In this document: positions 1-64,000 of the stretch, piece after piece
How the letters are laid out: each line of letters starts with the position of its first letter
Position numbering within the stretch: the first letter of the stretch is position 1
Assembly (NCBI GenBank): GCA_963666515.2
Contig: OY762897.2
Span: 288,001 to 352,000, forward strand
DNA length: 64,000 nt
Reading direction: 5' to 3'
Source of the DNA: Candidatus Binatia bacterium
Lineage (GTDB): Bacteria > Desulfobacterota > Binatia > UBA9968 > JAJDTQ01
The notes under the pieces: generated by a model
The model's input: only the letters and a program-made list of their open reading frames with translations
The model's database searches: none
Told to the model about the DNA's origin: nothing
Translations under genes and position numbers: made by a program

Positions 1-2
1 TG

Positions 3-356
3 GGAAGCGGGAACGTCTTCCGGGATTTCGGCGATCCTCACGCGGATCTGAAGCACGCCAAGGCGGTTCTGGCGGCTCGAATCATCGCGGTGCTGGAGGA
101 CCGCCGACTCAGCCCGGCGAAGGCAGGCCGGATGACCGGGTTTGCCGCCGCTGATTTTGCACGCATCCGTGACGCCGATCTCGGACGTTTCACCTTGGAT
201 CGGCTGATGAAGATCCTCGCGGCACTCGACGCGGACATCCGTATGACTCTCCATATCGATCCCCGGCGGGGTGCGGGGCCGCACGGACGCCCCGGCGGCC
301 GTCCCGTTCGTCCTGCGCCCTTCGACAAGGCTCAGGACAGGCATGGCGAGTCCTGA
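3..356 (+). CDS. XRE-family HTH protein (HigA-like antitoxin type), 5' truncated by window edge
   Basis: Frame is open from base 3: GSGNVFRDFGDPHADLKHAKAVLAARI...FARIRDADLGRFTLDRLMKILAAL, typical of HTH_37/XRE antitoxins. The C-terminus runs into a REP-like repeat. Confidence 0.8.
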   Translation, partial: GSGNVFRDFGDPHADLKHAKAVLAARIIAVLEDRRLSPAKAGRMTGFAAADFARIRDADLGRFTLDRLMKILAALDADIRMTLHIDPRRGAGPHGRPGGRPVRPAPFDKAQDRHGES

Positions 357-390
357 GCGAGGGAGTCGTAGCCGAGTGTAGCCGAAGGGG
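304..390. repeat. REP-like element, CCGTTCGTCCTGAGC/CCCTTCGACA family, copy 1
   Basis: ccgttcgtcctgcgcccttcgacaaggctcaggacaggc is nearly identical to 34076-34113. Confidence 0.7.
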
Positions 391-431
391 AGCGACGGCG
401 CGGTCGGCCGGGACACACAGCGTCATTCAGG

Positions 432-460
432 TTGCACAAGCGCGCATCATTCAATATGCT
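432..460 (+). promoter_or_regulatory. putative sigma70 promoter of the amidohydrolase gene
   Basis: TTGCAC-N17-TATGCT. Confidence 0.5.
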
Positions 461-539
461 GCCCCGCGTAATAGCCGGGTTGCGTCAGTATCCCGTCCCC
501 CATTGATCTCTACACGTTGCGACCAAGGAGAATTTGGCC

Positions 540-2240
540 ATGGAATATGATCTGTTGATTCGCGGCGGCCGGGTTGCCGACGGTTCCGGGCTGCCGTCCC
601 ATACCGCGGACGTGGGTGTGAAGGACGGCAAGATTGCCGGGGTGGGCCGGCTCAATGGCTCCGCCAGCCGGACCATCGACGCCGCCGGGCTGGTGGTGTC
701 GCCGGGATTCATCGACCACCACACCCACATGGACGCGCAGATCCTCTGGGATCCCTACGGCACCTCCGAGCCGCAGCACGGCATCACCTCCATCGTCATG
801 GGGAACTGCGGCCTGGCCCTGGCGCCGGTGGACGACGGCGGCGAGGACGCCCTGGTCAAGAGCTTCGTGCGGGTGGAGGCGATCCCCCGCTTCGCGCTGG
901 AGAAGGGCGTGACCTGGCGCTGGCACAGCTACGGCGAGTACCTCGACGCCCTGGAGGGCAAGCTCGGCATCAATGCCGGCGGGCTGGTGGGGCACATCGC
1001 GGTGCGCCAGAACGTCATGGGCGAGGAGTCGGTGGAGCGGAAGGCCACGGCCGCCGAGGTGCAGAAGATGAAAGGCCTGGTGCGGGACGCCATGGACGCC
1101 GGCGCCCTGGGGTTCTCCACCAACCGCAACGAGCGGCACATGCGGGAGGACGGCAAGCCCGTGGCCAGCCGCCTGGCGGACGACGACGAGCTGTACGCCC
1201 TGTGCGACGTGCTCGGCGAGCTCAACAGCGGCATCATCGAGACCATCCTCGGCCGCAACAAGATGGAGCACTTCGACAACTACTACGACCTGGCCAGCAG
1301 GACGCAGCGGCCGATCATCTGGCAGAGCGTGCACCACCGCTGGGCGGAGCCCACGCTCTGGCAGGAGCAGCTCGACGCGGTGTCGCGCATCTTCCGGGAC
1401 GGCTACCGCGCCTACGGCCTCACCCAGACCGTGCCGCTGGTCCGTCACTTCAACCTGCAGAACGCCCAGCTCTTCGACGAGTTTCCCAACTGGAAGAACA
1501 TCATGTTCCTGCCGGTGGAGGTGCGCCAGCAGGCCTTCGCTGACCCGGCCACCCGCGCGAAGCTGCGCGAGGACCTGGCCACCGAGCGCATGACCAACTT
1601 CCACCGGCGCTGGGACATCGTGCAGGTGGAGAAGGTCGTCAAGGAAGAGAACAAGCGCTACGAGGGCAAGAGCGTGGCCGAGATGGCGGCCATGCGCAAC
1701 CAGCACCCGGTGGACGCGCTGCTCGATCTCTCATTGGAAGAGGGTCTGCTGACGACCTTCCAGAACGCCAACACGGGCGGGGACCCGCAGGCCATGGGCG
1801 AGATCCTGCGCAGCCCCTACGTCCTGGTGGGCACGTCGGACGCCGGCGCCCACGTGCTGTACGGCGCGGACTTCGGCTACGGCACCACGCTGCTGGGCCT
1901 GTGGGTGCGGGAGCGGGGCCTCATGACGCTGGAAGAGGCGGTGCACAAGCTCACCTTCCACGTGGCCTCCGTGTACGGCCTGGAGGGCAGGGGGCTGATC
2001 CGGCCCGGATACGCCGCGGACCTGACCCTGTTCGACCCCGAGACCGTGCGGGCGTACGAGCCCGAGTGGGCGGAGGACTACCCGGCGGGGACGAAGCGCC
2101 TGATCCAGCGCTCCGAGGGCATCCACTATACCATCGTCAACGGCGGGGTGATCTACGACGACGGCCGCCTGAGCGGAGACCTTCCGGGCCAGGTGTTACG
2201 CGGTTCGGCCTACGCGCCGACGCGCGCGGCCGCCGCGTAG
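540..2240 (+). CDS. N-acyl-D-amino-acid deacylase-like amidohydrolase
   Basis: YDLLIRGGRVADGSG, PGFIDHHTHMD, GNCG, SDAGAH and GYAADL motifs; AAGGAG RBS before ATG 540. Confidence 0.9.
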   Translation: MEYDLLIRGGRVADGSGLPSHTADVGVKDGKIAGVGRLNGSASRTIDAAGLVVSPGFIDHHTHMDAQILWDPYGTSEPQHGITSIVMGNCGLALAPVDDGGEDALVKSFVRVEAIPRFALEKGVTWRWHSYGEYLDALEGKLGINAGGLVGHIAVRQNVMGEESVERKATAAEVQKMKGLVRDAMDAGALGFSTNRNERHMREDGKPVASRLADDDELYALCDVLGELNSGIIETILGRNKMEHFDNYYDLASRTQRPIIWQSVHHRWAEPTLWQEQLDAVSRIFRDGYRAYGLTQTVPLVRHFNLQNAQLFDEFPNWKNIMFLPVEVRQQAFADPATRAKLREDLATERMTNFHRRWDIVQVEKVVKEENKRYEGKSVAEMAAMRNQHPVDALLDLSLEEGLLTTFQNANTGGDPQAMGEILRSPYVLVGTSDAGAHVLYGADFGYGTTLLGLWVRERGLMTLEEAVHKLTFHVASVYGLEGRGLIRPGYAADLTLFDPETVRAYEPEWAEDYPAGTKRLIQRSEGIHYTIVNGGVIYDDGRLSGDLPGQVLRGSAYAPTRAAAA

Positions 2241-2265
2241 TGTGGTGTCCCGTAACAGGAGCTTG

Positions 2266-2315
2266 CGTCCTCCGACTTCGCTCCGCTGGCGCGGAGCTAC
2301 GCTCAGGATGAACGG
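2266..2315 (-). repeat. REP-like element, same family, with a different internal hairpin
   Basis: Reverse complement ccgttcatcctgagc-gtagctccgcgccagcgga-gcgaagtcggaggacg shares both ends with 34076-34127. Confidence 0.65.
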
Positions 2316-2383
2316 GCATAGGGGGCCGTGTGGGCGTCACCTACATAACGGGCATAGGGAGGCCGTGTGGGCATCACCTACAT
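2311..2383 (+). repeat. 36/37-bp tandem duplication of the Rieske gene start region
   Basis: AACGGGCATAGGGGGCCGTGTGGGCGTCACCTACAT followed by AACGGGCATAGGGAGGCCGTGTGGGCATCACCTACAT. Confidence 0.9.
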
Positions 2384-2684
2384 TCCGGTAGCGCAGGCCG
2401 GTGAACTGGAGCGCGGGCAAAGGAAGGCGGTGGACCTGAACGGACGGTCCCTGGTGCTGACCCGCGTGGACGACGGCTACTTCGCGTTTTCCCGCTATTG
2501 CCCGCACGAGAGCGCGGACCTCATGAACGGCCCCATCGTCGCCGGGAAGGTGCGCTGCGACAACCACGGCTACTGCTTCGATCTCGACTCCGGCGAGTGC
2601 GTGCTGCCCAAGGGCGGCGACCCGCTGACGGTGCTCCCCGTGGAGGAGAGAGGGGAAGAGGTCTGCATCCGCATCGAGTGGTAG
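2367..2684 (+). CDS. Rieske [2Fe-2S] ferredoxin
   Basis: CPH...CDNHG Rieske ligand motif, FDLDSGEC; GGGAGG RBS before GTG. Confidence 0.9.
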   Translation: MGITYIPVAQAGELERGQRKAVDLNGRSLVLTRVDDGYFAFSRYCPHESADLMNGPIVAGKVRCDNHGYCFDLDSGECVLPKGGDPLTVLPVEERGEEVCIRIEW

Positions 2685-3649
2685 TCCCGCCTCCCGCGCC
2701 CGCCGCGGAGCCCTTCGACGCGGTCCTCCTGATCGCGTTCGGCGGACCCGAAAGCCCGGAGGAGATCCGGCCGTTCCTGGAGCGGGTGACCGCTGGGCGG
2801 GGTATCCCGCGGACGCGTCTCGAGGCGGTGGCGCGCCACTACGAGCTGATCGGCGGCCGTTCGCCGCTGAACGATCTCACGCGCGCACAGGCGGACGCGT
2901 TGCGGCGGAGGCTGGCCCGGGACGGGATCGACGTCCCCGTCTACGTGGGCATGCGCAACTGGCGCCCTTTCCTGGACGAGACTCTGGCCGAGATCGCTGC
3001 CCACGGTTGCCGGCGCGTGCTGGGAATCATCCTCTCGGCGTTCCAGACCGAGGCCTCCTGGGGCCGGTACATCGACGCGGTGGAGGCCGCCCGCAAGGCC
3101 ATGACGGACCCCGTTCCGGTGGTGGAATACGCCGAGCCCTGGTCGCATCGCCCGCTGTTCATCCGGGCGGTGGCCGACGGCGTCGCCGCCGCGGTCGAAG
3201 CGTTGCCGAGCGCGTTCCGGGACGCCCCGCTGGTATTCACCGCCCACAGCATCCCGTGTTCCATGGCTGGCGAGTCACCTTACGTGGAGCAGTTCCGCGA
3301 GGCTTCGCAAAGGGTGGCCCGACGGCTGCAGCAGACCGACTGGACCCTGGCGTACCAGAGCCGCAGCGGCAACCCCCGCGACCCCTGGCTGGAGCCCGAC
3401 GTGAACGAGACCATCGAGCGGTTGGCGCGGGCCGGCGAGAAGGCCGTGGTCACGGTCCCCATCGGTTTCGTCTGCGACCACGTCGAGGTCCTCTACGACC
3501 TCGACGTCGAGGCCAGCCGGCGCGCGCGCGAGCTGGGGATGCGCTTCTGCAGGGCCCCGGCGGTAAACGACCACCCCCTGTTCATCGAGATGCTGGCCGG
3601 CCTTGTGGCGGCTCCCGGTCGTATTGACCCGGGCAAATCCGGGTTATAG
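2678..3649 (+). CDS. hemH: ferrochelatase
   Basis: FGGPE, GGRSPLN, GMRNWRP, FTAHSIP, YQSRSG, PWLEPD and GFVCDHVEVLYDLD motifs; GTG start inferred, overlapping the Rieske stop. Confidence 0.93.
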   Translation: MVVPPPAPAAEPFDAVLLIAFGGPESPEEIRPFLERVTAGRGIPRTRLEAVARHYELIGGRSPLNDLTRAQADALRRRLARDGIDVPVYVGMRNWRPFLDETLAEIAAHGCRRVLGIILSAFQTEASWGRYIDAVEAARKAMTDPVPVVEYAEPWSHRPLFIRAVADGVAAAVEALPSAFRDAPLVFTAHSIPCSMAGESPYVEQFREASQRVARRLQQTDWTLAYQSRSGNPRDPWLEPDVNETIERLARAGEKAVVTVPIGFVCDHVEVLYDLDVEASRRARELGMRFCRAPAVNDHPLFIEMLAGLVAAPGRIDPGKSGL

Positions 3650-3652
3650 GAT
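3624..3652 (+). promoter_or_regulatory. putative sigma70 promoter with palindromic spacer
   Basis: TTGACC-N17-TAGGAT; inverted repeat ACCCGG-gcaaat-CCGGGT at 3627-3644. Confidence 0.5.
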
Positions 3653-3704
3653 TGCGGTTGCGGGCGGGCGTCCCGCTCACGTCCATCGCGCAGGGAGGGG
3701 AATC

Positions 3705-4712
3705 ATGCTCTCCAGGTTCCTGAGTTCGCTCGCGGTCGCGCTCTTTGCGTCGTTCACGCTGGTCTCCGCCGCTCCGGGCGCCGAAGCCCGGAGCCCGGTC
3801 CGGCTCGCCTTCGCCGGTTTCGGGGTGGGGACCGTCGTCACCTGGATCGCCAGGGACACCGGCCTCTTTGCGAAGTACGGTCTCGACATCGACACGGTCT
3901 ACCTCGACGGCGCCGCGGCCGGCGGCGTGCAGTCCCTCCTGGGGGCCGACATCTTCGTGACTTCCCGGGACGTGCTGCCGCCGCTGGAGGCCGCCAGCAA
4001 CGGCGCCGACCTGGTGTTTTTCGGGGGCCACGTGAGCGCCGAGAACTATCGTTTCGGCGTGGCTTCCTACGTCGATCACCTGGCGCAGCTCAAGGGCAAG
4101 AAGGTCGGGGTCTCGAATCTCGGCAGGAAGTCCGACCTGATCGCGCGCGTGGTCCTGCGGCGCGCGGGACTCGACCCGGTGGAGGACGTGGAGATGGTTC
4201 CCATCGGCTATTCGCCCCAGCGAGCCGCCGCCCTCTACCGCAACGTCGTCCAGGGGGCGCCGCTGGTCCCGCAGGTGGCCGCGCAAGCGCAACGGGTAGG
4301 CATCAAGGTACTCGATGTCGGCGAGGTCAACCTGGTCACCGACCTGCTGGTCACCACCCGCTCCTTCGCCGACCGCAACGCCAACGTGCTGCGCCGCTTC
4401 CTGATGGCCTATCTCAACGGCGTCCAGCATTTCCTCACCGAACGCGCCGACAGCATGCGGATCATGAAGAAGTACGTGACCGTGGCCGAGGGATCCTCGC
4501 TGGCGGTGACCTACGGAACCCTCGCGCACCGCCTGGACCCGCTGCCCCTGCTTCACCCCGAGGCGCTCCAGGCGCTGATCGACGCGGTCTCGGTGACGGA
4601 CTCGCGCGCGCGGCAGCTCGCCCCCCGGCGGCTGCTGGAGCTGGACCTCCTCCAACGGCTGGACCGGTCCGGCTTCGTCAAGGGGCTCTACGCGGAGAAG
4701 ATCGAGCTGTAG
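3705..4712 (+). CDS. ABC transporter substrate-binding protein, NMT1/SsuA/TauA family
   Basis: Signal peptide, GLFAKYGLD, LKGKKVGVS, GLDP..DV motifs; GGGAGG RBS. Confidence 0.85.
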   Translation: MLSRFLSSLAVALFASFTLVSAAPGAEARSPVRLAFAGFGVGTVVTWIARDTGLFAKYGLDIDTVYLDGAAAGGVQSLLGADIFVTSRDVLPPLEAASNGADLVFFGGHVSAENYRFGVASYVDHLAQLKGKKVGVSNLGRKSDLIARVVLRRAGLDPVEDVEMVPIGYSPQRAAALYRNVVQGAPLVPQVAAQAQRVGIKVLDVGEVNLVTDLLVTTRSFADRNANVLRRFLMAYLNGVQHFLTERADSMRIMKKYVTVAEGSSLAVTYGTLAHRLDPLPLLHPEALQALIDAVSVTDSRARQLAPRRLLELDLLQRLDRSGFVKGLYAEKIEL

Positions 4713-4729
4713 GCGCGCGTCCGCCAAAA

Positions 4730-4758
4730 TTGCATTCACCGCGCATATCCCCTAGAAT
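4730..4758 (+). promoter_or_regulatory. putative sigma70 promoter of plsC-rnj-ftsK-lolA
   Basis: TTGCAT-N17-TAGAAT. Confidence 0.55.
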
Positions 4759-4797
4759 GAAGGGACCTCGGGTTGCACGCTGTCGACGGCCCCGGGC

Positions 4798-5601
4798 ATG
4801 CACGCCTTGAACAGCATGTACACGCTAAAGCTGGCCCTGATCGTCCTTGGAAGCATTCTCCAGAGCCTCCCCATCATGGCCCTCGGGCTCCTGGATCCCT
4901 GGGGCCGGCGCGTCTATCCGATGTTCCGCTTCTGGTCCTGGTGTGTCCTCAAGGTCGGCGGGGTGGGCCTGAAGGTCCGTCAGGCGGGCGGCGTGGACCC
5001 CGGCCGGGCCTACATCTTCATGGCCAATCATCAGAGCAACATCGACATTCCGGTGCTGGTGCAGGCGCTCGCGCCGTTTCAGCTTCGCTGGATGGCCAAG
5101 CGGGAGCTGCTCCGGGTGCCGTTCTTCGGCTGGGCGCTGTGGGCGTCGAAGCACGTCATCGTGAGACGCGCGGGGTCGAAGGGGGTGGCGGCCGCCATGG
5201 CCAGCGCCGGTGAGAAGCTGGCGCAGGGGATCTCGGTGGTGGTGTTTCCAGAGGGCACCCGCAGCGCGGACGGACGGCTGCTGCCGTTCAAGCGCGGCGG
5301 CTTCCGTCTGGCCGAGAAGGCCGGGGTCGCCATCGTGCCCGTTACCATCAACGGCTCCGGCGCGCTGATGAAGCGAGGCGACTGGCGGCTCAGGCCCGGG
5401 GAAGTCGAGGTCGTCATCGGCGACCCGATACCGCCGGACGACGGGGACGACCGTTCCCGCCGGCAGATGCAGCGCGTCCGGGAGGCCATCGGCGCGCGCC
5501 TGACGCCGCACGATACGGCGCCGGGCGAGGACCGCGGCGCATGGCGGGGGCTGCCGCCGGCGGCGGAGGGGGAGGGCGAGAGGTCCGGATGGACACCGTA
5601 A
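4798..5601 (+). CDS. plsC: 1-acyl-sn-glycerol-3-phosphate acyltransferase
   Basis: NHQSNID and FPEGTRS motifs; start may be 4816. Confidence 0.9.
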   Translation: MHALNSMYTLKLALIVLGSILQSLPIMALGLLDPWGRRVYPMFRFWSWCVLKVGGVGLKVRQAGGVDPGRAYIFMANHQSNIDIPVLVQALAPFQLRWMAKRELLRVPFFGWALWASKHVIVRRAGSKGVAAAMASAGEKLAQGISVVVFPEGTRSADGRLLPFKRGGFRLAEKAGVAIVPVTINGSGALMKRGDWRLRPGEVEVVIGDPIPPDDGDDRSRRQMQRVREAIGARLTPHDTAPGEDRGAWRGLPPAAEGEGERSGWTP

Positions 5602-7241
5602 GGATCGTGCCCCTCGGGGGTCTGGGAGAGTTCGGCTCCAACATGCTGGCCGTGGAGTGGGGCGACTCCGTGATCGCGGTGGACTGCGGCGTGATGTTCC
5701 CCAGCCCCGAGATGCTGGGCATCGACTTGGTGATCCCCGACATCAGCTACCTGGCGGACCGGGGGAAGGCGCCCCAGGCCATCGTCCTGACCCACGCCCA
5801 CGAAGACCACATCGGCGCGTTGCCCTACGTCCTCCGGCGCTGCCCGGCGCCGGTGTACGGCACGCGCCTGACCCTGGGCTTCGTGCGCCACAAGCTGCGC
5901 GAGCACCGGCTGGAGGAATCCACCGAGCTGGTGGAGATCGTCCCCGGCGAGCGTTTTTCGGTGGGTCCCTTCACGCTCGAAGGGATCCCGGTGACCCACA
6001 GCCTGGTGGACTGCATCGCCCTGGCCATCGAGACGCCGGTCGGGAACATCATCCACACCGGCGACTTCAAGATCGACAACACGCCCATGCCCGGGCAGTG
6101 CTTCGACTTCCACCGTTTCGCGGCCTACGGCGACAAGGGCGTCCTGCTCTTGCTCTCGGACTCCACCAACGTCGAGCGCGCCGGCTGCACGCCCTCGGAG
6201 CGCACCGTGGGAGAGGGGCTTCGGGGGATCTTCGGCGCCAGTCCGGGACGGATCTTCATCGCGACGTTCGCCTCGCACATCCCGCGCATCCAGCAGGTGG
6301 CGGAGCTGGCCGCGGATTTCGGGCGCAAGCTGGTGCTCAGCGGGCGGAGCATCATCAACAACACCGGCATCGCCGCGGACCTGGGCTGCCTCAGCCTGCC
6401 GGACGACGTCATGACCGACAACCAGGACTGGCGCGACGTCGCCGACGACCGGCTCTGCTTCCTCACCACCGGAAGCCAGGGAGAGCCCCTTTCCGTCCTG
6501 CACCGCGTGGCCTTCGACGAGCACCGCTCCATCCGCATCCAGCCGGGGGACACGGTGGTGTTGTCGGCGCGGTTCATACCGGGCAACGAGAAGGTCATCA
6601 GCAACCTCATCGACCACCTCTACCGGCGCGGCGCCCACGTCCACTACGAGCGCACTTCGGAGATCCACGTGTCGGGACACGCCAGCCAAGAAGAGTTGAA
6701 GACCATGATCCAGCTCACGCGTCCGCGCTACTTCGTGCCCGTGCACGGGGAGTTCCGGCAGCTCTGCAAGCACGTCGAGCTGGCCCGGGCGGTGGGCATA
6801 CCCTCGCGGCACTGCTTCCTCCTCGAGAACGGCGACGCGCTGGAGCTTACGGAGCGGGACGCGTGGCGGGCGGCGCCGGTGGCCTCCGGCAAGGTCTTCG
6901 TCGACGGCAAGGGCATCGGCGACGTGGAGGACATCGTCATACGGGACCGCCGGCACCTGAGCGAGGACGGCCTGGTGGTGGCCATGGCGGTGCACCAGCG
7001 CACCGGCGAGGTAGCCGCGGGCCCGGACCTGCTGGCCCGTGGGTTCATGCGCTCGGAGGAAGAGGACGACGTCCTCGGCACCGCCCGGGACTCGCTGCGG
7101 GAGTACCTCGACGGCTGCGGCGCGGAGATGCGCGCCGACTCCGCCGAGCTGAAGGAGGGTATACGCCGGTCGCTGCGGAAGTTCTTCGAGAAGAGGCTGC
7201 ACCGTCGGCCGGTGATCGTGCCCTACGTCATGGAGATGTAG
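5589..7241 (+). CDS. rnj: ribonuclease J
   Basis: PLGGLGEFG, THAHEDHIG, HTGDFK, DSTN, TGSQGEP, HVSGH and PVHGE motifs. Confidence 0.96.
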   Translation: MDTVRIVPLGGLGEFGSNMLAVEWGDSVIAVDCGVMFPSPEMLGIDLVIPDISYLADRGKAPQAIVLTHAHEDHIGALPYVLRRCPAPVYGTRLTLGFVRHKLREHRLEESTELVEIVPGERFSVGPFTLEGIPVTHSLVDCIALAIETPVGNIIHTGDFKIDNTPMPGQCFDFHRFAAYGDKGVLLLLSDSTNVERAGCTPSERTVGEGLRGIFGASPGRIFIATFASHIPRIQQVAELAADFGRKLVLSGRSIINNTGIAADLGCLSLPDDVMTDNQDWRDVADDRLCFLTTGSQGEPLSVLHRVAFDEHRSIRIQPGDTVVLSARFIPGNEKVISNLIDHLYRRGAHVHYERTSEIHVSGHASQEELKTMIQLTRPRYFVPVHGEFRQLCKHVELARAVGIPSRHCFLLENGDALELTERDAWRAAPVASGKVFVDGKGIGDVEDIVIRDRRHLSEDGLVVAMAVHQRTGEVAAGPDLLARGFMRSEEEDDVLGTARDSLREYLDGCGAEMRADSAELKEGIRRSLRKFFEKRLHRRPVIVPYVMEM

Positions 7242-7251
7242 GCGGACGTCC

Positions 7252-9516
7252 ATGCAGAACGGCTCTCGACTCAATCGTGAACTGTGGGGCTCGGTGGTCC
7301 TGGTGGCGGCCTGTTTCGCGGTGCTCAGCCTGGTTTCCTACAGCCCCCTGGACCGTTCCTTCAACGTTCCTTCGGGCGCGCCCGACCCCGTCAACCTGGG
7401 TGGACTGGTGGGGGCCTACCTGGCCGACGCGTTGATGCAGGGGCTGGGCCTGACCGCCTACGTCCTTCCCGCCATCCTGCTGCTGCTCGCCCTCCGTCTG
7501 TTCCGCCGCGACCCCGGCAGGCTGAGAGTCCTCGTGTCTCTCGGATACGGCGTGTTGTTGTGGGGTCTGGCCATCGTGGTCAGCCTGGTGCGCGAAACCG
7601 AGCTGGCGCGGGACGGCGGCGGGGTCCTGGGCGGGTTCTCCAGGGAGTTCCTGACCGAGATGTTCGGCTACGCCGGGACCTGCGTCATCACGGTCTTCCT
7701 GCTGCTGGCCGCGGCCATGCTGATATCCCAGACATCCATGCTGAGCTGGTGGGGCCGCCTCGCGGCGGCCCGGGAGCGGCTTCGTTCCACGCTGGCCGCG
7801 GGGGCGACGTCCACGTGGCGCACCCGGGTGGAGGGGAAGCCGCCCGCCAACCCCAGGAAGGAGCGGGAGTTCAAGGCGCCGCCCATCGTGCTGGAGGAGG
7901 AAGGCCCGAAGGAAGAGCCCCAGACCCCCAAGGGGCGCCGGAAGAAGGCCAGGGCCAAAGCCAGGACCAGGCCCGAAGCCGAGCAGTTCGTCTTCCCCGA
8001 GATCACCGACGGCTACACGTTGCCGTCGACGGCCTTTCTCGATCCCCCGCCGAAGGTGAAGGCGGGCATCGACAAGAGCGCCCTGGAAGCCAATTCCCTG
8101 ATGCTGCAGCGGAAGCTCCAGGACTTCGGCATCGAGGGCGAAGTGCTCGCGGTGAGGCCCGGACCGGTCATCACCGTGTACGAGTTCCGGCCGGCGCCCG
8201 GCGTCATGGTGCGGCGGATCGTGGGCGTGGCGGACGACCTCGCCATGGCCCTCAGCGCCGTCAGCATCCGCATCCTGGCGCCGATCCCGGGGGAGTCCGT
8301 GGTCGGGATCGAGGTGCCCAACACCCGGCGCGAGACGGTCCACCTGAGGGAGGTGCTGGAAGACCCGGTGTACGCGGACTCCGATTCAATGCTTTCCCTG
8401 GCCCTGGGAAAGGACATCTCCGGGGCGCCGTTCGCCGCCGATCTGGCGCGCATGCCGCACCTGCTGGTGGCCGGCGCCACCGGCACGGGCAAGTCCGTGT
8501 CGCTGAACTCGATGATCCTGAGCATCCTGTACAAGGCCACTCCGGATGACGTCCGCTTCATCATGATCGATCCCAAGATGCTGGAGCTGACGCCCTACGA
8601 AGGGCTGCCGCACCTGCTGACCCCGGTGGTGACCGATCCCAAGGAGGCCCGGGCCGCGCTGTTCTGGGCCGTGGAGGAGATGGACCGGCGCTACCGGCTC
8701 ATGCGCGACAAGGGCGCCCGCAACATCGACAACTACAACCGCATCCTGGAAAAGGAACCGCCGCCGGACAGGTCCCGGAGCGGCGCGGGAGGGGACGACG
8801 CTTCTGCGGAGGAGCCGGACGCGGGCGGCGCGCTGGACGGACGCGAAGAGCTGGAGCACGGACGGCTGCCGCGGGTGGTGATCCTCATCGACGAGCTGGC
8901 GGACCTGATGATGTCCGTGGGCCGGGACATCGAGGAGCACATCACGCGGCTGGCCCAGAAGGCGCGCGCCGCCGGCATCCACATGGTGCTGGCGACCCAG
9001 CGGCCGTCGGTGGACGTGATCACCGGGTTGATCAAGGCGAACTTTCCCGCGCGGATCTCGTTCCAGGTGACCTCCCGGGTGGACTCGCGCACCATCCTGG
9101 ACGGCCAGGGCGCCGAGCAGCTCCTGGGGAACGGGGACCTGCTCTTCCTGCCCCCGGGCACGGCCCGGCTGATACGGCTCCACGGCCCCTTCGTCTCGGA
9201 CAGGGAGGTCCGCAAGGTCACCGATTTCATCAAGCAGCAGGGCCGGCCCCAGTACCGCCCGGAGATCATCGAGGCCGGAGCCGGGGACAACGGCGAGTTG
9301 GGCGGCCTGGACGACGACTACGACGAGATGTACGACCAGGCCGTGGCGGTGGTCACCGAGACGCGGCAGGCGTCCATATCCATGGTGCAGCGGCGTTTGC
9401 GGGTGGGTTACAACCGGGCCGCGCGAATGATCGAGAAAATGGAGCGGGACGGCGTGGTGGGGCCGGCGGACGGGGCGAAGCCGCGCGAGGTCCTGGCGCA
9501 GAGGATCGAGGAGTAG
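7252..9516 (+). CDS. ftsK: DNA translocase FtsK
   Basis: N-terminal TM segments, AGATGTGKS, IDELADLMM, ATQRPSVDV, gamma domain QRRLRVGYNRAAR. Confidence 0.97.
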   Translation: MQNGSRLNRELWGSVVLVAACFAVLSLVSYSPLDRSFNVPSGAPDPVNLGGLVGAYLADALMQGLGLTAYVLPAILLLLALRLFRRDPGRLRVLVSLGYGVLLWGLAIVVSLVRETELARDGGGVLGGFSREFLTEMFGYAGTCVITVFLLLAAAMLISQTSMLSWWGRLAAARERLRSTLAAGATSTWRTRVEGKPPANPRKEREFKAPPIVLEEEGPKEEPQTPKGRRKKARAKARTRPEAEQFVFPEITDGYTLPSTAFLDPPPKVKAGIDKSALEANSLMLQRKLQDFGIEGEVLAVRPGPVITVYEFRPAPGVMVRRIVGVADDLAMALSAVSIRILAPIPGESVVGIEVPNTRRETVHLREVLEDPVYADSDSMLSLALGKDISGAPFAADLARMPHLLVAGATGTGKSVSLNSMILSILYKATPDDVRFIMIDPKMLELTPYEGLPHLLTPVVTDPKEARAALFWAVEEMDRRYRLMRDKGARNIDNYNRILEKEPPPDRSRSGAGGDDASAEEPDAGGALDGREELEHGRLPRVVILIDELADLMMSVGRDIEEHITRLAQKARAAGIHMVLATQRPSVDVITGLIKANFPARISFQVTSRVDSRTILDGQGAEQLLGNGDLLFLPPGTARLIRLHGPFVSDREVRKVTDFIKQQGRPQYRPEIIEAGAGDNGELGGLDDDYDEMYDQAVAVVTETRQASISMVQRRLRVGYNRAARMIEKMERDGVVGPADGAKPREVLAQRIEE

Positions 9517-9523
9517 ACCGGCA

Positions 9524-10237
9524 ATGGAGACGACGAATTCGCGGCCTCGCCGAGGCGGTCGGGGCCGGCCCTGCATGAGGCGCGCCTGCGCGGTTCTTCT
9601 CGGCGCGGGCGCCGCCGCGCTCGCTTTCCTGTCGCCGGCGCAGGGCGTCCGCGCGCAAGACGCCCGGGACGTGGTCCGGGAAGTGCAGCGGCGCTACGAC
9701 GCCACCCGGGACTACAGCGCCGACTTCCGCCAGACCACCGAGTACCGCACCCTGAACCGGCGCGTCGACGGCGCCGGCCGCATCTTCTTCAGCAAGCCGG
9801 CGAAGATGCTGTGGCGCTACCGGGAGCCCGCCGGCCAGTTCGTGCTGTCCGACGGCAAGCACCTGTACTTCTATCAGCCGGCCGAACGGCAGGTCATCAA
9901 GACCGCGCTCGGCGCGGTGTTCCGCTCGGACCTGCCGCTTTCCTTCCTGCTGGGCATCGGCGACCTGGAACGCGATTTCCGGCCCGAGTCGGTGGAATCC
10001 ACCGAGGACGGACCCCGCCTCAAGCTGTCCCCCAGGAAGGCCAATACCGGCGTCCGCCAGGTCCACCTCACCGTCGATCCCGGAAACCACGACATCCGCC
10101 AGGTGCTGATCGAGGACGGGGGAGGCAACCACTGGACCTTCCGCTTCGACAACGTCCGTCGCGGCGAGCGGCTGGACCCGTCCGTCTTCGAGCTGAAGGT
10201 GCCGCAAGGCGTTGACATCGTCGAGTTCGGCTCGTAG
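9524..10237 (+). CDS. lolA: outer-membrane lipoprotein carrier protein
   Basis: Signal peptide, ADFRQ, KPAKMLWRY, SDGK, VPQGVDIV; follows ftsK. Start may be 9575. Confidence 0.85.
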   Translation: METTNSRPRRGGRGRPCMRRACAVLLGAGAAALAFLSPAQGVRAQDARDVVREVQRRYDATRDYSADFRQTTEYRTLNRRVDGAGRIFFSKPAKMLWRYREPAGQFVLSDGKHLYFYQPAERQVIKTALGAVFRSDLPLSFLLGIGDLERDFRPESVESTEDGPRLKLSPRKANTGVRQVHLTVDPGNHDIRQVLIEDGGGNHWTFRFDNVRRGERLDPSVFELKVPQGVDIVEFGS

Positions 10238-10309
10238 GGGCCGGCGCATCGGCTGGTTGACTCCGCTCCGAATTAGTGGTGAATTGACCCCCTTCCGGGA
10301 GAGACGAAC

Positions 10310-10735
10310 ATGAGGAAAGACGTACTGAAGAAGTTTCGGGAGACGCTCCTCGGAATGAAGGGGCAGCTCCTGGAGGACATACCGGATCGCCTCAAGCACG
10401 AGGTGGAGAGTTCCAAGGACGAGGGGCGCGACACCTACGATCTGGCCAGCGACGAGCGCGACCGTGAGATCAACATGATACTCAACGACCGCGAGCGAAC
10501 GAAACTGATGGCCATCGAGGACGCGCTGCTCCGGCTCGGCGAGGGTTCCTACGGCATCTGCGACGAATGCGGCGAGGAGATCGGCGTCGGCCGGCTCAAG
10601 GTGATGCCGTTCACGCGCCTGTGCGTCCGCTGCCAGGAAGAGCTGGAGAAGGAAAGCCGCATGATGAAGAGCTTCGATGACGACCGCACGCTACGCCGCC
10701 TCCCGACCACGGATACGGAGGAGGAAAGCTACTAG
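10310..10735 (+). CDS. dksA: DksA/TraR C4-type zinc finger protein
   Basis: DTYDLAS (DxxDxA), YGICDECGEEI...RL...LCVRCQ. Confidence 0.88.
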   Translation: MRKDVLKKFRETLLGMKGQLLEDIPDRLKHEVESSKDEGRDTYDLASDERDREINMILNDRERTKLMAIEDALLRLGEGSYGICDECGEEIGVGRLKVMPFTRLCVRCQEELEKESRMMKSFDDDRTLRRLPTTDTEEESY

Positions 10736-10801
10736 GGGCGGCGTCGGACCCGCCCGCGGCGCGGACGTCGCGTGACCCGGCCGGAACCCGAGGAGGACGC
10801 C

Positions 10802-11200
10802 ATGAAGTACTTCTTTTCCAAGGACGAAGCCGAAGTCGTGCGCATCGAAGGCGAGGCGCCGCGCACCCTTTACCCGTGCGTGGAGCCGGGTACGACCGGG
10901 ACCCGCCAATTCTCCATGGGCCTGCAGCAGGTCGATCCTCACAGCCGGATTCCCCTGCACTCCCACGACGAGGCCGAAGAGATCCTGTTCGTGATCGGCG
11001 GCCGCGCCACCGCCACGGTCGGCGACGAGACCGCGGAGATCACGCCGGGGTCGGTCGTCTTCATACCGCCGCGGACCAACCACGGCTTCGTCAACGACGG
11101 AGACGAGCCGCTGTGGCTGACGTGGACCTTCTCTCCCCAGGGCTTCGAGGGCTACATCCGGGGAGTCGCCGAAGGCACGGTGCAACTCAAGACGGTTTAG
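10802..11200 (+). CDS. cupin domain protein
   Basis: HSHDEAEE...GSVVFIP...HGF; GAGGAGG RBS. Confidence 0.85.
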   Translation: MKYFFSKDEAEVVRIEGEAPRTLYPCVEPGTTGTRQFSMGLQQVDPHSRIPLHSHDEAEEILFVIGGRATATVGDETAEITPGSVVFIPPRTNHGFVNDGDEPLWLTWTFSPQGFEGYIRGVAEGTVQLKTV

Positions 11201-11323
11201 CCGCAAAGCGGCGGCTTCTTCTGGCCGGCGGCTGCCGGGACGGCGCCGCCGGCACCCTCGTTCTCGAACAGGCTCGGAAGGTGTTGATCGGCCGCGGTTC
11301 GCGCGTGGCCGCGAGGAGATCCC

Positions 11324-12142
11324 ATGCTTGACGACAAGATCGGCTTCATCGGCGCCGGCAAGATGGGCAGCGCCATCATCAAGGGGGTCCTGAGGGCGGG
11401 GCTTGTGGAACCGGGCCGGATTGCCGCCAGCGATCCCGTCGAAGCCTTGGGAAAAGCGCTCGTGGAGGAGACCGGCGTTGGTTTCATGCAGGACAACGCC
11501 GTCCTCGTGGAGGCGTCGGACATCGTGGTCCTGGCGGTCAAGCCCCAGGTCATGGACGGCGTGCTGCGGGATCTCGCCGGCGTTACGCCCGGCGGCACGC
11601 TGTGGGTTTCCATCGCGGCCGGGGTGCCCATCAGCCGCATCGAGGGCCTTCTTCCCGAGGGCGAGCGCGTGGTCCGGGTCATGCCCAACACGCCTTGTCT
11701 GGTGGGTCAGGCCGCTTCGGCGTACTCGGGGGGCCGCTGGGCGAAGGGCGAGGACCTCGACAAGGTGGGCGAGATCCTTTCGAGCGTCGGGCTCGCGGTG
11801 GCGGTGGAGGAGCATCATCTCGACGCGGTGACGGCCCTGAGCGGCAGCGGCCCGGCCTACGTCTTTCTCTTCATCGAGTCGTTGACCGCGGGCGGCGTTC
11901 AGATGGGGCTCAGCCGCGACGTGGCTTTGAAGCTCGCGCTCCAGACGGTCTATGGTTCGGCCGTGATGGCCCGGGACTCGAAGGAGCACCTGGCCGAATT
12001 GAGGGACGCGGTGACCTCTCCGGCCGGGACCACGGCCGCAGGTCTTTTCGCCCTGGAGCAGGGCGCCTTTCGCGCCACCGTCATGGAAGCCGTGATCCAG
12101 GCAGCCGAGCGGTCGGAAGCCCTGGGGCGGGGGGAGCACTAG
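11324..12142 (+). CDS. proC: pyrroline-5-carboxylate reductase
   Basis: GFIGAGKMG, LAVKPQ, RVMPNTP, SGSGPAY and VTSPAGTT motifs. Confidence 0.97.
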   Translation: MLDDKIGFIGAGKMGSAIIKGVLRAGLVEPGRIAASDPVEALGKALVEETGVGFMQDNAVLVEASDIVVLAVKPQVMDGVLRDLAGVTPGGTLWVSIAAGVPISRIEGLLPEGERVVRVMPNTPCLVGQAASAYSGGRWAKGEDLDKVGEILSSVGLAVAVEEHHLDAVTALSGSGPAYVFLFIESLTAGGVQMGLSRDVALKLALQTVYGSAVMARDSKEHLAELRDAVTSPAGTTAAGLFALEQGAFRATVMEAVIQAAERSEALGRGEH

Positions 12143-12163
12143 CACCGGCGCGGAGCGGACGTC

Positions 12164-13078
12164 ATGCTCCATCACCATCCGTTCCCAAGGCGACGCATAC
12201 GGCGCCTCGCCCTGATGCTGGCGTGGCTCCTGGCCGGGCCGGCGTATGCCGATCAACACACGCCGCCCGCACCGGATGCGGAGAAGCAGGCGTTCGAGAA
12301 GATCGTGGAGGCCCGGGGGCAGGCCAGGGGCAAGCGTTATGCGGAGGCCTTGAAGCAGCTCGACGAGGCCGTCTCGCTTGCCGAGGGAGTGGAGGACAAG
12401 CTGCCGCTCGCACTGGCGCTCCACAACATCGCTGAGGTGCAACTCCTCAAGGGCGAGCCCCGGGATGCGCTGAAGGTTTACCGCCGGGCCTTGGGAATCT
12501 ATACCGAGTTGGGATACGGAGCCGGGGCCGGCATGGTGCAAAGACGCATCGGCACGCTCTCACGGCTTCTCAGCAAACCCGCGAAACCAAAGTCTCCGGT
12601 GGCGGAAAACGTCCCGCGGGCCGGCGCCGAAGAGCCGCTCTCGGCCATCGACCAGGCGGTGGAACGAGTCCGGCGGCGCAAGCTGGCCCGCGTCCGGGCC
12701 GCGCGGGAGGCGGCCGAGCCGGGGCCCGTCCGGGTCACCCGTTCCGAGCCTCTCCCCGCGGAAGACTCCGGTGAGTGGGCCTACGTCGAGTCTCTCAGGC
12801 AGAAGATCAGGGGCAATTCGAGATATCCCGACTATGCCAGGCGAACGGGCCAGGAAGGGACCGTTGATCTGGTCTTCGCGGTTCGGCGGAACGGCGAGGT
12901 CGAAAACGTGGAGTGGGTGAAGTCGTCAGGCTTCATCGTTCTGGACGTGGAAGCGCTCCGCAACGTCAGGGAGTCGGCGCCGTTCGGCGCCGTGCCCGAC
13001 GGCGCCGCGTCGAGTCCCCTGACCGTTCGTCTCACCTTCAGCTACCGGCTGCCGGCCGCGTCCGACGGCGCACCCTGA
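12164..13078 (+). CDS. TPR-repeat + TonB C-terminal domain protein
   Basis: Signal/TM segment, TPR-like ALHNIAEV..GEPRDALKVYRRAL, C-terminal YPDYARR.G.EGTV...SSG..VLD.EA. Confidence 0.75.
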   Translation: MLHHHPFPRRRIRRLALMLAWLLAGPAYADQHTPPAPDAEKQAFEKIVEARGQARGKRYAEALKQLDEAVSLAEGVEDKLPLALALHNIAEVQLLKGEPRDALKVYRRALGIYTELGYGAGAGMVQRRIGTLSRLLSKPAKPKSPVAENVPRAGAEEPLSAIDQAVERVRRRKLARVRAAREAAEPGPVRVTRSEPLPAEDSGEWAYVESLRQKIRGNSRYPDYARRTGQEGTVDLVFAVRRNGEVENVEWVKSSGFIVLDVEALRNVRESAPFGAVPDGAASSPLTVRLTFSYRLPAASDGAP

Positions 13079-13138
13079 CTCCGCCGGACGGGAACCCGGC
13101 GGCCGTTCGCCGCACTCCGTCGGCTCGTGCTCCGGCTC

Positions 13139-13942
13139 CTACGGTTTCTTGCCGGCTTCGCCGACCGTGTCGATGGTGGTGAGTTGCGCCAGCGCGAACG
13201 CATGCCCCGGATCGAGGCGGAGGGCGCGGATGTAGTTGACGTCGGCTTGCCCGTGGAAGCCAATGGCGGCCGCGTTGCGCGCCCGCAGAACATGGACCTC
13301 CGCGAGCCAGCGCGCATCGGCCGCGAGCCTCGACTCCGCCACGTCGAGAAAGCTCAAGGATTCGCGATAGTTCTGCAGGAAGTAGTGAGCCCGGGCGATG
13401 AAGTAGTGGCTGTAGGGATTGGCGAAGTCTATGTCGACGGCCTGCTCGAACCTTGCCAGCGCGGCCTTGTAGGTTTCGGCCTGCAGCAGCGTCCGGCCCT
13501 GCTGCACCAAGTTCATGGAGGCCCTTCGCTGCGGCAGGGCCGAGCCGGCGCCTGCGCCCAGCGGTGGCAATTCGTATGAGCCGTCCGGTTTCTCGAACGC
13601 CACGGCCTTGAAGTCCGTGGCGGGCGCTGTCGGAGCGGGTACGGGATTTGCCTGACGGCCGGGTTGCGGCGGGGCCGGCGCATCGGCCCGTGGCGCCGTT
13701 TGCCGGATCGCCGGCGCCGGTTCCGGACCGGGAACCGGCAACTCCTGCTCGTGAATCGTCCCCTGGCGGAACAGAGGGGACGCGGGGGCGTCTTCGCCAG
13801 TGGACCCGTCTTGCGGGAAACCCGTTCCACACGCGAGCAACACGGCAAGGAATACCGCCCCGGCGGCCACCCATGCCGACGACGCCTTCGGTTGCCGCGC
13901 CTCCTCGCACGCGCCGCCCGGTGACGAAAGGACAACATCCAT
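13139..13942 (-). CDS. exported TPR-containing protein (start uncertain)
   Basis: Hydrophobic segment ending LLACG, Pro-rich linker, TPR motifs (ALARFEQAVDID..NPYSHYFIA; YIRALRLDP). Confidence 0.65.
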   Translation of the reverse strand: MDVVLSSPGGACEEARQPKASSAWVAAGAVFLAVLLACGTGFPQDGSTGEDAPASPLFRQGTIHEQELPVPGPEPAPAIRQTAPRADAPAPPQPGRQANPVPAPTAPATDFKAVAFEKPDGSYELPPLGAGAGSALPQRRASMNLVQQGRTLLQAETYKAALARFEQAVDIDFANPYSHYFIARAHYFLQNYRESLSFLDVAESRLAADARWLAEVHVLRARNAAAIGFHGQADVNYIRALRLDPGHAFALAQLTTIDTVGEAGKKP

Positions 13943-14245
13943 CGGAACACCATCCGTCGTGTCCGCATCCACAGAGTTCTTTGAAGAGGGCATCACAGCA
14001 ATATCACCGCCAGCACCGTACCGAGGGCGAATGGAACCAGGGCCGCCGGAGGCAGGTTTCCGCTCACCGTGTCGACGACCACGAGCAACGACAGTCCGAC
14101 GAAAACGAGACCCGGATAGGTCACCAGCAATTCGATCATGGTTCAATGCCTGATCGCCCGGTTCGCCCGGAACCAGTCCACATCACCCAACGTTGCGTCT
14201 AATTGTGGGGTCCGGCCTCGGGGGTGTCAAGGAGAGGAGGATGGG

Positions 14246-14307
14246 ATGAACATCCTGTTCGTCATGTACGACCAGTTGCGTTTCGACTACCTGAGTTGCG
14301 CGGGCCA
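14246..14307 (+). pseudogene. 5' remnant of a sulfatase/phosphonate-monoester-hydrolase family gene
   Basis: GAGGAGG RBS then MNILFVMYDQLRFDYLSCAG, the conserved sulfatase N-terminus; similarity stops after about 20 codons. Confidence 0.75.
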
Positions 14308-14498
14308 GTTCGCAGGACGGCCTCGGCGGCCTGTCGGTCGATCCTGAAATCTTCAACGAATTCGTCGAGGGATACGCCGTCTTCAAGCCAGTCGAAAAGC
14401 TGTTGCACCGGTAAGCGGCTGCCACGAAAACAGGGTGTCCCGCTCATGCGGTCTGGATCGACCCAAACGGCCTCTTCGAGAGTCATGGTGTTCTTCAT
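14262..14498 (-). CDS. DUF433 domain protein (VapB45-like antitoxin type)
   Basis: VDPDRMSGTPCFRGSRLPVQQLFDWLEDGVSLDEFVEDF; the last ~13 aa are read from the antisense of the sulfatase remnant. Confidence 0.85.
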   Translation of the reverse strand: MKNTMTLEEAVWVDPDRMSGTPCFRGSRLPVQQLFDWLEDGVSLDEFVEDFRIDRQAAEAVLRTGPRNSGSRNATGRT

Positions 14499-14503
14499 CA
14501 GAC

Positions 14504-14731
14504 TTAACCATCCTCCCACAACTTCAACTCGTCCTCGGGGAACGGATCGAAGAAGCTGTCGGGTATGACGATTTGGCCCTTCAGGACGTCGGGCTGCCGT
14601 TTGCCCTTGTAGCGGACCAGTCGCGCCACAGGCTCACCCCGCCGGGCGATGATTACCTCCTCGCCTGCCTCGACCTGTGCCAACAGACGGGAAAGCTGAG
14701 TCTTGGCTTGATGGACGTTGACCACGGGCAT
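14504..14731 (-). CDS. Phd/YefM family antitoxin, copy 1
   Basis: MPVVNVHQAKTQLSRLLAQVEAGEEVIIARRGEPVARLV; own GAGGAG RBS. Confidence 0.9.
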   Translation of the reverse strand: MPVVNVHQAKTQLSRLLAQVEAGEEVIIARRGEPVARLVRYKGKRQPDVLKGQIVIPDSFFDPFPEDELKLWEDG

Positions 14732-14815
14732 GGGTCTGGTCTCCTCGATGCCTGTACAAGCTGCAAGGTCTCTATGGCCGTTTCTTCCGGCTCGGGCGTC
14801 AGCGCTTCGCCAAGC

Positions 14816-15040
14816 TCGATCCTCGATGCCATAGCGTCCCACCACATCTTCAAGCGGGAGGCTTTCGGACTTGAATGCGCGGCTCTCGCTCAGCCGCTGT
14901 TCCGCCAAGTACAAGTCTTCGAGATCCTCCAGGTGCTTGAGAATGGCTTCACGGGCGTAAAAGGTCTTGGTTCGGCCCGTCGCTTTGGCCAGTGCGTCAA
15001 GGCGGGCTTCCAGGTTGGCGGGCAATCTGATCGCGAGCAT
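14816..15040 (-). CDS. RelB/CopG-like RHH antitoxin; no stop at the expected position, so it reads through in frame into Phd (ORF ends 14504)
   Basis: MLAIRLPANLEARLDALAKATGRTKTFYAREAILKHLEDLEDLYLAE...YGIED followed by CGA. Confidence 0.8.
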
Positions 15041-15112
15041 GATCCCGGTTCCTTTCTCCGCAGCTATACGAGAATAGCGCAATACGTGAGCCAAATGCGG
15101 TTCCGGGACTCA

Positions 15113-15688
15113 TCAGTAAATGCCTTTGGAGTAGGCCTCCTGCAACAACTCCATGCTTTCCCCGGTCCATCGCCAAAGATGGGCGGCGAAAACGCCGCAG
15201 TTCGGACCCCACATGTCACCTGTCCGGTGAAGCTTCAGTTGATCCACGCCTGCCGACGGATACGCCTCGGCCAGTTCTCCATGGAGTTCCGGGCTCGGAT
15301 CGTTGAAATAGCCCCAGTAGTGGATATGAAACTTGAAGAACTCATCACGGTGCTTCTCTTCCCAATGCTCGAATTCTTCACGTAGCAGGTAAACGAAGTC
15401 CTCCGGCGATTCTCCCATAATGTCTTTGGCTGCGGCGATGCCCGGCGGTGTGGTCGTGAACACGACGATGGGCTTCGGATCGAAATGGAAGACCCTCAGC
15501 GTATGGCGTTGTTCCAAGATGTTGCGAACGCGTCGGTCGAACCAATCCATCAAGTGACCGCCAATGATGCGGCGCTGCCAGTCCTCTTCCGAATCCTCTG
15601 CCAAGTCTTCCGCATCCTTGAGGGGATGGTCTTTGCGCTGCCTCTTGGCAAATGACAGGAGTTCGTCCTTGTACTCTTGTAGTTTCAT
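15113..15688 (-). CDS. hypothetical protein (191 aa)
   Basis: Protein-like composition, co-oriented, fills the gap between antitoxin genes; no family recognised. Confidence 0.65.
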   Translation of the reverse strand: MKLQEYKDELLSFAKRQRKDHPLKDAEDLAEDSEEDWQRRIIGGHLMDWFDRRVRNILEQRHTLRVFHFDPKPIVVFTTTPPGIAAAKDIMGESPEDFVYLLREEFEHWEEKHRDEFFKFHIHYWGYFNDPSPELHGELAEAYPSAGVDQLKLHRTGDMWGPNCGVFAAHLWRWTGESMELLQEAYSKGIY

Positions 15689-15713
15689 CGGGGCTCCGAA
15701 AGTCAACCGCCAC

Positions 15714-15965
15714 CTACCGTCCATCCGTTGAGTGGCCGCCTTCCCAAGCTGCCAATTCGGCCTCCGGCAGTGGGTCGAGGATGCTGTCGTCTACAACGAT
15801 TTTCCCTCTCATGGCACCAAACTGCCTCTTGCCCCATGTCTGGTAGCGGACGAGCCGCGCCACGGGTTGGCCCCGCCGGGCGATGACCACCTCCTCGCCT
15901 GCCTCGACCTGCGCCAAAAGGCGAGAAAGCTGACTCTTGGCTTCATGGACATTGACCACAGGCAT
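15714..15965 (-). CDS. Phd/YefM family antitoxin, copy 2
   Basis: MPVVNVHEAKSQLSRLLAQVEAGEEVVIARRGQPVARLV; close paralogue of 14504-14731. Confidence 0.9.
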   Translation of the reverse strand: MPVVNVHEAKSQLSRLLAQVEAGEEVVIARRGQPVARLVRYQTWGKRQFGAMRGKIVVDDSILDPLPEAELAAWEGGHSTDGR

Positions 15966-16054
15966 GGGTTTGGTCTCTTTGGAAGACGAGGATACGCTGG
16001 GCAGCTTACCAGGCAAATGTCATGACCACCGCGAATCGGACCGGTAGCCCAAGT

Positions 16055-16231
16055 TTAACCCTCCAACGCCGGTTCACCGTCGTCGAGAAGCATGGTGATG
16101 ACCTCCTTGAGGTTGTCATTGAGTTCCTCAAGGGTCTCCCCTTGGCTGTGTGCTCCCGGAAACCTGGGGATGTACCCGACATAGAGGTGTGTATCGGGGC
16201 AGCGTTCGATAATGGTGGTGTAACTGCGCAT
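16055..16231 (-). CDS. short HicB-family antitoxin (58 aa, probably C-terminally clipped); below the ORF-track cutoff
   Basis: Manual translation: MRSYTTIIERCPDTHLYVGYIPRFPGAHSQGETLEELNDNLKEVITMLLDDGEPALEG*. Confidence 0.8.
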   Translation of the reverse strand: MRSYTTIIERCPDTHLYVGYIPRFPGAHSQGETLEELNDNLKEVITMLLDDGEPALEG

Positions 16232-16262
16232 GGGTTACGTCTCGTCCCGGTGATCGGGCATG

Positions 16263-16302
16263 TTGCACTACTCTTGCACTACTCGACGGTTCTACCGTCG
16301 AG
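16263..16302. promoter_or_regulatory. possible operator upstream of hicB
   Basis: TTGCACTACTC x2 in tandem, overlapping the inverted repeat CTCGACGGT-tct-ACCGTCGAG. Confidence 0.4.
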
Positions 16303-16668
16303 GATAGAGCCGGAGTCAATTGTGGTCAAGCGTCCGAATCGCCTCACAACAAAGGAGGTCTGCTGGCGCACGGATAGGCCGGGATTTGGTATACACTCCA
16401 GAATGGGACAATTGACTGAAGTTCAGGCTCGCGTCCTGCACGTCGTGCGAGGTCGCCCCGGTGAGTCGCAAATCACTCTCGTGTTGGCGTGTTGGCCCCG
16501 AATTTGCGTTGATGAAAACAGGGACTGTATGATCCAATAATCTGGAGGAATGAAGGCATGGGAATGACCTACGTTGACGGCATTGCTCGGGGCGCCGAAG
16601 GACAAGAGCGGGCGGTCCGCATGGCCGTCGAGTTGCGGCGAGTTCCCTGCTGTACGATCCCGATGCCA

Positions 16669-16699
16669 GGTTGACAGAAGATAGCGGTTGACATATGGT
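16669..16699 (+). promoter_or_regulatory. sigma70 promoter of the Xre-RES operon with direct repeats
   Basis: TTGACA(16671)-N17-TATGGT; GGTTGACA at 16669 and 16686. Confidence 0.65.
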
Positions 16700-16719
16700 T
16701 GCCTTGGAAGGGGGCGCGC

Positions 16720-17169
16720 ATGAATACGGAGACGGCGGCGCAGGGGCTGGAACCCGAAGAGACGGCTGAACGGCTTTTCACTGAGCACGGCCAGGACGGC
16801 GTCTGGCTCGATCGCTTCACCGAGTGCCTCGCGGGTCGCCGCGCCGGCGCGTCCCTCGCGCGTACCATTGAGGTATGGGACTTGAGCCAGGCGGCGGCGG
16901 CGCGGCGTTTCCACGTGAGCCGTCAGGCGTTCGCGAAGTGGTTGCGTCAGGGTGCGCCCGCGGAGCGTGCGACGGCAGTCGCCGATCTGGCTGCCGCCAC
17001 CGATCTGCTGGTGCGCCACCTCAAGCGCGACCGTATTCCCGCGGTGGTGCGCCGGCCGATCCCGGCGCTTGGCGGGGTTTCCTTGATGGGCCTGCTGGAG
17101 CGTGGAGATACGCGCGAGCTGCTCGCGGTTTGCCGGGAGATGTTCCGGTTCGAGCGCGCCCAGGGCTGA
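16720..17169 (+). CDS. Xre/MbcA/ParS-like antitoxin
   Basis: HTH LSQAAAARRFHVSRQAFAKW and C-terminal RRPIPALGGVSLMGLL; directly upstream of a RES gene. Confidence 0.75.
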   Translation: MNTETAAQGLEPEETAERLFTEHGQDGVWLDRFTECLAGRRAGASLARTIEVWDLSQAAAARRFHVSRQAFAKWLRQGAPAERATAVADLAAATDLLVRHLKRDRIPAVVRRPIPALGGVSLMGLLERGDTRELLAVCREMFRFERAQG

Positions 17170-17171
17170 CC

Positions 17172-17714
17172 GTGGAGTTGCTGTACGAGACGGTCCCTGA
17201 CGGCCACGTGTGGTGGCGGATCGCCGATCAGGCGTGGGTTGATCCGCTCGACCCGGGCTTCGCCAGGGAGGTGGGCGGACGCTGGAACCCGCCGGACAGC
17301 TTCCCGACGCTCTATCTCAATGAAGACATGGTGACAGCGCGGTTGAATCTTCGTGCTTTCATCGCAGGCTGGCCGTACGGACCGGAAGACCTCCGGGAGG
17401 ACACCGGGCCGGTTCTGGTCGGCTGCAGGTTGCCGCGCCGCCAAGTGGTCTGTGACGTACACACCCCGGCGGGCGTCCACGCCGCCGGCATGCCCGCCAC
17501 CTATCCGTTGGATGAAGACGGTACGCTGGTGCCGCACAACCGTTGTCAACCCGTTGGAGCGCGCGCCAAGGCCTTGGGTCTGCGCGGAGTCCGGTCCCGA
17601 TCGGCGCAGGCCCGCGACGGCGCAGGGCGCCAACTGGCGTGGTTTCCCGCCTCGGCCCGCAGCATCGCCCGACGGGTCAGGATGTTGCCTTTCGCGACAT
17701 GGTTTTGGGGGTAG
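17172..17714 (+). CDS. RES domain toxin
   Basis: WWRI, GGRWNPP..FPTLY, GLRGVRSRSA, QLAWF. Confidence 0.8.
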   Translation: MELLYETVPDGHVWWRIADQAWVDPLDPGFAREVGGRWNPPDSFPTLYLNEDMVTARLNLRAFIAGWPYGPEDLREDTGPVLVGCRLPRRQVVCDVHTPAGVHAAGMPATYPLDEDGTLVPHNRCQPVGARAKALGLRGVRSRSAQARDGAGRQLAWFPASARSIARRVRMLPFATWFWG

Positions 17715-17826
17715 CCGCGAAGCGTCTTGGTAAGGATCGGCTGCGTCCTCAGACGGGAGCCCCGTTGGCGGCGGTTGGGGCGCAGGTTCCCAGGGAGCTT
17801 GGCACTTTCGAGTGCGGAGAACCAGG

Positions 17827-19734
17827 ATGTCAAAATCAACCTTCGCATCGCTTGAACATGAGGACCTGAAGGACTGGGCGGGGCCGGCCGTCTTCAGGCG
17901 CGGACGGGGATATCGGAACCGCGTGTCCGATCTTGCCGTCACCGAGGAAGGGCATATCGTTGCGGAGGTCATGGGAACCGGGCGCTATGTCACGCGTGTG
18001 TGGATGACCGGCGAGGGATTCGACCACGAGTGCACTTGTCCTTACGCGGGGCCGTGCAAACATGCGGTTGCCGTGGGGCTGACCTGCGTTGACTTGGTCA
18101 AGTCTGGAGAGACGATTCCCCTGATAGAGGCCGAGGAACTGGAAATCTGGTTGTTGGAGCATGGTGCCGGGGGCGCTTCGGGAGAAACTATCGATCGCGA
18201 GAAGGCGCGCGCGGCTCTTGAGGCGATGTCCAAGGCTCAGATCGTCGAATGGGCGATGGACAGCTTTGTCGCGCATCCGGGGTTGTTCGATTCCTTGCTT
18301 TCGGCGTCGCCCCTCGTGGACAAGGCGTCGCCCCTCACGGACGAGGCGTTGGCGCGGACGATGGCACGGCTGCGCGCGCAGATCCGGGAGAAGGCAAGCG
18401 AGCCGGGCTGGCAGAGACACTGGGACGACGGCGGGTACACCCCGGACTACACGCCTGTCCGGGCGCAACTCGAAAAGCTTCTGAAAGGCGGACAAGCACA
18501 GACCGTGGTCGAGTTGGGAGAGGATCTGTTTCAAGAGGGTAACCGCCAAGTGATGGCGTCGGATGACGAGGGTGAGACCGCGGACCAGATCAGGGATTGC
18601 ATGGCGGTGGTGCTGGACGCTCTGAGGGAGATTGGGCAGCCCGTCGCGACGCGCTTGATCTGGTACTGGGACAAAGAGTTGGAAGACGAAGGCTGTCTGC
18701 TGGACGGGCTGGAGGCGCCCGTGGACGAGGATGAACTCAGTGAGGCTGAATGGCGCGAGGTCGCTGAAGAGTTCGAGGGGCGGCTGGCCTCCTGCCCCAA
18801 GCCCGAACCGGGCGGCGGGCCGTTCGCCGAACGGTACGAGAGACAGAGGCTGTTGCATCGCGCGACTTTGGCGCTGTCCCGCGCGGGCCAGCAAGAGCGG
18901 GCAGTGGATATGATGATCGCGGAGTTGCCCTACAGCGACAACTACGTCGAACTGGTTCAGTGTCTGATGGCGCGCGGGACCTACGATCAGGCGGCTGATT
19001 GGGCGCGCCAGGGTTTCGGCAAGACCCTGGAACATCTCCCCGGCATCGCGTGGCAGTTGCTGGGCCTGCTGATCGAGATCGCCGGGAGACACGAGGACTG
19101 GTTGCTGGTCGCCGCTCTTCGAGTCGAAGCATTCGTGGCGCGCACGGAAATCGTCAACTACACGGACGCCGAGCAAGCAAGCCGAAAGGCAGGCTGCTGG
19201 AACCGGGTCCGGCAGGCCCTGTTGCGTTTCCTGGAAACGGGAAAGAAGCCTTTGTCCGGAGAGGGCTGGCCGCTTCCCGACACCGGGCTCCAGTGGTCCA
19301 CACCCAAGACACCCAAGTATTTGCGAAGGTCCGCAGCCAGATTTCGGTCACCCTTCCCCGATCACAACCGGCTGATCGAGGTGGCGTTGTACGAGAAACG
19401 AACGGAGGACGCGCTGCGGTGGTTCAAGGAGGCGCCCGGCGAAGGCTATCACGCCGAAGCCGTCGCCGAGGCCGTGGCGACGACGCATTCGGATGTGAGC
19501 TTGGGTATCTGGCGCGGCAGGGCGGAAGGGCTGATCGCCAGGGTCAAGCCCAGCGCGTATCAGGAAGCCATGCCATATTTGTCGCGGATGGGAAGGCTCA
19601 TGCGGGGCCTCGGTCGCGGCGATGAGTACCGCGGTTACATCTCAGGGTTGCGCCGTCTGCACAAGGCCAAGCGGCGCCTGATGAAAGAGTTGGACGAGTT
19701 GGAACGGCGGGACGCAGCCGAACACAGGGACTGA
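17827..19734 (+). CDS. SWIM zinc-finger domain protein with helical C-terminus
   Basis: RGRGY, VMGTGRY, CTCPYAGPCKHAVA (SWIM CxC..CxH), C-terminal HKAKRRLMKEL. Confidence 0.85.
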   Translation: MSKSTFASLEHEDLKDWAGPAVFRRGRGYRNRVSDLAVTEEGHIVAEVMGTGRYVTRVWMTGEGFDHECTCPYAGPCKHAVAVGLTCVDLVKSGETIPLIEAEELEIWLLEHGAGGASGETIDREKARAALEAMSKAQIVEWAMDSFVAHPGLFDSLLSASPLVDKASPLTDEALARTMARLRAQIREKASEPGWQRHWDDGGYTPDYTPVRAQLEKLLKGGQAQTVVELGEDLFQEGNRQVMASDDEGETADQIRDCMAVVLDALREIGQPVATRLIWYWDKELEDEGCLLDGLEAPVDEDELSEAEWREVAEEFEGRLASCPKPEPGGGPFAERYERQRLLHRATLALSRAGQQERAVDMMIAELPYSDNYVELVQCLMARGTYDQAADWARQGFGKTLEHLPGIAWQLLGLLIEIAGRHEDWLLVAALRVEAFVARTEIVNYTDAEQASRKAGCWNRVRQALLRFLETGKKPLSGEGWPLPDTGLQWSTPKTPKYLRRSAARFRSPFPDHNRLIEVALYEKRTEDALRWFKEAPGEGYHAEAVAEAVATTHSDVSLGIWRGRAEGLIARVKPSAYQEAMPYLSRMGRLMRGLGRGDEYRGYISGLRRLHKAKRRLMKELDELERRDAAEHRD

Positions 19735-19852
19735 GTCTGCGGCCCGCTCGCGCGCTCGCCTTGTCCGCTCACGGGCCGAGTGCTAGTCTCTCTCCCCTGA
19801 CGAGCTTGCCCCGCAAGTTCTCCTGACAACCACCGAAACGGAGGCATGACCC

Positions 19853-20950
19853 ATGATCATCGATCTCGACTCGCACCTGCGCGAGGGATACTTCATGGAC
19901 GAGGTGTACAGGCTGGACGAGCCGTTCGCCCAGTTCACGCCGAGGAAGGCCAACGACCAGGGCCGGAGCCACGGCACCCGCTTCATCCATTCCCTGGAGC
20001 CGCTCAATCCCCAGGGCATCGCCACCCACAAGCATCCCTACATCTACGACCCCAAGATCAACTGGCGCGCCGGCGAGATCGCCGAGCGGCAGGTGGGGGG
20101 CTACGACATGGCGCGGCGGCAGGAGGACATCCGCAAGGAGCGCATCGACAAGGAGATCATCTTCCCCACCGGCATCAGCATCGCCACGCAGAACCAGGGC
20201 CGCCTGGGCGCGGCGCTGGCGCGGGCGTTCAACGACTGGGTGGCGAACCTGGTCAAGGGCTACGAGGACACGTTCCTGCCTTGTGCCATGGCCCCGGCGG
20301 GCTGCCCGGAGGCCATGCCGGACGAGGTGACGCGCTGCGTCAAGGAACTGGGCTTCAAGGCCGCGCACTTGGCGCCCTACGTGGGGTCCCGGAACATGGA
20401 CGACCCGGTGTTCTACCCGTACTACGAGACCGTCCAGGACCTCGGCGTGCCGCTCTTCTGCCATCCCAACAGCAACGGCGACCTCACGGACCGGTTCGAC
20501 AACTTCTACAAGACCCACGTGATGGGACGGGTGATGAACTGCACCGCGGCGCTGGTGGCGTTGGTGCTGGGCGGGGTGTTCGAGAAGTTCCCGCGTCTCA
20601 GGGTGGTGTTCTTCGAGTGCAGCGCGGAATGGATACTCTTCTGGATGCACCGCATGGACGACGACTACGAGTGGGCCAAGGATTTCGTCCAGCTCACCGG
20701 CCACCTGAGCATGGCGCCGTCGGAATACATCAAGCGCAACTGCTACGTGACCTGCGAGGCCGACGAGCGCGACCTGGCCACCCCCATCAAGGAACTGGGC
20801 GAGGACCGCATCTTCCTGGCCACCGACTACCCGCACTTCGATTCGGAGTACCCGCACACGGTATCGGGCATCGAGGAAAGAAGTGACATTACCGACGCGC
20901 AAAAGGCGAAGATCCTGGGTGACAACGCCGAGGAGTTGTTGAATCTGTAG
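19853..20950 (+). CDS. amidohydrolase_2 family protein (decarboxylase/hydratase-like)
   Basis: IDLDSH, LFCHP, GVFEKFPRLRVVFFE, ATDYPH and ILGDNA motifs. Confidence 0.9.
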   Translation: MIIDLDSHLREGYFMDEVYRLDEPFAQFTPRKANDQGRSHGTRFIHSLEPLNPQGIATHKHPYIYDPKINWRAGEIAERQVGGYDMARRQEDIRKERIDKEIIFPTGISIATQNQGRLGAALARAFNDWVANLVKGYEDTFLPCAMAPAGCPEAMPDEVTRCVKELGFKAAHLAPYVGSRNMDDPVFYPYYETVQDLGVPLFCHPNSNGDLTDRFDNFYKTHVMGRVMNCTAALVALVLGGVFEKFPRLRVVFFECSAEWILFWMHRMDDDYEWAKDFVQLTGHLSMAPSEYIKRNCYVTCEADERDLATPIKELGEDRIFLATDYPHFDSEYPHTVSGIEERSDITDAQKAKILGDNAEELLNL

Positions 20951-21037
20951 GGCCTGCGTGTTACGAGCGGTTCAAGAGCCATAGGCTCATGCCACGCGCA
21001 ATCCCCTGACAGACAATTGCAGATCGGAGGAGCGGCC

Positions 21038-21214
21038 GTGAAGGATCGAATTCGAGAGATCGACAAGGAGTACGGGTTCAATCTCAGCGAGGACGAGATC
21101 GAATCCATCGCGAAGCAGGCGGAGGAAACCCACCAACTGCTCCAGGACCTGTACAAGGTCGATGTCGCCGGGGTCATGCCGATCATGAAGATCGACAAGC
21201 AGCGGAAGAGCTGA
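21038..21214 (+). CDS. small protein, GatC/AtzG-like
   Basis: GGAGGAG RBS; LSEDEIE...LYKVDVAGVMP resembles GatC-type helical proteins. Confidence 0.55.
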   Translation: MKDRIREIDKEYGFNLSEDEIESIAKQAEETHQLLQDLYKVDVAGVMPIMKIDKQRKS

Positions 21215-21254
21215 CCCCCGCCCGACCCGCGCAACCCCACCCTGCACCGACACC

Positions 21255-22529
21255 ATGGACGACACCACCAAGGAACAGATCCTCCAGCACATCGACGGCC
21301 AGGAGCTGGCCGAGCTGACCCGCGACCTCGTGGACATCCTGAGCCCCACCGGCTCGGAGAAGGAGATCGGCGAGTTCATCCTCGACTGGTACGGGCGCAA
21401 CGGCCTGAAGCCCGTCCGCCAGGAGATCGATCCCAACCGCGTGAATGCGGTGGGCGTGCTCCAGGGCAGCGGCGGCGGCGTGTCGTTGATGATCAACGGC
21501 CACATGGACACGAGCTTCACCGGGCAGGAAGACGACCTGATGCTGTGCCGGGAACTGGAGCCCCAGAGCGAGCTTCAGGGAGCCATACGCGACGGCAAGG
21601 TGTTCGGTCTGGCCGCGTCCAACATGAAGTCCGGTCTGGCGGCCTTCATGGTGGCCGGCAAGGCGCTCAAGAAGAGCGGCGCGCCTCTCAAGGGCGACCT
21701 CATCCTGGCGGCCGTGGCCGGCGAGATCTCCCGCACCCCCATCGGGCCGTACCAATCGGGACTGTACCGCGGCGAGGGCACCGGCACCCGCCACCTGCTG
21801 ACCTACGGCGTCCAGTCCGACTACGCCATCGTGGCGGACCGCTCGGCCCTGTCCATCATCTGGACCCAGGCCGGCGTGGCCCAGTTCAAGATCGACACCT
21901 TCGGCAACCCCCACGCGGCCTGGGGCGTCACCCGGAAGCAGGAGCCGCCCGGGGAGCACAACGCGGTGCTCAAGATGGCCAGCGTGGTGCAGGCGGTGGA
22001 CGCCTGGGCCGAGGAGTTCGAGGCCAACCACGTCTACCAGTCGGCCAACGGGCCGATCATCCCCAAGGTCAACCTCGGCTCGGTGCAGGGGGGCGCTCCC
22101 TACCGGCCCAACTATCACCCGGGCATCTGCTCGCTGTACGTGGACGTGCGCATTCCGCCGGAGCTTCGGCCCATCGAGGTGCAGCGCCAGTTGCGCGCTG
22201 TCATGGACGCCACCGGCTACGAGTACGACATCGAGATGTACACCTCGAAGATGGGCTACGAGGCCAAGGGCATCGAGCCCGTGGTGGAGGTCATCGAGAG
22301 CACGCACCAGGAGCTGTTCGGCGAGAAGACCACCCCGGCCAACACCTTCCGCTCCAGCATCTGGACCGACACCAACATCTACAACGAGATGGGCATTCCC
22401 GCCTGCAAGTTCGGCCTCGGCGGAGGCCGATGGACCACCCGGTCGGAGCAGATCGACATCGACGAGATCGTGCGGGCGTCGAAGATCTACGCGCTGTCCG
22501 CGGCGACCGTCTGCAACTGGAGCCGGTAG
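21255..22529 (+). CDS. M20/ArgE-DapE-like metallopeptidase homologue with non-canonical metal site
   Basis: SPTGSE, NGHMDT, G.AASNMKSG, GNPH, VDVRIPP motifs. Confidence 0.85.
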   Translation: MDDTTKEQILQHIDGQELAELTRDLVDILSPTGSEKEIGEFILDWYGRNGLKPVRQEIDPNRVNAVGVLQGSGGGVSLMINGHMDTSFTGQEDDLMLCRELEPQSELQGAIRDGKVFGLAASNMKSGLAAFMVAGKALKKSGAPLKGDLILAAVAGEISRTPIGPYQSGLYRGEGTGTRHLLTYGVQSDYAIVADRSALSIIWTQAGVAQFKIDTFGNPHAAWGVTRKQEPPGEHNAVLKMASVVQAVDAWAEEFEANHVYQSANGPIIPKVNLGSVQGGAPYRPNYHPGICSLYVDVRIPPELRPIEVQRQLRAVMDATGYEYDIEMYTSKMGYEAKGIEPVVEVIESTHQELFGEKTTPANTFRSSIWTDTNIYNEMGIPACKFGLGGGRWTTRSEQIDIDEIVRASKIYALSAATVCNWSR

Positions 22530-22592
22530 TGTCCCGTCCCGCAACGTCATTGATGAGACAGGGCGCCGAAGGTTCCCCGGCCCGGAGACGAA

Positions 22593-23099
22593 ATGGAACC
22601 CGTACTCGCTGAAAAGATCGTCCACGGCTTGAAGGCGGCGGGCATCGATTTCATGACCTACCTGCCGGAGAGCCGGCTGAGCCAGATCCTGCCGCTCCTG
22701 CGCGAGGACGGCACGGTGCAACTGGTGGGCGCCGCCAGCGAGCAGGAGGCCATCACCATCGCCGCGGGCGCGGCCCTCGGCGGCAAGCGGGTGGCCTGCT
22801 ACATGGAGAGCACCGGGCCCTATGTCTCCGCCTACTCGCTCCTCACCGTGGGCAAGCAGATGGGCGTGCCGATTCTGCTGCTCATCGGCTTCCTGGGCAG
22901 CTTCGCCGATCAGCGCAACAGCTTCCTTTACGTCACCATCGGCATGCGCATGATCCCCACCCTCGAAGGGCTGGGGCTCGAATACCGCGTCATCGAGAAC
23001 GCCGACAACCTGGAGCGGCACATCCGGGACGCGCAGCGGGTGAGCGACTCCATGCGGGCGCCGGCCGCCCTGATCTTCTCCGGGGAGTTCGCCCGATGA
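22593..23099 (+). CDS. ThDP-dependent decarboxylase alpha subunit, ComD-like
   Basis: LKAAGIDFMTYLPESRL, SEQEAITIAAGAALGGK. Confidence 0.8.
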   Translation: MEPVLAEKIVHGLKAAGIDFMTYLPESRLSQILPLLREDGTVQLVGAASEQEAITIAAGAALGGKRVACYMESTGPYVSAYSLLTVGKQMGVPILLLIGFLGSFADQRNSFLYVTIGMRMIPTLEGLGLEYRVIENADNLERHIRDAQRVSDSMRAPAALIFSGEFAR

Positions 23100-23698
23100 T
23101 CCGGCGCGACTGTCTTGAGCTCATCGCGCCGTTGATGACCGATCAGCTTGTGCTGTCCTCTCAGAGCGGCCAGCGCATCGAATGGTTCCACCTGTCGCAG
23201 CACGAGGGCAACCTGCTGGTGGGCATGATGGGTTGCGCCACGGGCGTGGGCATGGGACTGGCGCTGGCGCTGCCCCACCGTCGCGTCATCGTGCTCGAAT
23301 CCGACGGCAGCGTGCTGCTGTCGCTGTTCAACCTGCCGACCCTGGGCAATCTCAATCTGTCCAACCTGACGGTGTTCGTGTTCGACAACGAGGTGTACAG
23401 CGGCAGCACCATGAGCGAGCCCACGGCCACGGCCGGCAAGACCGACCTGGAGGCCATCGCCCGTGCCTCGGGCATAGAGAACGCGGTCACCGTGCACGAC
23501 GTCGAGGGCTTCAAGGAGCACGGCCTGCCGGGCGTGACCGGCGAGGGGCTCCACTACGTCATATGCAAGGTGGAGGAGAGCCTCATCCACCGCGAGATCC
23601 CGCGCCCCAACGTCGATCTGGCGGAGTACAAGTACCGGTTCGTTCGCTACATCGAGCGCACCGAGGGCATTACCATTCCTTTCGTCGGCCTGGGATAG
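23096..23698 (+). CDS. ThDP-dependent decarboxylase beta subunit, ComE-like
   Basis: MGCATGVGMGLALA, SDGSVLL...VFDNEVY ThDP motif; ATGA overlap with the alpha gene. Confidence 0.82.
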   Translation: MIRRDCLELIAPLMTDQLVLSSQSGQRIEWFHLSQHEGNLLVGMMGCATGVGMGLALALPHRRVIVLESDGSVLLSLFNLPTLGNLNLSNLTVFVFDNEVYSGSTMSEPTATAGKTDLEAIARASGIENAVTVHDVEGFKEHGLPGVTGEGLHYVICKVEESLIHREIPRPNVDLAEYKYRFVRYIERTEGITIPFVGLG

Positions 23699-23767
23699 AG
23701 GCGCCGCCCCATCCCGGAGCCGGCATTCCGAAGTCATCAAACCAAACCACAAGGAGGTGCAATCGTC

Positions 23768-24280
23768 ATGCCGACCAACCAAGAGGCAGTGAAACGTCAG
23801 GAAGCGGAGAAGACCGAGTACGACTGGGGTACGCTCTGGCCGCACTATCACAAGGAGAGGATGAACTGGGCCACCGGGTTCCGCACCAAGGGCGACGTGG
23901 ACATCCTGTTCCTTTCCGGCTCCACCGGACGCGACCCGTTCGAGGACGCGCCCTGCCGGGAGCCCGGCGAGGAGCGGTCCGGCCGCGGCAAGGTCGTCGG
24001 CGGCATCAAGGAGCAGACCCGTCAGGCCTGGCAGGACATCAAGGACAACCTGGAGATGATGGGCGGCGAGCTGAAGAACATCGTCATGATCCGCTATTTC
24101 CTCACCCGGCGCGAGGACGTGTTCGACATGCGTGACGAGATGTACGCGTTCTTCGAGGAGCACGAGCCCGATCTGCGGGCCCATCCCCGTCCCGCCACCC
24201 TGCTGCGCGGCGTCGGCATCGACCTGCAGGACATGCTTATCGAGATCGAGGCATGGGCCGCGGTGCCGCGCAAGAAGTAG
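23768..24280 (+). CDS. Rid/YjgF family protein
   Basis: LFLSG, EQTRQAWQDIKDNL, LIEIEAWA; AAGGAGG RBS. Confidence 0.85.
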   Translation: MPTNQEAVKRQEAEKTEYDWGTLWPHYHKERMNWATGFRTKGDVDILFLSGSTGRDPFEDAPCREPGEERSGRGKVVGGIKEQTRQAWQDIKDNLEMMGGELKNIVMIRYFLTRREDVFDMRDEMYAFFEEHEPDLRAHPRPATLLRGVGIDLQDMLIEIEAWAAVPRKK

Positions 24281-24352
24281 CCGCCTGAAACGCGATGCGG
24301 GGGGTCGCCGGCAAGCCGGCGGCTCCCGCGTCCATCCAACCCGACACCGACC

Positions 24353-25126
24353 CTACAGCCAGTCCAGTTCCGCCATCACCGGCGCGTGGTCCGACGGCTT
24401 CGAGCCCTTGCGTTCGTCCCGGTCGACGCCGGCCGACGTCGAGCGCGACGCCAGTTCCGGAGTGGCGAGGATGTGGTCGATGCGGAGCCCCTGGTTGCGC
24501 GGAAACGCGAGCTGGCGGTAGTCCCACCACGAATAGAGCCCCGGCTCCGGGTTGTGTTTACGGACCACGTCCTCAAGCCCCCAATCCGACAGCCGAGTCA
24601 TCACGCCGGTCATGTCGGGGTTGAAGAGCACGGTGCCGCGCCACTCGTCCGGCTCGGCCACGTCCGCCACGTCGGGAGCGATGTTGAAATCGCCGGAGAT
24701 CAGCAGCGGCGTGCCCGGCGCGTGGGTCCTGTCGAGATAGGCGAACAGGCGCTCCAGCCATTCGCGCTTGTAGACGTACTTGTCCGAATCGACCGTGCTC
24801 CCGTTGGGGACGTAGACCGAAATGAACCGGATGCCCTGGACCATGCCGCAGATGCAGCGCGCCTGGGGATCGTCCACCCCATCGTCGAAACCGATGCGCA
24901 CGTCCTCGATGGGCTCGCGTGACAGGATCGCCACGCCGTTGTAGGTCCTCTGGCCGTGCGCCGCGGCGTGATAGCCTTGCTCCTTCAGCACCTCGTGGGG
25001 AAACTGCTCGTCGGTGACCTTGGTCTCCTGAAGGCACACCACGTCGGGGCCCTGGCGCGACAGCCAGTTCAGCAGCCGCTCCTCCCGCGCGCGGATGGAG
25101 TTGAGATTCCACGTGACGACTTTCAA
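24353..25126 (-). CDS. xth: exodeoxyribonuclease III
   Basis: TWNLNSIR, LQETK, YNGVA, YVPNG, GDFN, YSWWDYR, RIDH and SDHAP motifs; TTG start after GAGGAGG. Confidence 0.95.
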   Translation of the reverse strand: MKVVTWNLNSIRAREERLLNWLSRQGPDVVCLQETKVTDEQFPHEVLKEQGYHAAAHGQRTYNGVAILSREPIEDVRIGFDDGVDDPQARCICGMVQGIRFISVYVPNGSTVDSDKYVYKREWLERLFAYLDRTHAPGTPLLISGDFNIAPDVADVAEPDEWRGTVLFNPDMTGVMTRLSDWGLEDVVRKHNPEPGLYSWWDYRQLAFPRNQGLRIDHILATPELASRSTSAGVDRDERKGSKPSDHAPVMAELDWL

Positions 25127-25146
25127 GTTCTCCTCCTCTCTGCCGT

Positions 25147-25941
25147 TTACGCCCCCACCGTCCAGTACCGGCCGTTGCTCCGCCTCAACGCGAGCGGCAT
25201 CTCGTAAAGCTCCTGCAGCAGCGTCTCGGTGATGACCTTGCCGGTTTCGCCGGCCCGCAACACCCGGCCGTCCTTCAGCACCAGGGCCTTCTCGAAGGCG
25301 GGCAGGATCTCCTCGATGTGATGCGTGACGTACACCAGCGCGGTGGCGTCGCTGGTGCGCCCCAACTCTTGGAGCGCCGCCAGCAGGCTCTCCCTCGCTC
25401 CCGGATCCAGGCCGGCGCACGGCTCGTCCAGGAACATCAGGTAGGGGCGGGTCATCAGCGCCCGGCTGATGAGGACCTTCTGCTGCTCTCCCTGGGACAG
25501 CGTGCCGAACCCCTGGTCCTTCAGGTGCAGGCATCCCATGCGCTCCATCAGGACCTCGGCCTGCGCGAAGTCCTCTTCGACCGGATGGACCGTGGACATT
25601 TCCAGCAGTCCGATCTGCGCGAACTTGCCCGACACCACCGTCCGCAACGCCGGTTCCCGGCCCGGTATCTGGGAGGTGAGGGACGCCGTGACCCAGCCGA
25701 TGCCCTTGCGCAATTCCCGGAGGTCCACCCGCCGGCTGCCGTTGCGGTAGACGACGCCCCCCTGGTTGGGCCACAGGTAGCCGCATGCCATCTTCAGCAG
25801 CGTGGTCTTGCCCGAACCGTTGGGTCCCAGGATCACCCAGTGCTCGCCCCGGCCGACCGTCCAGGCAATGGAGTCGAGGATCGTCCGCTGCCCCGCGGAG
25901 TACGAGACGTTGCGTATGTCGAGCGGGACTGCCGTGTCCAT
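25147..25941 (-). CDS. ABC ATP-binding protein (ModF/YlmA-like)
   Basis: GPNGSGKT, LSQGEQQ, LDEP and VTHH motifs. Confidence 0.9.
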   Translation of the reverse strand: MDTAVPLDIRNVSYSAGQRTILDSIAWTVGRGEHWVILGPNGSGKTTLLKMACGYLWPNQGGVVYRNGSRRVDLRELRKGIGWVTASLTSQIPGREPALRTVVSGKFAQIGLLEMSTVHPVEEDFAQAEVLMERMGCLHLKDQGFGTLSQGEQQKVLISRALMTRPYLMFLDEPCAGLDPGARESLLAALQELGRTSDATALVYVTHHIEEILPAFEKALVLKDGRVLRAGETGKVITETLLQELYEMPLALRRSNGRYWTVGA

Positions 25942-25996
25942 GTTTTCCGTTTCTCCTCGTTGCCAACACAGGGCGAAGGTTCTAAATAGCATTCCT

Positions 25997-26746
25997 ATGC
26001 GCAGACTCGAAGGCCGGACGGCCATCGTCACCGGAAGCGGCCAGGGAATCGGCGAGGCCATTGCCGTGGCGATGGCGGAAGAGGGCGCGAGCGTGCTGGT
26101 GGCGGAGTTGCGGGAAGATACCGCCAACGCCGTGCAGCGGAAGATCGAGGAGGGCGGCGGCGCCGCTCTCGCCCACGCCACCGACGTATCGCGGGAAGAC
26201 TCCGTCGAGGCCATGGTACAGGCTTGCCTGGACCGTTTCGGCAGCGTCGATATCCTGGTCAACAACGCCGGCATCTATCCCACCAACACGGTTGAAGGGA
26301 TGCCCGAGGACGAATGGGAGCGGGTCATCGGCACCAACCTGTTCGGCACGTTCCTGTGCAGCCGCGCGGTGGCACCGCACATGCTCGCGCAACGGAGCGG
26401 GCGCATCATCAGCATCACCTCCGGCCGGGGGCTCCAGGGGGCCGACAACGGCGCCCACTACGCGGCCTCCAAGGGCGGCATCATCGGTTTCACCAAGAGC
26501 CTGGCCCTGGAGCTGGCGCCCGCCGGCATCGCCGTGAACTGCATCTGCCCGGGCGTGTCGGACACCGCGCAGCCCCGGGGCCACAGAACCGAGGATGAGC
26601 TTTACGCCAGCGCGGCCAGGATCCCGCTGGGGCGCATCGGCCAGCCGCGGGACATGGCCAAGGCGGCCGTCTTCCTCGCCAGCGACCGGGCGAAGTTCGT
26701 CACCGGGCAGACTCTGGTGGTCAACGGCGGCGCGATCATGCAGTAG
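25997..26746 (+). CDS. SDR family oxidoreductase
   Basis: TGSGQGIG, NNAG, YAASK. Confidence 0.92.
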   Translation: MRRLEGRTAIVTGSGQGIGEAIAVAMAEEGASVLVAELREDTANAVQRKIEEGGGAALAHATDVSREDSVEAMVQACLDRFGSVDILVNNAGIYPTNTVEGMPEDEWERVIGTNLFGTFLCSRAVAPHMLAQRSGRIISITSGRGLQGADNGAHYAASKGGIIGFTKSLALELAPAGIAVNCICPGVSDTAQPRGHRTEDELYASAARIPLGRIGQPRDMAKAAVFLASDRAKFVTGQTLVVNGGAIMQ

Positions 26747-26835
26747 AGTGGCGGAAGGTCCACCGTGTTGGTCAGGGAAATTCCGAGCGGTCGCGGTGAG
26801 CCCTCCGACCAGGGATTCCTCGGAACAAAGGATTC

Positions 26836-27582
26836 GTGATGGATGCGAAAGTGGTTGTCGTGACCGGCGGCGCCAGCGGCATCGGGCGCGCAACGGTCTT
26901 GCGTTTCAGTGAAGAGGGCTACGTGCCCGTTATCCTCGACCGGGACGCCGAAGCCGGCGCCGCCACCGCGTCGCTTCTCGAGACGAGACAGGTGGAAGGC
27001 CGCTTCATCCAGGCGGACCTGACCCGGAAGCCGGAGGTAGCAGCGGCGTTCGAGCGCATCCTGTCCGCCTGCGGCCGTATCGACGTGCTGGTGAACCTCG
27101 CCGGCGGCACGTTCCACAAGGGCGCGATTCACGAAGTCACCCCCGCGCAGTGGAAGGAGTGCCTCGACTTGAACCTCAAGACCACGTTCCTGTGCTCCCA
27201 GGCTGTCATCGCGCCCATGAAACAGGCAGGGCGGGGGACCATTATCAATACAGCCTCGAACTTCGGCGTCACCGGCGGCGCCGAGCGCACCCACTACGCC
27301 GCCTCCAAAGCCGCCATCATCGCCTTCTCCAAGTCCCTGGCCGCGGAGCTGGCCCCCCACGGCATCCGCGTCAACACCATCGCCCCCGGACTCACCGGCA
27401 CCGACCGCGTGCGCGGCAAGTACGACGAAGCCGAGTGGTCCGCGCTGTCCGGCGCTCTGCCCATGGGACGCGCCGCCATGCCCGAGGAGATCGCCGACGG
27501 CATCTTCTTCCTCGCCGGCGCCGATAGCGACTACGTCACCGGCGCCACCCTGCACGTGAACGGCGGGATGGTGATGCCGTGA
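26836..27582 (+). CDS. SDR family oxidoreductase
   Basis: TGGASGIG, YAASK, VNTIAPG. Confidence 0.92.
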   Translation: MMDAKVVVVTGGASGIGRATVLRFSEEGYVPVILDRDAEAGAATASLLETRQVEGRFIQADLTRKPEVAAAFERILSACGRIDVLVNLAGGTFHKGAIHEVTPAQWKECLDLNLKTTFLCSQAVIAPMKQAGRGTIINTASNFGVTGGAERTHYAASKAAIIAFSKSLAAELAPHGIRVNTIAPGLTGTDRVRGKYDEAEWSALSGALPMGRAAMPEEIADGIFFLAGADSDYVTGATLHVNGGMVMP

Positions 27583-27642
27583 GCGAGGCCGGTAGGCCGG
27601 TTGGGGTCCTGCAAGCCGGGGACGCGCTACGACACGCGCTGC

Positions 27643-27672
27643 TTGCAATGACCCACATGATAGCATTATAAT
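27643..27672 (+). promoter_or_regulatory. sigma70 promoter, probably giving a leaderless mRNA
   Basis: TTGCAA-N18-TATAAT, 6 nt before ATG 27679; no RBS. Confidence 0.6.
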
Positions 27673-27678
27673 ACCGGT

Positions 27679-27912
27679 ATGAGTTCAATACATATTCGTG
27701 CGGTCAACCCTTCGACACTCGACGCGCTGAAACGTCTGGCGCGCACTCATCACCGATCTCTCCAAGGCGAGTTACATGCGATTCTCGAACGAGCCGCACG
27801 TCTGGCCCCGCCGGCCGAGGAAGGTCGGCCGCTCCGCTTGGTGACGGTCAGATCCCGTCATGCGGCATCGTGGAGCAGGGAAGATATCTATGACGACGCT
27901 GGCGGCCGGTGA
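27679..27912 (+). CDS. FitA-like RHH antitoxin
   Basis: SIHIRAV....LDALKRLARTHHRSLQGELHAIL; C-terminal SREDIYDD. Confidence 0.85.
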   Translation: MSSIHIRAVNPSTLDALKRLARTHHRSLQGELHAILERAARLAPPAEEGRPLRLVTVRSRHAASWSREDIYDDAGGR

Positions 27913-28372
27913 CATCCTTTTTGTTGACACGAACGTGTTCTTGACCGCGACGGACGCCTCACGGCCACGGCACCGGGATGCGATGAGGCTGTTTGATGAG
28001 GCCTACGCCCAAGGAGTACACCTTGCGGTGAGCGGTCAGATCTTCCGGGAATACCTGGTGGTGGCAACCCGTCCGTCGGAGGCGAACGGCCTCGGTTTGA
28101 ATGTAGGTGATGCGATAGCCAACGTGAACGAGTTCTTGCGCCGGACGCATTCCTACGATGAAACAGAAGAGGTGGCGCGCCGATTGCGCCACCTCGCCGT
28201 GACCTATAGCCTCCACGGCAAGGTGCTCCATGACGCCAATGTCGTCGCCACGATGACAGCCAATGGCATCTCCGTCCTGGTGACGCAGAACCTCGGCGAT
28301 TTTGTCCGGTTCGATGAGATACAGGCCGTCGCTCTGGAAGATGTTTCACTAGGCGGGGGCGTGCATGCCTGA
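27890..28372 (+). CDS. PIN domain toxin (VapC-like)
   Basis: FVDTNVF, REY, HDANVVA, TQN..DF; overlaps the antitoxin. Confidence 0.88.
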   Translation: MTTLAAGDILFVDTNVFLTATDASRPRHRDAMRLFDEAYAQGVHLAVSGQIFREYLVVATRPSEANGLGLNVGDAIANVNEFLRRTHSYDETEEVARRLRHLAVTYSLHGKVLHDANVVATMTANGISVLVTQNLGDFVRFDEIQAVALEDVSLGGGVHA

Positions 28373-29525
28373 GTCGCCACAGTCTCGCTGTTCGGCGCGC
28401 CGCGTCGCCGCCGGCGCTCTTGTCCTGATCCTCGGTTGGTCCGGAATTGCGATTGCGGACACGGTGGAGCGGACCGAGCGCCACACGGTGCGCGTCCGTA
28501 TCCTGACCCGCGGGCTTGAACGCCCGTGGTCGCTGGCATTCCTTCCCGACGGACGGATGCTGGTCACCGAGCGGGCCGGGCGGCTGCGCTATGTCGCGGC
28601 CGACGGAACGCTCGATCCCACACCCATCTCCGGGCTTCCCGAAGCGGTCGCGGAAAGGCGGCAGGGCGGGCTGCACGACGTCGTGCTGCATCCCCGGTTC
28701 CGGGAGAACCGGCTCGTCTATCTTGCCTATGCCGGCAAGGGGGCCGGCGGCTACGGCACCGAGCTGGCCCGCGGCCGGCTCGACGGCCATCGTCTCACCG
28801 GCGTGAAGGTTCTGTTCCGGGCCTTGCCCAAGTCGTTTGGCGGCCGCCACTTCGGCGGCCGGGTGGTGTTCGACGGCAAGGGACACGTGTTCCTGACTCT
28901 GGGAGACCGGGGCAACCGGCCGAGCGCGCAGGACCTCGGCAATCACGCAGGCTCCGTCATCCGCCTCACCGAGGACGGCGGTGTGCCGCGGGACAATCCC
29001 TTCCGGTCGGCGCCGGGTGCGAGGCCGGAGATATACACCCTCGGCAACCGCAACGTGCAGGGCGCGGCCATCCACCCGCGGACCGGCGAGTTGTGGACCC
29101 ACGAGCACGGCCCGAAGGGCGGCGACGAGGTGAACATCATCCGCGCCGGCCTCAACTACGGCTGGCCGGTGATCACCTACGGCAGGAACTACGGCATCGG
29201 CACGCGGATCGGCGAGGGCACCCACAAGGAGGGCATGGCCCAGCCGCTGCACCAGTGGACGCCGTCCATCGCGCCCTCGGGCATGGCCTTCTACGACGGC
29301 GACAAGTTCCCCGGCTGGCGCGGCAACCTGCTGGTGGGCGCGCTCGCCTACCGCCTGTTGTCGCGGCTCGAGCTCGACGGAGAGCGGGTGGTGCGCGAGG
29401 AGCGGATGCTGCAGAGGGTCATCGGCCGCATCCGCGACGTGCGGGTGGGGCCGGACGGCTACGTCTATCTCCTGAGCGATGAGACTAGTGGCGTGATCGC
29501 GCGCCTTGAACCCGCGGGTGGATGA
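28365..29525 (+). CDS. PQQ-dependent sugar dehydrogenase (YliI/GSDH family)
   Basis: GLERPWSLAFLPDG, QGGL, HFGGR, GNRNVQG, EHGPKGGDE, NYGWP and SIAPSG motifs. Confidence 0.93.
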   Translation: MPESPQSRCSARRVAAGALVLILGWSGIAIADTVERTERHTVRVRILTRGLERPWSLAFLPDGRMLVTERAGRLRYVAADGTLDPTPISGLPEAVAERRQGGLHDVVLHPRFRENRLVYLAYAGKGAGGYGTELARGRLDGHRLTGVKVLFRALPKSFGGRHFGGRVVFDGKGHVFLTLGDRGNRPSAQDLGNHAGSVIRLTEDGGVPRDNPFRSAPGARPEIYTLGNRNVQGAAIHPRTGELWTHEHGPKGGDEVNIIRAGLNYGWPVITYGRNYGIGTRIGEGTHKEGMAQPLHQWTPSIAPSGMAFYDGDKFPGWRGNLLVGALAYRLLSRLELDGERVVREERMLQRVIGRIRDVRVGPDGYVYLLSDETSGVIARLEPAGG

Positions 29526-29588
29526 TTCAGCCTTTCCCTTGAAGCGCCTGTCGAAGGATGGGCCGCCGCCATGGAACGTCGCCTGCCG

Positions 29589-30875
29589 CTAGTCCGCGTT
29601 CCCCTCCGCCCTCAGCGAATCCAGCGCCTCCTCCACCAGCTTCCGCCGCAGCGCCTTCTCCTCGTCGGGCGGCAGGCTCGCGTCTCCGGCCACGTGGATG
29701 ATGCCGTGGCCCAGCACGACGCGGTTGGAGCCCACCATCTTGGCGATGGGGAGGGCGGAGGTCATCTGCACGACCGGGACGCCGGCCTTTTCCAGCTCGG
29801 TGGTGATCGCAGCGCCGCTGCGGGTGCTGGTGCCTCACGTGGAGGTGAGGATGACGGCGTCCACTCCTTCGCGCTTTACCTTCTCCGCCATCTCACGTCC
29901 CAGGCGCCGGGTGTTGGAAAGGGGGTTGGAAAGGCCGGAGGTGGAGAGGAACTCCCCGTGGATATTGCCGACCGCGCCCTCCTTCTCCAGTTGCCTCAGG
30001 GCGTCCAGCGGCACCAGCCGGTCGGGGTCGGCCTGGACGAAGCGGGGATCGTAGCCGCCGTGGGAGATCTCGTAGTCCTCGCCCGCCAAGTCGTCGTCGT
30101 CCGAGATGTCGTAGGCGCCCCAGCGGGTGGCGGCCATCCCCTCGATGTTGTCCGGGTTGCCCTTGGGAACCAGCCCGCCGTCGGTGATGAGCATCACCTT
30201 GGCCTTGGACAGGTCATCGACTCCCCTGGGTTTGGCCACTGGCTGGAAGGAGGTGACGGGCATCTCGGTGTCGAACGGCTGTCCCTGGACCTTGGCCAGG
30301 ACCATGTCCACCAGCCGCTCGGCCGAGGACCTGTCCACGAACCGGTCGCGTATGAACCCGCGCGCCAGGTAGCCTTCCTCGCCGGGCAGGCCGACGGCTT
30401 CCCCGGCCACGAGTTTCCGCGCCAACCGCGCCATGCGCTCGACCACTTCCTTCATCTTCGCCGCGTTGCGCCCGGAGTCGATGATGTAGAGGGCCTCCCG
30501 GTAGAGGTCCACCCCGGGGTTCTCCTCGTGCATGGCGGTGACCGCGGGTATGCCGAGCTGGGTCTGCACCGCGTTGCAGAGGGCGCCCGCAGCCATGCCG
30601 TAGCGGCCGGCGTCGAAGCACGGGCCGGCCACGAACAGGTCGGCCTCGGCGTCGCGCACCCGCTCCACGACCGCCGCCACCAACTCGTCCTGGTGCTCCA
30701 CCGCGTGGTTGTCGCCACAGATGAGGGTCTTGACCACGGCCGCTCCATCGCCGACGGTCTGTTCCAGCAAACGGCCCGGCCCGACGGCATTCGCGGCCTC
30801 CTGGAGCGGGCTTCCGGCCTGCTCCTCGCCGCCGATCCCTCCAAAGAACTGGTTCAGGTAGTGAACGATCCTCAT
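29589..30875 (-). CDS. grdB: glycine/sarcosine/betaine reductase component B selenoprotein (Sec at UGA 29837-29835), about 428 aa
   Basis: MRIVHYLNQFFGGIGGEE, GPCFDAGRYG, HGGYD, VDAVILTST-UGA-GTSTRSGA..ELEKAGVPVV; GrdB-like sequence continues in frame to the stop at 29589. Confidence 0.88.
29808..29822 (-). promoter_or_regulatory. putative bacterial SECIS hairpin
   Basis: CGCAGC-GGC-GCTGCG begins 12 nt 3' of the UGA; loop starts with G, 18 nt from the UGA. Confidence 0.6.
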
Positions 30876-30900
30876 GGTCATGCCTCCCGACAGAACAATC

Positions 30901-32181
30901 TCAGTAGACCACCGCCCGCAGCCGCGACGCGCCCTGCTGGTTGGTCACGCCCGCCACGTTCATGGCGCCCAGCTCCCGCGCACCGGCCAGAAGCTCGCCG
31001 ATGGCCGGGGTGGCGGCGATCACGCGCCCGGCCGGCGGCACCTCCCATCGGGTGTCGTTGCCGCCGCCGTAGACGATGGCGTTCACCTCCGGGAAGTTGA
31101 ACAGCAGGGCCGACTCGACGCGGCGGTCCCGCGACACGTCCGAGACCATGACCGCGGTGCGGACCCCCTCGGACTCCAGCAGCCGCGCGGTCTCCGCCAG
31201 GTCGGCGTGGGGCACGCCGCCGCCGTACTTGGTGAGCACCGCGGCGTCGGCGTTGAGGGCCCACTTGACCAGCGCCGCGGCCGTGCGGCAGTTGCGGTCC
31301 CGGTCGGTGTTGTCCGATCCGGCGATGCTTGCCACCGTGCCGACGAAGTTCAACTCCCCGGCGTGGTGTCTCCGGTAAAGCTCGGTAATGATGGGATGGT
31401 TCTGGTAGAGGTAGGTCTCTGCGCCCCCCATGGAGGTGTAGTAGGATGTCACCACCGCGCCGTCCAGCCACTCGTCCGGATGCAGCAGCACCGGCAGCAT
31501 CCCGGTGGTGTTGTGTCCGTAGAGCACCGGCTCGTCCAGCTCCGCCTGCCGCTGGCGGGAGAATATCTGCCCCACGTAGGCCACCCGGGGCAGGCCCTGA
31601 CGGCCCGGCGGCCCCGGATTCACCGGCTCGAAGGCGCGGCTTTCCGCGGGTGCGTTCGACGCCGCGGCCTGGGCCAGATGGACCGCGGTCTTGAGTCCCG
31701 CCACCCGCTTCACCCGCTGGGCCGCGGGTCCCTCCCTGCCCGGGGCCATGCGGGGGACGACTACCAGGTGGTGCAGCTTCGAGTAGCAGGAACCCTCCGC
31801 CGCCGGTCCGCTCATCTCCAGGACGCGGCCGATGGAGCCGCGCGACCCGCCGGCCGCGTGCTCGTCGAGGACCGTGACGGCCATGCCCGACAACACGTGG
31901 GTCGTGCCCATGCCCGCGGTCAACGGAGGCCCGAGAATGCCCGGAAAATCGGGGCTGGAGCCGGCCGCCTTGGCCCTGGGCTCGATGATGTCGAACACCG
32001 GCCCGGCCCGGCAGTCTTCGCCGGGAGCCACACACTCGAAGACGACGCCGTCAAGCGCCTCGTCCTGGAGCAGCAGCCCGCGAAGCGCGTCCGCGTCGAT
32101 GTCGAGGGTGGCGCCGTCGAGCCGGGTGGAAGCGCCGAAGCGAAGGGCTTCCACCCGGTGGTACGCCAGCGTCAGGTTCAC
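30901..32181 (-). CDS. reductase component B proprotein subunit (GrdE/GrdG/GrdI family)
   Basis: DIIEPRAK...FPG...G.G.THVL.G, LPVLLHPDEWLDGAVV, YQNHPII; directly upstream of grdB. Confidence 0.85.
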   Translation of the reverse strand: MNLTLAYHRVEALRFGASTRLDGATLDIDADALRGLLLQDEALDGVVFECVAPGEDCRAGPVFDIIEPRAKAAGSSPDFPGILGPPLTAGMGTTHVLSGMAVTVLDEHAAGGSRGSIGRVLEMSGPAAEGSCYSKLHHLVVVPRMAPGREGPAAQRVKRVAGLKTAVHLAQAAASNAPAESRAFEPVNPGPPGRQGLPRVAYVGQIFSRQRQAELDEPVLYGHNTTGMLPVLLHPDEWLDGAVVTSYYTSMGGAETYLYQNHPIITELYRRHHAGELNFVGTVASIAGSDNTDRDRNCRTAAALVKWALNADAAVLTKYGGGVPHADLAETARLLESEGVRTAVMVSDVSRDRRVESALLFNFPEVNAIVYGGGNDTRWEVPPAGRVIAATPAIGELLAGARELGAMNVAGVTNQQGASRLRAVVY

Positions 32182-32261
32182 GAGTTCACCTCAATCTCGC
32201 CGAGTCGGGCACATGATTCCACATTCCCGTGCCGATGGCAAAGCCGCCCCGCCCTTCACCC

Positions 32262-32377
32262 CTGGATTCCGGGTCAAGCCCGGAATGACGGAGGGGGCAC
32301 ACCGTCTTTCCGTCACCCCGGACTTGATCCGGGGTCCAGAGGGGCCGCCCGTATTATGGGTCAAGCCCGGAATGACG
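32262..32377. repeat. cluster of three GTCAYYCCG-type REP palindromes
   Basis: ctggattccgggtcaagcccggaatgacg; cgtcaccccggacttgatccggggtccag; gggtcaagcccggaatgacg. Confidence 0.85.
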
Positions 32378-32403
32378 TGTTGACGTGTGTGTGGGAGTTC
32401 CGG

Positions 32404-33912
32404 TCAAGTCCGCGATGACCGAGAGCCGGCGCGCCCGGCGTACGCGGCCAGCGCCGTGCCGAACTCCGCGGCGTGGACTCCGTGGTCGGTGAAGTCTCCG
32501 TGGTAGCACTTGAGCGCCCACAGGGCGGCGTCGAGGTGGTCCGGTTTCTCCGTCAGGTCGTGGAGCATGAGGAAGAAGCGCGCCGCGGCGCCGTTCTGGT
32601 TGACCAGGGTCAACGGATAGCGGAGGAACGCGAGTCCTTTCTCGGCGATGTCGAAAAAACCTCCCGCCGGATTCTTGAGCTTCGCCCGGATGAATCCCGC
32701 GAGCGCTTGGGCGCGTTCGAGAAAGACCGTTTCGCCGGTGGCTTCGAACCCGTCCGCCAAGGCGCGTCCCATGAGGACCTGGTCCGTTAGGAGCCCGCGC
32801 AACCGGGGTGCGTCGTCGAAGTAGTGGGCCATGCCGCGGGAGCCGTTCCAGCAACGTTCCAGCAGAAACCGCAGCGTCTCCAGGGCGCGTTCGCCGCAGT
32901 CGCTGCGCCCCAGGGTCCGGGCGGCCCGCAGGCAGGCGGAGACGGCGTGGGCGTTGGCGTCGGTGTACATCCAGGGATCGGTGATGGAGAACATGCCCCG
33001 GTTCCGGTGAAGCACGGAACCCGCCGGCAGGTCCCGGCCGGGCGTGATGCGGATGTAGTCCCGACAGCCGTGGAAGTAGGGCTCAGCGGAGTCGCGGAAA
33101 CCCTGGTCCAGGTAGGCCAGGATCTCCTCCGCCAGCTCCCGGAAAAAGGACTCTCCGGTCAGCTCGAAAACGTGCAGGGCGTTGTCCAGCAGGCTGGCGT
33201 GGTCGGACAGGAGCTTCTCGTGGTGGGGCTCGCTCCAGTCCGGTTTCGATGAGTAGCGGAAGAACCCTCCCTCCGGGTCATGGGTCTTGCTCTGGTGCAT
33301 GTTGTACAGCGTGAGCCGGACGTGGTTGAGGTAGCGCGCGTCGCCGGTGGCCGCGTGGCGTTGCAGCAGGAGTTCGTTGGCCTCGCAGTGGGGGAATTTG
33401 CGCTCCGTTTCGTAGCCGCCGTGCACGGGATCGGCGAGGGCCCAGACGATATCGGCGATCTCGCCTGCCGCGTCCGGCCGCACGGCGGGGTCGCCGGCCG
33501 GAGGGGCAGGCGTCTGCGGCGGAGCCGGCGCGCGCTCCTGGTAGCCGACGTGGACCCGCACCAGGATGTCGCTGAAGTCCTTGGGCGAAAGATAGTTCAC
33601 GCTCGCCAGGTAGTCGCCTTCGGCGCTCAGGAACACGATGGTGGGCCAGCCGTTGCGGTTGTAGCGCACGTCGATGTCCGGCCGCTGGGCGTCCTCCACC
33701 CGCACCGGGACGAAGTAGGCGTTCAGCAGCGCGATGATCTCGGTGTCGGAGAAGGTGGTCTCGTCCATGCGCTGGCAGATGCCGCACCAGAAGGCGCCGA
33801 GGAAGAGCATCACCGGCTTGCGTTCCTGGCGCGCGCGCTCGAACGCCTCGGCGCCCCAGTCGAGCCAGGGGACGCGATGGGCGCTGTTGGAGTTGGGGGA
33901 GAAGCGGAACAT
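32404..33912 (-). CDS. YyaL/DUF255-like protein (thioredoxin domain + alpha/alpha barrel)
   Basis: WLDWGAEAFERA..E.KP, WCGICQRMDETTF, RPDID.RY..GWP, GGFFRYS...W..PH.EKLL.D. Confidence 0.85.
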   Translation of the reverse strand: MFRFSPNSNSAHRVPWLDWGAEAFERARQERKPVMLFLGAFWCGICQRMDETTFSDTEIIALLNAYFVPVRVEDAQRPDIDVRYNRNGWPTIVFLSAEGDYLASVNYLSPKDFSDILVRVHVGYQERAPAPPQTPAPPAGDPAVRPDAAGEIADIVWALADPVHGGYETERKFPHCEANELLLQRHAATGDARYLNHVRLTLYNMHQSKTHDPEGGFFRYSSKPDWSEPHHEKLLSDHASLLDNALHVFELTGESFFRELAEEILAYLDQGFRDSAEPYFHGCRDYIRITPGRDLPAGSVLHRNRGMFSITDPWMYTDANAHAVSACLRAARTLGRSDCGERALETLRFLLERCWNGSRGMAHYFDDAPRLRGLLTDQVLMGRALADGFEATGETVFLERAQALAGFIRAKLKNPAGGFFDIAEKGLAFLRYPLTLVNQNGAAARFFLMLHDLTEKPDHLDAALWALKCYHGDFTDHGVHAAEFGTALAAYAGRAGSRSSRT

Positions 33913-34075
33913 GGCGGCGTGTCCGGGACTGACGTTCGTGGACAAATATGCGCAGGATTTCCCGGCGTCGGCAAGACGCACATCGCAAGACGCACATCCT
34001 GTGGCGGCTGGTCAGTGTCTGTAGTACAGAGAGGGCCTGTATTACTTGGGAGTCTATCGGTTAGACGGCCTTTTT

Positions 34076-34127
34076 CCGTTCGTCCTGAGCCCTTCGACAG
34101 GCTCAGGACAGGCGAAGTCGAAGGACG
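34076..34127 (+). repeat. REP-like element, CCGTTCGTCCTGAGC family
   Basis: ccgttcgtcctgagc-ccttcgacaggctcaggacag-gcgaagtcgaaggacg. Confidence 0.75.
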
Positions 34128-34162
34128 GTCCGATCACCAGGAGACTAGCGAAAAGGAGTCCC

Positions 34163-35536
34163 ATGACTGGTTCACAGATCGAACTGCCCGCCACCGTGTC
34201 TCGCGAGCAGACCATCCGCGACTCCGAGGCAGTGCTGGCCATGCCCGACATCCCGTTGAGCGTCGAGGAGGACATCATCCGGATCGACGCCTTGGGCATG
34301 GAGTGGGACCTTGGCATGGCGGTCTACCAGCCGCGCGACGAAGCCCGGATCCCGTCCGGCGCCGACGGCAGGAAGGTGGGGATCTTCCTGCTCCACGGCG
34401 GCTCCGGCGACTACAAGACCATGGAGCGGGTGGCGCTGCTGGCCGCCGGCAAGTTCGGCTTCAAGGTGCTGAGCGGCACGTTTCCCGGCCGGTTCTACTT
34501 CCCGGACGCGAGCCGGGACTGGCCCGATGACACGATCCACGCGGACGGCAGCGTGCGGACGCCCATCTGGAAGCGGGGCGAGCCCATCGGGCGCGACGAG
34601 TACGAGGTCGCCCGGGACGTCACCATGCGGCCGCGCTACGGCACCCGCACCGTCGCCAGGGCCAAACCCGGCACCAACTTCTACTACCGCATGGCGGCAT
34701 GGCCCGTGGCCTTCGAGGAAGGCATGAAGGAGGCCATGCACCGGCACCTGCCCGACGGGACGTTCTCCATCTATGGTGAGGGCCACTCCACGGGCGGACC
34801 CTTCGTCTCCATGCTGTCCCAGCGCGTTCCCAACTTCGCCGGCGTGGTGGCTACCGAACACACGCCCTTCGGCCATGTGGGAGCCATGCGCGACAACTGG
34901 AGCGGCTCGCTGGGGAAAGTTTCGGGCTTCGAGCGCGTGAGCACCGACGACGCCGTGCGGAGCGACCCGTTCAACGAGCTGTACATCCGCACCTGGCGAG
35001 ACCTCGCGCGCTACGCCGGCCCCGAGGCCCTGGGGCAGCAGGGGCCGGTGGCCTTGATGCAACTGCCCATGCTCATGGAGGATATCCTCGACACTTGGGA
35101 CCGGGCCAGGGCGCGGCCCCAGTTCAAGGCCGAGTACGTCATCACCCACGACATCGCCGGGTCATTGACCGAGGCCGCCAGGGTCAGCGCCAAGCGCCTG
35201 GGCATGAACGCCGGCGAGACCGAGGCGCTGGCGGCCCGCTACCGCGGCTATCCGCGGGAGCTGTCGGGGCCGGACGCGCCGCCGCTGCCGCCGTTCCTGT
35301 TCGCCATCACCAAGGACAGCCGGGACCACAGCCCGGAGGTCTACAAGGAGGTGATCCTGCCCGCCTTCGCGGCCATGCGGCCCGCGCCCAAGACCCACTT
35401 GGCGCACTTCGGCGCCGGCGTGCACAGCTTCTGGAAGGCCGAGGACGGGCTGCCGCAGGGGATCGCGCCGGCCGCCATCAAGCTGTGGCACGACGCCATC
35501 ACGGGAGGTTATTTCGCGGCCGACAAGACGGCGTAA
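34163..35536 (+). CDS. hypothetical protein, possible alpha/beta-hydrolase fold
   Basis: AAGGAG RBS; FLLHGGSG and GHSTGG (GxSxG) motifs. Confidence 0.65.
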   Translation: MTGSQIELPATVSREQTIRDSEAVLAMPDIPLSVEEDIIRIDALGMEWDLGMAVYQPRDEARIPSGADGRKVGIFLLHGGSGDYKTMERVALLAAGKFGFKVLSGTFPGRFYFPDASRDWPDDTIHADGSVRTPIWKRGEPIGRDEYEVARDVTMRPRYGTRTVARAKPGTNFYYRMAAWPVAFEEGMKEAMHRHLPDGTFSIYGEGHSTGGPFVSMLSQRVPNFAGVVATEHTPFGHVGAMRDNWSGSLGKVSGFERVSTDDAVRSDPFNELYIRTWRDLARYAGPEALGQQGPVALMQLPMLMEDILDTWDRARARPQFKAEYVITHDIAGSLTEAARVSAKRLGMNAGETEALAARYRGYPRELSGPDAPPLPPFLFAITKDSRDHSPEVYKEVILPAFAAMRPAPKTHLAHFGAGVHSFWKAEDGLPQGIAPAAIKLWHDAITGGYFAADKTA

Positions 35537-35590
35537 CCCTCTGACCCCGCACTCTCCTCGATAGAAGGGGCTACCAACCGAGGTACGACG

Positions 35591-36733
35591 ATGAAATTTT
35601 CCTTCTTCATGATGCCGATCCACGACCCGTCCGAGAACCCGGCGCTGGCCTTCGACCGGGACATCTCGCTCATCCACTACGCGGAGGAGCTGGACTTCGA
35701 CGAGTTCTTCATCGGCGAGCACCATTCCGGCGGCTGGGAGAACATGCCGGCGCCGGAGCTGGCGCTGGCCAAGGCCGCGGCCCACGCCAAGCGCATACGC
35801 CTGGGCACCTCGGTCATCAACACGCCGTTCCACCACCCGTTCCACGTGGCCGAGCGCATGGCCTTCCTTGACCACCTGACCCGCGGCCGCGCCATCCTGG
35901 GCGTGGGACCGAGCGCGCTGGTCACGGACAAGAAGCTCTTCGGCCTACCCAACGAGAAGCTCCATCCCATGCTGGCCGAGTCGGTGGACGTCATCGTGCG
36001 GCTGCTGGAGTCGCCCGAGCCCATCGACCACCACGGCGAGTTCTGGAGCTTCGAGGGCATGCGGCTGCAGCTCCGCTCTTACCAGCAGCCGCGCATGCCG
36101 CTGGCCGTGGCTTCCGGGGGAACCTCCGGGAGCCTCGACATGGCGGGCAAGCACGGCATGATGCTGCTGTCCCCCGCGGGCAAGAACCGCTGGCGCAATC
36201 CCGCCCACTCCGAGCAGTGGAAGACCGTGGAGGCCGCGGCCGCCAAGTACGGCAAGACCGCAAACCGGGACAACTGGCGCATCGCCACCAGCGTCTATCT
36301 CGCGGAAACCAGGGAGCAGGCGTGGGCCGACGTGGAGGCGGGCATCGCCCGGGACATGCAGTACTTCTTTGCCATCGGCCTCAAGAGGCCCTACGAGGCC
36401 TACCCCGACCAGCCGCAGTCGGAGATCACGCCCCGCTCGGGCGCCGACCGCCGCGACTGGATCATCGGCACCCCGGATGACGCCATCCGCCACATCGAGC
36501 GCATGCAGGAGGAGACCGGCGGCTTCGGCGGCCTGCTGCTCACCACCCACGAGTGGACCGGCAGCGAGAACCTGCGCCGCTCGTTGGAGTTGTTCGCCCG
36601 CTACGTAATGCCGCATTTCCGCGGCCACACGCTCGGTTTCAGGGACGAGTGGGACCGCCTGCGCAAACAGGCGGACGAGGGTGGCGTGCAACTCCGCGAG
36701 AACGGGCGTCCCAGCAACCTCACCAACGCCTGA
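35591..36733 (+). CDS. LLM-class flavin-dependent monooxygenase
   Basis: IGEHH, RIRLGT, AERMAFLDHLTRGR, IIGTPDD, LELFARYVMP. Confidence 0.92.
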   Translation: MKFSFFMMPIHDPSENPALAFDRDISLIHYAEELDFDEFFIGEHHSGGWENMPAPELALAKAAAHAKRIRLGTSVINTPFHHPFHVAERMAFLDHLTRGRAILGVGPSALVTDKKLFGLPNEKLHPMLAESVDVIVRLLESPEPIDHHGEFWSFEGMRLQLRSYQQPRMPLAVASGGTSGSLDMAGKHGMMLLSPAGKNRWRNPAHSEQWKTVEAAAAKYGKTANRDNWRIATSVYLAETREQAWADVEAGIARDMQYFFAIGLKRPYEAYPDQPQSEITPRSGADRRDWIIGTPDDAIRHIERMQEETGGFGGLLLTTHEWTGSENLRRSLELFARYVMPHFRGHTLGFRDEWDRLRKQADEGGVQLRENGRPSNLTNA

Positions 36734-36771
36734 CCGGAGAGTTCCGAAAACGTCCAGTAGCCCGCCGACGT

Positions 36772-36879
36772 CCGCCCCCCGTCATTCCGGCGAAAGCCGG
36801 AATCCAGAAGGGGTGCCAGACTCGGACGTTTCGCCCCTCCTCCCCTGGATTCCGGCTTCCGCCGGAATGACGGGGGCGG
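36772..36879. repeat. REP doublet (REPIN-like) between convergent genes
   Basis: GTCATTCCGGCGAAAGCCGGAATCCAG (36781-36807) and an inverted copy (36845-36871). Confidence 0.9.
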
Positions 36880-36897
36880 CGGATGGCGCGGGGTGAA

Positions 36898-37617
36898 CTA
36901 TGCCTCCGCCGGCCGCTCGGCGCGCCATGCGTGCAGGTACTGCACGATCTCGTCCAGCGGCAGCACGTCGGCGTACTTCTGGTTCATGTCGAACAGGTTG
37001 ATGGCGTGGCAGGCCTCGTGACGGTCGAATACGCACTCCTCTGCCACCACCATACGGAAACGGTAGGTGCAGCCGTCCACCACGCTGGCGCGGACGCAAC
37101 CGCTGGTGCTCTCTCCGCAGGCGATGACGGTGTCGATGCCGTGCTGGTTCAGGTGCGCTACCAAGGGCGTGCCCCAGAACGCGCTGGGCGAGAGCTTGCG
37201 CAGCACCGCCTCGCCGGGTTGCGGGGCCACCTCGTCGATGATGTCGAACTTGGTGCGACGCCGCTCCAGGGCTTCGGCCGACAGGTTGTCCGTTCCTCCG
37301 TCACGGCGGAAGGACCATTCGTCGACGCCGGCGCCGGGTAGGCCGGAGATGTGGATGACGGGGATACCGACCTCTCGCGCCGTCGCCAGCAGCTTCTGGA
37401 TGTGGGGGATGGCGTTCCATCCGGCCATGCCGCAGCTTCCGGGCCACTCCTTGATGGCCTCCAGCACGGACTCGGGCTTGTCGCCGAAGACCCACCGGTA
37501 GAGGTCGATGAGGACCAGGGCCGGCTTCTTGCCGAAGCCGATGGGCCGCGGCGGCTTCATCGCGACGTGGGCCTTGTCCTGTTCCGAAAGAAAACGGTCC
37601 CATACGCGTTCGCTCAT
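36898..37617 (-). CDS. isochorismatase-family cysteine hydrolase (N-carbamoylsarcosine amidase/NicF-like)
   Basis: PALVLIDL, K..PSAF.GT, STSGCVRASVVD (D-K-C triad). Confidence 0.9.
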   Translation of the reverse strand: MSERVWDRFLSEQDKAHVAMKPPRPIGFGKKPALVLIDLYRWVFGDKPESVLEAIKEWPGSCGMAGWNAIPHIQKLLATAREVGIPVIHISGLPGAGVDEWSFRRDGGTDNLSAEALERRRTKFDIIDEVAPQPGEAVLRKLSPSAFWGTPLVAHLNQHGIDTVIACGESTSGCVRASVVDGCTYRFRMVVAEECVFDRHEACHAINLFDMNQKYADVLPLDEIVQYLHAWRAERPAEA

Positions 37618-37744
37618 GATCGGTCTCCTTGTATCGGTCGTTTAGTCGACGCCCGGCGGGCTCTTCGCGCGCCGGCCATGGTTGCTGCTGATCCGTTGCT
37701 GTCGTGGATGCCTTCTGTTGTTCATGACGCTCCGGGCGTGACAG

Positions 37745-38755
37745 TCAAACGGGAGCCAACTCGCGCCACCCTGCCGCCGGCAGTGCCTCGCGCCGGTGCG
37801 GCTCGTCCAGGTGATCCATTGGCGGTCCCAGCGGAACGATGCCTGTGGGGTTCACGTGGGATTGGCTGCCGTAGTAGCCGGCCTTGATCCTGTCGAGATC
37901 GCAGGTCTCCCGTACTCCCGGCCACTGGTACAGTTCGCGCAGATAGCCGCTCAGGTTGGGGTAGTCCTGGACGCGGCGGAGGTTGCACTTGAAGTGGCCG
38001 TGGTAGACAAAGTCGAAGCGCAGCAGGGTGGGGAACGCGCGCCAGTCGGCTTCGGTGATGCGCGTGCCGGTCAGGTAACGGCGTTCGGCCAGCCAACCCT
38101 CCATGGTGTCGAGGCCGTGGAAGACCTTCTTCACGGCCTCCTCGTACGCCTCCTGCGACTTGGCAAAGCCCGCGCGGTACACGCCGTTGTTTACGTGCTC
38201 GTATACGAAGTCGTTGATGCGGTCGATCTCCGCGCGCAGGTCGGCCGGGTAGTAGTCCTCCCCCGCGTCGGTCAGGCCGTCGAAGGCCGAGTTGAACATG
38301 CGGATGATCTCGGACGACTCGTTGTTGACGATGGTGCGGCGTTGGCGGTCCCACAACGTCGGCACCGTGACCTTGCCGCTGTAGTCGGCCTTGGCGGCGG
38401 TGTAGACTTGGTGCAGCCGGAAGACGCCGGCGTCGCCGGGCTCCAGGTCGTCAATCCCCCGCGAATAGGACCAGCCAGCGGTCTTGGGCCGGTCCGCGCT
38501 GGACATGGAGACCACGTCCTCCAGATGCTTCAGCTTGCGCAGGATCATGGCCCGGTGCGCCCACGGACAGGAGGGTGAGACGAACAGGTGGTAGCGCCCG
38601 GATTCCGCGTTGAACCCCCCCTCGCCGGTGGTTCCCGGAACTCCGTCCGCGGTCACCCAGTTGCGGAAAACGGAGTCGTCGCGCACGAAGCTGCCGCGGG
38701 AATCGGTCTGTACCTGCCCGTCCTCGTGCCACTTGCCGTCGATCAAGACGCCCAT
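37745..38755 (-). CDS. yqjG: glutathionyl-hydroquinone reductase (GST, YqjG family)
   Basis: MGVLIDGKW, CPWAHR, TVPTLWD, VNNESSEI, NNGVYRAGFA, NPTGIVP. Confidence 0.92.
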   Translation of the reverse strand: MGVLIDGKWHEDGQVQTDSRGSFVRDDSVFRNWVTADGVPGTTGEGGFNAESGRYHLFVSPSCPWAHRAMILRKLKHLEDVVSMSSADRPKTAGWSYSRGIDDLEPGDAGVFRLHQVYTAAKADYSGKVTVPTLWDRQRRTIVNNESSEIIRMFNSAFDGLTDAGEDYYPADLRAEIDRINDFVYEHVNNGVYRAGFAKSQEAYEEAVKKVFHGLDTMEGWLAERRYLTGTRITEADWRAFPTLLRFDFVYHGHFKCNLRRVQDYPNLSGYLRELYQWPGVRETCDLDRIKAGYYGSQSHVNPTGIVPLGPPMDHLDEPHRREALPAAGWRELAPV

Positions 38756-38940
38756 TCGTTCTCCTCCCGGCGCCGCTGCGGCTCTTCGCCGCCGCGTGCT
38801 TGGTCCCGTGCATCCATGCATACTCCCGACGGTGCGCGGTGGCAAGACGTGACATCTCTTCCCGAACCCTTGTGAGTTGACCGGGGCACGGCTATCCTTC
38901 GGGCTGTTTACACTCGGTTTCGGCGCTCCTTCTCGAGAAC

Positions 38941-40143
38941 ATGTACAGACCGTTTGGGCTTGCACTGCTCGCCGTCCACCTCCTGAGTTCGCTGACGTGC
39001 GCCGCCGAACCCCCGTTGCAGTCGCTGGCGCGGAAGGTGGTAGGCGCCGACCACGGCGTTTTCGTGAAGGCGGAGGACGGCAGGGTGCTGGCGGCGTTGA
39101 ACTCCAGGCGCGCTTACCACCCCGCCTCGGTCACGAAAGTGGCGACGACGCTGGCCTTTCTCTCGAAGCTTCCGCCGGATCGCCGTTTCCGAACGACGTT
39201 TCTCGCCGCGGGTCCCTTGGGCGACGGGACCCTTGAGGGGGACCTCGTGGTTCGATCGGAGGGCGACCCTTATTTCCTGTTCGAGAACGCGTTCCTGGTT
39301 CTGTTGAGGCTCCGGCAAGAGGGGATACGCCGGGTCAACGGCGCCATCCGGGTCGAAGGGTCGTTCTACTTTGACTGGACCCCTGACCCCGCGGGGCACC
39401 GGCTCAGGCGCACGTGGACGGGTCGGTTGGGCGCTCAACGCTGGCCAACCGTGACCGGCGCCCTGTTCCCGGGCAAGCGCCTGCCGCTGGGAGACTACAA
39501 GCTCCGGTTCGGGCGCCGGGTCGCCCGGGAACAGCGCCGGGTGCGCGCCTTGGTCGTGCACGCGTCGCCGCCCTTGCTGCGCCATCTCAAGGATTTCAAC
39601 AGTCACTCCAACGACATCTTTCATGAATTCTCGTACCGGATCGGCGGTCCGGAAACCGTGCAGCGAGTTCTTCGAGAGAACGTACGCGGCGTGCCCCGGG
39701 CCTCCATGGTGATCGACAACGCCGCGGGTGACGGCAGGAACAACCAACTGAGCCCGCGCGCCACGGTGGCCATGTTCGAAGCCCTGGAGAGGACTCTGGA
39801 CAAGCGTGGCCTGTCCTTCGCAGCCGTGCTCCCGGTGGCCGGCGTGGACCCGGGCACGCTTGAGGACAGGCTTGCGGAGTCTCGCTACCGTGGGGCGGTT
39901 GCCGGGAAGTCGGGGACGGTGCGCGTGCTTCGAATATCGACCCTGGCCGGCGTCGCGTACACCCGGAAGTTCGGGCGCACGCTCTTCGCGATCATGACCC
40001 GGGGCCTGCCGCTATGGGCCGCCAGAGAGCGTCAGAATGCCTTCCTGCGGGGACTCCTCGACGCGGGCGGCGCCCGGCCGTTGCGTGCCCGGGACCCGGC
40101 GCGCCCCGCTTTTCTGGAAGCGCGGCTGGAAGCGCCGCGTTAG
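38941..40143 (+). CDS. D-Ala-D-Ala carboxypeptidase, peptidase S13 (DacB-like)
   Basis: PASVTK (SxxK), GDP, GTL..R and GKSGT motifs. Confidence 0.85.
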   Translation: MYRPFGLALLAVHLLSSLTCAAEPPLQSLARKVVGADHGVFVKAEDGRVLAALNSRRAYHPASVTKVATTLAFLSKLPPDRRFRTTFLAAGPLGDGTLEGDLVVRSEGDPYFLFENAFLVLLRLRQEGIRRVNGAIRVEGSFYFDWTPDPAGHRLRRTWTGRLGAQRWPTVTGALFPGKRLPLGDYKLRFGRRVAREQRRVRALVVHASPPLLRHLKDFNSHSNDIFHEFSYRIGGPETVQRVLRENVRGVPRASMVIDNAAGDGRNNQLSPRATVAMFEALERTLDKRGLSFAAVLPVAGVDPGTLEDRLAESRYRGAVAGKSGTVRVLRISTLAGVAYTRKFGRTLFAIMTRGLPLWAARERQNAFLRGLLDAGGARPLRARDPARPAFLEARLEAPR

Positions 40144-40261
40144 GGAACCGTCCTCCTGCCGCGGATTTGTATGTTGCAAGCCACCGGTGTAGGGTCCTTC
40201 GTGACGCGCGTGACGCGTGCGGTTCACTCTCGAAAGATCATGGAAGAGGAGGCATCCACTG

Positions 40262-41110
40262 ATGGCTGACAAACCCCTGGAAGGAAAAGTGGCGTTGGTG
40301 ACCGGGGCCGGCAGCCCCATCGGCTTCGGCCGGCGCATGACGTTCGCCCTGACCGCGGCGGGAGCGCGCGTGGCCATGATGGACGTCAGCGAGGAGTGGG
40401 TCAACCGGACCGCGGACGAGGTGCGCGCGGAGGCCGGCAAGGACAGCGTGCTGCCCATCGTGGAGAGCGTGAGCAGTTGGGAGAGCGCGGCAAGGGCGGT
40501 AGGGACCGCCATCTCCGACCTGGGCGGCCTGGACATACTCGTCAACAACGCCGGAACCAACCCGCGCAACGTCGGCCTGACCACCGAGTTCCGCGAGAAG
40601 TGCTGGGAGGTCTCGCCCGAGGCTTGGCTGCGGGTATTCGGCGTGAACTGCGCGGGCCCGTTCTACATGGTGCGCGCCGCCGTGGGGCACATGATCGAGA
40701 AGGGGTGGGGACGGATCATCGGCGTCACCACCAGCCTGGACACCATGTACCGGGCGTATGGCTCGCCCTACGGGCCGTCCAAGGCCGGCCACGAAGCCTT
40801 CATGGCCACCTTGTGCCAGGAGCTGGAAGGAACCGGGGTGACCGCCAACGTGCTGGTGCCGGGCGGTCCGGCCAACACCAACCTGATCCCCCAGGACGCC
40901 CCGTACCCACGGGATCAACTCATCCAGCCGCCGGTGATGGAGAAGCCCGTGGTATGGCTCGCCTCGGCGGCGTCCGACGGCATCAACGGCAGGCGCTTCA
41001 TCGCCTATCACTGGGACGAGAGCCTGCCGCTGGAAGAGCGCCTGTCCAAGGCCAGCGCGCCCTGCGCGTGGCCGCAGGCCGGTCAGGCCGCCATCGCGCC
41101 GGGTCGGTAA
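40262..41110 (+). CDS. SDR family oxidoreductase
   Basis: VALVTGAG, LVNNAG, YGPSK. Confidence 0.9.
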   Translation: MADKPLEGKVALVTGAGSPIGFGRRMTFALTAAGARVAMMDVSEEWVNRTADEVRAEAGKDSVLPIVESVSSWESAARAVGTAISDLGGLDILVNNAGTNPRNVGLTTEFREKCWEVSPEAWLRVFGVNCAGPFYMVRAAVGHMIEKGWGRIIGVTTSLDTMYRAYGSPYGPSKAGHEAFMATLCQELEGTGVTANVLVPGGPANTNLIPQDAPYPRDQLIQPPVMEKPVVWLASAASDGINGRRFIAYHWDESLPLEERLSKASAPCAWPQAGQAAIAPGR

Positions 41111-41150
41111 GGTCTGTGGGTGTCTGAAATCCTGCGCAGCAGTGGACCCT

Positions 41151-41173
41151 GTAGGGGCGACCCGCGGTCGCCC
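41151..41173 (+). repeat. GTAG-type REP palindrome
   Basis: GTAG-GGGCGACC-cgc-GGTCGCCC, abutting the stop of the convergent gene. Confidence 0.7.
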
Positions 41174-42363
41174 TAGCCGTTGCCCCATATCGCCGCCGCC
41201 GTCTCTACAACCCGGCCGAGCTTGCGCCACTGGTCGTCTTCGCTCAGGGACTCGTGGTAGAGGCCGCTGGCGAAGCCGCATTGCGGGCTCAGGGCCAGTT
41301 GCTCCGGCGGGCAGTGCCGGCTCGCTTCATCCACGCGGTTCCGCAGCTCGTCGACGCTTTCGAGGCGGGCGCTCTTGGTGGTCACCAGTCCGAGAACGAC
41401 GGTCTTGCCGGCGGGCACGAAGCGCAGGGGCTCGAAGGAGCCCGCGCGCTCGCTGTCGTACTCCAGCAGGAAACGGTGGTGCTGCAGGCCGTTGAAGAGG
41501 CGCTCGGCGATGGCGTCGTAATGTCCTTCCCGATGCCACTGCGGCACCAGCTCGCCGGTCTTGGGGTCGTGGGTGCGGGCGTTGCCCCGGCACAGGTGGA
41601 TGCCGAAGGTCACCCCTGGGAAGCCTTCGATCAGGGCGTTGTCCGCGCGGATGGACCGCTCCAGGTTCTCGTCCGGGTCCTCGCCGCGGGAGCGCATGCG
41701 GTCCAATGACACCTGGTCCACATAGGCCGTGTAGCCCGGCGCGTCGATCTGGATGTAGCGGCAGCCCGCGGCCACCAGTTCGGCGATCATGCTCCGCTCG
41801 ATACGCACCACGTCGTCGGTGAACTCGTCCAGGCCGCCGGGGTAGACGGACCGGGAGTCTTCCCACTTGAACCGCTGCGCGATGCGGTCCGGGCCGATGA
41901 GGGTGGGCTTGACCAGATGGCCGGCCATGTCGCTGGCGAACCGGTACTCCTCCAGCGGCAGGTTGCGGACCAGCCGTAGTTTCTCCACCGCCTTGCGCCG
42001 TGTGACGATGGCCGGACCGGCGGCGTTGAAGTCCTGCTCCGCGCGTTCCAGGGGCGTCGTGTTGACGTTCTCGTGGACGTAGAAGCGGATGGATTCCCGC
42101 GGCACGTCGAAGCCGGAGACGCACGCGGAGAAGCTCTCCTGGAAGTTGCGCCGCCGCAACTCGCCGTCGCCCACGACTTGCAGCCCCACGGCTTCCTGCT
42201 TTCGGATGATTTCCTGAATGGCCTCATCCTGAGCCCGCTGCAACTCCTCGTCGTCGGCCTCGTACCGGTCGTGCCGGAGGAAGACCTCCAGGAGCGGGCC
42301 GGGGTGGACCAAGCTGCCGATGTGCTCCGCCCGCAATCCGTGCAAGTCGTTTTCAGTGCTCAT
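41173..42363 (-). CDS. cobalamin-independent methionine synthase II family protein (single barrel)
   Basis: AEHIGSL, DGE.RR, HLCRGN, LEYD, LSPQCGF. Confidence 0.9.
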   Translation of the reverse strand: MSTENDLHGLRAEHIGSLVHPGPLLEVFLRHDRYEADDEELQRAQDEAIQEIIRKQEAVGLQVVGDGELRRRNFQESFSACVSGFDVPRESIRFYVHENVNTTPLERAEQDFNAAGPAIVTRRKAVEKLRLVRNLPLEEYRFASDMAGHLVKPTLIGPDRIAQRFKWEDSRSVYPGGLDEFTDDVVRIERSMIAELVAAGCRYIQIDAPGYTAYVDQVSLDRMRSRGEDPDENLERSIRADNALIEGFPGVTFGIHLCRGNARTHDPKTGELVPQWHREGHYDAIAERLFNGLQHHRFLLEYDSERAGSFEPLRFVPAGKTVVLGLVTTKSARLESVDELRNRVDEASRHCPPEQLALSPQCGFASGLYHESLSEDDQWRKLGRVVETAAAIWGNG

Positions 42364-42408
42364 GGTTTCCTTGGGCGGCGGTTGAGCCGCCGTCGTTACA
42401 AGCCGCCG

Positions 42409-43929
42409 TCAGTCTCCCTGGGCAGCTTCATCTCCCTTGAGTCTGGCGAACCCCGTGCGGATGGACGGCAGGAAGATCAGCACCACCGCGAACACCAGCA
42501 GCGCCAGGGTCATCGGCCGCTGCCATATGAAGCCGATGCCGTCGGTGAGGTTCATGGCGCGCGCGAAGTTGTTTTCCAGCAGCGGTCCGAGGATGAAGCC
42601 GATGAGCATCGGCGCCAGCGGGTAGCCGGCCATGCGCATGATGGTGGCCACGAGCCCCATGCCGGTGAGCAGCAGCAGCTCGGTGGCATTGTTCTGGCCG
42701 ATGTAGCTGCCCATCATGGTGAAGAACAGGATGAACGGGATCAGGTAGTTGCGCGGGATCTCCAGCAGCTTGGCGATGTACGGGATCAGCGGCAGGTTGA
42801 GGATCAGCAGCACCACGTTGCCGAGGTACATGGAGATGATCACCGCCCAGAAGATGGAGGGATTGTCCACCATCAGGCGCGGACCGGGCGCCACGTTCAA
42901 CGCGATCAGGGCGCCCAGCAGGATGGCGGTGGTGCCGGAGCCGGGAATGCCCAGGGTGAGCAGCGGCACGAACGAGCCGGTGCAGGCCGCGTTGTTGGCG
43001 GTTTCCGGCGCCGCAAGTCCCTTGATGGACCCTTTGCCGAACCTGGCCCGGTCCTCCCCCTTGGCGATGTTGCGTTCCACCGCGTAGCCGAGAAACGACG
43101 CGATGGTGGCGCCCGCGCCGGGCATGACCCCGATGAAGAAACCCTGGAGCGACTGGCGTCCGATGACCGGGGCGATCTCCCTGGCCTCCTCGCGCGTGAT
43201 GCGCAGGTTGGCGATCCTGCCGCCGTCGTCGCCCTCGCGTTCCGAACGCTTGGGGTTGAGCACCAGGTACAGCGCCTCGGGCAGGGCGAACAGAGCCATG
43301 GCCAGGGTGATGAAGCTGATGCCGCTCTGCAGGTCCTGGACGCCAAAGGTGAAGCGCGGAGCGTTGAACAGGGCGCTCTCGCCCACGGTCGCCAGCATCA
43401 CGCCCAGCACGGTCATCATCAGGGCCTTGGCCACCTGGCCCGAGCCCGCGAAGGCGGCGATGGCGGCAAGCCCCACGACCATCAGCGCGAAGTACTCGGC
43501 GGAGTGGAACAACAGGGCCACGGTGGCCAGTCCCGGCGCGAACCCCATCAGCAGGATGGCGCCGATGGTGCCGCCGGAGAAAGACCCGATGGCCGCAACG
43601 GTCAGCGCCTTGCCGGCCTGCCCCTGCCGCGCCATGGGGTAGCCGTCGAACGCCGTGGCGACGGTGCCGGCCACGCCGGGCGCGTTGATGAGGATGGACG
43701 AAGTGGAGCCGCCGAAGATGGCGCCGTAGTACACGCCCGCCAGCAGGATCAGCGCCGCGGCGGGGTCGCCGATCTGTATGGCCACGGGGATCATGATGGC
43801 GATGATCGACATGGGGCCGAGGCCCGGCAGCATGCCGATCAGGGTGCCGATGAGGCACCCGGCGACGACCATGAGGAGGTTCTGGATGCTGAAGGCGGTC
43901 GTCAGACCGGCGAGGATTCCTTCGATCAT
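42409..43929 (-). CDS. tctA: tripartite tricarboxylate transporter, large permease
   Basis: GMLPGLG, YYGAIFGGS.SSILINAPG, DGYPMA, PETANNA, LTLGIPGS. Confidence 0.95.
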   Translation of the reverse strand: MIEGILAGLTTAFSIQNLLMVVAGCLIGTLIGMLPGLGPMSIIAIMIPVAIQIGDPAAALILLAGVYYGAIFGGSTSSILINAPGVAGTVATAFDGYPMARQGQAGKALTVAAIGSFSGGTIGAILLMGFAPGLATVALLFHSAEYFALMVVGLAAIAAFAGSGQVAKALMMTVLGVMLATVGESALFNAPRFTFGVQDLQSGISFITLAMALFALPEALYLVLNPKRSEREGDDGGRIANLRITREEAREIAPVIGRQSLQGFFIGVMPGAGATIASFLGYAVERNIAKGEDRARFGKGSIKGLAAPETANNAACTGSFVPLLTLGIPGSGTTAILLGALIALNVAPGPRLMVDNPSIFWAVIISMYLGNVVLLILNLPLIPYIAKLLEIPRNYLIPFILFFTMMGSYIGQNNATELLLLTGMGLVATIMRMAGYPLAPMLIGFILGPLLENNFARAMNLTDGIGFIWQRPMTLALLVFAVVLIFLPSIRTGFARLKGDEAAQGD

Positions 43930-43952
43930 CGGGTCGTACCCCTAGAGGAACC

Positions 43953-44438
43953 CTAGAAGAACCAGGGCCACGGGCGGAGGAAGATGCCGAGCACTTCCTG
44001 CACCAGGTACCAGATCAGGAACGCCGAGAGCAGGGCGACCGGAACGAGCAGGAGGTAGCGCCGCTCGCCCAGTATCATCGCCCCGAGGATCAGAAAGAGC
44101 GTTGTCGTGGTCAGGAAGCCCACGGGTCTGAGCAGCAGGGCATAGGCGATCATGAGCACCAGCAGCAGCACCGCCGGCCCGAGCTTGTACTGCCGGAGGT
44201 TGCCGATGTCGATGTCGTCGTCGGCGGTCTGGCCGCCGGTTACGGAACCGGACTGGATCAGCACCGCAAGCCCCACCAGCACGCCGAGGACGCTCAACCA
44301 CTTGGGGAGCACGTTGGGCAGGAACGCCAGGTTGCGCTCGAAGGGAAGTATCGAGGCCTCCATGACCACGAAGGCCGTGTACCCGTAGATCAGGCAGATG
44401 AGGATGAAAACAAGGGCGATCGCGCGTTCGAGGGTCAT
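43953..44438 (-). CDS. tctB: tripartite tricarboxylate transporter, small permease
   Basis: Four hydrophobic segments; lies between tctC and tctA. Confidence 0.85.
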   Translation of the reverse strand: MTLERAIALVFILICLIYGYTAFVVMEASILPFERNLAFLPNVLPKWLSVLGVLVGLAVLIQSGSVTGGQTADDDIDIGNLRQYKLGPAVLLLVLMIAYALLLRPVGFLTTTTLFLILGAMILGERRYLLLVPVALLSAFLIWYLVQEVLGIFLRPWPWFF

Positions 44439-44477
44439 GAAATCACTCCTCTTCGTCCCTCGCGCCACGGGGAGACA

Positions 44478-44509
44478 AGCCGGGGCGCCCTCCAACGGGC
44501 GCCCCGGCT
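44478..44509 (-). terminator. 13-bp intercistronic hairpin after tctC (terminator or mRNA stabiliser)
   Basis: AGCCGGGGCGCCC-tccaac-GGGCGCCCCGGCT. Confidence 0.55.
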
Positions 44510-44520
44510 GATTTGAGCGG

Positions 44521-45516
44521 TTACTTCAGGAAGCCGAGCTGCTGCATCAAGGTCTTGATCACCTTCTCCTGGTTCTCCAGGAACGCGACGAAATCCTTGC
44601 CCGAGTTGTGGATGTCCACCCAGCCGTTGCGGTCGCGTACGGCCTTCCACTCCGGCGTGGCGTACATGGCCGCGAGGGCCTTGCGGTACAGGTTCGCCTT
44701 GTCTTCCGGCAGCCCCGGGGCGGCGAAGAAGCCGCGCCAGTTGACGAACGTTACGTCGATTCCCTGTTCCTTGAGAGTCGGGGCATCCTTGAACGCCGCC
44801 ACGCGCTCCGGGGCGGTGACCGCCAGGATGCGCATCTCGCCGGCCTTCGCCAGCCCCACGGCCTCCGAGAAACCGGTGGAGCCCGCGGCCACTTCGCCGG
44901 ACAGGATGGCCGCGTTCAGCTTGCCGCCGGCGTCATAGGCAATGTACTTGACTTTTGTGGGGTCGGCCCCGGCGGCCTGGAAGGCCATGGCAATGGACAG
45001 ATGGTCCAGGGACCCGGGCACCGAACCGCCGCCCACCGATACCTGGCGTGGGTTTTTCTTGTAGGCCGCAACGACGTCCGCAAAGTTCTTGTAGGGGCTG
45101 TCCTTGCCGGTGATGATGGCCTGGTAGTCGCCGATGGTGCCGGCGATCATGGTCAGGTCGCGGAAGTTGTGGGGAAAGCGCCCCACCAGCGAGCGGATGA
45201 TGATGGGCGTCGAGTTGACCATCAGGGTGCCGTGGTTGGACGCCGCGTTCTCGATGAGAAAGCCGATGGCCTTGCCGCCGCCGCCGCCGGACATGTTCTC
45301 GTACGAGGCCGATCCGACGATGCCGGCCTTGGTCAGCGCCTCGCCGGTGCCGCGCGCGGTGCCGTCCCAGCCGCCGCCGGCGCCGCCGGGGATGAGGAAG
45401 TGGATCTTGTCGACGATCTGCTCCGCTGCGGGAGTGGGGTTCGCCGCGCTCAGCGCCAGCACGGTCGCGGTGGCGACGGCTACGCCCAGCCGCGTCAGAA
45501 AACGGGTACGTGTCAT
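44521..45516 (-). CDS. tctC: tripartite tricarboxylate transporter, substrate-binding protein
   Basis: Signal peptide, PGGAGGGWD..AR, ENMSGGGG, PTLKEQG, NWRG. Confidence 0.93.
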   Translation of the reverse strand: MTRTRFLTRLGVAVATATVLALSAANPTPAAEQIVDKIHFLIPGGAGGGWDGTARGTGEALTKAGIVGSASYENMSGGGGGKAIGFLIENAASNHGTLMVNSTPIIIRSLVGRFPHNFRDLTMIAGTIGDYQAIITGKDSPYKNFADVVAAYKKNPRQVSVGGGSVPGSLDHLSIAMAFQAAGADPTKVKYIAYDAGGKLNAAILSGEVAAGSTGFSEAVGLAKAGEMRILAVTAPERVAAFKDAPTLKEQGIDVTFVNWRGFFAAPGLPEDKANLYRKALAAMYATPEWKAVRDRNGWVDIHNSGKDFVAFLENQEKVIKTLMQQLGFLK

Positions 45517-45700
45517 GGGATGGTTCCTCCTGTCTGAAAGTGTTAAACCATGGACTGATAACGCAATCGGGACCATTTGTCTAATATGAACGGGCGGGCA
45601 CGGAGTTGCCCCGGCGCGTCGCTCCGGCGAAACTTGTTGTTGATGTCGAGCGGCAAATGGGATAAACAGGCGCAATCGACAAACCCGAGGAGGTGTCTGA

Positions 45701-46702
45701 ATGAATCGGAAAACATTGTTTTCGACGCTGGTTCTGGCGGCCGTGTTGTCGCTGAGCGTCAGTGCGTTCGCGCAGTGGAACATCTCGGTGGTGGGCTCGC
45801 CGGCGGGCGGCACGCTCCAGGTGAAGTCCGAGGGGCTTGGCGAAGCCCTGCGCCGGGCCATCCCCAAGTCGAACGTCACGGTGCCGACCTCCAGTCCGGC
45901 GGCGGGGCTGGCGCTGACCGGCGAAGGCAAGGCGGCGGTGGGCGTGGGCGCTTCGGCGCGCATGGCCGTGAACGCAATTCGCGGGAACGCGCCGTTCAAG
46001 AAGAAGTACGACTTCAAGCTGCTGGCGTTCTGGGGCGCGGACCTCTTCATGTTCGTCGCCACGCCCAAGGCCAACCTGAGCACGTTCCGCGACTACGTGG
46101 CGCGCAAGGCCAAGGACGGCATCTCGGTGGGGCCCAAGGGCAGCGGCTCCTACATGGTGTTCGATGACGTGGCCAACGTGCACGGCACCAACTTCAAGCA
46201 GATGGAAGGGTGGGGCGCGAAGATTCACTATCAATACTCCGCCCCCTCGCTGGAACTGCTCCAGGACGGGCAGATCGAGGGGTTGGGAGGCCTCTGGGGA
46301 CAGCCGAGCGCCCGTATCGTCGACCTCACCAACAACCGGGAGATGGTTTGGGTAGGCCTGGACAAGGAGGCCATCGACAAGCTCGGCGCGGAGTTCGGGT
46401 ATGAGCACGTGAGGCTCGAAAGCCCGGGGGACTTCGGCTACGGCTACAAGTTCGTCAACAAGAAGCCTCTGGATACCGTGCGCATGGCGGACATCGTGGT
46501 CATCAACTCGAACCTGTCCGTGGATCAGGCCTACACCATTACCAAGGCCATCTACGGCAGCAAGGACTTCCTGGTCAACGTGCACGTTTCCTTCAAGGCC
46601 CTGAGCGCGGAGAACACCATCGCCCTGGACAAGGCGTCCAAGGCCTTGAACCTCCACGAGGGCACCATCAAGTATTTCCGCGAAGTGGGTGCCATGAAGT
46701 AG
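45701..46702 (+). CDS. TAXI-family TRAP solute receptor
   Basis: Signal peptide, G.PAGGT, GPKGSG, LHEGTIKYFRE.G; GAGGAGG RBS. Confidence 0.85.
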   Translation: MNRKTLFSTLVLAAVLSLSVSAFAQWNISVVGSPAGGTLQVKSEGLGEALRRAIPKSNVTVPTSSPAAGLALTGEGKAAVGVGASARMAVNAIRGNAPFKKKYDFKLLAFWGADLFMFVATPKANLSTFRDYVARKAKDGISVGPKGSGSYMVFDDVANVHGTNFKQMEGWGAKIHYQYSAPSLELLQDGQIEGLGGLWGQPSARIVDLTNNREMVWVGLDKEAIDKLGAEFGYEHVRLESPGDFGYGYKFVNKKPLDTVRMADIVVINSNLSVDQAYTITKAIYGSKDFLVNVHVSFKALSAENTIALDKASKALNLHEGTIKYFREVGAMK

Positions 46703-46823
46703 CGGCGCCCGGCGGCATGCGCGGGACCGGTTGTCCCGCGCATGCTCCGCGCCGGCGGTGGCGCAGCGCCCGTCGCGGCGCCGTCCCGCACCTCCGACCT
46801 CCGACAACTTTCCTCTCCCGCCC

Positions 46824-48764
46824 ATGTCTTTCCTGACGACCCTCGGCCGAGTGTACGAGGACTACGCGGAAGGCAGCCGACGGCAGTTCACCGGCGTCGC
46901 CGGCAAGCTCGTCAGCGGCTTTGCCATCCTGTACTCCCTCTACCACATCTACGTCTTCATCATCGGCGTCGGCAAGCTGAACGTGTTCCAGCACCGCTCG
47001 ACGCACCTGCTGTGGCTCCTGGCGTTTTCTTTCATCGTCTTCGGCCCGGCGGTCAGGAAGACGCGGGTGGGGCTGTGGGACTGGATCCCGGCGGTCCTGT
47101 CCATCGCCATCTGGGTCTACATGATGTTCAACCTCGAGCGCATCACCTTGTGGTTGAGCCTCATCGACGAACCGCCGCTGCTGGATCTGATCTTCGGCGG
47201 CCTGTTGATCCTGCTGGTGCTCGAGGGCGTGCGGCGCGTATCGCGAATGCCGCTCGTGATCGTCACCGTGATCTTCCTGCTCTACATGTTCTGGGGAAAT
47301 CTGCTGGGCGGGATCTGGTGGCACGCGGGCATGAACTATGACGTGGTCATCGATCATCTGTTCCTGAGCCCCCAGGGCATGTGGGGCTCGCTCATGAACA
47401 TCTCCGCCACCTACATCATCCTGTTCGTGCTCTTCGGTCAGTTGCTGCTGCACCTCGGCGGAGCCGCGTTCTTCGTGGATCTTGCCGATGCCGTGGCCGG
47501 GCGCGCCCGCGGCGGGCCTGCCAAGGTGGCGGTGGTGGGGAGCGGCCTCTTCGGGACCATCTCGGGCAGCCAGATCGCCAACGTCGCCACCAGCGGCTCC
47601 TTTACCATCCCGATGATGAAGCGTGTCGGCTTCCGGCCGGAGTTCGCCGGCGCGGTGGAGCTGTCGGCGTCCATGGGGGGGATGTTCATGCCGCCGGTGA
47701 TGGCGTCCACCGTGTTCCTGATGAGCGACATCAGCGGCATCCCGTACGTGGAGATCATCGTGGCGGCGTTCATACCCGCTTGCCTCTATTTCTACACGGT
47801 CTTCTGGCAGGTGCACATGGAGAGCGTGAAGATGGGGATCACCTCCCCAACCGAGGGCAGGCGCTCGGCGTGGGACGTGCTCAAGGAGGACGGCCACTTC
47901 ATCGTGCCCCTGGTGGTGATCGTCTGGGTGTTGCTGGAAGGTTATACCCCCATCCGGGCCGCGCTGGTGGCCATCGCGACGTTGCTGTTGGTCACGGTGG
48001 TGAGGAAGAAGGGACGCAAGGACTTCATCAGGAACGTGCTCAAGGGGCTCGAAACCGGCGCCACCACCACCATCATCGTGGGGCTTCCCATCGCCGCCGG
48101 CGCCATCATGGTCACGGCCATCTCCGCCACCGGCCTCGGCGGCAAGTTCGGCTCCATGGTCATGCTCTTCTCCGGCGGCTACCTGTTCCCCGCCCTGTTC
48201 ATCGCCATGATCGCCTCCCTGGTGCTGGGGGCGCCGCTGTCGGTGGCGGCCACCTATATTCTGACGGCGATCATGATCGTGCCCGTGACCGTGCAACTGG
48301 GCGTGCCGCCCCTGGCCGCGCACTTGTTCGCGGTGTACTTCGCGGTCATCGCGCCCATGTCTCCGCCCGCGGGCCCAGCCATGTTCCTTGCCGGAGGACT
48401 GGCCGGGGCCAACCCCATGATCGTGGGGCTTCTAGGGATGCGTATGGCGGTCGGCGCGTTCGTGCTCCCGTTCCTGTTCGTTTTCAACACCGGCCTGCTG
48501 ATGGAGGGGAGCCTCGCCGAGATCCTGTTGGCCACCGGCGTCGCCGCGCTGGCGTTGTTCGCCCTGGCCGCGGGCTTCGAGGGCTGGATCGCCGGGGCGA
48601 CCGCCGTGTGGGAGCGGGTTCTCCTGGTGGGGGGAGGTTTCATCATGATCTTCCCGGGCACCCTGACCCTCAGCCTGGGCGCCGCCGCGGTGATCCTGGC
48701 CATCGTGGCCCACATGGTCCGGGTCAGGGTGGTGAAGCCTGCGAGCGAGCCGGCGTCTCCCTGA
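46824..48764 (+). CDS. TRAP transporter fused 4TM/12TM permease
   Basis: GGPAKVAV..S..FGTISGS..ANV..SG.FTIPMMK, HLF..YFA...MSPP. Confidence 0.92.
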   Translation: MSFLTTLGRVYEDYAEGSRRQFTGVAGKLVSGFAILYSLYHIYVFIIGVGKLNVFQHRSTHLLWLLAFSFIVFGPAVRKTRVGLWDWIPAVLSIAIWVYMMFNLERITLWLSLIDEPPLLDLIFGGLLILLVLEGVRRVSRMPLVIVTVIFLLYMFWGNLLGGIWWHAGMNYDVVIDHLFLSPQGMWGSLMNISATYIILFVLFGQLLLHLGGAAFFVDLADAVAGRARGGPAKVAVVGSGLFGTISGSQIANVATSGSFTIPMMKRVGFRPEFAGAVELSASMGGMFMPPVMASTVFLMSDISGIPYVEIIVAAFIPACLYFYTVFWQVHMESVKMGITSPTEGRRSAWDVLKEDGHFIVPLVVIVWVLLEGYTPIRAALVAIATLLLVTVVRKKGRKDFIRNVLKGLETGATTTIIVGLPIAAGAIMVTAISATGLGGKFGSMVMLFSGGYLFPALFIAMIASLVLGAPLSVAATYILTAIMIVPVTVQLGVPPLAAHLFAVYFAVIAPMSPPAGPAMFLAGGLAGANPMIVGLLGMRMAVGAFVLPFLFVFNTGLLMEGSLAEILLATGVAALALFALAAGFEGWIAGATAVWERVLLVGGGFIMIFPGTLTLSLGAAAVILAIVAHMVRVRVVKPASEPASP

Positions 48765-48832
48765 CGCGCAAGTGGGGCGTGGATGCCCGACATGGACGGC
48801 AACGGCTGGGCGCCGGTGCAGTTGCCTTCAAC

Positions 48833-49480
48833 GTGACGAGTCATAGCGCGTTGGTTTTCGTTCGGACAGTGCTGCTCGTGCTCGTGCTCGCGCTCGTGTG
48901 GGTGTCGGGCTGCAGCTACTCGCCGCCGCCGCAACGCCAGCGGGACATCTGCCAAGTCTTTGCCCAGTATCCCGACTGGTACGACTACGCCCGGAAGTCC
49001 CAGCAGAAGTGGGGCACGCCGGTGAACGTCCTCATGGCCTTCGTGCACCACGAATCGAGCTACCGTAGCCACGCCAAGCCGCCTCGGCGGTGGTTCCTGT
49101 TCATACCGCTGGGGCGCCCGTCGTCGGCCAGGGGTTACGCCCAGGCCCAGAACCCGGTCTGGAGCGAATACCAGGCCGAGCGGGGCCGGCTCTTCCGTAG
49201 CCGCTCGGACATGGAGGACGCCCTCGACTTCATCGGCTGGTACAACTACAAGACCTGGCGCGAGCTCGGCATCTCCCGCGCCAACGCCGAAAGACTCTAT
49301 CTCGCCTACCACGAGGGCCGCGGCGGCTATCGCCGCGGCACCTGGAAGAAGAAGCCCTGGTTGCAGCGTGTCGCCAGACGCGTCGCCGGCACCGCCGGCC
49401 AGTATCGCTCGCAGCTTGCCCGGTGCGAGTCGCGTTTCCGTTGCGACTCGTGGTACCAGGTCTGGCCGTTGTGCCGTTGA
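48833..49480 (+). CDS. lytic-transglycosylase-like lipoprotein
   Basis: Lipobox VSGC, HHESSY (catalytic E), SSARGYAQA, YLAYHEG; start uncertain. Confidence 0.8.
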   Translation: MTSHSALVFVRTVLLVLVLALVWVSGCSYSPPPQRQRDICQVFAQYPDWYDYARKSQQKWGTPVNVLMAFVHHESSYRSHAKPPRRWFLFIPLGRPSSARGYAQAQNPVWSEYQAERGRLFRSRSDMEDALDFIGWYNYKTWRELGISRANAERLYLAYHEGRGGYRRGTWKKKPWLQRVARRVAGTAGQYRSQLARCESRFRCDSWYQVWPLCR

Positions 49481-49502
49481 CCGGCCCGCTAGCGGCGCCC
49501 CC

Positions 49503-49529
49503 GTCATTCCGGCGAAAGCCGGAATCCAG
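49503..49529 (+). repeat. single REP palindrome, identical to 36781-36807
   Basis: GTCATTCCGGCGAAAGCCGGAATCCAG. Confidence 0.9.
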
Positions 49530-49642
49530 GCGGGGCAGGGCTGGGGCCATCTCGACAACCCGCTTGCAAACCCGAACCACTCTGTCATAGAGTGCGGTCG
49601 CTCATCGGCTTGCGATGAAGAAAACAACAAGGAGTCACGAAA

Positions 49643-50668
49643 ATGAAACAATTCACGAACAAATGGACGGCTCCGGCGGCACTATTGGCCTTCGGCATCG
49701 CGACCCTCGCGGCCACGGCCGCAAGCGCCGCGGACCTCACGCCCATCAGCGTGGGCCGGACGACCTCGGCGAGCGGATTCCACATCCCCTCCTACATCGC
49801 CATGGACGCGGGCATCTTCAAGAAGTACGGGCTGGACGCCAAGTACCGCAGCATGAGCGGCAAGGCGCTGCTCAACGCCGGCATCGCCAAGCAGATCGAC
49901 TTCGTGCCGATCCCCGGCGGCGGCTCCCAGGCCGCGCTCAAGGGCGCGCCCATCACCTACCTGGTAGGCCAGTCGCTGATCTCCCAGTGGACCGTCACCG
50001 CCCACGCGAGCATCAAGACGGTGCAGGACCTCAAGGGCAAGATCATCGGCCTGGGGCGGCCCGGCAGCGCCGACTACGATGAGGCCGACATCGTGCTGTC
50101 CAAGAACTTCGGCATGGAGCCCGGACGCGACTACAAGGTCATCAGCTTCCGGGGCGAGGCCGAGCGCATCGCCGCCATGATCAACGGCGACATCCACGCC
50201 GGCCTGCTCACGTTCCCCCACGCCGCCAAGGCGAAGCTCGCCGGTTTCAAGGTCGTCCTGAAGACCGGCAAGTACCTGCCCCGCATCGGCGGCAGCTTCT
50301 GGGTCCACAACGACTACCTCAAGGCCAACCGCAAGACCGCCAAGGCCTTCATCCACGCCATGGCCGAGGCCGCCGAGTACATGGAGAACAACAAGGAAGG
50401 GTCCATCGACGTCATCCAGAAGTACTTCGCCATGAAGGACCGCAGGGAAGCCGAAGGCGTCTGGGAGGAAGTGTTCGACCAGTACGGCCCGGACATGCCC
50501 GAAGCCCTGGTCCTGAGCCTGTTCGAGTCCCGCGTCAAGCGCATGATCTCGAAGAACCTCTGGCCCAAGGACAAGCCCCTCCCCGACGTCGAGAAGTTCG
50601 TCGCCAGGGACCTGCTGAACGAGACCCTGAGAGAGCGGGGCTACTACCTGCAGGCGAAGCCGCTGTAG
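49643..50668 (+). CDS. ABC transporter substrate-binding protein, NMT1/SsuA family
   Basis: AAGGAG RBS, signal peptide, GIFKKYGLD, DLKGKIIG, ERIAAM..G. Confidence 0.87.
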   Translation: MKQFTNKWTAPAALLAFGIATLAATAASAADLTPISVGRTTSASGFHIPSYIAMDAGIFKKYGLDAKYRSMSGKALLNAGIAKQIDFVPIPGGGSQAALKGAPITYLVGQSLISQWTVTAHASIKTVQDLKGKIIGLGRPGSADYDEADIVLSKNFGMEPGRDYKVISFRGEAERIAAMINGDIHAGLLTFPHAAKAKLAGFKVVLKTGKYLPRIGGSFWVHNDYLKANRKTAKAFIHAMAEAAEYMENNKEGSIDVIQKYFAMKDRREAEGVWEEVFDQYGPDMPEALVLSLFESRVKRMISKNLWPKDKPLPDVEKFVARDLLNETLRERGYYLQAKPL

Positions 50669-50689
50669 GCCGGCCCCTTCACTCCTGCC

Positions 50690-50728
50690 GTTTCGGGGCA
50701 CGCGGCGCCGGTCCGTGTGCCCCGAAAC
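50690..50728. terminator. long hairpin at the left edge of the defence island
   Basis: GTTTCGGGGCAC...GTGCCCCGAAAC. Confidence 0.55.
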
Positions 50729-50774
50729 AAGCATACTTGTGCATCTGCAAACTTTCTTGTAGTTCTGTAGGTGC

Positions 50775-52286
<1,512 letters not shown>

Positions 52287-52301
52287 TGGCACGGTGCTTG
52301 C
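52287..52301 (+). promoter_or_regulatory. sigma54 -24/-12 promoter for hsdR
   Basis: TGGCACG-GTGC-TTGC matches TGGCACG-N4-TTGC; begins at the base after the activator stop and lies about 35 nt before the hsdR start. Confidence 0.85.
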
Positions 52302-52335
52302 CTCTAACAATGGTACTGTGGACGAGGAGGATCGG

Positions 52336-55062
52336 GTGAGCCCGCGTGAGAGCGAGGCGGATGCGCGAATCGTCATCGACGAGTTGCTGAGGCAGGCAGG
52401 CTGGGACCCCGCGGACAAGTCGATGGTGGGCACCGAGGTGCCGTCGTCGCAATCGTCCGAGGCCATCGAGCTTGTGGACCGCTCCCGTGCACGGCCTTTC
52501 GAGATGCATGCCCCTGTCTACAATCTCGTGGCGGCGGCCGGGGAGTTCGGCCCGGACATGACCGTGGGAACGACCGCGGAGGAAATCGGCTGGAAAACCG
52601 TCCCCAGCCACGTCCGGCTCACCCGCGACCATTTCGTGGCGCGCGTGGACGGACAGTCCATGGAGCCCACCATCCCCGACCGTTCGTACTGTCTCTTCCG
52701 CACGGACCGGGGAGGGAGCCGCGAAGGCAAGCTCGTCCTCGTCTGGCATCGCGGCTGCTCCGATCCGGGTCTCGGCGGGGAGTTCTCGGTCAAGAAGTAC
52801 ACCAGCGCCAAGGCCGTGGCGCCGGACGGCGACACCTGGAGCCACCGTGAAATCCGGCTGAAGCCGCTCAACCCCGATCCGGCCTACCGCGACCTGGTCT
52901 TCGACCCGGCCGCCGAGGGCGACCTCCGCGTCATCGGCGAGTTCGTCTGCGTCCTGGACACGGCGGAAGGCGCGGAACCCAGACGCGGAAGGGCCGACTA
53001 CGTCCTCTATGACCAGCGCGGACGCCCCTTGGCCGTCATTGAGGCCAAGAAGAACGCCATCAACCCCTACGTCGCCAAGCAACAGGCGCTGCCGTATGCC
53101 AAGGCCCTGGGCGCGCCCTTCATCTTCTTGACCAACGGCGAACTGACCTACTTTTGGGACTACCAGAACGACGACGCCCGCCCCATCGCCGGCTTCTTCT
53201 CCCGCCGCGACCTGGAGCGGATCGTGGAGATGCGGGAACAGCGCAAGCCGCTGGCCACGGTCGATATCCCGGAACACTACATCCGCCAGGGGGAGACCCG
53301 CACGGTGCGGCCGTACCAGGCCGACGCCATGCGCGCCCTCGATCATGCCTTCGAGCTGGGCAAGCGCCGCTTCCTGATCGAGCTTCCGACCGGCACCGGC
53401 AAGACCGACCTCATGTGCCTGTACCTCAAGCGGCTGCTGGACGCCGGCTGGGCCGAGCGAGTCCTCTTCCTGGTAGACCGGGAACAGCTTGCCAAGCAGG
53501 CCATCGAGGCCATCCAGGACATCCTGTCCGCACACTCCAGCTATTGGCTGCGGCCGGGCTCGGCCCGCCAGGAACAGCAGATCACCGTCGCGCTGCTCCA
53601 GACCATGATCGGGCGAGTGGACGAATACACCGCCGGCTACTTCGACGTCGTTATCGCCGACGAGTGCCATCGCTCCATCTACGGCTCCTGGCAGACGGCA
53701 TTGACCCGGTTCGACGCGCTCCACATCGGCCTCACCGCCACGCCGGCGAGCTACATCGAGCGCAACACCTACGACTTCTACCAGTGCGAGCCCGGCAAGC
53801 CCGACGTGTCCTATCCGCTGAAGGAGGCCTTCCGCGACAAGTACCTGGTGCCGTACCGGTTCGCGACGGGCATCACCGAGATCGTGGCGGAAGGGGCCGA
53901 CGTGGACGACGAACACTACGACCCCGCCGAGTTCGAGCGCCGCTGGACCAACGCGGAGACGAACCGCCTGATGATGGAGGAGTTCGATCACCTCGCGTGG
54001 GAAAACTTCAAGGAGCTAGCGCCCGGCCAGGACCCCGGACCCGGCAAGGCCATCGTCTTCGCCATCACCAAGCACCATGCCGCGCGCCTGGCCCAGTACC
54101 TGAACGAGCTTCACCCCGAACACAAGGGCCGGTACGCGGAAGTCATCACCTCCGACGTGGCCGATCCGGACGCCTTGATACGGAAGTTCAAGAGGGAGAC
54201 CTATCCCATGGTGGCGGTCAGCGTTGGCATGCTCGACACTGGCTTCGACTGCCGGGAGGTGCTGCATCTGGTCCTGTGCCGCCGCGTACGGAGCCCCATT
54301 CTCTACCAGCAGATGCGCGGCCGCGGCACCCGCACCGCGCCGCACATCGGCAAGCAGCAGTTCGTGATCTACGACTTCTTCAAGAACCACGAGTACTTCA
54401 ACGACAGCGACGGCGGCGGGGTCACCGGCACGGGAGGCGGACACGCGCCGGACGGCCCCACGACGCCGCCGGAGCCGCCTCCTGCCCTTGTCGAGCTTGG
54501 CCTCGAAGACGAATGGCTCGAAGCCGTCACCTACATCGAGGTCGGTCCCGAGGGCGAGCGCGTCGACAAGAAAGAGTACGTGACCCACTGGGTGGAGACC
54601 ATCCGCTCCCAGGCAGCGGATGATCCGCTGCTCCGCAAGGTGCGGGACGAAGAGCCGCTGGAGCCGGACGAGGAAGAGGAACTCGCGCGGCGCCTCAACC
54701 GGCCCGAGCGCTACTTCAACGAGGACAACCTCCGGCGCGCCTACCGCGACCCGGGAGGCAGCCTCGTGGACTTCATCCGCGCGGCCCTCGGGCGGCTGCA
54801 CATCAAGAGCCGAGAGGAAAAACTGGAAGAGACCTTCCGCGCGTGGCTCGTCGCGCGTTCCCTCACGCCGCAGCAGGCCGAGTACCTCTGTCTGCTGAAG
54901 AACCGCGGCATCGCCACCGGGCGGGTCAGCCTCAGCGACCTCTTCGAGCCGCCGCTGTCGATTCTCGATGCCGCCGGCAAGGGTGTAGAATTGTTCGGGG
55001 AAGAGGGTCTAAAGGAAGTGGTCGCGCGGCTCAATGAAGATGTCTTCAGGGCCGCCGGTTGA
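52336..55062 (+). CDS. hsdR: type I restriction subunit R (EcoEI/EcoAI-like) with inserted S24 peptidase domain
   Basis: EADAR..ID.LL..AGW, GRADYVL...VIEAK, LTNG, PTGTGKT, DECHRS, GLTATP, MLDTGFD, QMRGRGTR; GAGGAGG RBS before GTG 52336. Confidence 0.92.
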   Translation: MSPRESEADARIVIDELLRQAGWDPADKSMVGTEVPSSQSSEAIELVDRSRARPFEMHAPVYNLVAAAGEFGPDMTVGTTAEEIGWKTVPSHVRLTRDHFVARVDGQSMEPTIPDRSYCLFRTDRGGSREGKLVLVWHRGCSDPGLGGEFSVKKYTSAKAVAPDGDTWSHREIRLKPLNPDPAYRDLVFDPAAEGDLRVIGEFVCVLDTAEGAEPRRGRADYVLYDQRGRPLAVIEAKKNAINPYVAKQQALPYAKALGAPFIFLTNGELTYFWDYQNDDARPIAGFFSRRDLERIVEMREQRKPLATVDIPEHYIRQGETRTVRPYQADAMRALDHAFELGKRRFLIELPTGTGKTDLMCLYLKRLLDAGWAERVLFLVDREQLAKQAIEAIQDILSAHSSYWLRPGSARQEQQITVALLQTMIGRVDEYTAGYFDVVIADECHRSIYGSWQTALTRFDALHIGLTATPASYIERNTYDFYQCEPGKPDVSYPLKEAFRDKYLVPYRFATGITEIVAEGADVDDEHYDPAEFERRWTNAETNRLMMEEFDHLAWENFKELAPGQDPGPGKAIVFAITKHHAARLAQYLNELHPEHKGRYAEVITSDVADPDALIRKFKRETYPMVAVSVGMLDTGFDCREVLHLVLCRRVRSPILYQQMRGRGTRTAPHIGKQQFVIYDFFKNHEYFNDSDGGGVTGTGGGHAPDGPTTPPEPPPALVELGLEDEWLEAVTYIEVGPEGERVDKKEYVTHWVETIRSQAADDPLLRKVRDEEPLEPDEEEELARRLNRPERYFNEDNLRRAYRDPGGSLVDFIRAALGRLHIKSREEKLEETFRAWLVARSLTPQQAEYLCLLKNRGIATGRVSLSDLFEPPLSILDAAGKGVELFGEEGLKEVVARLNEDVFRAAG

Positions 55063-55072
55063 AGAGGAGTCC

Positions 55073-56722
55073 ATGGACCAGACACTGCGACGCAAGCTCG
55101 ATCACATCACCGACGTTCTGTGGGCTGGGGGTGTGACCAACCCGGTCACCTACATCGAGCAGATTTCCTACCTCATCTACCTGAAGCTCCTGGACGAGGA
55201 GGAGTCCGAGCGCGAGCTTAGAGGCCGCCTCGGAGTCGGCAACGGCGCCAGCCTCTTCCCTCGTCAAGCCGCCCGTTTCCGCTGGTCCAAGTGGCGTTTC
55301 CAGAGCGGCGAGGGGCTCCGCAACTTCGTTCGGGACGAGGTCTTCCCCTACATGGCCTCCCTGGTGAAAGACGAACCCCATGTGGCCGACTATTTCCGCG
55401 ACGCCGTACTCGAAATCGTCGATCCCAACGTGCTGAAGCAGGTCATCGACGAACTGGACTCCATCGATTTCCGCAAGCTCGGTCCCGACATCAAGGGCGA
55501 CATCTTCGAGTACCTGCTCACGCATCTCGGCCAGTCGGCACTCAACGGCCAGTTCCGGACGCCACGCCAGATCCGCGCCTTCATGGTCCAGATGGTCGAT
55601 CCGGATCTGGGCGATACAGTCTATGATCCGGCCTGCGGGACGGCCGGCTTCCTCATTGATGTGGTGGATCACATTCTCGCTCGCTACAGCGAGGAGCCCA
55701 AGGAAACCCCCATCTATGGCGAGGACTGGCTGGAGAAGCGCGAGCAGACACTGGATGAGGCGAAGAAGGAGATTCCAAACCTTCAGACTTATAGAAAGGG
55801 AGCAGGGGAGAAGATACCAGACTGGCGTCGCCTTGAGGCATCCATCTACGGCACCGACGTGTCACGCCAGATGATGCGGATCGCCTCGATGAACCTCGTG
55901 CTCCATGGCATCCGCCGCGCCAACCTCAAACGCGGCAATGTCCTTTCCGAGATGGGCGGCCTCACCGAAGACGACCTGAACCGCCGGTACTCGGTGATTC
56001 TTTCCAACCCTCCCTTCGCTGGGCAAATTCCGGCGGGATCCATTCGTCAGGACTTGCCGTCGAAGTCCAAGAAGAGCGAGCTTTTGTTCCTCGCCCTCAT
56101 GTTGCGGTCACTTGCCCCAGGCGGGCGTTGTGCCGTGGTGGTGCCCGAGGGGGCGCTCTTCGGCTCGACCAAGGCGCATAAGGAACTTCGCGGGAAGTTG
56201 CTACGAGAATATGAGGTGCAGGCAGTGGTTTCGCTGCCTTCCGGCGTGTTCAAGCCCTACGCCGGTGTCAAGACTTCTGTCCTTGTGATTCGCCGTCCTA
56301 CAATGGGGCCGGACGAGGGGCAGATCGGCACCAAACAGGTCTGGTTCTATGAGGTAGGTAACGACGGCTACGACCCGGACAAAATCCAAGGCGGCGGTCG
56401 CCCTGAGACGCCGGACAAAAACGACATCCCCGGCATGTTGGCAGCATGGGCTGACTACAAGGCGTCACGCTTCCAGGAGCCGCCGGGTGTGGAGACTGGT
56501 GTTTTTCTTGACGCCGGATGTGTGGAGCCACGCTGCTGGTGGGCGCCCTTCGAGACTATCGTGGACAGCGACTTCGATTTGGCCGCCTCTCGCTACAAGC
56601 CGCGCATCGGCCAAGAGTTTCCAGAGGAGGACCCCGTTGAATTGATCCGTGAGGTTCTCGCAATTGAGGAAGAGATTACGAGCGGGCTGGAAGCGCTGCT
56701 GAGTGAGGTTGAAGGCACGTGA
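55073..56722 (+). CDS. hsdM: type I methyltransferase subunit
   Basis: GGVTNP...IEQ, GQFRTPR, DPACGTAGFL, NPPF, VFKPYAGV. Confidence 0.95.
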   Translation: MDQTLRRKLDHITDVLWAGGVTNPVTYIEQISYLIYLKLLDEEESERELRGRLGVGNGASLFPRQAARFRWSKWRFQSGEGLRNFVRDEVFPYMASLVKDEPHVADYFRDAVLEIVDPNVLKQVIDELDSIDFRKLGPDIKGDIFEYLLTHLGQSALNGQFRTPRQIRAFMVQMVDPDLGDTVYDPACGTAGFLIDVVDHILARYSEEPKETPIYGEDWLEKREQTLDEAKKEIPNLQTYRKGAGEKIPDWRRLEASIYGTDVSRQMMRIASMNLVLHGIRRANLKRGNVLSEMGGLTEDDLNRRYSVILSNPPFAGQIPAGSIRQDLPSKSKKSELLFLALMLRSLAPGGRCAVVVPEGALFGSTKAHKELRGKLLREYEVQAVVSLPSGVFKPYAGVKTSVLVIRRPTMGPDEGQIGTKQVWFYEVGNDGYDPDKIQGGGRPETPDKNDIPGMLAAWADYKASRFQEPPGVETGVFLDAGCVEPRCWWAPFETIVDSDFDLAASRYKPRIGQEFPEEDPVELIREVLAIEEEITSGLEALLSEVEGT

Positions 56723-57954
56723 ACCCCTGGCATACCCAGCCAATCGGAGCTGTCTGTACACCGACCGAGCAGCGTGATCCTCGGGACGGTTCCGCGGGGG
56801 AGTTTCGATATGTCGACATCACCGGGATCGACCGCGTTCGCAAGAGGATCGCAGAATCCCGCACCATCCCTTGTGCAGATGCTCCGGGTCGGGCACGCAA
56901 GGTCATCCGGAAAGACGATGTACTTGTATCTACCGTTCGTCCAAACCTCAACGCGGTCGCGATGGTACCTGAGGAATTGGATGGCGAGATCGCCTCGACG
57001 GGATTCTGCGTTCTGCGTGCGAATAGAGAACTGCTTGATCCTCGATATCTGTTCTACCGCGTCATCTCTACCGATTTCGTTAAAGAGCTAACCTCGAAGG
57101 TAAGAGGCGCCAACTATCCAGCAGTATCTGATGCAGAAGTAAATAGAGTGGACATCCCGGTCCCCACCCTCTCCGAACAGCATCGCATCGTCGAGATCCT
57201 CGACCAAGCCGATCACCTCCGCCGGCTTCGCGCTGAAGTCGACGCCAAAGCCGATGGAATCCTCCCCGCAATCTTCCTCAGGATGTTCGGCGACCCTGCC
57301 ACGAACCCGATGAAGTGGCAGAAGTGTGCGCTTCATGAATTGGCGACCATTACGACTGGCAACACCCCCTCACGTAGGAGACCCGAGTACTACGGAGAGT
57401 TCATTGAATGGGTCAAGTCAGACAATCTCAATACCGCATCTCATTACGTTACTACAGCCGCAGAGGGCCTCTCGAACCTTGGGGCAAAAGTCGCCCGGAC
57501 GGTGCCTGCGGGGTCCACGCTCGTGACGTGTATCGCAGGTAGTCCAGGTGCCATTGGTAATTCGGCCTTGGCTGACCGAGAGGTTGCGTTTAATCAGCAA
57601 ATCAATGCCGCGACACCTAAGCTTGGCGTAGATAGCTGGTTTCTCTACGGGCAGTTCCTTGCCGGAAAGCGCCTTGTCCAGGATGCCTCGACAGGCGGGA
57701 TGAAGGGACTAGTATCGAAGCATCGCTTCAGCAGAATCGAGTTCATGGTGCCACCACTTGACTTGCAGAGGGACTTCGGACGGCACTGCAACCGCCTTTG
57801 CAATCAAAAGCAGGTACGCTTGAGAGAAGTTAGGCGGTTCAACAGACTGTTCGATATCCTGGTGGTTCGCGCCTTTTCAGGTAAGCTAACAGAGTCCTGG
57901 CGGGAAAGGAGTTTTTCAGGAGTTGGGGCAAAAAAAGCTAGCTCGACAAGGTGA
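56719..57954 (+). CDS. hsdS: type I specificity subunit
   Basis: Two TRDs with PTLSEQ.RIV and PPLDLQ conserved regions, MFGDPATNP; GTGA overlap with hsdM. Confidence 0.93.
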   Translation: MNPWHTQPIGAVCTPTEQRDPRDGSAGEFRYVDITGIDRVRKRIAESRTIPCADAPGRARKVIRKDDVLVSTVRPNLNAVAMVPEELDGEIASTGFCVLRANRELLDPRYLFYRVISTDFVKELTSKVRGANYPAVSDAEVNRVDIPVPTLSEQHRIVEILDQADHLRRLRAEVDAKADGILPAIFLRMFGDPATNPMKWQKCALHELATITTGNTPSRRRPEYYGEFIEWVKSDNLNTASHYVTTAAEGLSNLGAKVARTVPAGSTLVTCIAGSPGAIGNSALADREVAFNQQINAATPKLGVDSWFLYGQFLAGKRLVQDASTGGMKGLVSKHRFSRIEFMVPPLDLQRDFGRHCNRLCNQKQVRLREVRRFNRLFDILVVRAFSGKLTESWRERSFSGVGAKKASSTR

Positions 57955-58038
57955 GTTTCTCATGAGTTCGCAACTTGCGAAAACAACGCAGATTGTACGG
58001 CACGATCCGGTGAGATCCCGTCCCTCAGACTTCAAGCC

Positions 58039-61000
58039 ATGACACTTCCAGGTGGATCCGCAAATAAGCTTGGCAACCGCTATGAGGAGTTATGGACCGT
58101 ATGGGTATTGGTCCGTATGCTCCACGATGATGCCGAATCGATTCGGATCGAGGACCCGGGGACTGAGAAAGCCGAATTCGTAGTGACGTTGGCCTCCCAT
58201 CGAGAGCTGCATCAGGTGAAACGTGGCCACCGAGACGGTAAGTGGAGCCTCAAGGATCTCGGGGCGACCGATGGCGGACTACTTCATGTAATCGGGCAAC
58301 AACTAGCAGGCAATAGCGACCGATTTGTTTTTGCGTCAAGCAGTGACGCCGCGGTGTTGCGCAATTTGTGCGAGGAGGCGAGTGCCGCAGAATCGATTGA
58401 GGAGTTCAAGCGATGGTTTCTCGAGGCTGGAGATAAGAAGGAAGGATTCAAGACGCTTCAGGAGTGTTGGGGGTGTGATGTCTCCACCGCATTTGATCTC
58501 CTGCGGCGGATAGATGTCCAAACTATCGACGAGGCTGCACTCAAAGAGAAGTTGCTGTTGGGGGTTGAGGCCCTGTTCTTGGCGGATCCTCAGAAGGTCC
58601 TTGTCGAATTACGTGCCATAGTAAGGGATTCAGTACATCAGACGATTATCCGCGAAGGACTCGTCGACGCTCTCAAACAGCGCGGTTATCAGCTACGTCG
58701 GTTAACCAGCAGTCAACGGGCACGGGACGCTGTCAAGGCTGCGACCGATCAGTACCTGCACGGTGCGAAGATACAACTCATTCAGCATAGGCTCCTTCCG
58801 CGGCCGTCGACGACAATGCTGCTGGCGGGCCTGGAGGGACCTGCGACGGACCATGTCCTGACCGGTGGTGCAGGCTCAGGGAAGACAGCTTGCGTCGTCG
58901 AGGTTGTGGAGGCGGTGCGAGAGAGGGGACTGCCTGTGTTGGCGTTCCGGCTCGACCGCCTTCCCGCGCTATCAACGACGGAAGCTCTTGGACGCCAACT
59001 CGATCTTGAGGAGTCGCCGGTCCTTGTACTTGCGGCAGCGGCACAGACCGCCGGAGTCCCTGGCCTATTGATTGTGGATCAGTTGGATGCCGTCAGCACC
59101 ATGTCGGGCAGGAGTTCTGGTGCCTTCGATCTGGTCGAGCGGTTGCTTCACGAGGCGCGAGGTACTCGCACACGGGCCACTATCCACACCGTCGTCGTTT
59201 GCCGAGCCTTCGACTGGAGAAATGATTCACGGCTGCGGCGGCTCCTGCCTGACGAACACGGACAAGTCGACGTTACCGAGTTCACGGATGAGGAGGTCAG
59301 GGAGTTTCTGACTAATGCGGGTTTTGACACGGCGTGGTTCCGGTCAGGTCAACTGGAGTTGCTCCGGCTTCCGCAAAACCTCTCGCTTTTTCTTGAGGCT
59401 GGTTTTGACACGCGTCTCGCGCCAGCTTTCCGGACGGCGACGGATCTATTTAGTCGATACTGGGATGAAAAGCGACGGTCGGTCGCCGATCGAGTCGTAC
59501 CATCCGCTGACCAGTGGATGGAGGTTATGGAAATTCTATGCGAAGAGATGACCTCCACTCAGCAGCTATCAGTAGCCAAAGAGAGACTTGACACGATTCC
59601 GATCAGCTACTTGGACCAACTGGCGTCGGAGGGCGTGGTTACGTTTGACGGGCGCCGTTACGGGTTCGGTCACGAGAGCTTCTTCGACTATTGCTTCGCC
59701 CGAGTGTTCTTCAATCGGTCGGATTCGCTCGTGTCCTTCCTCAAGGGGCCAGACCAGCATCTGTTCCGTCGCGCTCAGGTTCGGCAGGTGCTGGCCTATC
59801 TACGTGACGCAGATTCTGTGCGTTACATTCAGGAACTTCACAGCCTGCTCTCGGATGAGGGAATACGGGTCCATCTCAAGGATCTAGCTTTTGCGCTTCT
59901 TGCCGCAGTCGTGGATCCGACCGAGGAAGAGTGGACCATCTGGCAAGAATGGCTTGCACCGGCGCTCAGCGCCATCGAGGGTGGGCTTCGCAACGCGAAC
60001 AAACTGTCTGAATTGGCGTGGCGGCGGTTTTTTGGCGCACCCTCGTGGTTTGATGTCGCCGATCACCGCGGCTTGGTCGAGGCTTGGCTGGCCTCAGATA
60101 ACGGTGAACTTGCAAACACTGCATTGAACTACTTGAGGTTGCATCAAGGCAATTCGCCGGATCGCGTTGCAGCCTTGCTCGAACCATATGCCGACTGTGG
60201 TGGTCAGTGGAAGGTGAGGCTTCGATTCTTTATGGAATCGGCCGACCATCACACGAGTCGTCGCGTGTTTGACCTGTTTCTCCGTCTCGTGGACAACGGT
60301 ACACTCGACGAAGCCCGCGGGTCGAGGGCGGTGAACGGTACATTCTGGGACATGCTCCATGATCTCGGCGAAAACCGTCCAGAGTGGGTTCCGGAGGTGC
60401 TAGCCCATGTGCTCCGGCGGCGCCTTGCGATAGTCCGGGCCGCCGGGGAAGATCTACGCAAACCGGATCTCCTTGGTTACGACGCCTCTGCCGCAGAGAT
60501 GTTAGGGAAGTCCGCGAAATCCGCTCCCGCCGTGTTCGTGAAGCACGTGCTGCCTTTGGTTCTCGATATTTCGGAGGCAACCGTCCTTCCCGGTGGAGAA
60601 CCACCAAAACACGATGTTGTGTGGTCGTATCTTATCAAGACGGAGCATCCCAGGGGCGAGGATGCGTGTCTTTCGGGATTGGTCGCAGCGATCGGTGCAC
60701 TGGCGCGTGATGGTACAGCAAATTTACGCGACATTGTCGCTGACCTGCGCAGTCGCGACACACACATCGCAAACCACTTGTTGCTTGCCCTTTACGCTGG
60801 CGGTGCCGCACACTACGCGGACGAAGCGATTTCGTTGCTTTGTGATCAACCATGGCGGTTCCAATGTGGGTTTTCTGACAGCCCGGTTTGGTGCGCGATG
60901 GAACTCATCAAGGTAGTGCTTCCGCACTGCACCGTCGAGAGTCGCGAAAGGCTCGAAGATGTGCTCCTTCGTTACGCCGCACCTTTCGAGCGCAGTAGTG

Positions 61001-62565
61001 CCGGTTACAAATTCGCTGGAGAGACGCGATTTAACCTGCTCTCGGCTTTCCCCGTAAAGCAACGCAGCGCTCGGGTGAACAAGCACTTGCAGGAGTTGTT
61101 TCGAAAATTCGGTGAACCGCAAGGCGTGCCAACACTGCCTGTCGCGGGTTGGGTGGGTTCGCCGATCGCGAAGAGCGCCGTGTATAGAATGACCGACGAG
61201 CAGTGGTTGCGGGCCATCGCCAAGTACCGCTCTGAGTACCCGACACACTTCGGGCCGGGTGATCTCAGAGGCGGTGCTACGCAATTGGCACAAGAACTCG
61301 AAACCAGGGTCAAGGAGGAACCAGATCGGTTTGCTCGCCTCAGTCTGAGGTTTCCTCCAGGAACTAACCCTGTATATCTGGAATTGACGCTCTCCGCATT
61401 GAAGGGCGCCGAGGTGGCAAGCACTCTCAAACTTGAGGTCTGTCGCAAGGCCTTTGCGGATTCACGCGGGTCATGCGGCAGGTCGATTGTCGCTTTACTT
61501 GGATCCATTGAAGGCCCGCTTCCGAATGATGCTGTCGAAATGCTCGGTTGGCTAGCGATCGATCACGAAGACCCTGTCGAAGAGTTATGGCAAAAGGATG
61601 CTGGTGGTGGTCACCCCGACTATAATGGCGATGTCCAAATGGACGGCATTAACACTACACGGGGGAGAGCAGCCGACGCTATTCGGGCTCTCATCCTTGC
61701 CGACGTGACCTATGTCGAACGGTTTCGTCCAGCTCTCGAACGAATGATCAGGGACCGGAGTGCGGCTGTTCTTTCCCGTATTGCAGGTACGCTACAGGCC
61801 GTAGCGTACCATGATTCTGCACTTGCTCTGTCGCTTTTCCTTTGCATGGATCTATCCGAGGAACGACTGCTTGCAACACGGTACGTCTACGGGTTTATTC
61901 ATGGCAACCTGCGAGACAGCTTTGGTCAACTGCGGCCAATTGTCGAACGGATGCTCCGATCGTCCGAACCGAAGGTCGCTACGGCGGGCGCACGACTGGC
62001 AAGCCTTGCGGCGGTGGATCACGATGGTGCCGGGATCCTCGCCGTAGAGGCCGTCTCTGGGAGCCCGGATCAACGTCTCGGAGTTGCTCAAGTTGCAGCC
62101 GCAAATATTGGCGTCCCTCGGTGTCGCTCCTGGTGCGAAGAGACGCTTCGTGCACTGTTTGACGACTCCCACGTCGACGTGAGGGTCGAAGCGGCGGCAT
62201 GTTTCAGCAATCTGCCCGACGACACACTCGATACCTTTGGTAATCTGATTGAGGCATTCAGCGTCAGCGCCGCCTTTCGGGAGGACTCGTTCTCGATCTT
62301 TCATGCACTGGAGGCTTCACTGGGCCGCTTGCCGGGGATGACGTGTGCGGTCTGCGAGAAGTTCCTGGATCGCTTTGCAAAAGAGGCCAGAGACATGCGA
62401 ACGTGTCAGGCCGGGGACACCTTTACTCTCACGAAGTTGATTTTCAGGATCTACCAGCAACACCAGAACGATGAATGGACGTCACGTTCGCTGGACCTTA
62501 TAGATCGCCTTTGCCTGGAAGGAATTGGCGACACAGCACAACAGTTTGAGGAGTTCGAGCGCTAA
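58039..62565 (+). CDS. Avs/AVAST-like STAND NTPase with N-terminal PD-(D/E)xK-type nuclease and helical sensor region
   Basis: GNRYE...EF...HQVK; Walker A GGAGSGKT, Walker B LIVDQLDAVS, FGHESFFDY; long helical C-terminus. Confidence 0.75.
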   Translation: MTLPGGSANKLGNRYEELWTVWVLVRMLHDDAESIRIEDPGTEKAEFVVTLASHRELHQVKRGHRDGKWSLKDLGATDGGLLHVIGQQLAGNSDRFVFASSSDAAVLRNLCEEASAAESIEEFKRWFLEAGDKKEGFKTLQECWGCDVSTAFDLLRRIDVQTIDEAALKEKLLLGVEALFLADPQKVLVELRAIVRDSVHQTIIREGLVDALKQRGYQLRRLTSSQRARDAVKAATDQYLHGAKIQLIQHRLLPRPSTTMLLAGLEGPATDHVLTGGAGSGKTACVVEVVEAVRERGLPVLAFRLDRLPALSTTEALGRQLDLEESPVLVLAAAAQTAGVPGLLIVDQLDAVSTMSGRSSGAFDLVERLLHEARGTRTRATIHTVVVCRAFDWRNDSRLRRLLPDEHGQVDVTEFTDEEVREFLTNAGFDTAWFRSGQLELLRLPQNLSLFLEAGFDTRLAPAFRTATDLFSRYWDEKRRSVADRVVPSADQWMEVMEILCEEMTSTQQLSVAKERLDTIPISYLDQLASEGVVTFDGRRYGFGHESFFDYCFARVFFNRSDSLVSFLKGPDQHLFRRAQVRQVLAYLRDADSVRYIQELHSLLSDEGIRVHLKDLAFALLAAVVDPTEEEWTIWQEWLAPALSAIEGGLRNANKLSELAWRRFFGAPSWFDVADHRGLVEAWLASDNGELANTALNYLRLHQGNSPDRVAALLEPYADCGGQWKVRLRFFMESADHHTSRRVFDLFLRLVDNGTLDEARGSRAVNGTFWDMLHDLGENRPEWVPEVLAHVLRRRLAIVRAAGEDLRKPDLLGYDASAAEMLGKSAKSAPAVFVKHVLPLVLDISEATVLPGGEPPKHDVVWSYLIKTEHPRGEDACLSGLVAAIGALARDGTANLRDIVADLRSRDTHIANHLLLALYAGGAAHYADEAISLLCDQPWRFQCGFSDSPVWCAMELIKVVLPHCTVESRERLEDVLLRYAAPFERSSAGYKFAGETRFNLLSAFPVKQRSARVNKHLQELFRKFGEPQGVPTLPVAGWVGSPIAKSAVYRMTDEQWLRAIAKYRSEYPTHFGPGDLRGGATQLAQELETRVKEEPDRFARLSLRFPPGTNPVYLELTLSALKGAEVASTLKLEVCRKAFADSRGSCGRSIVALLGSIEGPLPNDAVEMLGWLAIDHEDPVEELWQKDAGGGHPDYNGDVQMDGINTTRGRAADAIRALILADVTYVERFRPALERMIRDRSAAVLSRIAGTLQAVAYHDSALALSLFLCMDLSEERLLATRYVYGFIHGNLRDSFGQLRPIVERMLRSSEPKVATAGARLASLAAVDHDGAGILAVEAVSGSPDQRLGVAQVAAANIGVPRCRSWCEETLRALFDDSHVDVRVEAAACFSNLPDDTLDTFGNLIEAFSVSAAFREDSFSIFHALEASLGRLPGMTCAVCEKFLDRFAKEARDMRTCQAGDTFTLTKLIFRIYQQHQNDEWTSRSLDLIDRLCLEGIGDTAQQFEEFER

Positions 62566-62614
62566 GGAAGGACGCGATGATGTCGTACCGTAGTGGTGAG
62601 AATGGCGCTGTCGT

Positions 62615-64000
62615 ATGCTGACCAAACTCACCATCCGCAACTTCAAACTTTTTGGCGAAGTCGAGATCGAGCTAGGGAGCCCTGTCGTTTTCATCGGGCC
62701 GAACAACTCCGGCAAGACTTCGGCCATGCAGGCGCTCGCCCTGTGGGACATCGGGCTCAGGCGCTGGAACGAGAAGCGCTATGGGAAGAGCACGCCGGAG
62801 AAGCGTCCTGGGGTCACCATCAGTCGTCGGGACTTGGTGGCAATCCCGATTCCTGACGGCAATCTCCTGTGGCGTGACCTTCACGTTCGGGACGTCCAGA
62901 AGGTCGATGGGAAGCCGCGTACCAGCAATGTCCGTATCGAGATCGTGGTCGAGGGAATGAGCAACGACCATTCATGGGTCTGTGGACTGGAGTTTGACTA
63001 CGCGAACGAAGAATCCTTCTATTGCCGGCCTCTTCGCCAGTTTGACGACAAGACGCCCGAGCGGATGCCAGTTCCTGAAGAAGCGGGTCATGCACGGATC
63101 GTGTTCCTGCCCCCGATATCGGGGCTCGCGGCCACGGAGACACGGCTTGATACAGGTGCTGTGGATGTGCGGATTGGGGAAGGGCGTACCGCAGAGGTGC
63201 TGCGCAACCTCTGTTTCCAGGTTCATGGGGCGCAGACGAAGCAGTGGGACCGGCTGGTGAAGCAGATCGAGAGTCTTTTCGGGACGGTGGTGGAGCCGCC
63301 CCGCTACGTGCCGGAACGCGGCGAGATCGTGATGAGTTACCACGAGCGTGGAACGAGGCTCGATCTGTCTTCCGCTGGATGTGGTCTTCAGCAGACTCTG
63401 TTTCTTTTGGCGTACATGTACGCCAACCCCGGATCGGTCCTGCTTCTGGACGAGCCCGACGCACATCTGGAGATACTTCGCCAACGTCAGACCTACCGCC
63501 TGCTGACCGACGTGGCTCGTGAAAGTGGCAGTCAGATCATCGCTGCGAGCCACTCGGAGGTGTTGCTAAACGAGGCCGCCGACCGGGATCTGGTCGTGGC
63601 CTTCGTGGGCCGACCGCACCGTATCGACGGCCGCGGAAGCCAAGTGCTGAAGGCGCTCAAGGAGATCGGTTTCGAGCAGTACTACCAGGCAGAGCAGAAC
63701 GGGTGGGTGCTCTACCTGGAGGGCTCGACGGACCTCTCGATTCTTCACGCTTTTGCCCGACGACTGGGGCACGAACGGGCGTTGCAGGTGCTTGAGCGGC
63801 CGTTCGTTAAATACGTCGGGAACAATGCCAGCGCGGTCAAGAACCATTACCACGGGTTGCGGGAGGCGGTCCCGGGGCTTCAGGGAGTCGTCCTGTTTGA
63901 TCGCTTGGAGTCGGAACCGCGGGACATGGCCCCGGTCGAGTGTCTCATGTGGAAGCGCCGTGGGATCGAGAACTACTTGTGCTCGAAGGCTACGTTGGAG
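62615..64000 (+). CDS. ABC-type AAA ATPase + TOPRIM-like domain (OLD-like), 3' truncated by window edge; absent from the ORF track
   Basis: MLTKLTIRNFK, GPNNSGKT, LSSAGCGLQQ, LLLDEPDAHL, ASHS, then YLEGSTD, LFDR and IENYL. Confidence 0.85.
   Translation, partial: MLTKLTIRNFKLFGEVEIELGSPVVFIGPNNSGKTSAMQALALWDIGLRRWNEKRYGKSTPEKRPGVTISRRDLVAIPIPDGNLLWRDLHVRDVQKVDGKPRTSNVRIEIVVEGMSNDHSWVCGLEFDYANEESFYCRPLRQFDDKTPERMPVPEEAGHARIVFLPPISGLAATETRLDTGAVDVRIGEGRTAEVLRNLCFQVHGAQTKQWDRLVKQIESLFGTVVEPPRYVPERGEIVMSYHERGTRLDLSSAGCGLQQTLFLLAYMYANPGSVLLLDEPDAHLEILRQRQTYRLLTDVARESGSQIIAASHSEVLLNEAADRDLVVAFVGRPHRIDGRGSQVLKALKEIGFEQYYQAEQNGWVLYLEGSTDLSILHAFARRLGHERALQVLERPFVKYVGNNASAVKNHYHGLREAVPGLQGVVLFDRLESEPRDMAPVECLMWKRRGIENYLCSKATLE

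Follow-up and report, generated by a model that had tools for sequence, protein, structure and literature searches.

The 64,000-nucleotide window analysed here (positions 288,001 to 352,000 of contig OY762897.2 from a Candidatus Binatia bacterium) encodes a type I restriction-modification operon comprising hsdR, hsdM and hsdS (Table 1). A single open frame spanning 52057 to 55062 holds hsdR, and a GTG start codon at 52336 fits both the ribosome-binding site GAGGAGGA (52324-52331) and the N-termini of homologues; counted from this start, residue n begins at nucleotide 52336+3(n-1). The Pfam domains ResIII (residues 323-471), Helicase_C (569-666) and EcoEI_R_C (746-901) all score above their cut-offs, and the PADLOC model REase_I matches the protein with an E-value of 6e-87. 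Of the NCBIfam models EcoAI/FtnUII scores highest, but its 258.7 bits fall short of the 550-bit cut-off, and by sequence HsdR is related to EcoAI at the family level and is not an EcoAI equivalog. With a nuclease motif, an SF2 motor, the EcoEI_R_C domain and adjacent hsdM and hsdS genes all present, it is a type I R subunit of the EcoAI/EcoEI-like kind.

Upstream, an element of the sigma-54 type directly follows the stop codon of a gene for an RtcR-like activator (50775-52286; recognised by its Pfam and NCBIfam domains). Of 30 related loci, 12 have such an element some 50-60 nt ahead of hsdR and 14 have a sigma-54 activator in front of the operon; hsdM is downstream of hsdR in 26, and three of the four loci without hsdM stop within or just past hsdR.

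Table 1. Features of the hsdR locus, in coordinates of the window
Feature	Position	Strand	Description
Sigma-54 type -24/-12 element	52287..52301	+	TGGCAC-N5-TTGC; hsdR starts about 50 nt further on; read from the sequence
hsdR	52336..55062	+	908 aa plus stop; EcoAI/EcoEI-like type I restriction subunit with S24 insert
HsdR residues 1-35	52336..52440	+	PD-(D/E)xK nuclease helix 1 (7-20) and strand 1 (31-37), from AF2 secondary structure
S24 module, LexA/UmuD-type	52441..52980	+	Residues 36-215: linker, cleavage-site strand, catalytic core; without counterpart in insert-free relatives
Cleavage-site strand HAPVYNLVAAA/G	52507..52542	+	Residues 58-69; predicted scissile bond Ala68/Gly69 at 52537-52542
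Ser108 (GQSMEP)	52657..52659	+	Predicted nucleophile; lines up with the serine of GESM in this genome's LexA
First clade-specific insertion	52747..52770	+	Residues 138-145; seen on alignment to LexA and two further S24 proteins of this genome
Lys153 (SVKKY)	52792..52794	+	Predicted general base; lines up with the lysine of IKR in this genome's LexA
Second clade-specific insertion	52801..52845	+	Residues 156-170; near-invariant S157, K159, W168, H170
HsdR residues 216-300	52981..53235	+	Remaining nuclease: strand 2 with Asp221 (52996), strand 3 with Glu236-x-Lys238 (53041-53049)
hsdM	55034..56722	+	Pfam N6_Mtase and HsdM_N; overlaps the end of hsdR
hsdS	56719..57954	+	Pfam Methylase_S, two stretches

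The unusual feature of this HsdR is that its nuclease domain is split by a foreign module. E7, R11, D15, W23 and E34 in the N-terminal piece and D221, E236 and K238 beyond the insert are invariant in an alignment (A2) that takes in insert-free relatives, and the strands after the insert run over residues 218-225 and 231-237 in the AlphaFold2 (AF2) model. Foldseek matches the nuclease part to the HsdR fragment 3h1t, and Pfam HSDR_N matches only from residue 214 (214-280), at profile positions 122-196 of 198. Since insert-free relatives join the motif '...GWDPxxKSQVxTE' directly to 'G(R/F)ADYVL' through only 5-43 linker residues, the insert can be delimited to residues 36-215. A preliminary description of this DNA had claimed an insert of about 180 aa in the HsdR nuclease at 52441-52980, and this is borne out together with every coordinate that it gave: residue numbering confirms its positions for the Ala-Gly pair, the serine, the lysine, Asp221 and Glu236-Ala-Lys238, and its spacings of 39 residues from Gly to Ser and 45 from Ser to Lys are correct. 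The E. coli LexA numbering (G85, S119, K156) on which it based its comparison agrees with the titles of the PDB entries matched, and its placement of the split, between helix 1/strand 1 and the Asp221 strand, is upheld by the AF2 model and by the alignment of relatives.

The module, complete with cleavage-site strand, Ser108/Lys153 dyad and beta-barrel core, interrupts the hairpin between beta1 and beta2 of the PD-(D/E)xK nuclease and is carried on linkers (residues 39-43 and 209-216) to which AF2 assigns low confidence, consistent with flexibility. The nuclease core forms normally in the AF2 model despite the insert, and because the module is held in the hairpin on apparently flexible linkers, the uncleaved nuclease is predicted to fold normally.

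That the insert has the S24 fold, as first proposed, is supported by profile and by structure. Pfam PF00717 (Peptidase_S24) matches HsdR residues 89-203 at 28.5 bits (cut-off 23.3; E 1.3e-6), and the placement of the Pfam S24 and HSDR_N matches is far beyond chance. The AF2 model of the insert (pLDDT 84.7, pTM 0.82) has as its best Foldseek PDB matches the C-domains of LexA, lambda cI and UmuD' (1jhe, 3k2z, 8gmu, 8gms, 2ho0 and 1umu; probability 1.00, TM normalised to target 0.64-0.78), and the nearest ESM Atlas clusters are all named 'Peptidase S24-like'. A PDB search by sequence alone with HsdR residues 1-255 returned four matches (E 0.56-0.91), nothing among them S24- or HsdR-related. Kinship with signal peptidases (S26) was considered and rejected, such structures ranking far below LexA in Foldseek (E 0.03 and weaker). 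A Pfam scan of HsdR found no HTH family. The genome's LexA is encoded elsewhere (G000:C1:2510917-2511480; TIGR00498, 147.1 bits), and HsdR, absent among the TIGR00498 matches, is by this profile outside the LexA orthologues. Nor is the insert a duplicate of that LexA, to which an HMM of the insert's clade gives only 21 bits versus 205.9 for HsdR.

The residues on which self-cleavage would depend are almost invariant, as the preliminary description's suggestion of a Ser-Lys dyad with an Ala-Gly site would lead one to expect. Among 120 close homologues, Ser108 and Lys153 are each present in all 120, A68 in 116 and G69 in 119. Representatives at 50% identity have Ser108 in 103 of 105 covered rows and Lys153 in 99 of 100, two columns slightly favoured by the HMM behind these counts, which was seeded with sequences picked for carrying these two motifs; the figures from the 120 close homologues are free of that seeding bias. 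At position 68 the representatives have Ala in 94 of 104 rows and Cys in eight (102 of 104 for either residue), and at position 69 Gly in 92 of 104. A Cys-Gly pair is the UmuD-type site. The clade consensus at the predicted cut is L-x-A-A-A/G, and judged by this conservation the catalytic residues and the cut site are under strong selection. Two additional segments are peculiar to the clade (Table 1), of which the first lengthens the Ser-to-Lys spacing; D143 and G147 are also conserved.

The arrangement is widespread. In all 30 genome loci retrieved with the single insert sequence as query, which are independent assemblies from many phyla, the order of N-terminal piece, S24 and rest of HsdR is colinear, and all 120 of the closest database proteins hold the S24 domain. 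When the 120 HsdRs nearest by the motor region (residues 216-716) were instead counted for the insert, a tally that the preliminary description had proposed, 95 carried it whole and 17 were without it, the latter showing at least six different linkers and including relatives with motors 84-91% identical. One natural insert-free relative is the 754-aa protein P0274, named for Deferrisoma palaeochoriense. A core tree of the HsdRs (FastTree, rooted on two distant insert-free HsdRs, with P0046 and P0297, in which the anchor motif was not found, left out) needs at least seven changes of insert state; the other tree was also built with FastTree and was midpoint-rooted. Because 17 natural relatives are without the insert, the enzyme can evidently do without the module, which is accessory to HsdR.

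The same S24 clade is found well outside HsdR. As a C-terminal tail it is carried by Nhi-like, McrC-like, type ISP, IIG, III-like, IV and DruE-like enzymes, and the module is the extreme C-terminus in 87 of 94 representatives with a complete domain. On SLFN-g3/DUF2075 and type IV helicase enzymes it is 40-50% identical to the insert and has the same two insertions and the same L-x-A-A-A/G. The partner domains in 30 long representatives were ResIII (eight), SLFN-g3 helicase (seven), Type_ISP_C (four), one each of a HindI-type HsdR C-domain, AlwI, McrBC, UvrD and MTase, and one MZB with MTES_1575; by these domains, the partners in this sample of 30 are DNA-targeting restriction or defence enzymes. 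The presence of the clade on many such enzymes argues for a general regulatory module and not for something peculiar to HsdR. A search of the phage collection at E 1e-8 found nothing, and a single match, a Halomonas replicon, came from the plasmid collection. No paper describing S24 domains within HsdR, or attached to restriction or defence enzymes, was found in the open-access and bioRxiv literature, searched without supplementary files; 'S24' in Millman et al. refers to table numbers and not to the domain.

The best reading of these observations, to which we give a probability of about 45%, is that this HsdR carries a built-in proteolytic fuse, a damage-triggered off-switch that would leave an L-x-A-A-A C-terminus on the first 68 residues. 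In this model a DNA-damage-type signal, most likely the RecA-ssDNA filament by analogy with LexA, UmuD and cI, would cause the module to cut itself between Ala68 and Gly69. The cut would part helix 1 and strand 1, within residues 1-68 and bearing the invariant E7, D15 and E34, from the strands that carry D221 and E236-x-K238. The 68-residue piece would thereby gain a new C-terminus, ...L-V-A-A-A, resembling the C-degrons for ClpXP next to LexA-like cleavage sites. Removal or loss of the piece would inactivate DNA cleavage and leave the methyltransferase untouched, and the net effect would be a self-contained restriction alleviation. Where the module is the C-terminal tail of another restriction or defence enzyme, the same ...AAA end would be left on the enzyme itself.

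In favour of this reading, the host genome encodes RecA, ClpX and a separate LexA. Excerpts of earlier work describe LexA cleavage as exposing latent ClpX signals (PMC10584840), LexA-like proteins as carrying C-degrons directly beside the cleavage site (PMC5742171) and the restriction alleviation of EcoKI as proteolysis of HsdR by ClpXP (PMC11109961). The RecA dependence of the HsdR module is proposed only by analogy, and the degron at the ...L-V-A-A-A end only from sequence resemblance. A complex prediction with two copies of the genome's RecA and the insert gave a score of 0.01 (mark 0.32) and is counted neither for nor against binding. It could also be that the cleaved helix 1 and strand 1 stay bound non-covalently, in which case the nuclease would be active unless the piece were removed.

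More tentatively, the odds being rather against so broad a scheme, the clade as a whole may be a portable 'DNA-damage fuse' on some ten classes of defence enzyme (type I, ISP, IIG, IIS, III-like, IV, McrC-like, Nhi-like, NERD-UvrD and DruE-like), appended to the enzyme or, in HsdR, spliced into it. On a RecA*/ssDNA signal the self-cut would give the enzyme, or the first 68 nuclease residues, an ssrA-like ...L-x-A-A-A terminus, so that the enzyme would be destroyed or disabled before it could attack a damaged and transiently unmodified chromosome. This would amount to a general brake on autoimmunity at the protein level, stacked at the present locus on a sigma-54/CARF-type transcriptional gate.

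Self-cleavage might instead be stimulated by something other than RecA*, for example an HsdR motor that has stalled or collided, ssDNA in free form, a protein of phage origin, a small ligand or pH, or it might be a constitutive step of maturation. Two insertions, with near-invariant D143, S157, K159, W168 and H170, set the clade apart from the genome's own LexA, from which it is also remote by HMM score; the two insertions and their four conserved residues S157, K159, W168 and H170 could bind an activator other than RecA, and a RecA-independent LexA-like protein is on record, according to an excerpt of PMC7101444. However, the proteins matched best by structure all respond to RecA*, and misfiring of the partner enzymes makes exactly the lesions that load RecA, and we regard a different trigger as unlikely, although deserving of some weight.

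More doubtful still is a switch of the opposite sign, in which the uncleaved S24 module holds the nuclease off through steric hindrance or hairpin strain, until a RecA*/ssDNA signal arising from replicating phage or injured DNA brings about self-cleavage and frees it, in the way that cleavage turns UmuD into the active UmuD'. UmuD is indeed an S24 protein activated by cleavage, with UmuD' among the Foldseek matches, and cleavage of the C-terminal fusions would simply free the S24 domain, an outcome that suits the loss of an inhibitory domain no less than the exposure of a degron. Deployment gated by a signal is, moreover, already a theme at the locus, given the sigma-54 activators ahead of the operon in related genomes. 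Against this, classical restriction enzymes are constitutive on unmodified DNA and need restraint and not activation; the nuclease core is normal in the AF2 model, with the insert on low-confidence linkers; and the backbone is that of a normal HsdR, because insert-free relatives with nearly the same motor exist. The conserved L-x-A-A-A before the cut would also be left unexplained.

A non-proteolytic role, with the chain remaining uncut and the module serving in dimerisation or in docking to RecA filaments, DNA or a second HsdR, would be in keeping with the dimerising C-domains of LexA, cI and UmuD' and with a type I complex that works with two HsdR subunits. It is nevertheless quite improbable: the serine, the lysine and the Ala/Cys-Gly pair persist in almost all members, very different though their architectures are, the serine being missing in just two of 105 rows and the lysine in one of 100, which is hard to explain without catalysis. 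An artefact of chimeric assembly, a danger raised in the preliminary description, or of a mispredicted frame can be dismissed, given the one open frame, the 30 independent colinear assemblies and the presence of the domain in all 120 closest proteins; nothing was found in its favour.

Type I enzymes need restraint after DNA damage and recombination, which make unmodified self sites, and to our knowledge the only well-understood mechanism of that restraint is the degradation of translocating HsdR by ClpXP in E. coli. If the damage-triggered inactivation of HsdR proposed here is true, a self-cleaving LexA-type module in HsdR would add a second solution, both direct and portable, and the occurrence of that module among many unrelated enzymes of restriction and defence would suggest a general tie of immune nucleases to the DNA-damage signal.

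In its overall plan the enzyme resembles the EcoAI/EcoEI-type (type IB-like) HsdR, with which it shares the PD-(D/E)xK nuclease, the SF2 motor, EcoEI_R_C and the downstream hsdM and hsdS. The insert shares with the C-domains of LexA, UmuD and lambda cI (MEROPS S24, PF00717) the fold, the Ser-Lys dyad and an Ala-Gly (or Cys-Gly) strand before the core, in the same order. In contrast to LexA, it is without a DNA-binding domain and lies inside another domain instead of forming a C-terminal half, and it differs from the genome's own LexA by the two extra segments (138-145 and 156-170) and a Ser-to-Lys spacing of 45. The other enzymes of the clade have the module mostly at their extreme C-terminus, but in HsdR it interrupts the catalytic nuclease domain, so that self-cleavage would disrupt the fold of the nuclease directly. 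The proposed outcome is like the alleviation of EcoKI by ClpXP, as described in the excerpt of PMC11109961, in that HsdR function would be lost by proteolysis when self DNA is at risk; here, however, HsdR would bring its own protease, with the signal sensed directly and not through translocation on unmodified self DNA.

The HsdR of this window carries a complete S24 module within the hairpin of its nuclease domain. We place the start of hsdR at GTG 52336 because GAGGAGGA precedes it and because the resulting product fits the N-termini of homologues ('M..RESEADARI...'); PADLOC calls the protein REase_I, and its closest NCBIfam model is EcoAI/FtnUII, at 258.7 bits, below the equivalog cut-off of 550. 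Insert-free relatives, when aligned with the query, pass from '...KSQVxTE' into 'G(R/F)ADYVL' with no intervening domain, and the insert is therefore residues 36-215, the extent given in the preliminary description, which had also located the predicted cut site, Ser, Lys and nuclease residues correctly and measured the spacings accurately (39 residues G-to-S and 45 S-to-K). An AlphaFold2 model of residues 1-300 (pLDDT 75.6) predicts the order of a canonical PD-(D/E)xK fold with the insert occupying the beta1-beta2 hairpin; the joints between insert and nuclease (39-43 and 209-216) are low-confidence. Foldseek with this model matches LexA structures and also the Vibrio vulnificus HsdR fragment 3h1t.

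Features of the hsdR locus and of its 908-residue product
Feature	Window position	HsdR residues	Source or remark
RtcR-like sigma-54 activator (CARF-type N-terminus)	50775-52286		upstream of hsdR
Open frame containing hsdR	52057-55062
Consensus -24/-12 element TGGCAC-N5-TTGC, TGGCACGGTGCTTGC	52287-52301		about 50 nt before hsdR; first base right after activator stop codon
GAGGAGGA	52324-52331		precedes hsdR start
hsdR	52336-55062	1-908	GTG start
Helix, then strand		7-20, 31-37	AlphaFold2; before insert
Insert	52441-52980	36-215
Predicted cut site	52537-52542	A68-G69
Peptidase_S24		89-203	Pfam, 28.5 bits (cut-off 23.3)
Predicted dyad Ser	52657	S108
Predicted dyad Lys	52792	K153
HSDR_N		from 214 only	Pfam, profile positions 122-196 of 198
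Strand with D221	52996 (D221)	218-225	AlphaFold2; after insert
Strand with E236-x-K238	53041 (E236)	231-237	AlphaFold2; after insert
Helix, then more strands		244-258	AlphaFold2
ResIII		323-471	Pfam
Helicase_C		569-666	Pfam
EcoEI_R_C		746-901	Pfam
hsdM	55034-56722		downstream of hsdR
hsdS	56719-57954		downstream of hsdM
STAND/NACHT-like NTPase, 1508 aa	58039-62565		downstream of hsdS

The S24 fold proposed for the insert is upheld by the above-threshold Pfam match and by structure. Modelled alone from a 60-row alignment (pLDDT 84.7, pTM 0.82), the insert has as its top PDB matches LexA C-domains (1jhe, 3k2z, 8gms, 8trg), lambda cI (8gmu, 2ho0) and UmuD/UmuD' (8gmt, 1umu, 1ay9), all with probability 1.00 and a TM to target of 0.64-0.78, with signal peptidases far below; every ESM Atlas neighbour is 'Peptidase S24-like'. 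A PDB search by sequence alone found no LexA/S24 relationship. Purifying selection on the Ser-Lys dyad and on the cut site is strong: among 120 close homologues S108 and K153 are invariant, position 68 is A in 116 and G69 is kept in 119. Among 150 representatives at 50% identity, of which 112 carry the domain, S108 is found in 103/105 and K153 in 99/100 covered rows, counts mildly biased in those two columns only by an HMM seeded with sequences picked for the Ser and Lys motifs; in 104 rows position 68 is A in 94 and C in 8, and position 69 is G in 92, T in 7 and S in 5.

A chimeric assembly can be dismissed, since in all 30 related loci from a scan of species-representative genomes the S24 domain stands between the N-terminal piece and the remainder of HsdR, and the S24-clade domain was detected by the clade HMM in all of the best 120 (74-100% identity to query residues 1-300) of 1637 proteins matching that query at E<=1e-3, with 8000 candidates scored. 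The loci, 63-88% identical over the insert and with hsdM 3' of hsdR in 26, span Candidatus Binatia, Latescibacterota, Acidobacteriota, Planctomycetota, Gammaproteobacteria, Spirochaetia and others, including a Microbispora MAG and a Thermoplasmatota MAG. In three of them (L029, L032 and L016) the post-insert hsdR matches only residues 2-312, 286-692 and 3-383 of a 693-residue query, so that disruption or rearrangement of these copies is possible. Within the window's class 14/201 genomes have the clade domain, and within its genus 5/11 other genomes do, a patchiness usual for defence genes. In genomes of the genus (G065, G073, G081, G169, G181) it lies in open frames of ~1870-2350 aa, which match DruE-like proteins in size, and in frames of ~1050-1200 aa; the genus therefore holds several different module-bearing enzymes.

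The module is accessory to HsdR. When only the motor (residues 216-716) was used to rank HsdRs, the nearest 120 (84-100% identity) comprised 95 with the whole insert, seven whose gene calls start inside the S24 domain and which therefore had it, 17 with an intact N-terminus and no insert, and one N-terminally truncated protein. The seven (P0273, P0275, P0277, P0279, P0281, P0292, P0299) start at an internal Met, hiding the N-terminal nuclease piece; for P0275, the public annotation of the Microbispora MAG protein, locus L021 encodes that piece upstream. Among the 17, the linker is 6-43 residues long and comes in at least six different versions. Six insert-free proteins (P0276, P0134, P0274, P0280, P0282, P0286) combine motors 84-91% identical with short, mutually unrelated linkers, and 'TEVHAP...' (P0276) and 'AGGGFG' (P0134) look like remnants of the cleavage-site strand, a sign that the S24 core may have been deleted more than once. 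Another, P0272 (870 aa, 6-residue hairpin), has an extra PF10625 absent from the other 119 listed. A FastTree of the HsdR core, with two distant insert-free HsdRs as its root, requires at least seven state changes among 122 tips, and in a tree of S24 domains the 13 HsdR inserts group together with support 0.997, their clade lying within the other members. One capture followed by several losses is the simplest history, these being quick trees rather than tests.

Transcriptional control and the S24 insert are stacked in this window. The activator lies upstream of S24-bearing hsdR in 14/30 related loci and the strict -24/-12 element is found in 12/30, ten of which also have the activator; the insert is therefore not dependent on the sigma-54 gate. 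The NTPase downstream of hsdS has weak Pfam matches only and no NCBIfam match; relatives of its N-terminal part (67-77% identity) lie 3' of hsdS in L008, L010, L012 and L015, and relatives of its C-terminal end in L016 and L023.

In the mechanism we propose, the HsdR chain would cut itself at A68-G69, detaching residues 1-68, with their invariant E7, R11, D15, W23 and E34, from the strands bearing D221 and E236-x-K238; if this 68-residue fragment were then extracted or lost, DNA cleavage would be disabled and methylation spared. In C-terminal-tail enzymes the equivalent cut would leave an ...AAA end on the enzyme itself. We favour a damage-triggered off-switch for restriction because L-x-A-A-A directly precedes the predicted cut clade-wide, because LexA cleavage is described as exposing latent ClpX recognition signals (PMC10584840) and LexA-like proteins as bearing ClpXP-dependent C-degrons immediately beside the cleavage site (PMC5742171), because EcoKI restriction alleviation is reported to be ClpXP proteolysis of HsdR that does not require LexA cleavage (PMC11109961), and because RecA, ClpX and LexA are all encoded in this genome. 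A RecA-type damage trigger is suggested by analogy only; the segments peculiar to the clade could respond to a different signal, and a RecA-independent LexA-like protein has been described (PMC7101444). A less likely rival to the off-switch is a UmuD-type arming switch, in which cleavage would activate the nuclease.

Full-text searches of the main texts of open-access papers turned up none that describes an S24 domain within HsdR or attached to restriction or defence enzymes. Judged by sequence, the insert belongs to a separate S24 clade associated with defence. In the representative search (2959 matches at E<=1e-3), residues about 40-207 align at 40-50% identity with proteins that range in length from 150 to 1878 residues, and the domain lies <=25 residues from the C-terminus in 87/94 complete-domain representatives. 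Host enzymes, by Pfam and PADLOC, include SLFN-g3/DUF2075 helicases that have NERD or GIY-YIG heads (Nhi/AbiO-like), a McrC-like protein, a type IV restriction helicase, NERD+UvrD, a type IIG/DrmMI-like methyltransferase, a 1878-residue DruE-like helicase, type ISP enzymes and a type III-like Res; among 30 long members, ResIII occurs in eight, SLFN-g3 helicase in seven, Type_ISP_C in four, and HindI-type HsdR C-domain, AlwI, McrBC, UvrD and MTase in one each. Stand-alone forms of about 195-213 residues are also present. On a 1.8-Mb replicon of the cultured Halomonas sp. PA16-9 (L040, NZ_CP040452.1), an S24-clade module (7989-8468) overlaps by about 70 nt, in a different frame, a DUF2075-like 686-aa frame (5998-8058), which may reflect a frameshifted gene or sequencing error; the record is unannotated at this place. 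Within the window's genome the clade HMM matches nothing beyond HsdR (205.9 bits) and the host LexA (21 bits). Compared with that LexA and two other S24 proteins of the same genome, the clade has two extra segments, 138-145 and 156-170, which hold the near-invariant D143, S157, K159, W168 and H170, and the first of which accounts for the Ser-to-Lys spacing.
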